Shown piece by piece: positions 1 to 35,266 of a stretch of 35,266 nucleotides of DNA; position 1 is the first letter of the stretch; each line of letters begins with the position of its first letter. Origin of the DNA: Candidatus Margulisiibacteriota bacterium (GTDB taxonomy: Bacteria > Margulisbacteria > Termititenacia > Termititenacales > Termititenacaceae); assembly GCA_031279305.1 (NCBI GenBank), contig JAITIS010000095.1, positions 1 through 35,266 of the forward strand. The letters run 5' to 3'. The position numbers and the translations under genes are program-made. Under the pieces are notes generated by a model that was not told the DNA's origin, searched no databases, and worked only from the letters and a program-made list of their open reading frames with translations.

Positions 1-978
1 ATCGGCGGAGCGAATGTCAACGGGTTTTCCCTGCGCGCCGGGCCGCCGCGCGGTAAGGTCACGACCTCCAGCGTCACCCACGCGGCGGAAGGCGTCTGGG
101 AGTGGTATGAAACCGTGACCAAAACCCTGCCAAATAGTCAGGTAAATAAACCGTCCAATATGCAAAACAGCGGCACCATAAATAACATAAAATATCAGCC
201 GGCTGTCCGGAACGGCGCGGTATCCACGGGCAACTGGACGTGGAGACGCAGCGGCAATTACAGCCAGAATAATGTTGCCGTGCCCCTGCCCGCGCAAATA
301 CCGAACGAAGTGACGGCGGACAAAATAAATTTCAGCCAGACAGGCAACGCGAATAATAATATAACGTACCTGACCGGCACCTGGACCTACTATCTGTCCG
401 AGTACAAAAGCCGCGAGGGGCCGCAAACACCCAGACCATCCGGCGTGCCAACCACCGCCACCTGGCGGAAAATCAAAGACGCTTATACGGAAATAATTTA
501 CAACGACAGCGCGCAGGGCGGCGGGCTTTTCGTCTCGACCAACGGCACGGAGTTGTTCGCGGACGGGCCTTTGCAGATCCGTTTTGCCAAAAACGGCAAT
601 GTCAGCATCCAGCTGGGTTTCGTGCCGGAGACCGCTATGGGCGTAAACCTGCACGTGCGCCGGTTTGACACTGATGTCGGCGGCGCAAACAACAAAATTT
701 CTTACTATTATAAAAAATCTTACGACAATGGCCGCACGGTCGGCGCCGAGGTGCATAACTCCGCCTGGGAAAATATGCCGATGGGCACGCTTGATAAAAC
801 CAACAACACCGTGGGCAACGGCGAGTGGCACGAGGATATTCTGCCGATCCCGGAAGATTACGAGGGCGGAGTCTGGTACTGCACTTACTACGCGGCTTCC
901 AACGACTGCAGTTACTGGGAAATGTGGTACGAGGGTTACAACGAAGGCGCCAATGGTTTTGCCGCGCTGGTGGACTAA
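1..978 (+). CDS. 5'-truncated surface/adhesin-like protein upstream of the Tad locus (function unknown)
   Basis: Frame 1 is open from base 1 (IGGANVNGFSLRAGPPRGKVTT...) through the 115..978 ORF, so the gene starts before the window. Rich in N/T/G/W/Y with beta-strand character; co-oriented with the tad genes. Confidence 0.6.
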   Translation: MGGANVNGFSLRAGPPRGKVTTSSVTHAAEGVWEWYETVTKTLPNSQVNKPSNMQNSGTINNIKYQPAVRNGAVSTGNWTWRRSGNYSQNNVAVPLPAQIPNEVTADKINFSQTGNANNNITYLTGTWTYYLSEYKSREGPQTPRPSGVPTTATWRKIKDAYTEIIYNDSAQGGGLFVSTNGTELFADGPLQIRFAKNGNVSIQLGFVPETAMGVNLHVRRFDTDVGGANNKISYYYKKSYDNGRTVGAEVHNSAWENMPMGTLDKTNNTVGNGEWHEDILPIPEDYEGGVWYCTYYAASNDCSYWEMWYEGYNEGANGFAALVD

Positions 979-1008
979 GGTATATTTTAGCGTTGCGGCG
1001 GGCATAGT
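977..1008 (+). promoter_or_regulatory. Putative SigB/F/G-type promoter for the PKD lipoprotein gene
   Basis: AAGGTATA-N15-GGGCATAGT; resembles the sigmaF/G-type GYATA-N15-GGnnAnAnT consensus; similar motif at 2164-2192. Confidence 0.45.
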
Positions 1009-1017
1009 TAAGAGACT

Positions 1018-2007
1018 ATGCGCCGCTCAAAATATATATTAGTGGTTTTAGGCCTCAGCTTGTTCTACTGCGGCTGCGGTATGACCACTGCAGGAAACGA
1101 CCGCTCAGCGTCAACTGCCTACGCGCAGAGAGTGCCGCCTAAAATCAACAGTATCGGTTTTGATAAAAATACAGGACCAACTCCCCTGACCGTAAAATTT
1201 ACGCCAGACCTCACCACTTATGAAGACACGCCGCCGGTTTATTCTTGGGATTTTGGCGACGGTCTCGCATCAGCCGAATCCGCCCCCTCGCACACTTACG
1301 CCTACAGCGGAATCTTTTTCTGCACGCTGACCGTATACAACAGCGCCGGCCTGCACAGCGCGGCCAATGCCAGAATATCTGTCAGCTCCGGCGGAGACAG
1401 CGACAATCACCAGCCGCAAATAACTAATATCACCGCCGTCCCATCTTTCAAATTAGACAGCGCGGGCAACACGGCCGTTACTTTTAACTGCACGGCCGTG
1501 GATGCGGATGAAGACACTCTTGTTTTTCACTGGGATTTTGGCGACGGGCACACCGGGGAAGGAGCTGCCAGCAGCCATACTTATATATGGAGTGAAACAA
1601 ATAAAATCCACACTGTTTTACTGACCGTGTCTGAGAGCAAAATTAATCCGGCCAGCATACAGCGCAAACTGTATGTCGCCGTCGGGCCTTCGGCTAATAC
1701 AGTCAATCTCCCGCCGGTCATAAATGATTTTTACATAACCAGCATAGTGGCGGATAGTGGAGAAAATGTGCAATTTCTGACGCCCTGTGATGTGTTCGTC
1801 AGCGCAAATGCTATTGATTATGACGGCTCAATCTCTTCTTATGAGTGGAGTTTTGGCAACGGTGCTGCAGGGGACAGAGACAATGCGAGGTGCCGCTATG
1901 CCGGAGAAGGCACTTACACTATCAGATTAACCGTCACCGATGACAAGGGCGGAACGGCAGTTTTAGAAAAAAATCTAAAGTTAAACGGCCAGCAGCTCGC
2001 CAGCTGA
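1018..2007 (+). CDS. PKD-domain (x3) putative lipoprotein
   Basis: Basic N-terminus, hydrophobic stretch and lipobox-like YCGC; three PKD signatures (YSWDFGDG..HTY, FHWDFGDG..HTY, YEWSFGNG..Y..EGTYTIRLTVTDD). Confidence 0.85.
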   Translation: MRRSKYILVVLGLSLFYCGCGMTTAGNDRSASTAYAQRVPPKINSIGFDKNTGPTPLTVKFTPDLTTYEDTPPVYSWDFGDGLASAESAPSHTYAYSGIFFCTLTVYNSAGLHSAANARISVSSGGDSDNHQPQITNITAVPSFKLDSAGNTAVTFNCTAVDADEDTLVFHWDFGDGHTGEGAASSHTYIWSETNKIHTVLLTVSESKINPASIQRKLYVAVGPSANTVNLPPVINDFYITSIVADSGENVQFLTPCDVFVSANAIDYDGSISSYEWSFGNGAAGDRDNARCRYAGEGTYTIRLTVTDDKGGTAVLEKNLKLNGQQLAS

Positions 2008-2027
2008 TTATTCTCTAGGAGGCAATA

Positions 2028-2162
2028 ATGCTTAAAAAATCTGTTTTACTTTTATGTCTGGCGGTTTTTGTCTTAACTTTTGGGTTGGTTTATTTGTCTA
2101 AAACCAATCCGTCCAGCCCGCAGTTTTGGCCCGCGAACCACAGCGCGGATGGACTGACCTAG
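2028..2162 (+). CDS. Small 44-aa single-TM/secreted peptide (below ORF-track cutoff)
   Basis: AGGAGG RBS 5 nt before ATG; MLKKSVLLLCLAVFVLTFGLVYLSKTNPSSPQFWPANHSADGLT*; fills the gap between the PKD gene and cpaB. Confidence 0.7.
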   Translation: MLKKSVLLLCLAVFVLTFGLVYLSKTNPSSPQFWPANHSADGLT

Positions 2163-2163
2163 A

Positions 2164-2192
2164 AAGGTATAAAAAGCCTAAAAGTGGGTAAC
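2164..2192 (+). promoter_or_regulatory. Putative SigB/F-type promoter for the cpaB operon
   Basis: AAGGTATA-N14-GGGTAAC, 22 nt upstream of the cpaB ATG; GGGTAA matches SigB/SigF-type -10 elements. Confidence 0.5.
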
Positions 2193-2214
2193 CTGTTTTT
2201 TGAGGGGGAAGCAT

Positions 2215-2991
2215 ATGCCGAAGAAACTAATTATATTGCTGCTCGGATTGGGGATCTGCCTCATAACTTTTTTTCTGGTCAACGCGCATATGGGTAAAAC
2301 GGCCGCCCGGCAGAAAGCGCTCAGCCAGCCGATCCGGGTCATAGTCGCCAAAATACCCATAGAGGCCAGAACAGCGATCACCGCAGAAATGCTGGAATAC
2401 AAAGAGATACCCAAAAACTACGCGGCGCCCGGCGCGGCGACTAATCACAGGGATGTGTTAGACAGGATCTCTCTGTCGCCTATCATCGCGGGCGAACAGA
2501 TTATCTCCGCCAAGCTGATCAAAAACGCCGGCAATGTCGGCCTGCCGCTGGTTATTCCAGAAAACAAAAGAGCCGTGTCTGTGCAGGTGGATTCCGCCGC
2601 CAGCGTCGCCAATATGGTCAAGCCCGGCGATATGGTGGACATCGTCTGCGTGGTGCACGACTGGGACAGAACTATCGCCATTCTGCAAAATGTGCAGGTG
2701 CTGGCTATCGATCAGCAGGTCATCGAGAGCTCCAGCGCGCCCAATCAAAGCAAACTAAACACCACAGTCATAGCCACTTTTGCGCTTAGCTTAAGCGACG
2801 CGGAAAAACTGATTCAGGCGTCGAATAAAGGCGCGCTGAAACTTTTGCTCAGGCCGCTCAACGATAATTCCAGCGTCATATCTTGGGGCGCGACCACCAG
2901 CAAACTGCTGCCTTATACAGCGGCGGCGCCCGCGCAGGCCTACAGCGTCCGGGTCATTAACGGCGCCCAAGTATCCAGCAAATCGCTTTGA
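2215..2991 (+). CDS. cpaB: Flp pilus assembly protein CpaB (RcpC)
   Basis: N-terminal TM, SAF domain (VIVAKIPIEARTAIT), RAVSVQVDSAASVANMVKPGDMVDIV and ILQNVQVLAID motifs; ATG 2215 follows GAGGGGG. Confidence 0.9.
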   Translation: MPKKLIILLLGLGICLITFFLVNAHMGKTAARQKALSQPIRVIVAKIPIEARTAITAEMLEYKEIPKNYAAPGAATNHRDVLDRISLSPIIAGEQIISAKLIKNAGNVGLPLVIPENKRAVSVQVDSAASVANMVKPGDMVDIVCVVHDWDRTIAILQNVQVLAIDQQVIESSSAPNQSKLNTTVIATFALSLSDAEKLIQASNKGALKLLLRPLNDNSSVISWGATTSKLLPYTAAAPAQAYSVRVINGAQVSSKSL

Positions 2992-3002
2992 GGGAGATCA
3001 AA

Positions 3003-4280
3003 ATGCTGAAAAAACTTTTAGTTCTAAGCCTATTTTTAAGCAGTATGTTAAGCTCCGCGGAGCCGGAAGCCGTGTACAATATCGGGGCCGGCACTTCGCG
3101 TCTGGTCAGCCTGAATTATCAGATCAAAAATATCGCCGTGGGCAATCCTGAGCTGGTGGATGTGCTGATAATGGCCAAAAATGAAATGCTGATCAACGCC
3201 AAAAATCCCGGCATCACCACGCTGACCATCTGGGATAACGACAGTTATCACGATTATTCTCTCGCCGTCTACAAAGATTCTGAGGAATTAACTTTTCAGG
3301 TTTACAAACTGCAGAATTTAAGCCTCATCAAGAATAGCATCGCCAATCTAAATCAAATGGGCAGCGTGGACAGCTCGCCGATCGGTGAAACCGTCCAGAA
3401 TCTCAACACAGTATTAGGCTGTTATCTGGACAGCAAAATGTTCGCCGTCAACCCGTGGTCAAATTCCGTAATGGTGGTGGGCACCGGCCGGCAGCACCAA
3501 AAAATCCAGGACATACTCGCCGCGCTCGACCAAAAAGAAAAAATGGTCGTTTTTGAGATCGAGGTGTATGAGATCAGCAATGACAATGCCTATGAGCATA
3601 AGCTGGAGATCGGCAGCAAGACCGACCTGCTAAAAACCGAAGACAAACGCTTTCCGTTAAGCGACGGCAGTTATGACTCCGCCGGCGACGGGCTGACTTA
3701 TGCGCTCAAGACCGGCGCGTCCGTTTACACCAATATTTACGACCAGCTGGATTATCTGGATTATTTGAACATCACGCTCAAACATTTGCAGACCGAGGGG
3801 CGGGCGAAACTGCTGGCCAAGCCGCGGATCCTCACGCTCAACAATCATCACGCCTATATTCTCTCCGGCGAGAAAATCCCGGTGGAACAGAAAGACGCGG
3901 ACGGCAACACCAGCATAGAATATCTGCCGACCGGCGTCATCCTAGGCGTGGTGCCGCGGGTGGATGACTCCGGCAACATCAACTGCTGGATCGCCACGCA
4001 GGTCAGTTCATTAATCGCCGATTCGCAAAACAGCAATGGCAACCCGATTATCGCCAGCCGGGAAACGGTCAATGAAGTGCGGCTAAAAGATCAGTCCACG
4101 CTGGTGATCGGCGGCCTGCTCAAAGAAACCGAGGGACTCATCGAGCGCAAAATCCCCGTGCTGGGCGACCTGCTCGGCTGGGTGCCCTTTTTCGGTGGAT
4201 TTTTTAAGAACACCGCTTATGAAAAAACCACCTCGGAGCTTTTGATCACGCTGAAGCCGGCGCTGGTGCAGGAAGACTAG
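3003..4280 (+). CDS. cpaC: Tad pilus secretin CpaC/RcpA
   Basis: Signal peptide; pilus-formation N domain (IAVGNPELVDV..LINAKNPGITTLTIWD); secretin core (AKLLAKPRILTLNN..A.ILSGEKIP; TLVIGGLL; KIPVLGDL; ELLITLKP). Confidence 0.88.
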   Translation: MLKKLLVLSLFLSSMLSSAEPEAVYNIGAGTSRLVSLNYQIKNIAVGNPELVDVLIMAKNEMLINAKNPGITTLTIWDNDSYHDYSLAVYKDSEELTFQVYKLQNLSLIKNSIANLNQMGSVDSSPIGETVQNLNTVLGCYLDSKMFAVNPWSNSVMVVGTGRQHQKIQDILAALDQKEKMVVFEIEVYEISNDNAYEHKLEIGSKTDLLKTEDKRFPLSDGSYDSAGDGLTYALKTGASVYTNIYDQLDYLDYLNITLKHLQTEGRAKLLAKPRILTLNNHHAYILSGEKIPVEQKDADGNTSIEYLPTGVILGVVPRVDDSGNINCWIATQVSSLIADSQNSNGNPIIASRETVNEVRLKDQSTLVIGGLLKETEGLIERKIPVLGDLLGWVPFFGGFFKNTAYEKTTSELLITLKPALVQED

Positions 4281-4289
4281 GAGGATTAT

Positions 4290-5456
4290 ATGAACATTTG
4301 TATTTTCAGCCAAAAAAATATACCCGCGGTCAGCGAGTTGCTGGCTATGAACTACAGTCTAAACAAAGCATTCCAAAACGCCGCGGACCTAAGCGCCTAT
4401 CTTGAGCAGGGCGAACAAATAGACATCCTGCTGTGCGATCTGACGCTGGCCGGGGAACAGCCGGAAATTATTTTAAGCAAAATAAACTACATCATCGCGC
4501 TGGCCGAAGACCAGTCGCCAGAAACTCTGCTGGAGGCGCTGTCGCTGGGCGCCAGAGAGGTGCTGGCTGCGCCGCGGCTAAGCGCCACCGAACTGGAAGC
4601 GGCGCTAAAAAAAGCCATTGGCTACATCAATGCTTACAATCAGCGCAGCGGCGTAAAATCCGCGAATATTATTACTTTTATCAGCAGCAAAGGCGGCATC
4701 GGCAAATCGGTCATCAGCACCAACCTCGCGGTAATCCTGCAGGAAATTTTTAAGAAAAAGGTCCTGCTGATCGACACGGTGCAGCGTTTTGGCAGCGCGG
4801 AAATTATTCTTAATTTCTGCTCGCGCAAATCGCTGTTAGCCGTGCCGGCTGAAGCGGACAATTTGGAAATATACTGGCAAGAGATCGAAAAAAATATTTT
4901 GAGGCACAGCGGCGGCTTGGATCTTTTGCTGGCCGGCGATGACAACCACGAACCCCTGGCCTCCGCTAAAATCCGCTCCGTCTTAAAAGCCGTCAGGGAC
5001 AAATATGATTATCTGATCATCGACACGGACAATTATTTTGTCGAGCCGGTGCTGTCTCTGCTGGAGCTGTCTGATCAAATCATTTATTTAAGCAAAATGG
5101 ACATCGCTTCGCTGAAAAATCTGCGTCTGGGACTGGACAGCCTGAAATCTTTTTATTTTTCTCTGGACAAAGTCAAGCTGGTCATCAATTGTTTTGAAAA
5201 AACCAGCGAACTCAGCATTGCGGAGCTGGAAAAATTTTTGAACTGGAAAATTTTCACCGTCCTGCCGGAAGACCGCAACACCATCATTAGCTCCATCAAC
5301 AAAGGCGCTCCTTTTGCCGCGGAGAAAAAAGACAGCGAGTTATTTCTAGCGCTGCGGCATTTCGCGGAGCTTTTGCAGGGCATCGCCGCGGACGACCAGA
5401 CGGACAACAAAAAAACCAGAACTTGGTTTAACTCGCTGTTAAAACTTTTAGCTTAA
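4290..5456 (+). CDS. cpaE: CpaE/TadZ: degenerate receiver domain plus MinD/ParA-type ATPase
   Basis: Receiver-like N-terminus (DILLCDL..EALSLGAREVL); deviant Walker A SKGGIGKS; YDYLIIDT; SINKGAP; GGAGG RBS. Confidence 0.88.
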   Translation: MNICIFSQKNIPAVSELLAMNYSLNKAFQNAADLSAYLEQGEQIDILLCDLTLAGEQPEIILSKINYIIALAEDQSPETLLEALSLGAREVLAAPRLSATELEAALKKAIGYINAYNQRSGVKSANIITFISSKGGIGKSVISTNLAVILQEIFKKKVLLIDTVQRFGSAEIILNFCSRKSLLAVPAEADNLEIYWQEIEKNILRHSGGLDLLLAGDDNHEPLASAKIRSVLKAVRDKYDYLIIDTDNYFVEPVLSLLELSDQIIYLSKMDIASLKNLRLGLDSLKSFYFSLDKVKLVINCFEKTSELSIAELEKFLNWKIFTVLPEDRNTIISSINKGAPFAAEKKDSELFLALRHFAELLQGIAADDQTDNKKTRTWFNSLLKLLA

Positions 5457-5467
5457 AAAAGGAGCGG

Positions 5468-6919
5468 GTGGTTATGTCGCTGCTGGATAGGATAAACACC
5501 GAACCGCCGAGCGCCCGCCAAGACAAAAACACTCCGGAGGCCAATCCTGCGCTCAACGAGGCGGCCCGGCAGATCATCGCCAATCTGGAGTCCCGGATGG
5601 ACAAAGAACCGCGGCTAAAAACTAAAGAAGACCGCCGGGCATTCTTAAAAAAAGTGATCGGATTGCACCGCGAGCTGATCAAGAATTCAGATCTCAATCT
5701 GACGGAGCTGTCCGCCGATCTGCAGAACAACACGGAACAGAAAAAACTCTATTCCGCCATCGAGCAGGAAGTGTTGGAAATTTTTGATACAAACAAGCAG
5801 TATTACTCCCGCCAAGAAAAAGCCGAAATTATCGAGGCGGTCGTCAGCGAAACTTTAGGACTGGGGCCTTTAGATGAGCTTATCAACGACAGCAGCGTTT
5901 CAGAAATTATGGTCAACGGCTGCAATAAAGTATTTGTCGAACGCAAAGGCATTTTGGAGGAAACGCCCGTCATTTTCTTTGATGACGACCATCTCAAAAG
6001 AATAATCGTCCGCATCGTCAGCAAAATAGGCCGCCATATCGACGAAGGCATGCCGATGGTTGACGCCCGCTTAAAAGACGGCTCCCGCGTCAACGCCATT
6101 ATTCCGCCGATCGCCCTGACCGGCCCCACTTTGACTATCCGCAAATTCTCCGAAAAAGGCTACACCTGCAAAGACCTGATCAAGTTTGGCTCGCTGACTC
6201 CAGCAATGGAAACTTTTTTACGGCTCTGCGTGGAAGCCAAATTAAATATTATTGTTTCCGGCGGCACCGGCTCCGGCAAGACCACTCTGTTAAACGCCCT
6301 GTCTAATTTTATCCCCAATGACGACCGGATCGTCACGATCGAGGACTCGGCGGAGCTGCGCCTGCAGCAAAACCACGTCATCATCTGCGAAACCAGACCG
6401 CCGAATATCGAGGGCACAGGCGAGATTACCATCCGCGATCTAGTGCGCAATTCTCTGCGGATGCGCCCGGACCGCATAGTCGTCGGTGAATGCCGCGGCG
6501 GCGAAACGCTGGATATGCTGCAGGCGATGAACACCGGCCACGACGGCTCAATGACCACCGCCCACGCCAACTCGCCCAAAGATCTGATCACCCGTCTGGA
6601 AACAATGGTGCTAATGGCCGGCGTCGACCTGCCTATCAAGGCTATCCGCCAGCAGATCGCCTCCGCTTTTGATCTGGTTATTCAGCAAAGCCGCCTGCAG
6701 GACGGCTCGCGCAAGATCGTCAAAATATCCGAGGTTTGCGGCATAGAAGAAGATTTGATCTTGATGAATGATATTTTTGTTTTTGAGCAAACAGGCGTTC
6801 ATTCGCAAACCCGCAAAGTCGAAGGCGCGTTTAAGCCGACGGGCATCGTCCCGGATTTTCTGCACAAACTGGAAGCGAAAGGCTTGAAAGTGCCTATAGG
6901 TATTTTTGGAGGACTATAA
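5468..6919 (+). CDS. cpaF: CpaF/TadA pilus assembly ATPase
   Basis: GLGPLDELI, SEIMVNG, VDARLKDGSRVNA, Walker A GGTGSGKT, LRMRPDRIVVGECRGGE, AMNTGHDGSMTTAHAN. Start may be ATG 5474. Confidence 0.95.
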   Translation: MVMSLLDRINTEPPSARQDKNTPEANPALNEAARQIIANLESRMDKEPRLKTKEDRRAFLKKVIGLHRELIKNSDLNLTELSADLQNNTEQKKLYSAIEQEVLEIFDTNKQYYSRQEKAEIIEAVVSETLGLGPLDELINDSSVSEIMVNGCNKVFVERKGILEETPVIFFDDDHLKRIIVRIVSKIGRHIDEGMPMVDARLKDGSRVNAIIPPIALTGPTLTIRKFSEKGYTCKDLIKFGSLTPAMETFLRLCVEAKLNIIVSGGTGSGKTTLLNALSNFIPNDDRIVTIEDSAELRLQQNHVIICETRPPNIEGTGEITIRDLVRNSLRMRPDRIVVGECRGGETLDMLQAMNTGHDGSMTTAHANSPKDLITRLETMVLMAGVDLPIKAIRQQIASAFDLVIQQSRLQDGSRKIVKISEVCGIEEDLILMNDIFVFEQTGVHSQTRKVEGAFKPTGIVPDFLHKLEAKGLKVPIGIFGGL

Positions 6920-7846
6920 ATGTTTATTTTGCCCTATGCTATGCTCGTCGTTTCGCTGTTTTTCATCGGTTTTGCCGTATATGGTCTGGCGGTGAACAGG
7001 CAGGGCAGCCTCCGCGCCCGGCTGCATAATCTGCAGACTATCCGGGAGACCACCGGTAAACCGGGACGCCGCAAAAAAACAGATAAAAAAAATATCTATG
7101 AAAAATTCCTGCGGGAAAATATCCGCATTTTCAATAAGCTGTACATCAATATCCGCCCTCAGGAGATTATCCTTCTGGATACAGTCTGCGCTTGGGCTGT
7201 TTTCCTGCTGGTTTATCTGCTGCTCAAAAATATTTTCAGCGCTTTGCTCCTCGGTCTGTCTGGCATAGGACTGCCCTATCTGGTCTGCCTGCGGCTGCTC
7301 AAAAACAAACGCAAATCCTTTGAACGCTTGTTCGGCGACGCTCTGGTGCTGATCGCCAATGTGCTCAAATCGGGTTTTAGTTTGAAGCAGGCTTTGCAGA
7401 TCGTGGCTGAGGAGATGCCGCCGGCTGTCGCGGAAGAATTTACGGTCTTAAATCAAGAAATAAATTTCGGCCTTGATCTCAGCGAGGCAATGAGCAATCT
7501 GGCCGAGAGGATACCCAATGAGCACGTCCGGCTGTTTGTCACCGCGGTTAATATTCAGAATGAAGTGGGCGGTTCGATGTCCGAGATTATCGGCAAAATT
7601 TCGGAAACTATTCAGAAAAAACAGGAAATGCAGGGAGACCTCAAAGCGTTGACTTCTCAGGGCAAAACCTCCGGCTTTATCGTCGGCCTGCTGCCTTTTG
7701 GCATCTGCGGAATGATTTTTCTGATGAATCCGGATTATATGCGCCCGCTTTTCAGCACGCCGGTCGGTATGATGATGATCGCCGCCGCCGTGGTTTTGGA
7801 AATAATGGCGGCTCTGACTATCAAAGCCATCATTACCGTGGAGTAG
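6920..7846 (+). CDS. tadB: TadB inner-membrane platform protein (T2SSF family)
   Basis: DALVLIANVLKSGFSLKQAL, IQNEVGGSMSEI, KALTSQGK, NPDYMRPLF; TM segments; follows cpaF directly. Confidence 0.9.
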   Translation: MFILPYAMLVVSLFFIGFAVYGLAVNRQGSLRARLHNLQTIRETTGKPGRRKKTDKKNIYEKFLRENIRIFNKLYINIRPQEIILLDTVCAWAVFLLVYLLLKNIFSALLLGLSGIGLPYLVCLRLLKNKRKSFERLFGDALVLIANVLKSGFSLKQALQIVAEEMPPAVAEEFTVLNQEINFGLDLSEAMSNLAERIPNEHVRLFVTAVNIQNEVGGSMSEIIGKISETIQKKQEMQGDLKALTSQGKTSGFIVGLLPFGICGMIFLMNPDYMRPLFSTPVGMMMIAAAVVLEIMAALTIKAIITVE

Positions 7847-7849
7847 CTT

Positions 7850-8770
7850 ATGTTTATCTACGCTCTGCTGACCGCCTTTAGCGCGACTATTCTTTTCTAC
7901 CTGCTGTGTCTGCTGCTGCAAAACGCCAGGCAAAAAGCCGATCTCGCCCAGCGGCTGGCCAGAACGGTCATCCAGGCCGGCGCCGCGGAAAATGACAGTC
8001 TGCCGGACAACAAAAGCCAGCTGACCGATATTTTATCCCAAAAAATCACCGGCCTGGTCGCCCGGATCGTGCCGCAGAATATTATAGCCAATATTGAAAA
8101 AAATCTGGTGGCCGCCGACATCAAAAATTTCGATATCTCCAAATATTTTCTGCTGAAGGTGCTGGCCGACAGTTTTATTTTAATTTTCCTGCCGTTCTAC
8201 TTTATGGTTTTACATATCCAGCTTAATGTGGGGCTGCTTGCTCTTTTAGCCATTGGCGGTTTTTTTCTGCCGGATTTATTAGTCAAAAGCGCGATCGGCA
8301 AAAGACATAATAAAATTACCAAAGCCCTGCCGACTTTTATCGACCTGCTCCGGCTCTGCATCGAAGCCGGCCTGGATCTGGAGAGTTCTTTTGGCCGGCT
8401 GGTCAAAGAAGACACCAGCATTTTACAGCCGGAAGCGGCACGGCTTTTTAATGAGTTAAAAATGGGCGAGCCTTTGTCCGAGGCTCTTAGAAGAATGTCC
8501 GCGCGTCTGGCGCATCCAGATTTCTCTTCTTTTGCGACGATCCTGCTGCAGGCCAATGAAATGGGGATGAGCATCGCCGCTGTGCTGCGCACGCAGGAAG
8601 AGCAGATCACGCTTAAATATATTCAAGGCCTGCGCGCCAGAGCCGCCAAAACGCCTGTACTCATCACTCTGCCGCTGGTAGGATTGATCCTGCCCGCTCT
8701 GTTTCTGCTGGTGCTGGGCCCGGCGGTTCTGCAGTTAATGCAGGCTTTCAGCGGAGGAGGATTGATGTAA
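7850..8770 (+). CDS. tadC: TadC inner-membrane platform protein (T2SSF family)
   Basis: LPTFIDLLRLCIEAGLDL, QANEMGMSIAAVLR, PLVGLILPALFLLVLGPA. Confidence 0.9.
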   Translation: MFIYALLTAFSATILFYLLCLLLQNARQKADLAQRLARTVIQAGAAENDSLPDNKSQLTDILSQKITGLVARIVPQNIIANIEKNLVAADIKNFDISKYFLLKVLADSFILIFLPFYFMVLHIQLNVGLLALLAIGGFFLPDLLVKSAIGKRHNKITKALPTFIDLLRLCIEAGLDLESSFGRLVKEDTSILQPEAARLFNELKMGEPLSEALRRMSARLAHPDFSSFATILLQANEMGMSIAAVLRTQEEQITLKYIQGLRARAAKTPVLITLPLVGLILPALFLLVLGPAVLQLMQAFSGGGLM

Positions 8771-9055
8771 ATGCAGATCATTCATTGTCGTTCTTTTCTG
8801 CAAAAATTCCGCGGGTTAATGTTTGCCCGCCGCCGTCCTGCCGTTTATTATCTTTTTCACGGAGAAAAATGCCTGCATAGTTTTTTTATGCGTTATCCGC
8901 TTTACGTCATCGTCGCGGACAAACAGCAGAGGATTTTAGACAAATTTATTTTGCCGCCCTGGCAGATCAGCAAATACTACCGAAAAGCGTTTTATATTCT
9001 GGAAACCACCAATCAGCAGTTTTGGCGAAAACAGCGCAAATATCTCAGGATTTAA
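8771..9055 (+). CDS. DUF192-family protein
   Basis: SFLQKFRGLMF, LHSFFMRYPL, YILE motifs; abuts the tadC stop codon. Confidence 0.8.
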   Translation: MQIIHCRSFLQKFRGLMFARRRPAVYYLFHGEKCLHSFFMRYPLYVIVADKQQRILDKFILPPWQISKYYRKAFYILETTNQQFWRKQRKYLRI

Positions 9056-9557
9056 GCCAGCGTTCCAGCAAAAATCCGCCTAAGACGGCTAGGCTGTAAG
9101 GGAACCGGCGTTTATCCGCGCCTTGTTCCGCCGGCGGCGGCAGGGGCGCGCGCCAGATTACCGACAGCCACAGATTCTGCAAAAAACATATCACCGCCCG
9201 GCCCTGCCCTCTCTGTAACAGCAATTGCAGCAGGGCCAGAGCGCCGCCGCAGACTGCCGACCAGAGACAGATCCACAAAGCCGCCGGCCAGCCCGCCAGC
9301 GCCGCCACGGCGGCCAAAAGTTTCACATCCCCGCCGCCCAAGCCGCCCGCCGCAAAAGCCAAAAAAAACACAATCCCGCAAAACACGACAACTTTTATCT
9401 CCATAACCAGACCGGGAATGCCGGATAGCCAGAAATGCCAGCCCAATCCCAGCAGCAAAGCCGGAATAGTCAGCCAGTTATAAATCTTTCTGGCGCGCAG
9501 ATCGGTCGCAACAGCAATCAGGATCACCAGCAAAATTATAATTTGCAAAAAGTCCAC
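9045..9557 (-). CDS. cpaA: A24-family prepilin peptidase CpaA/TadV
   Basis: TDLRARKIYNW, GGGDVKL catalytic Asp motif, C-terminal FPYSLAV; multiple TM segments. Confidence 0.9.
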   Translation of the reverse strand: MDFLQIIILLVILIAVATDLRARKIYNWLTIPALLLGLGWHFWLSGIPGLVMEIKVVVFCGIVFFLAFAAGGLGGGDVKLLAAVAALAGWPAALWICLWSAVCGGALALLQLLLQRGQGRAVICFLQNLWLSVIWRAPLPPPAEQGADKRRFPYSLAVLGGFLLERWLKS

Positions 9558-9613
9558 CGCCGTCTATTTTAGCACACGTTCACGCCCGCGTTTTATGCTA
9601 AAATCCCGGTGTT
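9558..9613. promoter_or_regulatory. Divergent extended -10 promoters for cpaA and recN (near-leaderless)
   Basis: TGCTAAAAT on the minus strand (9574-9566), 8 nt before cpaA GTG; TGCTAAAAT on the plus strand (9596-9604), 9 nt before recN ATG. Confidence 0.6.
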
Positions 9614-11254
9614 ATGCTGTTATCTCTCTATCTGGAGAATTACGCCCTGCTGGAAAAGCAAACTATCGAATTCCGCTCCGGATTTAATGTTATCACCGGC
9701 GAAACCGGCGCCGGCAAGTCGATTATCGTCAATGCTCTGGCGCTTATTATGGGCGAACGGGCTTCCAGCGATTTCATTAAAGCTGGCAGGCAGCGAGCGG
9801 TGCTGGAAGCGGTGTTTGACATACGCGGCAAACAGCTGGATGGCTGCGCAGACGATGACGCGCTGATTATCACCCGCGAGATATCGCTGAACGGGCGCAA
9901 CTTAATAAAAATAAATCACCGCGCGGCCACCCAGAATGAATTAAAACAAGTCTCGCGTTATCTCATCGACATTCACGGCCAGCATCAGCATCAATTGCTC
10001 ATTGATCCGGAGAATCACCTAGAAATACTTGATCTTTTCACCGAGAGCAGCCGCCGCTTGGCTGTGCGGGAAGTTTTTGCCAAATACCACGCGGTTAAAA
10101 AAGAATACACCCTGCTTTTGCAAAACCGCGACCTCCGGCAGGAGGAAAAAGATTTTTTGAGTTTTCAGCTGGCTGAGCTTAACGCCGCGGACTTAAAACC
10201 CGGCGAACACACGGAATTAAAAACTGAAAAAAGCCGGCTGGACTCTTTTGCCGAGATTGCCGAGGCGGTGCGCAGCATTGCGGAAAAAATGCCCGGCTTG
10301 AAAGACGGCCTGCGCTACAGCAAAAGCAAGCTGGCGCAAATCGCCGGCAAAGAAAACACGCTGCAAAATCTAGCGGACAAAGCCGAAGCAATCAATCTGG
10401 ATTTTGAGGATTTTCAGGACAGCCTAAACGATTATGAAAACCAGCTGGAGTTCTCGCCGCAGAGACTGGAAGAGGTAAACGAACGGCTGGATTTGCTGCA
10501 CAAACTCAAGCGCAAACATCTCAAACAGCTGGAAGAAGAAGATGTCGCCGCGCTGCTGATCAAAAAGCGAGACCAGCTAAGCACACTGCTGACAGGGCTG
10601 GCGGACACGGATGAGCGGCTGGCCGCTTTGGAAAAAAATCTGGCGGATGCGGAAAAAATATATCTGGAAAAAGCGGCGGCCCTGTCCAAACACCGCAAAC
10701 AAACCGCCCTGAAACTGGAGGAAAAAATTATTCGCGCGCTAAAAAATCTGCGTATGCCCGGCGTGGAGTTCAAAATAAACTTTACCGCGGCGCCTTACGC
10801 CGCGGCGGGGTTGGACGCTGTAGAGTTCCTGATCTCCGCCAATCCTGGCGAGCCGCTCAAAGCTCTGGCGAAGATCGCGTCAGGCGGGGAGCTGTCGCGG
10901 GTAATGCTGGCCATCCGCCAGACGCTGGCCGAGCGCGAGCAGAGATCCTCGATGATTTTCGATGAGGTTGACGCCGGCATCGGCGGCGAGACGGCGCTTT
11001 ATATAGCCGAGGCCATTCATTCTATCGCGCAGAAACATCAGGTCATCTGCGTCACTCATTTAGCCCAGATCGCCGCCCGGGCCAGCCATCATCTGTGCGT
11101 GGCTAAATCCGCCGGGGCGCATTCGACCACGGTGACCGTAGCTTCGTTAAACAAGTCTGAGCGGGAATTGGAAATAGCCCGGATGCTTTCCGGCAAACTC
11201 ACCGAGAACGCCGCCGCGCACGCGCAGGAGCTGCTGCATATCCAGCAAGCTTAG
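9614..11254 (+). CDS. recN: DNA repair protein RecN
   Basis: TGETGAGKS Walker A, IDIHGQH, coiled coil, KIASGGELSR signature, IFDEVDAGIGG, QVICVTHLAQIAA. Confidence 0.96.
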   Translation: MLLSLYLENYALLEKQTIEFRSGFNVITGETGAGKSIIVNALALIMGERASSDFIKAGRQRAVLEAVFDIRGKQLDGCADDDALIITREISLNGRNLIKINHRAATQNELKQVSRYLIDIHGQHQHQLLIDPENHLEILDLFTESSRRLAVREVFAKYHAVKKEYTLLLQNRDLRQEEKDFLSFQLAELNAADLKPGEHTELKTEKSRLDSFAEIAEAVRSIAEKMPGLKDGLRYSKSKLAQIAGKENTLQNLADKAEAINLDFEDFQDSLNDYENQLEFSPQRLEEVNERLDLLHKLKRKHLKQLEEEDVAALLIKKRDQLSTLLTGLADTDERLAALEKNLADAEKIYLEKAAALSKHRKQTALKLEEKIIRALKNLRMPGVEFKINFTAAPYAAAGLDAVEFLISANPGEPLKALAKIASGGELSRVMLAIRQTLAEREQRSSMIFDEVDAGIGGETALYIAEAIHSIAQKHQVICVTHLAQIAARASHHLCVAKSAGAHSTTVTVASLNKSERELEIARMLSGKLTENAAAHAQELLHIQQA

Positions 11255-12399
11255 TTTTTGCCGAGCAAAGACAAAACCGCCCGGGCGTTTTTCTTTAGCA
11301 CGGAGCGCGCGGAAAGTTTACTTTTTAATACGGAAAATTCTCTTTTTATTTTTCGCATTTTCTTTTTATCATAAAGCGTTTTCTCCAGCAGCTGATACAG
11401 CTCCGGCGCGGTGACGCCCCGCTGGATACGCTCCGGCATTATCTCCCGGCCGTTTAGCATATTGGGCAGGGCTTTGTAGCGGGGCGCTTTATTCCCCAGC
11501 ATTTTTTTTAACAGCCAGTAAGACAGCGGCGGAAACTTATACACCGCGATGAGCGGGGTGCCGAGCAGGGCGGCCTCCAGCGTGATCGTGCCGGTCGAGG
11601 AAACAATAATATCCGCGGCGGCCATCGCGGCGTAATTTTCTCTATATAAGACCTGTGTGTCCGCCACAAATTTTGTCTGGCGGCGGACTAAGCCCTGTAT
11701 TTTTTGCAAACAGTAGGAGTTGGCCGCCACTATGACAAACTGCTCCCGTCCCCGCGCCAAAGCGGTCATCTCCAGTAAAACCGGCAGCAGATTGGCCAGC
11801 TCCTGCCGGCGGCTGCCGGGGAATAAAGCCACCAATGGTTTGGCGGCGGACAGTCTATGTTTCCTGCGAAAGACCGCGGGCGCAACATTAGTCTTAACTA
11901 TCTCGCTCAAAGGATGGCCGTTGTAAACACTGCGGCCGCCAAGTTTCTGGTAAAACCGGTGCTCCTCAGGAAATATCGAGATGATCAGATCGCAGACATC
12001 CGCGACTTTCCGGCCGCCCGCCGCGCTGCCCCACAGCCACTCCTGCGGCGAGATGTAGTACACGACCGGCATTCCCAGACTTTTGGCATAGCCGGCTAAA
12101 GGCAGATGAAACCCCTGGCCGTCCACGCACAGGAACAGGTCAAATTTATTTTTCCGCAGATATTTTTTTAAGCGCGCCAGAGCGCGCAGATAGGCCGTGA
12201 GGTGGCGCAGCGGCTCAACAATGCCGACCGTGCTGCGGCTGGTTAAATCCAGCAGTATTTTCACGCCTTCGGCCCGCAGCGCCTCGCTGCCGAGACCGTA
12301 AAAACTTAAATTTTTATCCTGCTTTTTTAAGGCCTGCACCAGTCTGGCCGCGTGCAGATCGCCGGAAGTTTCTATGGCGCTGATGAATATTTTTTTCAT
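11251..12399 (-). CDS. lpxB: Lipid-A-disaccharide synthase
   Basis: ETSGDLHA, YYISPQEWLW, IFPEE, GHPL, LFPGSRRQE, GTITLEAALLGTP, LPNML. Start moved to ATG 12399 (MKKIFIS). Confidence 0.92.
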   Translation of the reverse strand: MKKIFISAIETSGDLHAARLVQALKKQDKNLSFYGLGSEALRAEGVKILLDLTSRSTVGIVEPLRHLTAYLRALARLKKYLRKNKFDLFLCVDGQGFHLPLAGYAKSLGMPVVYYISPQEWLWGSAAGGRKVADVCDLIISIFPEEHRFYQKLGGRSVYNGHPLSEIVKTNVAPAVFRRKHRLSAAKPLVALFPGSRRQELANLLPVLLEMTALARGREQFVIVAANSYCLQKIQGLVRRQTKFVADTQVLYRENYAAMAAADIIVSSTGTITLEAALLGTPLIAVYKFPPLSYWLLKKMLGNKAPRYKALPNMLNGREIMPERIQRGVTAPELYQLLEKTLYDKKKMRKIKREFSVLKSKLSARSVLKKNARAVLSLLGKN

Positions 12400-12416
12400 T
12401 GCCCTAAAATTATAAA

Positions 12417-13925
12417 CTAGAACGACGCGGAAATCCCGGCCCACCAAGATTCTTCAATCGTGTTATTTTCCAAACGGATAGTCCAGGGGCGGGATGTATA
12501 TTCCAGAAAATAGATAAGCCGGTTAATGCGTCCGTTGCGGATCAGATAGCGCAATGTCCGGCCCAGACGCATATTCCACAGGGAGACCCGCATAGTTGTC
12601 CGCACATTATCACCCATCTCATAATGCTCATCATAGGAAAAAGGCGAAGAGCCGCGTTCGTCCACATAGTCATACACTCGGGCGTTCCAGTCAAAAATCC
12701 AGAGCTTCCGGTGCGCGTTCACAAAGCTGAACACGCGGTGCCAGCTGTAAGGATACAGCGAATATTTAACCGTGTCATAGCCGACGCCGGGGCGGATAGA
12801 CAGCAAATAAGGCACTTCATAATCCCGCGAAAGCTCGGAATAGGACTGCCAGCGCTGGCCTTCGGCTCCGGTGGTCAGCTCGCGCACAGAAGTGTAGGTG
12901 TTTGTAGTGTAAAGACTTAGCCGCTGCCAGGGCAGATGAAACAAGGCGTAGTATTCCAGCTCCACATCCCGGTTAATAATATCCACTCCGGACTCTTCAT
13001 AGACCGTGTGCGTCAGGCGCAGAGTGCTAGCCGCAGCATTGTTTAACTCCGTGTTGTACTGCAAAAGCTCGTTAAAATTCATTTTTTTATTTCCGGTATG
13101 CGCTGGATCTAAAAAAGAGTGTTCGTAAGAAATATTTTCCTGCGTCGGCCAGTACTGCCAGTTTTCATTGATATAGGTCATCTGATCGTAATCAGAAAAA
13201 CGCATTATGTTCTGCATACCGTAGCCGGCGCCTTTTTCCAGCGCGTAGCCGAACTGCAGATTGCCGTAAAATTTTTCACTGGCGTAATAATGGCTGTTCC
13301 AGCGGAAAAAATCCCCGGCAAAATAAGTGCGCCCCCACTGGGGAAAAGAACCGGGCAGCTCAAAAGCATTGCGGCGTTTGTCCACCACATAGACCGGGAT
13401 ATACCAGAGCTTGTGCGCGCGCCAGTTAAAGGTAGTGTCGTAGAAAACCGCCCAGCCCGGATAGATATTCAATTCTCTGGATTTCATCGCAAAGTCATAC
13501 ATCGGCACGCCGATTGTCGCGCCGATCAAAGAAATTTTTTCGCCGCGGAAAAATAATTTCCCGGATTGGGCGTAGAGATCGTCCGTGCCGATGACAATAT
13601 TCTGCGCGGACATATCGTTATTGGCGGGATTATACTCTAGGGTTTCGCCAAAAATTTCATTGTTCAGGTAGCGGGAATGAAAACCGCCGGCCAGATAGAC
13701 GCGGTTGGTGGCGGAGGAAAACCGCACTTCGCCGGCGCGGATGAGCGTGTTATCGTAGCGCAGGGTGACATTTTGCGTGCCGGGCGCGGAATAAAAAAAC
13801 CATTCCGCGCCTTGATGCCCGGAGCGCGGCGCATCGATGGACAGCGTATGTAAGCCGATCTTTTGGGTGTACGGCGCGCCGGAACAGACAGCCAGCAAAG
13901 CCAGCAGCAGCCAGTATTTTTTCAT
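12417..13925 (-). CDS. Outer-membrane beta-barrel protein, LptD-like
   Basis: Signal peptide; jellyroll-like N-terminus (NVTLRYDNTLIRAGEVRFS); LWYIPVY..RR and FPQWGRTYFAG motifs resembling LptD; aromatic-rich; ends in Phe; adjacent to lpxB. Confidence 0.55.
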   Translation of the reverse strand: MKKYWLLLALLAVCSGAPYTQKIGLHTLSIDAPRSGHQGAEWFFYSAPGTQNVTLRYDNTLIRAGEVRFSSATNRVYLAGGFHSRYLNNEIFGETLEYNPANNDMSAQNIVIGTDDLYAQSGKLFFRGEKISLIGATIGVPMYDFAMKSRELNIYPGWAVFYDTTFNWRAHKLWYIPVYVVDKRRNAFELPGSFPQWGRTYFAGDFFRWNSHYYASEKFYGNLQFGYALEKGAGYGMQNIMRFSDYDQMTYINENWQYWPTQENISYEHSFLDPAHTGNKKMNFNELLQYNTELNNAAASTLRLTHTVYEESGVDIINRDVELEYYALFHLPWQRLSLYTTNTYTSVRELTTGAEGQRWQSYSELSRDYEVPYLLSIRPGVGYDTVKYSLYPYSWHRVFSFVNAHRKLWIFDWNARVYDYVDERGSSPFSYDEHYEMGDNVRTTMRVSLWNMRLGRTLRYLIRNGRINRLIYFLEYTSRPWTIRLENNTIEESWWAGISASF

Positions 13926-14431
13926 CTGGAGAAAAAATCCACTATGGCGCGGCCAAATTCTTCCGCCGCGGCAAAATCTCTGGCTGTAATAATATTACCG
14001 CTCACCACCACCGGCCGGTCTACATAAACGGCGTCGTGTTTACGCGCGTCCGCCAGAGCGTCCGGCGAGGGAAATACCGTGTATTCTCCGCCCCGCAGAA
14101 CACCGGCCTGCGCGGGAATAAGACCGGAAATACAGATCGCCGCGACGAGTCTGCCGTCCGCGGCAAACTCCCGCGTCAGCCTGAGCACTGTCTCGTCGTA
14201 CCAGTAAGTCGGCTGGCCGCCGGCAATAACCAGCCCTTGATAATCCGCCGCGGACACTTTGTCCAGCGTGATATCCACCTGCGCCGTGACCAAGCCTTTT
14301 TTGCCGCGCAGAGGGCCGACGGCGGCGGAGGCGGTAGTTACTTCCAGACCGGCATTCAACAAAATCCGGCGGGGCACAGCATATTCTTCATCACGAAAAC
14401 CATCCGGCACGAGCAGAAACAGTATGGACAT
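13922..14431 (-). CDS. DJ-1/PfpI family protein
   Basis: DGFRDEEY, GLVIAGG, VAAICIS nucleophile Cys, VVVSGNIITAR. Real start is ATG 14431 (MSILFLLVP). Confidence 0.9.
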   Translation of the reverse strand: MSILFLLVPDGFRDEEYAVPRRILLNAGLEVTTASAAVGPLRGKKGLVTAQVDITLDKVSAADYQGLVIAGGQPTYWYDETVLRLTREFAADGRLVAAICISGLIPAQAGVLRGGEYTVFPSPDALADARKHDAVYVDRPVVVSGNIITARDFAAAEEFGRAIVDFFSR

Positions 14432-14432
14432 T

Positions 14433-16685
14433 TTACAAGCCCCGGTTGACGTCGATCTTGCCGCTGTCGATCTGCTTGCGGCCGGCCGCCGGTATGACAG
14501 CGGACTGCACATTGTTGGTTGTAGCCGCTTCCTCCATATCCGAGAGAAAAATAATGCTGCCCGCATCGGGATAAAAAGTCCGCTCCCAGTCCGGTCTGGA
14601 GCGGCCGGCCGGCACCAGCCCGCCGAAGATCGAATGCTCCTGACAGGAAGAAGTGTGTATGTTGTTCTCCCACATCAATTCCTCCACCACATCCGACTCC
14701 GGACACATCGGCGTGGCCAGCGCTTTGCCGGTTATACAGATCCGCTGTTTGACCATCCCGCGCGGATAGGGAAAATATTCTTTGGGCAGTTTGGGCAGAG
14801 CGTAAGACATAAACATATGCCACATCTGCGCCGGCAGCCAGCCGCCGGTGACTTCCTGCATCGCCGAATTATCATCATTGCCCACCCAAACCACGGTCAC
14901 AATATTGGGCGCAAAACCGATGAACCAGGCGTCGCGGTAATCAGTGGTCGTGCCGGTTTTACCGGCCAGATCATAGCCGGGCACATTGGCGCCCTGGCCG
15001 GTGCCTTTTTGCATCACGCCTTTTAACATATAAATCAGCGCGTAGACATAACGCGCCTCGTAGACCCGGCGCGGCGCGATCTGGTGTTTGTACAGGACAT
15101 TGCCGTTACGATCCTCGATGCGCAGGATCGACACCGGATCGACGCGCACGCCGCCGCCGGCCAGCGTGCAGAAAGCCGCGCCGTGCTCCAGAATCGAGGT
15201 CTCGCTGGCGCCCAAGGTGAGCGACAGCACCGGAGCCAGATAAGACTGCAGCCCCAGTTTGCGGCAGGTCACGATGATGTTGCTCGGATCCAAAATATCG
15301 CTGACGCGCACCGCCACGACATTGAGCGACAGCTCCAGCGCGCGTTTTAGAGTCACCGGGCCTTTGAAATCATTGGTATAATTGCGCGGGCTGTACGGCC
15401 CCTGCGTGGTATTAAACGTGATCGGCAGATCATCAACGACCGTGCCCGGCGAAAGCCCCATACTCAAGGCCGTCAGATAGGTGTAGGGCTTAAATGAAGA
15501 GCCGGTCTGGCGTTTGGCCTGAGCGATATGATCGAATTCACGCTCCAGAAAATCCCGGCCGCCGACCCAGGTTTTGATATAGCCGGTTTTAGGATCGACG
15601 CTGAAAAGCGCGGCCTGCGTGGCGTTGAGCGATGAAACTTCCCGGCCTTTGATCCAGTGCGGACGGCTGGCTTCCATCATATAGTACTCGACTGTATCCT
15701 CGGCTTTTTTCTGCAGATCAACATCCAGCGTCGTGTATACTTTTAATCCGTCATTGTAAACCACCTCGCTGCCGTACATATCGATGAGTTGCTTGACCAC
15801 ATAGCTGGTGAAATACGGGTGTTTATAGCGCAGGGTCCGGCGCGCCGCTAGAAAGATCGGCGTGTCTTTAGCCTGATAATAATCTTCCTCGCTGATCAGA
15901 TTTAAGGTCAGCAGGCGGCGCAGCACTATGTCCCGGCGCCAGCGCGCCCGCTGCGGGTGATTGAAAGGCGAATACAATTCCGGGCCGCGCAAAAGGCCGA
16001 TGAGCGTGGCGGATTCCGGCAGAGTCAGTTCGGCGGCTTTTTTACCGAAATACAAATTGGCCGCGGACTCGATGCCGTAGGAGTTATGCCCCCAGTACAC
16101 CTGATTGAGATAAAATTCCAAAATTTCCTCTTTGGTGTATTTGCGCTCCAGCTGGAGGGCCAGAAGCATCTCGGCGATCTTGCGGATCATTTTTTTGCGC
16201 TTATTCAGGAAAATGCTGCGCGCTAGCTGCATCGTGATCGTGCTGCCGCCCTGCATTTTTTCGCCGCGGATGACATTCACAAAAATCGAGCGGAAAATGC
16301 CGTTAAAATCCAGCCCGTTGTGGCGGTAAAAATTCGCATCCTCGGAAGAGATGACCGCCGCTTTCACAAAATCCGAGATCTGGGAGATCGGCACGATCAC
16401 CCGGTTTTCTTCCTGATGCAGCTCGGCTAGGATCGTGCCGTCCGCCGCGTAAACTTTGGTCGTCTCGTTGGGCACGTAGGTCGAGATGAGGTCGACATCC
16501 GGCAGCTGGGTGGAGATCTGCACCACGATAATCAAAAAAAGCAAAGCGCCCGCCGCCGCGGCGACGCCCAAATACCGCATAATTTTTTGCAGCCCAAAAA
16601 ACAGTTTTTGTCTTTTGAGATGTCTGCCGTAGGAAGTCAAATGCGCCGATTTGACCTCATCTATCGGTTTTTTGAAAAGACCCAC
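14433..16685 (-). CDS. Class A penicillin-binding protein (PBP1A family)
   Basis: TM anchor; GT51 motifs [30 protein letters not shown]; transpeptidase motifs GSSFKP, SLN, KTGT. Confidence 0.95.
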
Positions 16686-16757
16686 CAGCTTCCCCTTGAG
16701 GCAAAAATTTTGAGGTGCTATTATAACATAATACTATGCGGCAAAACTGAGGCGCGA

Positions 16758-17912
16758 ATGGACGTTTGGGGTATCATCAAAAAAGGCGCGGTGGAGATAA
16801 TTTCCGCGGGCGATCTGCAAAATAAGCTTATTTCCGGCCAAAAATTAAAAATCAAGCTAGGGACTGATCCTTCCGCTCCCGATTTGCATTTGGGGCATAC
16901 GGTAGTTTTGCGCAAACTGCGGGAATTTCAGGAGCTGGGGCACGAGATCATTTTTCTCATCGGCGATTTTACCGCCGCGATCGGCGATCCGACCGGCAAA
17001 TCGGAAACCCGCCAGCCGTTAAATCCCGCGCAGATCGCCCAAAACGCCGCGACTTATCAGGAGCAGGTTTTCAAAATTTTGGACAAAACCCAAACCCGCG
17101 TTGTCTACAATTCGGAATGGATAAACAAGCTCACGCCGGCGGATATGCTCCAGCTGCTGGCCTCCCACACTGTCGCCCGGATGCTAGAGCGCGAGGATTT
17201 CAAAAAACGCTACAGCGAGAACCGCCCCATCGCCCTGCACGAATTTATGTATCCGCTCCTGCAGGGATATGACTCGGTCGCCCTGCGCGCCGATGTGGAG
17301 CTAGGCGGCACCGACCAAAAATTTAATCTGCTGATGGGGCGCGACCTGCAAGCTGCCGCCGGACAGACGCCGCAGAATATCGTCATTATGCCCCTGCTGG
17401 AGGGGCTGGACGGCGTCAACAAAATGTCCAAGTCGCTCGGCAATCACGTCGGCATCACCGATCCGCCCAATGAGATGTTTGGCAAACTGATGTCTCTGCC
17501 GGACGCGCTGATGCCGCGCTATTACGAGCTTTTGACGGATCTGGTTTTTGACCCAAACGCGCATCCCCGCGCCGCCAAAGAAAAACTGGCGCGCTATATC
17601 ACCGCGCAATACCACAGCCAGACGGCGGCGGATGCGGCGGCGGAAAATTTCCAGAATGTTTTTGCCCGCAGCGGCGTCCCCAATGACACGCCGGTCTTAA
17701 AGGCGGGGCGATTTGCCGGCCTGCGGCTCAAAGAACTGCTGGTGGCCGCCGGGCTATCCGCCAGCAACAGCGACGCCAAGCGCGACATCCAGTCCGGCGC
17801 AGTTCGGATCAACGGGCAAAAAGCGGACGATCCGGCCCGCGTGTTAATCAGCGGAAAAACCGGCAAGTTTATTTTACAGATCGGCAAACGCAAATTTGTG
17901 AAATTAGAATAA
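16758..17912 (+). CDS. tyrS: Tyrosine--tRNA ligase
   Basis: HLGH (HIGH), [23 protein letters not shown]-terminal S4 domain (IGKRKF). Start ATG 16758 after GAGG. Confidence 0.97.
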
Positions 17913-18431
17913 ACTTTTTAGGCTGTCCAGCAGGCTGTCCGCGGCCTGATCGCGCAATTGTTTTTCCAGCCGGGCTCTGTCCGGCAGAGGCACCTCGATA
18001 GTCTGGTCAAACTTCACGGGAAAATCCAGCACAAATAATATTTTTGCCGCGCACTGGCCGGCGACGCGGATTTTGACCGACTGCTGTCCCTGCATTATGG
18101 CGTTGAATAGCTCCGTCGCCGAACCGAATATTTTTTCCAGCTCGATATTCTGCGCCAGCGCAAAAACAACGCCGCCGCCCGCCGGCGCCTCGATCTGCTC
18201 CGACTGGCCGCTAAAAAATTCCCGCTCCGCGATGAAAAGCGCGTAGTCGATTTTGCCGTTTAACGGCACATTGTTGGGATTGCGCAGACTGAAATTAAAT
18301 TTGGCGGAGACGGTGCGCGCGTCTAACAGTTTGGCCTCGCTGCTCACAAAAGCGATTTCCGGGCTGCGCGCCAGACAACCGGTGAGAAAAAAACACAAAC
18401 CAAGCAAAATTAAAATTTTTAAGCGGCGCAT
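17904..18431 (-). CDS. LEA type 2 (WHy domain) lipoprotein
   Basis: Lipobox LTGC; [19 protein letters not shown]-2 motif. Confidence 0.8.
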
Positions 18432-18474
18432 AGGGCGGAATTATAACACGGGGCGCGGTAATTTAGATTTACTT

Positions 18475-18530
18475 CCCCTCTTCGCTAGGGGGGCGTCAAA
18501 AATTCACAAAGCAAATTTTTGACAGAGGGG
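18475..18530. repeat. Nested inverted-repeat element in a divergent intergenic region
   Basis: GTCAAAAATT (18495-18504) pairs with AATTTTTGAC (18514-18523). CCCCTCT (18475-81) can pair with AGAGGGG (18524-30), or CCCCT with AGGGG (18487-91). Confidence 0.6.
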
Positions 18531-18590
18531 TCATACGCCTGCCGCGCAAACTATGCTATAATCACCAAAACTTTTTGGGGGGATTTGCGT

Positions 18591-19409
18591 ATGAAAAAAT
18601 TAGCGCTTCTGCTTGTCATTTCGGGATTATTTGCCGCGCCGCCCAAAGGCACGGTCGCCACGGTCGCCACGGATAATTACGTCGTCACTACGGACATCCA
18701 GACACGCATTGACGCCCTGCCCGCGCAGTACGTGCAGTACTACGCCTCGCCGGACGGCAAAAAACAGCTGTTAGATCAGATCATCGAGGAAAAACTGCTG
18801 GCCGTGGAGGCCGGCGCGCGCGGCTACGCCACCAATAATGAGGTGCTCCGCACGCTGGACAGCATCAAAGAAGAAGTAATGGTGCGCCAGTACGTCAAAG
18901 ACGAGGTGGGCAAACTGACTATCAGCGACAGCGAGATCAGCGCTTACTACAACGCCAATCTGGAAAAATTTATGCAGCCCGAAGCGGTGCGCGCCAGCCA
19001 TATACTGGTGGACGCCGAAGAAGCGGCCAAAGAAATACTCGCGCAGTTAAATAACGGCGGCGATTTTGCCGCGCTGGCCAAAGAAAAATCCACCGACACC
19101 GGCAGCGCCGTGAACGGCGGCGATTTGGATTTTTTCACCCGCGGCCAGATGGTCAAGCCTTTTGAGGACGCGGCATTTGGCCTCAAAAAAAACGAGACGG
19201 GCAAAACTCCGGTTAAAACTCAGTTCGGCTGGCATATTATCCGCGTCACGGACAAGCGCGCCGCCAAACAGCAGGCGCTGGCCGAGGTCAAGCAGGCTAT
19301 CCGCGGCGAGCTGCTCCTAGAAAAACAGCGCGCTAAAGTAACCAGCCTGATCTCCGCCGCCAAAACGAAATATCCGGTCGAGACCCACGCTGAAAATCTA
19401 AAATGGTAA
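18591..19409 (+). CDS. PpiC/parvulin-type peptidyl-prolyl isomerase (PrsA/SurA-like chaperone)
   Basis: Signal peptide; VRASHILV, FAALAKEKSTD, GGDLDFF..GQMVKPFEDAAF, TQFGWHII; upstream TGCTATAAT promoter. Confidence 0.92.
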   Translation: MKKLALLLVISGLFAAPPKGTVATVATDNYVVTTDIQTRIDALPAQYVQYYASPDGKKQLLDQIIEEKLLAVEAGARGYATNNEVLRTLDSIKEEVMVRQYVKDEVGKLTISDSEISAYYNANLEKFMQPEAVRASHILVDAEEAAKEILAQLNNGGDFAALAKEKSTDTGSAVNGGDLDFFTRGQMVKPFEDAAFGLKKNETGKTPVKTQFGWHIIRVTDKRAAKQQALAEVKQAIRGELLLEKQRAKVTSLISAAKTKYPVETHAENLKW

Positions 19410-19413
19410 GCGC

Positions 19414-20262
19414 GTGCGGGTACAAAGCGCCGCCAAAATAAATCTAGTCCTAAACGTTCTAGCTCGGCGCGCTGATCATTATCACGAATTGCGCGCTGTT
19501 TTGCAGACAGTCTCGTTGTGCGATTATCTGGACTTCGCGCGGGCGCAGACGCTGGAAATACACGCGCCAGTCGGTATCACGGCAGAGCTTGAGCAAAATC
19601 TAATCTATCGCGCGGCGCGTAAATTTCTGGATAGATACACGCCGGGAGCGGGCGTTCGGATCACCCTGACCAAAAATATTCCGCTGGCGGCCGGTCTGGC
19701 TGGCGGCTCCACGGACTGCGCCGGCGCTCTGATAGGCCTAAACGAATTTTTGGCCGTGCACGCGCCGCCGGAGGAACTGGAGGAAATCGCCGACAGCCTC
19801 GGCTCAGACACGGCCTACTGCCTGCGCGGCGGCACCTATCTGGCTACAGGACGGGGCGAGCTCCTGCAAAAACTGCCGGAATTGCCAAAAATGACCGGAT
19901 TGATCTTAAAACCGCCTTTCCCGCTCTCCACCGCGGCGGTATACGCCAGATTTTCCGGACAAAATACGCCCTGCGATCTGAGCGCTTATGAGCGCGGAGA
20001 AGCCGCCGCGCATTTAGCTCTGAATATGCGCAACGATCTGACCGTCCCGGCGTTAAGTCTCCGCCCGGAGCTAAAAGATTATCTGCGCCGGGTAGAACAA
20101 ACATCTCCGGCGGTTTGCCAGATGTCCGGTTCCGGCCCCGCGATATTTGCCTTTTATCCGCATATTTCCGCCAGAGACACAGCCGTCGCCGCGCTTTCCA
20201 GAACCTGTGAGGTGTATCCTGTAGAAACCGTGCAGACAGCGCAAAAAATACTATATGATTAG
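19414..20262 (+). CDS. ispE: 4-diphosphocytidyl-2-C-methyl-D-erythritol kinase
   Basis: AKINLVL, YHEL, KNIPLAAGLAGGSTD, LGSDT, MSGSGP. Confidence 0.95.
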   Translation: MRVQSAAKINLVLNVLARRADHYHELRAVLQTVSLCDYLDFARAQTLEIHAPVGITAELEQNLIYRAARKFLDRYTPGAGVRITLTKNIPLAAGLAGGSTDCAGALIGLNEFLAVHAPPEELEEIADSLGSDTAYCLRGGTYLATGRGELLQKLPELPKMTGLILKPPFPLSTAAVYARFSGQNTPCDLSAYERGEAAAHLALNMRNDLTVPALSLRPELKDYLRRVEQTSPAVCQMSGSGPAIFAFYPHISARDTAVAALSRTCEVYPVETVQTAQKILYD

Positions 20263-20526
20263 TTTATCCACCAGTTATACACAGGCTCCCGCGCGGACGT
20301 CACGGCGCCAACAAGCCCATTCGGGGCTTATTAGTCCTTTTCCCTGCCAGCGCCAGCAAAGACACTATCTATATGGTTTATCATATCAACAAATCTGCAT
20401 ATATAGTGTTCAAAAATTTTAACAATTCTTAGATATTTTTTAATTAGCGAAGTATATCCACTATATTTTCAACAAGTTATACACATAGCAAACCAGATAG
20501 TATTTTTAGCCTTTGTTCCCCTAAAT
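20263..20526. other. Candidate replication origin (oriC) or DnaA-box cluster
   Basis: Same-strand DnaA boxes TTATCCACC (20264), TTATACACA (20275), ATATCCACT (20454), TTTTCAACA (20466), TTATACACA (20477) flank a very AT-rich core. Spot counts show G/C skew flipping across it. Confidence 0.65.
20313..20341 (+). terminator. Possible weak intrinsic terminator after ispE
   Basis: AAGCCC-ATTCG-GGGCTT hairpin followed by an imperfect T-rich tail. Confidence 0.35.
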
Positions 20527-21486
20527 CTAACAAATTTGCAGCTCATCCGGGATGGTCAGGCCTTGTTGCAAAATATCCTGTCTGCTTTGCTCAAAAGAAT
20601 AAAAGACCTGATCCGTAAAAGAGCGGTATTCGAAAAAACCCGAACGGCCTCGGAAACCGCGCGGATCAGCCGCGCAGAGTCGGCGGTACAGCCGCTGGGA
20701 CAAAACCGCCAGCAGCACCGCGCGCAAAAGATACTCCGCTATGCCCAGATCCAGCAGGCGGGCAAAGGCTTCCTGCGTGTCGCGCGTATGCAGCGTGGCC
20801 AATACCAGATGTCCGGTTAGCGCGGCGCGCACCGCTATCCGCGCCGTAATCTCATCGCGGATCTCCCCGATAAAAATAATATCCGGGTCCTGCCTGAGCA
20901 CCGCGCGCAGCACGGAGGCAAAATCCAGCTCGCGGGCGGCGTTGATCTGCACCTGATTGATGCCCGGCAGCTGGTATTCGATCGGGTCTTCAATAGTGAC
21001 AATGTTTTTCTGCGCGCAGTCTAATAATTTCAGCAGAGAATACAGCGTGGTCGTCTTGCCGGAGCCGGTAGGTCCGGTCACCAGCAGCAGCCCCGCCGGC
21101 CGCCGGATATTCGCACGCAGAGAAACCAGCGCCGGCCCCGGCAGACCCAGCTCGCTCAGCGTGAGGCGCAGGGTGGAGCTTAAAATCCGTAGCACTATTT
21201 TTTCTCCCTGAAAGACCGGCATTACCGCCAGACGCACATCTCTCTCTTTGTAAGTAAAACGCCCGTCCTGCAGGCCATAGCGGTTGGTGTCCAATCCGGC
21301 CATAATTTTGAGCCGGGTGAAAAACTGTTCTCTGGCCGGCAAAGAATAGGTGCGCCAGAGTCTGAGCAGACCGTCCTCGCGGTAGCGCACCCGAAAAAAA
21401 TCCCGGAAAGTCTCAATATGCACATCCGAAATATCTGCGGACAGGCAGTTGTCGAGCATCTCATTTATCTCTTTAACCGGATTCAC
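20527..21486 (-). CDS. Short GspE/PilB/ComGA-family secretion ATPase
   Basis: SDVHIE, GEKIVLRIL, Walker A TGPTGSGKTT, TIEDPIEY, LRQDPDIIFIGEIRD, TGHLVLATLH; only 319 aa, no N-terminal extension. Confidence 0.88.
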   Translation of the reverse strand: MNPVKEINEMLDNCLSADISDVHIETFRDFFRVRYREDGLLRLWRTYSLPAREQFFTRLKIMAGLDTNRYGLQDGRFTYKERDVRLAVMPVFQGEKIVLRILSSTLRLTLSELGLPGPALVSLRANIRRPAGLLLVTGPTGSGKTTTLYSLLKLLDCAQKNIVTIEDPIEYQLPGINQVQINAARELDFASVLRAVLRQDPDIIFIGEIRDEITARIAVRAALTGHLVLATLHTRDTQEAFARLLDLGIAEYLLRAVLLAVLSQRLYRRLCAADPRGFRGRSGFFEYRSFTDQVFYSFEQSRQDILQQGLTIPDELQIC

Positions 21487-21502
21487 GGCTTAAAAACCGC
21501 AA

Positions 21503-21526
21503 AAAATATGCCAGCTGGCATATTTT
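21503..21526. promoter_or_regulatory. Perfect 24-bp palindrome (putative operator) in a divergent promoter region
   Basis: AAAATATGCCAG|CTGGCATATTTT; overlaps the expected -35 position of the TATAAT at 21540-21545. Confidence 0.6.
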
Positions 21527-21571
21527 CCCGGAATTGCGGTATAATACTTAATCTTTACTGCGAGGTGCGCA

Positions 21572-21745
21572 ATGCTGGTTTTGGTGATCGGTATTTGTAT
21601 GTCTTTAGGCTTATGGAGCGCTGTTTATCTGGGGTTCAAAGAAAAATACAGCGCCAGCGAAGGCACGTTAGCCCTGCTGGTTTTAGAAATTTTATTCCTG
21701 AGCAGCGGTTTAATTATTTACGGATTGGCCGGGCTGTTCCGCTAG
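21572..21745 (+). CDS. Small 57-aa two-TM membrane protein (below ORF-track cutoff)
   Basis: GAGGTG RBS; MLVLVIGICMSLGLWSAVYLGFKEKYSASEGTLALLVLEILFLSSGLIIYGLAGLFR*; TAG directly abuts the GH116 ATG. Confidence 0.75.
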   Translation: MLVLVIGICMSLGLWSAVYLGFKEKYSASEGTLALLVLEILFLSSGLIIYGLAGLFR

Positions 21746-24019
21746 ATGTCCGGGCAGTCCAGCATACCGGCCAGCGCCTATACTATTACGCTGGATAAAC
21801 TTAAACGGCTGAAACCACTCAAGCCCGGAGCGGCTTTTCCAATGATAAACACGTTTCCGCACGGCAGTCCGCTAGGCGGATTCGGCGCCGGCACTTTCAG
21901 CCGCAGTCCTTATGGAGATTTCAACATCTGGCATCTTTTTCCCGGCGTGCATATTGAAAAAAATCTGGAGCACTGCGCGCTGGTTATCCGGCGTCAGAGC
22001 CGGAAAAAAATCCGGGTTCAGCCGCTTTCACTGAAAGACACTATCTGGGGCGGACAGCAATTAAATCCTAAAAAATGCGTATATTCCGCGCTTTACCCGC
22101 GCTCGTGGTATGTGTACCGCGAGCTGGATGTGACAGTGGAGCAGCACTCGCCGGTGCTGCCGCATAATTATAAAGAAACATCTTACCCGGTGGCTTGTTT
22201 CAATGTGCTGATAAACAACAGGCATTCCACGCCTGAGGAAGTATCCGTGTTGTTCTCCTGGCAAAACATCTTAGGTTTTGCTTATGAAGGCGGCGACAAT
22301 GCCGCGAAATATAAATTCCGCCCGCTTAAAACGCGCCGTTACAACGAGCGCTGTTCGGACTATGAATATCAGGGCATTTTGTTCAAGGCAGACAGTGCCG
22401 GCGGAGACGCTCTGGACGGAGAAATGTGTCTGGCCACGCGCGCGCCGGCCGGCGCGCGCGTGTCATTCTGCACGCAGTACGACGCGGAACAGCCGCCGGA
22501 TGTTGTCCGGGAGCCTTTCGCCACCCGCGGCGTCCTGCACGAGCGTGCATCTGTCGAATGCGCGTATCCCGCCGGGGCCATAGCCGTAAAAGCGCTGGTT
22601 AATCCGGGCGAGACAGTGACCGTGCCTTTTGCGCTGGTCTGGGATATACCCCGCTGTCTGCGCGGACAGGTCGTCCGCTACTATACCAGATACTGGGGCG
22701 CTGGGGGCGGCAGCGCTTTTGCTCTGGCCAAAGACGCCTTGCAAAATCCGCGCGGGCCGGAAATCGCAAAATGGCAGAACGCTCTGGCGCGTAAAATGCC
22801 GGCTAGACTGGCCGGCGCGTTGTTTAACGAGCTGTACTATCTGGCTGACGGCGGTTCGCTCTGGGATGCGGAGAGCGGAATGTTTTCTTTGCTGGAATGT
22901 TTTGATTATCCTTTTTACGAAACGCTGGATGTGCGTTTTTACGGTTCTTTTCCGCTGGCCAAACTCTGGCCGGAGATCGAAAAAAGGATTATGCGCGAAT
23001 TTGGCCGGACGATTTTTCAGGAAGATGCGGTCAGAGTCACCTATCACGCGCAGGCGTCTGTGCTTAAAGACGTGGCGGTCAGCGGCGAACACAATAAAAA
23101 TTTTATCCAAAAAGACCTGCGCAAACGCCAATATGCTCTGCCGCACGATCTGGGCGCGCCGGACGAAAAACCGTGGGTCAAACTTAACGCCTACACTTGG
23201 CAAAACGCCAACCGCTGGAAAGATCTGAATTCTAAATATGTGCTGTTAGTCTACCGCGCTTATTATTACAGCGGCAAAAAAGACCGGGATTTCCTCGCCG
23301 CCCAGTGGCCGGGGCTGATCAAGGCCGTAGAATACCTGAACACTCTGGATACGGACGGGGACGGCTTGCCGGAAAACGAGCATTTTCCCGACCAGACCTT
23401 TGACAACTGGCTGATGCGCGGCACTTCGGCCTACTGCGGCATTCTGCGGCTGGCGGCTTTGCAGGCCGGAGTGCAGATCGCGGAGCTGCTGGCTGAAAAA
23501 GCGCAGGCCAAAGAATGGCGCCTGCTCTTAAAAAGAGCCAAAGACTCTCTTAATCAAAAACTCTGGAACGGCAGATATTTCCGTTTTGACGAAAATTCGG
23601 ACATCGTGATGGCCGCTCAGCTGACCGGACAGTGGTATCTGGAGCAGCTGCATCTGCCGTCTGTGCTGGAAGACTGGCAGATAGATGCCACGCTCAAGAA
23701 TGTGTACCGGCAGAATTTTCGGGGCGTCGCCGGCGGCCGCAGCGGATTGATTAATGGACGCACGAAGGACGGACGGCCTGTGGACACCAGACAGGGCAAC
23801 GACGCTTGGGTCGGCATCAATTACGCTTTTGCCTGTCATCTGCTCCTGCGCGGCCAGAAAACACGGGCGAAAAAGATCTTAAACCGCGCGCTAAACGCTC
23901 TGCAGTCCGGCGGTATGCTTTTCCGCACGCCGGAAGCTTGGAACGCCGGCAACCACACTTACATCGCCTCGATGTATATGCGCCCCGGAGTTATCTGGGC
24001 GCTGGCCGACTGGTGCTAA
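21746..24019 (+). CDS. GH116 beta-glucosidase / non-lysosomal glucosylceramidase (GBA2-like)
   Basis: GSPLGGFGAG, ALYPRSW, PHNYKETSYP, ALFNELYY, LECFDY..YETLDVRFYGS, PHDLG, WKDLNSK, PDQTFDNW, FRTPEA, YMRP; no signal peptide seen. Confidence 0.92.
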   Translation: MSGQSSIPASAYTITLDKLKRLKPLKPGAAFPMINTFPHGSPLGGFGAGTFSRSPYGDFNIWHLFPGVHIEKNLEHCALVIRRQSRKKIRVQPLSLKDTIWGGQQLNPKKCVYSALYPRSWYVYRELDVTVEQHSPVLPHNYKETSYPVACFNVLINNRHSTPEEVSVLFSWQNILGFAYEGGDNAAKYKFRPLKTRRYNERCSDYEYQGILFKADSAGGDALDGEMCLATRAPAGARVSFCTQYDAEQPPDVVREPFATRGVLHERASVECAYPAGAIAVKALVNPGETVTVPFALVWDIPRCLRGQVVRYYTRYWGAGGGSAFALAKDALQNPRGPEIAKWQNALARKMPARLAGALFNELYYLADGGSLWDAESGMFSLLECFDYPFYETLDVRFYGSFPLAKLWPEIEKRIMREFGRTIFQEDAVRVTYHAQASVLKDVAVSGEHNKNFIQKDLRKRQYALPHDLGAPDEKPWVKLNAYTWQNANRWKDLNSKYVLLVYRAYYYSGKKDRDFLAAQWPGLIKAVEYLNTLDTDGDGLPENEHFPDQTFDNWLMRGTSAYCGILRLAALQAGVQIAELLAEKAQAKEWRLLLKRAKDSLNQKLWNGRYFRFDENSDIVMAAQLTGQWYLEQLHLPSVLEDWQIDATLKNVYRQNFRGVAGGRSGLINGRTKDGRPVDTRQGNDAWVGINYAFACHLLLRGQKTRAKKILNRALNALQSGGMLFRTPEAWNAGNHTYIASMYMRPGVIWALADWC

Positions 24020-25514
24020 CCACGCACAGACGGCGCTTGTACAGCAGACGACGCCGCGGATAATCCGCCCGGTAATGCGCGCCCCGGCTCTCCCGGCGGC
24101 GCAAAGCGCCGGCTAGGCAAAGCCTGGCGCAGAGCAGCAGATTGCGCTCTGCCGGAGAGCCGGGCGTCAATCTATCTAGTTCCCGTCCGGCCTGTTCCAG
24201 ACCGGCGCGGTCGCGGATGATCCCGGCGCCCCGCCACATAATCTCTTGCAGAGCCGCGCGGATGCCGGACGGTTTGTCTATTTTAATTTCCGGTATTTCC
24301 GCCGGGCGGCGCAAAACGCCGCGGAAGCGCAAAGCCGTCTCCGCCGCGCGCCGGCCAAAGACCAGCCCCTCCAGCAGGGAATTAGAGGCCAGCCGGTTGG
24401 CTCCGTGCAGGCCAGCCGACGCGCATTCGCCGCAGGCCAAAAGCCCCGGTATGCTGGTCCGGGCGTGAATATCCGCGGCGATGCCGCCCATCGCATAATG
24501 CGCCGCCGGCACCACCGGCACTAAATCTTTGGCGATATTGATGCCCAGTGTCCGGCATTGCCTGTATATGGCAGGGAAACGCCCGCGCGGATCTACCGCG
24601 GCGGTGGTGAAATCCAGCAGCACGTGATCGGCGTTGGTTTTTCGCATTTCCGCCACGCTCGCTCTGGCGACTATATCGCGCGGCGCCAGCTCGGCCAGCG
24701 GATGATAATCCGGCATAAAACGCCGGCGCAGGACATTGCGCAGCACGGCGCCCTCGCCGCGCACCGCTTCGGAGATCAAAAATTGCTGGCCGGCGGCGCC
24801 GGTGTGCAGCGCCGTCGGGTGAAACTGCACAAACTCCATATCGCGTATCCGCGCGCCGGCGCGGCAGGCCAGCGCGATGCCGTCGCCGGACAGCTCTGGA
24901 GGATTGGTATTATGCTTAAATATCTGCACATAGCCGCCGGTGGCGAGAATAGCGCAGCGCGCCAGCACGGCGAACTGTTCATTTTTTTTATTCAAGAAAA
25001 CAGCGCCGGCGCAGACGCCGTGCGCCAGCAGCAGTTCCAGACATTGCGTCTCCGGGTACACGGTCAGCCGTCCCCGCTGATTTTTTTGCAAATACTGCGC
25101 CATACCGCGCTCGACTTCCGCGCCGGTAGAATCCCCGGCGTGCAATATCCGGCGGTGAGAATGCGCCGCTTCCCGGCCCAGCGCCAGCCCCCGCTCGTCG
25201 CGGTCAAAAAACACGCCCATATTAAGCAGTTCCGCCGCCGCCGGTATGCCCTGCCTGACCAGCGTGCGCACAGCCCGGCGGTCGCACAGCCCGGCGCCGG
25301 CATACAGCGTGTCCAGATAATGCGCGCGCGGACTGTCCAGCCGGTCCAAAGCCACGGCGATGCCGCCCTGCGCCAGCTGGGTGGCGCTGATATTGGGCGC
25401 GCCTTTGTGCGCCAGCGCGACGGCGCCGCCTCTGACCGCCCGGATCGCGGCAGATAGACCGGCCACGCCCGCGCCGATGATCAGCGTGTCGGCCTCGTAA
25501 ATTTTATTTATCAT
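23991..25514 (-). CDS. nadB: L-aspartate oxidase
   Basis: IIGAGVAG FAD motif, AQGGIA, REAAHS..RILH, EFVQFHPT, SEAVRGEG, ELAPRDIV, HYAMGG, HGANRLASNSLLEG, ESRGAH. Start ATG 25514. Confidence 0.95.
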   Translation of the reverse strand: MINKIYEADTLIIGAGVAGLSAAIRAVRGGAVALAHKGAPNISATQLAQGGIAVALDRLDSPRAHYLDTLYAGAGLCDRRAVRTLVRQGIPAAAELLNMGVFFDRDERGLALGREAAHSHRRILHAGDSTGAEVERGMAQYLQKNQRGRLTVYPETQCLELLLAHGVCAGAVFLNKKNEQFAVLARCAILATGGYVQIFKHNTNPPELSGDGIALACRAGARIRDMEFVQFHPTALHTGAAGQQFLISEAVRGEGAVLRNVLRRRFMPDYHPLAELAPRDIVARASVAEMRKTNADHVLLDFTTAAVDPRGRFPAIYRQCRTLGINIAKDLVPVVPAAHYAMGGIAADIHARTSIPGLLACGECASAGLHGANRLASNSLLEGLVFGRRAAETALRFRGVLRRPAEIPEIKIDKPSGIRAALQEIMWRGAGIIRDRAGLEQAGRELDRLTPGSPAERNLLLCARLCLAGALRRRESRGAHYRADYPRRRLLYKRRLCVVSTSRPAPR

Positions 25515-25539
25515 AGGGTTTAGTGTATCATATCTCTCT
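25515..25539. promoter_or_regulatory. Overlapping divergent -10 elements for nadB and ugd (leaderless)
   Basis: Only 25 bp between the two ATGs. Minus strand TGA-TACACT 7 nt before nadB ATG; plus strand TATCAT 8 nt before ugd ATG; no SD sequence on either strand. Confidence 0.6.
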
Positions 25540-26847
25540 ATGAAACTTTGCGTGATCGGCACCGGCTATGTGGGACTGGTGGACGGCACCTGTTTTGCCG
25601 AAACCGGCAACGAAGTGGTTTGCGTGGACACCAATCAGGCCAAGATCGAAGCGCTGTTAGCCGGACGGCTGCCTATTTACGAGCCGGGGCTGGACGCGCT
25701 GGTCAAAAAAAATACGGAACGCGGACGTTTGTTTTTTTCCACCGATGTCAAAAACGCCGTGCGGAATGCGGAGATCTGCTTCATCTCGGTGGGCACGCCG
25801 CCCGGCGAGGACGGATCGGCGGATCTGCGCTATGTGCTGGCCGCGGCGCGCTCCATCGGGGAAAATCTCAACGGCTACAAAGTCATCGTGGACAAATCCA
25901 CCGTGCCGGTCGGCACCGCGGACAGAGTGCGGGAGACTATCGCCGCGCTGACCAAGCAGCCTTTTGACGTCGTGTCCAATCCGGAGTTTCTCAAAGAAGG
26001 CGCGGCGGTGGAAGATTTCCTCAAGCCTGACCGCATAATCATCGGCGCGGACAGCGACCGGGCTTTTGCCCTGCTAGAAAAACTTTACGCGCCGTTTGTG
26101 CGGATCAACGCGGCGATCATCAGGATGTCTGCCCGTTCGGCGGAAATGACCAAATACGCAGCCAACGCGATGTTAGCCACGCGCATTTCTTTTATGAATG
26201 ATCTGGCCAATCTCTGCGAGCTGGTGGACGCCGACATCGATATGGTGCGCCGGGGGCTGGGGTCTGATTCGCGCATAGGCAAAAGATTTTTATTCCCCGG
26301 CATCGGCTACGGCGGCTCGTGTTTTCCCAAAGACGTCAAGGCTATCATCCGCACGGCCGCAGAAAATAATTACCGGCTGGAGCTTTTGCAGGCGGTGGAA
26401 AACGTCAATGAGCGGCAGAGGCAGGCGCTGGTTAAAAAAATCAAACAGCATTACGGCGATGGGCTGTCCGGCAAAAAATTCGCGGTGTGGGGGCTAGCTT
26501 TCAAGCCGCAGACTGACGATGTGCGCGAGGCGCCGGCCGTCAGTATTATCCGGGAGCTGCTAAAAGCCGGCGCGCGCATCAGCGCCAGCGATCCAGAAGC
26601 GCTGGAGGAGTCCCGCAAAATTTTTGGCGAAAAGATCGAGTATCAGGCCGATAACTACGCCGCGCTCAACGGCGCGGACGCCCTGCTGATCCTCACCGAA
26701 TGGCGGGAATACCGCGAGCCGGATTTCACGCGCCTCAAAAAAGAATTAAAAACCCCGCTCATCTTTGACGGGCGGAATATTTACAGCCCGGCGCTGATGC
26801 GGGAGCAGGGATTTGCTTATTATTCTATAGGCCGGAAAAAAGTTTAA
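25540..26847 (+). CDS. ugd: UDP-glucose 6-dehydrogenase
   Basis: IGTGYVG, PIYEPGL, KSTVPVGT, SNPEFLKEG, KYAANAMLA, GYGGSCFPKD, GLAFKPQTDD.RE, FDGRN. Confidence 0.95.
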   Translation: MKLCVIGTGYVGLVDGTCFAETGNEVVCVDTNQAKIEALLAGRLPIYEPGLDALVKKNTERGRLFFSTDVKNAVRNAEICFISVGTPPGEDGSADLRYVLAAARSIGENLNGYKVIVDKSTVPVGTADRVRETIAALTKQPFDVVSNPEFLKEGAAVEDFLKPDRIIIGADSDRAFALLEKLYAPFVRINAAIIRMSARSAEMTKYAANAMLATRISFMNDLANLCELVDADIDMVRRGLGSDSRIGKRFLFPGIGYGGSCFPKDVKAIIRTAAENNYRLELLQAVENVNERQRQALVKKIKQHYGDGLSGKKFAVWGLAFKPQTDDVREAPAVSIIRELLKAGARISASDPEALEESRKIFGEKIEYQADNYAALNGADALLILTEWREYREPDFTRLKKELKTPLIFDGRNIYSPALMREQGFAYYSIGRKKV

Positions 26848-26892
26848 TAGTCAAACCCGGCAAAATCATCTAAAATATTTTTCCAATGGCGC

Positions 26893-26967
26893 GGCCTCAT
26901 CGTCTAATGGTCAGGACACGAGATTCTCAATCTCGCAATAGGGGTTCGATTCCCCTTGAGGCTGCCA
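26893..26967 (+). tRNA. tRNA-Glu (anticodon CTC), CCA encoded
   Basis: Acceptor stem GGCCTCA/TGAGGCT; anticodon arm CGAGA-TTCTCAA-TCTCG; T arm AGGGG-TTCGATT-CCCCT; 3' GCCA. Confidence 0.95.
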
Positions 26968-26970
26968 CCG

Positions 26971-26991
26971 CGTGAAACAAATTGTTTCACG
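26971..26991. repeat. 21-bp inverted repeat made of two parS-like half-sites
   Basis: CGTGAAACAA-A-TTGTTTCACG just downstream of tRNA-Glu. Confidence 0.6.
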
Positions 26992-27002
26992 GATAATCGC
27001 GG

Positions 27003-27578
27003 TTAATACCAGCTCTCCTCCAGCACATTTGTGATCTTCTGTTTCATTATGGCGATCAGCTGCCGGCCGGCGTTTATAATCTCCCGCTCTTTTGCGGCGG
27101 CGGCGGCGAGTTTCCGCTGTATCTCCAGCGCGGGGAGAGGAATTTTTATCCGAGCAATTCTGGCCAGGGCTAATTTAGGAATGCCGGCGCCTTTGGCAAA
27201 ACTTTTGATTTGCTCCTGACTGTCCGTATTCTGCAGAATATATGCCAAAAAATTTTTATCTAGCGCGGCCTTATTTTTAATAACCAATTTGGCGGCGTTT
27301 TCCGTCAAAGATTTTCCATCTAATTCCCGCGGCACGGTGCCCGTCACGCCAATTGTTCCCGCTATAGACATATAGACATCTTCTTGCGAAATAGTATATT
27401 TTCGGATCCGCGCAAAAACATCCCCGGAAATATATTTCACTTTCGACAAATTGATTGTTCCATTCATAAAATCAACAACCCTAATATACGGGTATTCCGT
27501 GACCACGCCTGAAAATGTTTTGCCTCGGGGAATTCTTTTGCCGCCCTTAATTTCGCAAATCTCGCCTAATTCCACCAA
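27003..27578 (-). CDS. hsdS: Half HsdS (single TRD2); its frame is open upstream to the (AG)10 tract
   Basis: LGEICEIKGGKRIP, YPYIRV, MSIAGTIG, IKIPLPALEIQRK. Same frame upstream reads FGYSLRKLNNAR with no stop back to the repeat. Confidence 0.85.
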   Translation of the reverse strand: MVELGEICEIKGGKRIPRGKTFSGVVTEYPYIRVVDFMNGTINLSKVKYISGDVFARIRKYTISQEDVYMSIAGTIGVTGTVPRELDGKSLTENAAKLVIKNKAALDKNFLAYILQNTDSQEQIKSFAKGAGIPKLALARIARIKIPLPALEIQRKLAAAAAKEREIINAGRQLIAIMKQKITNVLEESWY

Positions 27579-27589
27579 GCGCGCATTGT

Positions 27590-29497
27590 TTAATTTTCTA
27601 AGGCTGTAACCAAACCTCTCTCTCTCTCTCTCTCTAAATTTTTGATAATTTCTCTGGCGTGGTTGATGGCCTGTTGTTTGGCTTCAATCTGGCTCACAAT
27701 TTCTCCCTGCGCCTCCAGCGGCGGCCGCGGGATTTTGATTTTTAGCAGATCTTTGCCGAGCAAATGAATGATGTTGGTGCCTCTGGCGTAAGCGGCCAGT
27801 TCTTTTTTTAAGGGGCCGCTTAAAAGATAGGCGAGATAAACCGGATTGATTTTAGCTTTGTCAATTCGGAGAATATTTATATCTCCGCCAATAATCACCC
27901 CGTCCTCCAGCAAAGCGCTGGCGGTGGCGATGCCCAGCGGCCCCGCGGTGGTCGTGCCGGGCACCAGCACATCTCCGCTGACGGAGAGTATCTTGCCGTC
28001 CCGGTCCGTGCGGCTCACCGCCTCCTTGATCACTTGCCCGTACAGCGTGTAAAGCTGGCCGTAATGAACGCATTTATTTCGGCCTTTTTCCCGCAAATCG
28101 CTTTTGGTCAGACCCTGTCCTCGCAAAAGCGCCGCCACTTCTTTTAACTCCACCAACGGCCATTTCTGATTTTTGCGGATTTTCGCCATTTTGTACCGCC
28201 CGCCGGATAAATTATAGTCGCCGGCGGCGGCGATTTTTTCCTGCGGCGCCCAGATGGCCAGCTCGCTTTTTTTCTCCAGCCCCTGCTGCCACGCCGCCAG
28301 CACGGCCAGCGCCTCAGGCAGATCATTTTTTTCTATTTTCCGGCGCTGCGCGCCGAGGTCAAAACCATCATTTTTAATTTCTATAAATAAAATTTTATCC
28401 GTTTTTTTAATAAACTGTTTGTCAAAAAACAGAATGCTGGTCTTCACGCCCGAATACGGCTGAAAAACTCCGGGCGGCAGCGAAACAACAGCCCATAGTC
28501 CGTCCGCGCAGAGTTTTTGGCGGATCTGGGTGTAGGCGCGCTCTGTCTTGAAAACAACGCCCTCCGGCACAATAATACCCGCGCGGCCTCTTAGGCTCAG
28601 GTGTTCCAATATGTAATCCACAAAAAGCACTTCGGAGCGCCGGGCTTGCACGGAAAATCTTTGATGCGGTTTTATGCCGCCTTTGGGCGTCATAAACGGC
28701 GGATTGGCGAGGATCACGGCAAAAGTTTCGTCCCATCTTTGCTCGCTGGTCAGGGTGTCGTACTCGTGGATTTTCGGCTCCGGGAAGCCGTGCAAATACA
28801 TATTGACGAGCGCCAGCCGCACCATATCCGGCGAAATATCATAGCCCGCGAGATTATTCATCAATTTTAATTTTTCGTCCGGGGTAAGCGGCTTGGCTTC
28901 ATTTTGCCTCAAAATATGCTTGTACGCGGAAATCAAAAACCCGGCGGTCCCGCAGGCGGGATCCAGAATTGTCTCATTCTTTTGCGGAGCCACCGCCGCC
29001 ACCATAAAATCAATAATATGCCGGGGCGTGCGGAACTGCCCCGCGTCACCTTGACTGCCGAGGACGGAAAGCAGATATTCAAAAGCATCGCCAAGATCTT
29101 CGCTGTGCTCATAATGAAAGTCGTTAATCTCTTTGAGGAAAAGCGTCAGCGTGCGCGGATCATTGTACGGCAGAAACACGCCTTTGAAAATATCCCGGAA
29201 CAACCGCGGGATGCGCGGATTTTGGGCTATATCCGCGATCGCCCGCACGTAGAGACTCAGACGCTCCGGCCCGGAAAGCCTCCCGTCCAGCAGTCTAGCC
29301 CAAGCGTATTGTTTTCGCTTAGCGGCAAAAAACTGCGCCTTTAAGCCCACTTCCTCATTTTCCCGGTCCATATCATCCATAAATTTATAGATGAGCGCCG
29401 TCGTGATCTGCTCCACCTGAGCTTTGGGATCAGGGACTTTGCCGACGAGAACATCCCGCACCGAGTCAATTTTTCGTTTGGTAAGCTGATCCAGCAT
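27590..29497 (-). CDS. hsdM: Type I N6-adenine methyltransferase HsdM fused to one specificity domain (TRD1)
   Basis: GQFRTPRHI, DPACGTAGFL (motif I), ANPPF (motif IV), IIVPEGV; then WPLVELKEV..IKIPRPPLEAQGEIV TRD/conserved region; ends LERERERGLVTALEN*. Confidence 0.92.
   Translation of the reverse strand: MLDQLTKRKIDSVRDVLVGKVPDPKAQVEQITTALIYKFMDDMDRENEEVGLKAQFFAAKRKQYAWARLLDGRLSGPERLSLYVRAIADIAQNPRIPRLFRDIFKGVFLPYNDPRTLTLFLKEINDFHYEHSEDLGDAFEYLLSVLGSQGDAGQFRTPRHIIDFMVAAVAPQKNETILDPACGTAGFLISAYKHILRQNEAKPLTPDEKLKLMNNLAGYDISPDMVRLALVNMYLHGFPEPKIHEYDTLTSEQRWDETFAVILANPPFMTPKGGIKPHQRFSVQARRSEVLFVDYILEHLSLRGRAGIIVPEGVVFKTERAYTQIRQKLCADGLWAVVSLPPGVFQPYSGVKTSILFFDKQFIKKTDKILFIEIKNDGFDLGAQRRKIEKNDLPEALAVLAAWQQGLEKKSELAIWAPQEKIAAAGDYNLSGGRYKMAKIRKNQKWPLVELKEVAALLRGQGLTKSDLREKGRNKCVHYGQLYTLYGQVIKEAVSRTDRDGKILSVSGDVLVPGTTTAGPLGIATASALLEDGVIIGGDINILRIDKAKINPVYLAYLLSGPLKKELAAYARGTNIIHLLGKDLLKIKIPRPPLEAQGEIVSQIEAKQQAINHAREIIKNLERERERGLVTALEN
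27616..27635 (-). repeat. (AG)10 simple sequence repeat; putative phase-variation tract
   Basis: (CT)10 on the plus strand, in the linker between TRD1 and TRD2. Confidence 0.9.
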
Positions 29498-29549
29498 AAT
29501 TAAAACATCGCCGTGTTCTTTTTATTTTGCCAAAATGGCAGCCGCTATT

Positions 29550-32057
29550 TTACTCCATATATTGATTAACAGAAACATAATCTTTTACATACTCCGGGAT
29601 AATTTCCCGCCAGCTATCCAGAGCTTTATACTCCGCCATTGTAAAACCGGCAAAGCTGCGGGGAAACCGCCGGTTGTTTATTTCCCGGCGGAAATATTCA
29701 TTGGCCGCGTAGGCTTTCAAATAATTTTTAATATGCGGCACATATTTACTGTCCGGTTTATAGATCGAAATAAACTTTTCACATTCTTCCTCTAGTTTTG
29801 CGTCTTTGGACTTGAACGCGTCAATTAAGCCGAACGCGCGCTCCAAAAATTCGCGCCAAGTGATCCGGCGGTCAAGATTTTCACTGCGGCGTATTTTTTC
29901 CAGATTGAGAAACAACCGCGGCTTATCCTCATATCTGTCCCGCGCAATCCGCACGGCTCTGTCCCATTGCTCGTTTTCCACGGCGGATTTTAGCTCCGCA
30001 TCCTCCCGCAGCTTTGCGCGGGCTTTTTCAAATAATTTGCGGTCAACTTTCATGCCTTCGAGTCCGACCGGCGTCTCCACAAAAGTTTTTATGCTGTCCG
30101 GATCAAATACTTCAATTTCATCAGTCCCTGCGCCGCCAAGCCCGCCGCCGGCTCCTTGCCGCCCGATCGGCAGCGGCAAAATCTCGTCATAATCAAATTT
30201 TTCCTCAAAATACTCGCAATTGGCGAAAAAATCAAAAAACTTAAAATGTTCTTTTTCCGCTCTATGCTTGGCGCCGTCCGCGTCGATGTATTCAAAAGTA
30301 TGCCGGCGCGTACCGCGCCCTTTGATCTGAATAAAATCTGTCGGCGAAAAAACAGGGCGCATCAGCGCCAGATTCAAAATATCCTGACAGTCATAGCCAG
30401 TGGTCATCATTCCGACGGTCACGCACACTCTTGTCCGGCTGGATTTATAGTTTTCCAGAAATCTGGTGCAGCCGTGGAGATTATTATTGGCAAAATTGAG
30501 CGTGAAACGCTGCGCGTCTGGAATGCTGGAGGTGACCTGCACGGCAAAATCCGAATTATATTTGCCGGGCCAGAGCCGGTCTGCTTCTTGATTGAGCGCC
30601 TGCGTTATTTTTGAGGCGTGCCGCTGGCTCACGCAAAACACGATGCTTTTGCCGATCTCTCCGCTCAGCGGATCGGCGAGGGCGTTTTTCATAAATACTT
30701 GGCAAAAGACACGATTGGTTTTTTCGGAAAAGAATCTCTTTTCAAAATCCCGCTGAAAAAATGTCTCCTCATTTTCTTCGCCGTCGACGTTTGCCGTCGT
30801 CACGGCATAGCCTTTTTGCGAAAGAAGATCCGCGGTAATATCGGTCCGCGCGTCAGAAACAATCGGATTGATCAGATATCCTTCGCGCACCCCGTCCAGC
30901 AAACTAAAACGGAAAGTCGGCTCGCTGTTTTTACAGCCAAAAGTCACGTAAGTATCCAAAAGCTGCCGGCGTTCCCAAGCGCGCGGGTCATTCTGGGAAA
31001 TCCGCCGCGGGTCAATATTTTTCAGATAATCTTTGGGAGTCGCGGTCAAACCTAATTTATAGCCAATAAAATACTCAAAAACCGCCCGCGAGTTTCCGCC
31101 AATCGCGCGGTGGGACTCGTCGGCAATGAGCAAATCGAAATCCGTCGGCGCAAAAAGTTTTTTGTATTTATCCTGCGCTGTAAAACTCTGCACCGTCGAC
31201 ACAACAATCTCCGCTTTTTTCCAGTCGTCGCGGTTTTGTTTGTAGATCACCGCGGCAAAATCATTGCTCAAATAGCAATCAAGGTTTTTGCGAGCCTGCG
31301 TCTCCAGCTCCAGACGGTCTACCAAAAACAAAATCCTTTTGGCATTGCCAGTCCGCAGAAATAATTTAATAACCGCCGCGGAAATAAGCGTCTTGCCTGT
31401 GCCTGTGGCCATTTCAAAAAGGAAACGGTCATTTCCCGCCGCGGCGGCTTCTTGCAAAGCGCGAACCGCCCTAAGCTGGTAAGGGCGCAAAATCCGCAGA
31501 TTTTCCGCCCAGAGATACCGCGCCCTTGTCGCTTTGTCTCTGTAGCGAGGATCATCCTGAAAATGCGGCTTTTGGGTCAAAGCGATATAGTCCGCTTCAA
31601 CTTTTTCCGCGGCCAGACGCTTGTTGTCGGGCTTAAATTCCCGGCGGTGTTTTAAGGACTCCTGTGAGGGAAATTTGGCAATGACTTCCGGGTTGCCCCG
31701 CGCCAAATCCCAAAAGTAGTGCAGATTGCCATTGGACAGAAGCACAAAGCGAGCCTTTGCAGCGCTGGCGTATTTCCTCGCCTGTTCTTTGCCGTCGAGA
31801 GGATCCTTATCCTCTCTCTTGGCCTCCAAAACCACCAGCGGAAATCCCTGCTCATCCAGCAGGAGAAAATCGACAAACCCGTTTTTTGCCGACTCAAAAT
31901 CTTTGCCGAGAGCGGCAATGTCCTTTTGCGCGAGTTTCACGGCTTGTTCCAGCGCGATATTGGCCTGCCCCGCGCTATCGTCAAAAAACCGCCAGCCCGC
32001 TTCTTCAAGAAGTTTGTTTATTTTTATCCGCGCGCCGGCTTCTTTAGAATCCACCAT
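29550..32057 (-). CDS. hsdR: Type I restriction endonuclease subunit R
   Basis: PD-(D/E)xK-type nuclease (VDFLLLD..LEAK), LRPYQ, MATGTGKT, FLVDR, DESH, GLTATP, MMTTGYD, QIKGRGTR. Confidence 0.92.
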   Translation of the reverse strand: MVDSKEAGARIKINKLLEEAGWRFFDDSAGQANIALEQAVKLAQKDIAALGKDFESAKNGFVDFLLLDEQGFPLVVLEAKREDKDPLDGKEQARKYASAAKARFVLLSNGNLHYFWDLARGNPEVIAKFPSQESLKHRREFKPDNKRLAAEKVEADYIALTQKPHFQDDPRYRDKATRARYLWAENLRILRPYQLRAVRALQEAAAAGNDRFLFEMATGTGKTLISAAVIKLFLRTGNAKRILFLVDRLELETQARKNLDCYLSNDFAAVIYKQNRDDWKKAEIVVSTVQSFTAQDKYKKLFAPTDFDLLIADESHRAIGGNSRAVFEYFIGYKLGLTATPKDYLKNIDPRRISQNDPRAWERRQLLDTYVTFGCKNSEPTFRFSLLDGVREGYLINPIVSDARTDITADLLSQKGYAVTTANVDGEENEETFFQRDFEKRFFSEKTNRVFCQVFMKNALADPLSGEIGKSIVFCVSQRHASKITQALNQEADRLWPGKYNSDFAVQVTSSIPDAQRFTLNFANNNLHGCTRFLENYKSSRTRVCVTVGMMTTGYDCQDILNLALMRPVFSPTDFIQIKGRGTRRHTFEYIDADGAKHRAEKEHFKFFDFFANCEYFEEKFDYDEILPLPIGRQGAGGGLGGAGTDEIEVFDPDSIKTFVETPVGLEGMKVDRKLFEKARAKLREDAELKSAVENEQWDRAVRIARDRYEDKPRLFLNLEKIRRSENLDRRITWREFLERAFGLIDAFKSKDAKLEEECEKFISIYKPDSKYVPHIKNYLKAYAANEYFRREINNRRFPRSFAGFTMAEYKALDSWREIIPEYVKDYVSVNQYME

Positions 32058-32089
32058 AATTTTGTTTTAGCAGGACAATCAATACAGAG

Positions 32090-32174
32090 CGGAGAGGGCG
32101 AGATTCGAACTCGCGGTGGCTTGCGCCACACAACATTTCCAATGTTGCACCATCGGCCACTCGGACACCTCTCC
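32090..32174 (-). tRNA. tRNA-Ser (anticodon GGA), CCA not encoded
   Basis: Acceptor stem GGAGAGG/CCTCTCC; anticodon arm CAACA-TTGGAAA-TGTTG; long variable arm GTGGC-GCAA-GCCAC; T loop TTCGAAT. Confidence 0.95.
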
Positions 32175-32231
32175 GCAAAGATAAATATTTTAAGCGAAAA
32201 CAGCCGGTAAATAAAGCCGGCGCAGAGAGGT

Positions 32232-32263
32232 AAAAAAGAAGCCGCCGGGCAGAGGGCGGCTTC
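32232..32263 (-). terminator. Intrinsic terminator of the sigma factor gene
   Basis: Minus strand GAAGCCGCC-8 nt-GGCGGCTTC-TTTTTT. Confidence 0.85.
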
Positions 32264-32289
32264 TGCGCAAATTGATGTCCTCCCCTCGA

Positions 32290-33081
32290 TTACATCAAAG
32301 CCAGAGCTACTTTGCGGCAGGCGCTTTTGATTATCCGCGAGACCTGCGCCTGCGTGATTCTAAAACGCGCGGCGATCTGATCTTGGCTGAATTCCCGGAA
32401 AAAATGATATTTCAAAATCAACTGGTCGCGCGGACTGAGCAGATACAGGGCTTCGTGCAGGCCTTCGCGTTCCAGCATATTGTCCGTAAAACCATCGCAG
32501 CCGATGACCTCCTCCAGCCGGACAAAAGCCTCTTTGCCGTTGTTGTTCTTGACCGGCGCGTCCAGCGAGGCCAGATAATGGGCGTTGACCGTCTGGGTGA
32601 TTTTGTCCAGCGCTTTCTTTTTAAGCTTAAAACGGCGGGCGATCTCGGCGCGGGAGGCTTCGCGTCCGTGTTTATACAAAAACTCCTCGCGGTATTTCTG
32701 GATGCGCGCGTTAAGCTCCACGCATTTGCGCGAGACGCGGATGCCGTAACAATTGTCCCGGATAAAATGCTTCAGCTCGCCGTCGATAGTCGGTATCGCA
32801 TAGCAAGACAGTTTTCCGCGGCGCGCGGGATTGTATTTGCGCACAGCTTTGATCAGGCCGACCGCCGCCACCTGCACCAGATCTTGAATATCCACGTCCC
32901 GGCGCATATATTTTTTGGCCATATAGACCGCCAGCGGAAAATTTTCCTCGACGATTCGCCGTTTCTCGATATTCAGCTGAGTTTTCAAACTGCCGTTTAT
33001 CAGTTTCGCGATAATCTTTTTGTGAATACTTTTGAGTTCCAGAATATCCCTGTGTTTTTTGGTCTTGAGCGCTGCCGCCAT
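32290..33081 (-). CDS. RNA polymerase sigma factor, SigB/SigF/SigG family
   Basis: DLVQVAAVGLIKAV, YAIPTIDGELKHFIRD (SigB/F region 2.4), ASLDAP, SQDQIAARFRITQAQVSRI HTH; GGGAGG RBS. Confidence 0.9.
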   Translation of the reverse strand: MAAALKTKKHRDILELKSIHKKIIAKLINGSLKTQLNIEKRRIVEENFPLAVYMAKKYMRRDVDIQDLVQVAAVGLIKAVRKYNPARRGKLSCYAIPTIDGELKHFIRDNCYGIRVSRKCVELNARIQKYREEFLYKHGREASRAEIARRFKLKKKALDKITQTVNAHYLASLDAPVKNNNGKEAFVRLEEVIGCDGFTDNMLEREGLHEALYLLSPRDQLILKYHFFREFSQDQIAARFRITQAQVSRIIKSACRKVALALM

Positions 33082-33246
33082 TTGTCTGCCTCCCTCTGAT
33101 GTACAGGTTTACAGACAAAATAAGACAGTTTTTGCGCCAACTCATATTTTTAGCGTATTCACAGCAAAAATTATAAAATCTGGCTGTTTTTATGGACACT
33201 TCTTGTGTTCAAGATTAAACACAGGTGCAGGCGTGTAAAGGAATAG

Positions 33247-33948
33247 TTATTTTATGTGTATAAATTTATGCATTTGCGGCAGCACCTTATATGCATAGCC
33301 CGCTTTATCCAGAATATACAGCCATTTTTGCAGGGTCGGGAGATGCAGTTTATTGTGCGCCGGCTGTAAATATAATTCCGGGGCGGGCGGCGTTAAACGG
33401 CTCCGGGGCGGATAACAATGTCCGAGTATTTTCAAAATACCCTGCGTATCCAAATTTTTTTCTAAAACTATTTTTATATACCGGCTGGATTTTTCAGGCA
33501 CGGCGCGGTAAAAATCCTCAAATTTTTTATTTTTGATGTCAATGGAATAAATTATATTTTTCCGCGCGGGCAGATATTTGATCCGGCCGGGCAGAGTGCC
33601 ATTGGTCTCGATAAGATAGGTGTGCCGCGCGCCCAGCAGGTCGATGACCGCGGCGATGTAGCGCGCCTGCAGGAGCGGCTCGCCGCCGGTGAAGCTGACC
33701 AGACCGGACGGCGCCAGACGGGAAACCAGAGCCGCGCAGTCCGGCGCGGATATATCGTTGAGAAAACGCGCGGCGCGCCGGCCAAACTCCTGATGCCGGC
33801 AGTATTTTGTCCGGCGCCAAGCGCGTCTGGTGTCGCAGTAGGCGCAGCGCAGATTGCAGCCGCTGAAACGCACGAATACCGTCGGCGCGCCGGTAAAGCG
33901 GCCTTCGCCCTGAATACTGCGAAATATCTCCTGAATATTGGCTTTCAT
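33247..33948 (-). CDS. queE: 7-carboxy-7-deazaguanine synthase (radical SAM)
   Basis: EIFRSIQGEG, FVRFSGCNLRCAYCDT, TGGEPL, IETNGT, YLQP, PQMHK. Start ATG 33948 overlaps the queC stop (ATGA). Confidence 0.92.
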   Translation of the reverse strand: MKANIQEIFRSIQGEGRFTGAPTVFVRFSGCNLRCAYCDTRRAWRRTKYCRHQEFGRRAARFLNDISAPDCAALVSRLAPSGLVSFTGGEPLLQARYIAAVIDLLGARHTYLIETNGTLPGRIKYLPARKNIIYSIDIKNKKFEDFYRAVPEKSSRYIKIVLEKNLDTQGILKILGHCYPPRSRLTPPAPELYLQPAHNKLHLPTLQKWLYILDKAGYAYKVLPQMHKFIHIK

Positions 33949-34655
33949 TTTAACGCGCCGATAAACTCCGCGTAGCCGCGCCGGCGCAGCAAACAGGCTG
34001 GACATTCCCCGCAGCCATAGCCCCAGTCGTGCCGGACAGTCCGGTCGCCGCGGTAACAGGTGTGAGTATGCTCGCGGATTAGCTCCGCGCCGTACTGTTT
34101 ATCCGCCCGGTCAAAAGGCGGCACCCGGTACTGATAAGCCATAGTCCAGGTTTCGGCTTTGGTTTTACGCATCAGCGGAGCGGCGATCTCCAAATCTGTT
34201 TCCATCGCCGCGTTAAGCGCAGCCTCTAAAAATTTGATGGTGTATTCCCGGCAGTCTGGATAGCCGCTGTAATCCGTCTCGCTCACGCCGGTCACCAGCC
34301 GGCCGCAGTTTAACTGATAAGCCAGCGCCGCGGCTTGGGCTAAAAATATGGCGTTCCGTCCCGGCACGAAAGAAGCCGGCAGCCCGTCCCGGCGTTCATT
34401 CAAATCACCGCCGGTCAAAAGCGCGCTGCCGCCGATCTGCCGCAGAGCCGGAATATCCAGCGCGTAATAGCCGGCAGTTTTTAAGATTTTGGCCGCCTGC
34501 GCGGCGCAGTCTAACTCTATGCTATGACGCTGACCGTAATTAAAGGATACCGCGTAGGTCCCGCCGCCGGTCTGCGCGGCCTCCATCAGACAGGTGACGC
34601 TGTCCTGCCCGCCGGACAGACAAACCAGTGTTTTGGTTTTATCCAGCAGCTTCAC
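33945..34655 (-). CDS. queC: 7-cyano-7-deazaguanine synthase
   Basis: SGGQDS, YGQRH..E, FVPGRN, YPDCR, THTCY, GCGECPAC.LR. Confidence 0.95.
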   Translation of the reverse strand: MKLLDKTKTLVCLSGGQDSVTCLMEAAQTGGGTYAVSFNYGQRHSIELDCAAQAAKILKTAGYYALDIPALRQIGGSALLTGGDLNERRDGLPASFVPGRNAIFLAQAAALAYQLNCGRLVTGVSETDYSGYPDCREYTIKFLEAALNAAMETDLEIAAPLMRKTKAETWTMAYQYRVPPFDRADKQYGAELIREHTHTCYRGDRTVRHDWGYGCGECPACLLRRRGYAEFIGALK

Positions 34656-34894
34656 CGATCCAGCCAGTCCAGCAGGGCATCCCAGCGGCGGTGAAAAAAA
34701 CCGGAAATGATTAGTTTATTCAAATAAAAATGCAAAAGCAAAAACAAAAGCCAGAAAACGAGCGGATAAAAAAACCAGATAGTCCCGCGCAGGGCTAGAT
34801 TAAGCAGCAGAAAAAATAAATTGGCGCCGGCAAAAAGCGCGGCGTGCACCAGAAAAAACAGCCATAGCGCACGTCTAAGCGCGGGATCGAGCAT
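34652..34894 (-). CDS. 2TM-domain small membrane protein
   Basis: HAALFAGAN..LNL...WFFYPLVFW...LLLH pattern typical of 2TM domain; GTGA overlap with queC; leaderless TGTTACAAT promoter. Confidence 0.75.
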   Translation of the reverse strand: MLDPALRRALWLFFLVHAALFAGANLFFLLLNLALRGTIWFFYPLVFWLLFLLLHFYLNKLIISGFFHRRWDALLDWLDR

Positions 34895-34909
34895 AGCGGT
34901 ATTGTAACA

Positions 34910-35110
34910 TTATTTGCGGCGGAGCACGCCGGGGTCTTCGGAAAAGACGATTACTTCATAGGGCTGCAATTCCGCGCCGGCGCCGGCATAGGCGCCCGGA
35001 CCGCTGATCAGCGCCGAAAATATGTCGTCATAATATTTGCGCAAAAATTCATCCTGTTCGGCGCCGGAGTTTTCCGGATCAATAAACTCTTCCGCAAAAA
35101 AATCATCCAT
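34910..35110 (-). CDS. Small acidic hypothetical protein (66 aa)
   Basis: AAGGTG RBS; acidic composition; fills the gap co-directionally. Confidence 0.6.
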   Translation of the reverse strand: MDDFFAEEFIDPENSGAEQDEFLRKYYDDIFSALISGPGAYAGAGAELQPYEVIVFSEDPGVLRRK

Positions 35111-35193
35111 AAAGACACCTTCTCTCCTGACGCTAAAAAAATACCCGCGCCAAAATCTAAATATGTATGAATTTTTTCCGTTGTTTTGTTAAA

Positions 35194-35265
35194 CTAGCCG
35201 GCAATGCTGTATCCCCGCTGGCTCAAAAAATCTTTGCCCAAATCCGCCGCCGGTCTGCGCATCCG
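35194..35265 (-). CDS. Possible 3' end of a gene entering from the right edge
   Basis: Open minus frame from the window edge (..RMRRPAADLGKDFLSQRGYSIAG*); too short to identify. Confidence 0.3.
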   Translation of the reverse strand, partial: RMRRPAADLGKDFLSQRGYSIAG

Positions 35266-35266
35266 G

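Follow-up and report, generated by a model that had tools for sequence, protein, structure and literature searches.

A dinucleotide repeat between the two TRDs of a natural HsdM-HsdS fusion: a probable specificity switch in a Type I restriction-modification system

Introduction

Can a simple dinucleotide repeat, located inside a gene that fuses the methyltransferase and specificity parts of a Type I restriction-modification (R-M) system, redirect the enzyme to another target rather than turn it off? This question is raised by a locus of Candidatus Margulisiibacteriota bacterium (assembly GCA_031279305.1, contig JAITIS010000095.1; the whole stretch of DNA analyzed, 35,266 nucleotides, is referred to as the window), in which an (AG)10 tract separates a first TRD from a second one placed in another reading frame. 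The explanation that we consider probable is a specificity switch driven by repeat slippage in a Type I system composed of hsdR and a natural M-S fusion, which would recognize an asymmetric site in one state and a symmetric site in the other.

Results

Organization of the locus

The components of the locus, in coordinates of the window, are:

29550 to 32057, minus strand: hsdR, 835 aa, with a nuclease N-terminus and an SF2 helicase motor; apparently intact
27590 to 29497, minus strand: fused hsdM-hsdS in the (AG)10 state, 635 aa, composed of the methyltransferase, TRD1, a central helix and an 8-residue shifted tail
27617 to 27730, minus strand: central conserved helix (residues ~590-627, after TRD1), putative site of dimer contact in the short form, aligned to the family block ..PPLEVQKEIVEQIEVKQNAINHAKEIIKNLERER..
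27616 to 27635, minus strand: (AG)10, the putative SSR "switch", which is (CT)10 on the plus strand; the effect of unit number was simulated
27590 to 27616, minus strand: shifted tail GLVTALEN and stop codon, a +1-frame reading of the DNA for ..FGxSLRKLE.. in long forms
27003 to 27683, minus strand: TRD2 and distal helix, an open frame starting upstream of the tract (Pfam Methylase_S, 4.5e-19)

The hsdR gene is situated directly upstream of the fused M-S gene, and the operon contains no separate hsdM or hsdS. Its product matched the Pfam profiles ResIII (9.6e-38), HSDR_N (1.3e-06) and Helicase_C (7.6e-04), and its best NCBIfam match was the EcoAI/FtnUII-family R subunit (2.8e-68; 231 bits, which is below the 550-bit equivalog cut-off). 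The HsdR translation also contains sequences that we take to be the D..EAK and GTGKT motifs. In the fused protein, Pfam placed N6_Mtase at residues 132-439 (2.4e-54; profile positions 3-306 of 311) and Methylase_S at residues 444-621; the NPPF motif (N265-P266-P267-F268) and the segment D179..F187 (DPACGTAGF) are invariant in a 39-sequence alignment (A1). Judged by these profile matches, the locus is a two-gene Type I R-M system composed of hsdR and a natural HsdM-HsdS fusion.

Reading frames and the number of repeat units

The 635-aa ORF has the C-terminal end ..NLERERERGLVTALEN, followed by its stop codon. The second frame of the same strand has no stop codon between position 27683 and the one that closes it at 27003-27005; it reads ..RERERERFGYSLRKLNNARLVELGEIC... 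All parts of the specificity region (two TRDs and two helices) are present, but they are split over these two frames. TRD2 is intact and ends in the usual C-terminal block of the family; it shares 31% identity with TRD1, over 74 aa only.

When the number of repeat units was varied in a simulation, 9 or 12 units produced one open frame (838 or 840 aa, respectively, stop to stop), which corresponds to an M-TRD1-TRD2 protein of ~830 aa with a junction equal in length to that of relatives. The GLVTALEN ending was obtained with 7, 10 or 13 units, and a second, different short ending with 8 or 11 units. The earlier note on this DNA had proposed, from translation by hand, that hsdM is fused to one TRD and ends soon after an (AG)10 tract, that a second TRD follows in another frame open back to the tract, and that 9 or 12 units would join both TRDs in one polypeptide. 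Its frame arithmetic proved correct, both open frames were recovered together with their Pfam domains, and Tandem Repeats Finder confirmed the repeat on the coding strand, reporting (CT)10 with 100% matches at 27616-27635.

Two other readings of the frames were rejected. The first, GLVTALEN as a conserved native C-terminus, initially seemed attractive because 12 relatives end alike, but the tail results from reading, in the +1 frame, the conserved DNA that encodes ..YFGQxLRKLE... The second was separate translation of TRD2 from a TTG codon at 27578: inspection by eye revealed no ribosome-binding motif upstream, and the product would be devoid of the junction residues.

Position and uniqueness of the tract

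The (AG)10 tract encodes residues 621-628 of the fused protein. It is located within the coding sequence, behind the central helix and ahead of TRD2, i.e. exactly at the central helix/TRD2 junction, at the end of the first dimerization helix. Among the 17 rows returned by Tandem Repeats Finder for the window, it is the sole array with a period of 2, and a search with a 14-nt CT pattern gave matches confined to 27616-27635, with none of 100 dinucleotide-preserving shuffles yielding any match.

The tract is also the longest dinucleotide repeat of the whole genome (1,503,008 bases, ~1.5 Mb), which contains 49 arrays of 5 units, six of 6 units, two of 7 units and this single array of 10 units. Long homopolymers (G38, G16, C14 and G14) also occur in the genome; situated at contig ends or within ~70 bases of them, they were set aside as probable assembly artefacts.

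A separate observation concerns one of the two 7-unit repeats, a (CA)7 tract (C54:12013-12026), which lies between the TRDs of the only other S gene of this genome.

Long and short members of the protein family

Of the best 120 of 8000 protein matches, 83 are 800-879 aa long and carry N6_Mtase together with Methylase_S, and 24 are 600-679 aa long. As far as domain content and length can tell, a two-TRD M-S fusion of 790-870 aa is the usual layout of this large family, in line with the fused architecture that had been proposed for the window.

Alignment of homologous M-S fusions revealed how the linker continues. In a regex classification of the same best 120 of 8000 matches, 53 members with an ERER-type junction run on in frame as ..NLERER followed by RYFGQxLRKLExVEWVELGE.., and 13 members (query included) end 8-10 residues past this junction, so that 13 of the 66 ERER-type members are shifted at the tract. 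Tails similar to GLVTALEN (..ILVKALEN, ..ILVKRLES, each followed by the stop) were found in 12 other short proteins.

The tract is not invariant in length across relatives. Three pairs of short and long proteins are 100% identical upstream of the tract: P0006/P0007 (over 637 aa), P0115/P0109 (611 aa) and P0116/P0088 (633 aa). Two further pairs, P0030/P0065 and P0074/P0069, are 99.0% and 97.4% identical, respectively. Locus L091, when extended by one AG, gives precisely the ending of protein P0115.

A search of 60 further genomes of the phylum gave, self-matches aside, a top match of 42% identity that was confined to the methyltransferase domain; the comparison of tracts therefore lies outside the organism's own species and genus.

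The tract in the DNA of relatives

The in-frame loci of relatives carry (GA)6. The shifted loci L006, L031, L191 and L193 carry (GA)7, with TRD2 open in the other frame over 215, 217, 187 and 178 aa, respectively. In 20 of 23 loci, the window included, the codons for ERER are GAG-AGA-GAG-AGA; the frequency expected from the codon use of the same genes (GAG, 17-49% of Glu codons; AGA, 12-50% of Arg codons) is 0.1-1.6% per gene. Because of relatedness among the loci and among the proteins, with L020/L114 and L097/L098 being almost duplicates, these and the preceding counts are not independent. As read from these codons, the subfamily with the ..NLERER.. junction conserves the (GA)6 tract at the nucleotide level. 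A single codon is used in 90-100% of sequences at the four tract columns, and in 42-100% at the flanking helix columns; several of the latter likewise reach 90-100%, i.e. the whole helix region is fairly conserved in DNA, which could reflect recombination between systems instead of selection for the repeat. The relatives' tracts are short (6-7 units), and their switching rates may therefore be low. A search of viral contigs with the pattern (GA)5-CGN-TATTTTGG gave 0 matches.

If the tract were only a hot spot for slippage, the short product being inactive or unstable, it would constitute an ON/OFF switch or a route to gene loss and not a specificity switch. We regard this as rather unlikely, even though some of the shifted relatives are decayed: L097 and L098 are broken a second time, and L189 has been reduced to a remnant without the M part. 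Intact shifted alleles, in contrast, retain a complete TRD2 and hsdR. An hsdR gene encoding 831-868 aa is present upstream of the M-S gene in the relatives L006, L028, L031 and L097. The +1-unit frame is common to 12 relatives and 4 loci, whereas the -1-unit frame is found in one protein only (P0113, whose tail is that expected from the loss of one unit), and the -1-unit loci are decayed. In L028, hsdR and a 631-aa short form have been kept after decay of the tract, with no TRD2 downstream, and natural single-TRD members of 640 aa exist in the family. Both of these cases also speak against an inactive short product.

Predicted activity of the short form

For the region comprising residues 440-635, a homodimer was modelled. 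The model reached 0.50, compared to 0.18 for the best control, a mark that was attained by 20 of 30 solved homodimers and by 1 of 23 single chains. The runs agreed in at least 88% of contacts, with pLDDT of at least 83, and the modelled interface is formed by residues 596-635, including the central helix. This model, which passed its controls, counts against a mere hot spot, although it may have passed through resemblance to solved HsdS structures.

Engineered proteins bear on the same point. According to Bower et al. 2018, MSfus and the M-half-S fusion, two such constructs, each modify DNA and, together with HsdR, restrict it; half forms dimerize and methylate the palindrome ACCN5GGT (PMC6158711). 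The full activity reported for the M-half-S fusion argues against an inactive short product, but the unfused half-S gave no clear in vivo restriction in the phage plating assay of that report (PMC6158711), and for the present family short-form activity is argued from analogy and a model. On the combined grounds of NgoAV (see below), the engineered M-half-S fusions and the homodimer model, the short form may well be active, with a palindromic site.

Contigs of a possible same-sample assembly

Logan contigs (assembled contigs, not reads) of three runs of one study, X1, X2 and X3, were compared with the window. Record 5 of run X1 spans positions 26938-28010, which measure 1073 nt in the window and for which the contig has 1071 letters ("gaps 2", 0 other letters); X2 and X3 contained next to nothing of this stretch. 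No RNA run was found to contain it. Positions 27607-27645 were masked by the alignment tool, which also left out one gap row in this part, and from this masking note we infer that the 2-nt shortfall of the X1 contig lies at the tract.

It is possible that the window was itself derived from the sample of run X1, in which case one of the two assemblies may be in error. The organism would then truly carry (AG)9 and an ordinary in-frame M-S fusion, the extra unit of the window stemming from read stutter or assembly. The shorter X1 contig and the low depth (only ~9.5) agree with such an artefact; a one-unit difference between two assemblies is, however, equally expected from a mixed population. PCR stutter mostly shortens repeats, which counts against an artificial gain, and the +1-unit state is also seen in relatives whose public assemblies are independent. 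We hold an artefact to be improbable, and even if the window were affected, there would still be the tract throughout the family, with its shifted alleles.

Discussion

The reading of the tract as a specificity switch, put forward in the earlier note, is supported by several lines of evidence: the placement of the tract at the junction, the canonical junction obtained with (AG)9, the presence of an intact and distinct TRD2, the shifted relatives and the X1 contig that is 2 nt shorter. In the proposed mechanism, strand slippage during replication would alter the number of units back and forth within the population. Cells with 9 or 12 units would produce the normal family protein (M-TRD1-helix-TRD2-helix), and those with 10 units (the state of the window), 7 or 13 would produce M-TRD1-helix with a short tail. 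The long form would read an asymmetric bipartite site composed of the TRD1 and TRD2 half-sites, while two short chains would pair via the antiparallel helix into (M-halfS)2 and read a symmetric TRD1-TRD1 site. Since the two forms would read different sites, methylation, and restriction with HsdR, would change target instead of being switched off. The earlier note also raised a possible phasevarion, in which such a change of methylation would alter the activity of a group of genes.

The long form would contain one M per two TRDs, which leaves the usual 2M:1S need unaccounted for and counts against this mechanism.

Programmed recoding, in which RNA polymerase or the ribosome slips on (GA)n and one allele gives long and short products at a set ratio, is very improbable, as genomic alleles in both frames place the change at the DNA level, even though (GA)6 is conserved at the nucleotide level in in-frame alleles and across phyla, and the frameshift meets a stop 8-10 codons on. 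Genes that yield two products, such as dnaX, are organized in this way. In a preprint, leaky frame restoration on (AG)n that rises with repeat length is described for a mod reporter, but the restoration on the repeat itself was weak (10.64898/2026.04.01.715767).

A further, speculative extension of the specificity switch, to which we assign little weight, is that (GA)n is a built-in, family-wide device, older than this organism, for making two M-S architectures, and that it may also fix the one-M-per-two-TRDs stoichiometry. Low-level slippage of DNA, RNA or the ribosome would provide cells or clonal patches with both chains, and M-TRD1 would either form its own symmetric enzyme or provide the long form with its second methyltransferase. 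A parallel would be the engineered MSfus, with which a clipped fragment containing M was co-purified (PMC6158711). The strong excess of +1-unit alleles among the intact shifted ones would then reflect selection on the dual-coded tail.

How repeats switch Type I specificity is known mainly from a small number of pathogens; in the present case such switching is predicted inside a natural one-chain M-S fusion. By record titles, relatives that keep the tract belong to Patescibacteria, Thermodesulfobacteriota, Gammaproteobacteria and others. As the tract is kept across phyla, contingency switches may be widespread among bacteria that are uncultured, have small genomes or live in the gut, and would alter both phage defence and the pattern of methylation there. 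For annotation, about 1 in 5 members of the subfamily are listed as short although a single repeat unit separates them from the long form. The locus would also serve as a natural test of the engineered MSfus/M-half-S model for the evolution of restriction enzyme architecture.

Comparison with known systems

The idea of a repeat-switched HsdS is already known: repeats between hsdS TRDs, AG[n] included, have been surveyed. In the REBASE survey of Atack et al. 2019, hsdS repeats "invariably occur between two TRDs", and full-length and truncated proteins are predicted to alternate accordingly; AG[n] is among the repeat types, and at least 14 hsdS genes of this kind are reported in Mycoplasmataceae (PMC7383803). 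The hsdS described in the text of the survey are separate genes, mostly of cultured host-adapted bacteria, whereas the M-S genes described here are fused and come from uncultured environmental or gut bacteria. The word "fusion" has 0 occurrences in the main text of the survey, and the ancestral 6-unit tract of the M-S family passes its stated 5-unit cut-off (PMC7383803). A literature search that covered few subscription journals, and neither REBASE nor supplements, yielded no report of a repeat-switched natural M-S fusion.

The closest functional parallel is NgoAV of Neisseria gonorrhoeae (hsdS1/hsdS2), in which a poly-G tract toggles recognition between GCAN8TGC and GCAN7STCA (PMC9577141). 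The truncated one-TRD S protein acts as a dimer on the quasi-palindromic GCAN8TGC, the fused TRDs read the asymmetric GCAN7STCA, and the methyltransferase is described as active in both states (PMC9577141, PMC7383803). As in the window, the repeat lies between two TRDs, one length truncating the protein to one TRD and another joining both. NgoAV, however, has been proven experimentally and carries its poly-G in an hsdS gene beside a separate hsdM, whereas the system of the window is predicted from sequence and has a dinucleotide repeat inside one M-S polypeptide. The tract being within a single chain, the switch would also convert the chain between M+2TRD and M+1TRD.

Fusions of M and S have been constructed in the laboratory. 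The EcoKI MS fusion of Roberts et al. 2012 (PMC3510504) required added HsdM (PMC6158711), in contrast to the operon of the window, which is devoid of a separate hsdM. The S. aureus CC398-1 MSfus and M-half-S proteins of Bower et al. 2018 correspond in architecture to the long and the short state proposed here, respectively (PMC6158711). These constructs were made singly, whereas the natural gene of the window would be able to pass between both states via slippage.

Organization of the fused hsdM-hsdS locus

The R-M operon of the window (5.1 kb) is bracketed by tRNA-Glu and tRNA-Ser genes; the features of the locus are as follows:

26893-26967, + strand: tRNA-Glu(CTC), operon flank
27683 to 27003, - strand: second frame without a stop, reading ..RERERERFGYSLRKLNNARLVELGEIC.. 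(translation)
27590-29497, - strand: 635-aa ORF (fused hsdM-hsdS), ending in ..NLERERERGLVTALEN and a stop
27616-27635, coding strand -: perfect (CT)10, i.e. (AG)10 on the coding strand (Tandem Repeats Finder)
29550-32057, - strand: hsdR ORF, 835 aa
32089-32174, - strand: tRNA-Ser(GGA), operon flank

hsdR and the 635-aa ORF are separated by 52 nt. Pfam analysis identified an N6_Mtase domain (residues 132-439) and one Methylase_S domain (444-621) in this ORF, an additional Methylase_S domain (4.5e-19) in the second frame, and ResIII, HSDR_N and Helicase_C domains in hsdR, whose top NCBIfam match is the EcoAI family, under cut-off. The (CT)10 tract is the sole dinucleotide array detected in the window by Tandem Repeats Finder; a 14-nt CT pattern had no match outside the tract in the window, and matched 0 of 100 dinucleotide-preserving shuffles.

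Simulation of tract length gave a single open frame (838/840 aa, stop to stop) with 9 or 12 units, the present short end with 7, 10 or 13 units, and a different short end with 8 or 11 units. The earlier note had described an M part with one target recognition domain (TRD) ending just past (AG)10, a second TRD in another frame that is stop-free back to the tract, and a single M-TRD1-TRD2 chain with (AG)9 or (AG)12; this description proved correct in every point.

The family of fused M-S proteins

From a search of 5.8 billion proteins, 8000 candidates were scored and the best 120 examined. Since 83 of these are 800-879 aa long (24 are 600-679 aa), the two-TRD HsdM-HsdS (M-S) fusion is the normal form of the family. 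The region after TRD1 was aligned and the junctions of these best 120 were then sorted by regular expression. The in-frame linker anticipated in the earlier note was found in 53 of the 120, in which the junction ..IIKNLERER-RYFGQxLRKLExVEWVELGE.. continues into TRD2. Thirteen, including the query, end 8-10 residues past ..NLERER (their tails include DILVKRLES, LILVKALEN and ILVKALEE), and one (P0113) ends in ..NLERE-TLFWPVA. The remaining 53 have another junction without ERER. Eleven short proteins without the ERER junction terminate in the normal distal-helix block and are therefore true single-TRD members.

A conserved native C-terminus was rejected as the origin of the shared short tail, which is the +1-frame reading of the conserved DNA for RYFGQxLRKLE. 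When one AG was added in silico to a long-form locus (L091), the resulting C-terminus matched that of the short protein P0115 exactly. In one long form (P0049, 794 aa) the ER repeat is expanded in frame (protein sequence ..LERERERERRYFG..), so the tract can also gain three units with the frame intact.

Tract length in relatives

Two collection scans yielded 160 loci, 24 of which have an ERER-type junction. In-frame long forms read ..CTA GAG AGA GAG AGA CGN TAT TTT GG.., that is (GA)6, and loci L006 and L031 carry (GA)7 and an early stop, with a complete TRD2 (215 and 217 aa, respectively) and the usual C-terminus in the other frame. Tract length, whose possible invariance had been raised in the earlier note, thus varies among relatives. 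The junction pattern was matched in 6 of 401 genomes from the phylum of locus L054: three have 6 units in frame, two (L191 and L193) are out of frame at 7 units, the TRD2 frame staying open over 187 and 178 aa, and one (L189) has a 5-unit remnant without the M part.

Every intact shifted allele with DNA (L006, L031, L191 and L193) has one unit more than the in-frame state. The window is in the same +1 state (10 units versus 9 in frame), and no other locus compared at the DNA level has a tract as long (20 nt versus 10-15 nt). The +1 state dominates the intact shifted alleles, being found in 12 proteins (P0005-P0116) besides the query and the four loci; loss of one unit was seen in one protein (P0113) and elsewhere in decayed loci only (L097, L098, L189). 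Either a bias in mutation or selection acting on the +1-frame tail could account for this excess.

Among the best 120 of 8000 matches, three short/long pairs are 100% identical over M-TRD1 (P0006/P0007, 637 aa; P0115/P0109, 611 aa; P0116/P0088, 633 aa), and two further pairs are 99.0% and 97.4% identical. Such repeat-only differences in otherwise identical genes would be the pattern expected of recent, possibly reversible slippage.

An ORF of 741-779 aa, which may be an accessory defence gene, lies 3' of the M-S gene in L006 (5980-8202) and L031 (5950-8286) and is absent from the window; in a scan of the L006 ORF alone, it matched AAA_13 (2.6e-113).

Conservation of the tract

ERER is spelled GAG-AGA-GAG-AGA in 20 of the 23 related loci counted, the window included (L097 and L098 were left out as decayed). 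Since GAG accounts for 17-49% of Glu and AGA for 12-50% of Arg codons in those genes, this spelling is expected at 0.1-1.6% per gene. In a column-wise count over 21 sequences, also related (L020 and L114, with a divergent helix, being left out as well), and in a helix whose DNA is fairly conserved as a whole, a single codon was used by 20/20, 19/19, 19/21 and 20/21 sequences in the four tract columns, by 11/17, 19/20, 13/18 and 18/20 in four other helix Glu columns, and by 14/19, 6/14 and 10/21 in three helix Leu columns. The overall conservation of the helix DNA could result from TRD shuffling by recombination.

Genomic context and a second S gene

The (CT)10 tract is the longest dinucleotide repeat of its own genome (1.5 Mb, 134 contigs), which has only two arrays of 7 units. 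One of these, (TG)7, or (CA)7 on the coding strand (contig C54:12013-12026; L185 4014-4027), is placed in frame exactly between the TRDs of the only other S gene of the genome (353 aa, two TRDs), which reads ..KFIDTHTHSYS... Of its three longest dinucleotide repeats, the genome thus has two at inter-TRD junctions, a placement that chance explains poorly. The second S gene is partnered by a protein of 615 aa whose N6_Mtase domain spans residues 292-570 and whose N-terminus has no assigned domain; no hsdR lies beside this S gene, the neighbour being an AcrB-type pump. The layout may be BcgI-like (Type IIB).

Homopolymers G38, C14, G14 and G16 (contigs C45, C62, C66 and C113) were rejected as phase-variable tracts: each lies no more than ~70 bases from the end of a contig and resembles an assembly artefact. 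At C10:8233-8288 the heptamer AAATACG occurs eight times in tandem; the open frames on or next to it are all short (73 and 93 aa).

A search of 60 other genomes of the phylum gave no orthologue of the fused gene; the best match (42% identity) covered the methyltransferase domain only. Given also its tRNA flanks and a G+C content below that of the left flank (0.44-0.53 versus 0.53-0.66), the operon was probably acquired; no integrase is present between the flanking tRNA genes.

Predicted properties of the short form

TRD1 and TRD2 are dissimilar (31% identity over a 74-aa stretch, confined to the conserved end), so that each state would read a different site. A homodimer model of residues 440-635 scored 0.50 (best control 0.18). 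Among solved homodimers 20 of 30 attained this mark, as did 1 of 23 single chains; the pass may be partly owed to solved HsdS structures. Runs shared at least 88% of contacts, with pLDDT of at least 83, and in the predicted interface residues 596-635, shifted tail included, pair as symmetric antiparallel helices. Because the tract is located at the very end of this helix, the short form retains the whole of it, with ~42 residues past the PPLE motif versus ~41 in natural 640-aa single-TRD members.

These results support the specificity switch proposed in the earlier note. We consider it probable that slippage at the tract would interconvert M-TRD1-TRD2, directed to an asymmetric site, and an (M-TRD1)2 dimer, directed to a symmetric one, with methylation retained in both states. 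The data establish the anatomy of the locus, the pattern in the family and the conservation of the tract, from which we infer that slippage is reversible, that the short form is active and which kinds of site are recognized.

Alternative explanations

That the tract is a hot spot which merely breaks the gene (ON/OFF or decay) seems unlikely. Decayed forms do occur: L097 and L098 combine a -1 unit with a second break. L028 (closed MAG chromosome, 369-5381), on the other hand, retains an intact hsdR and a 631-aa M-TRD1 short form, which appears fixed, although its tract has decayed to TTG GAG GGA GAA AGG and TRD2 is absent downstream. In this locus an inserted gene for a 194-aa ORF6N-domain protein separates hsdR from the M gene.

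An assembly artefact, which would concern this window alone, is improbable. In a termite gut metagenome run (X1), possibly the source sample, a Logan contig over 26938-28010 (1073 nt) has 1071 letters, "gaps 2" and no further differences; 27607-27645 was masked by the comparison tool, and one gap row was reported dropped there. With the gap position deduced from this masking, the contig is read as (CT)9, which would be the fused allele, and the discrepancy reflects either a mixed population or an error in one assembly. Programmed slippage of RNA polymerase or the ribosome, by which one allele would yield two products, is very improbable, but the idea is kept in play by a preprint in which (AG)n inserts restored the frame weakly and in a length-dependent manner (10.64898/2026.04.01.715767).

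Comparison with known systems

The mechanism of the proposed switch is of an already known kind. The poly-G tract of NgoAV toggles recognition between GCAN8TGC and GCAN7STCA (PMC9577141). Of the hsdS genes surveyed in REBASE, 7.8% contain repeats, invariably placed between TRDs, AG[n] repeats in Mycoplasmataceae hsdS among them (PMC7383803). For an S. aureus system, PMC6158711 describes engineered MSfus and M-half-S fusions, both of which methylate and, when HsdR is present, also restrict; half forms methylated the palindrome ACCN5GGT, not ACCN5RTGA. The long form provides one M per two TRDs in an operon without a separate hsdM; according to the same paper, HsdM had to be supplied to the EcoKI fusion, and a clipped fragment containing M accompanied the S. 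aureus MSfus through purification (PMC6158711).

Relative to the literature searched, and allowing for a REBASE or supplementary listing that may exist, four aspects appear to be new: that the setting is a natural fusion of M and S in one chain, that the proposed switch connects two architectures hand-built in 2018, that distant and mostly uncultured bacterial lineages have kept the tract, and that one in five members is shifted.
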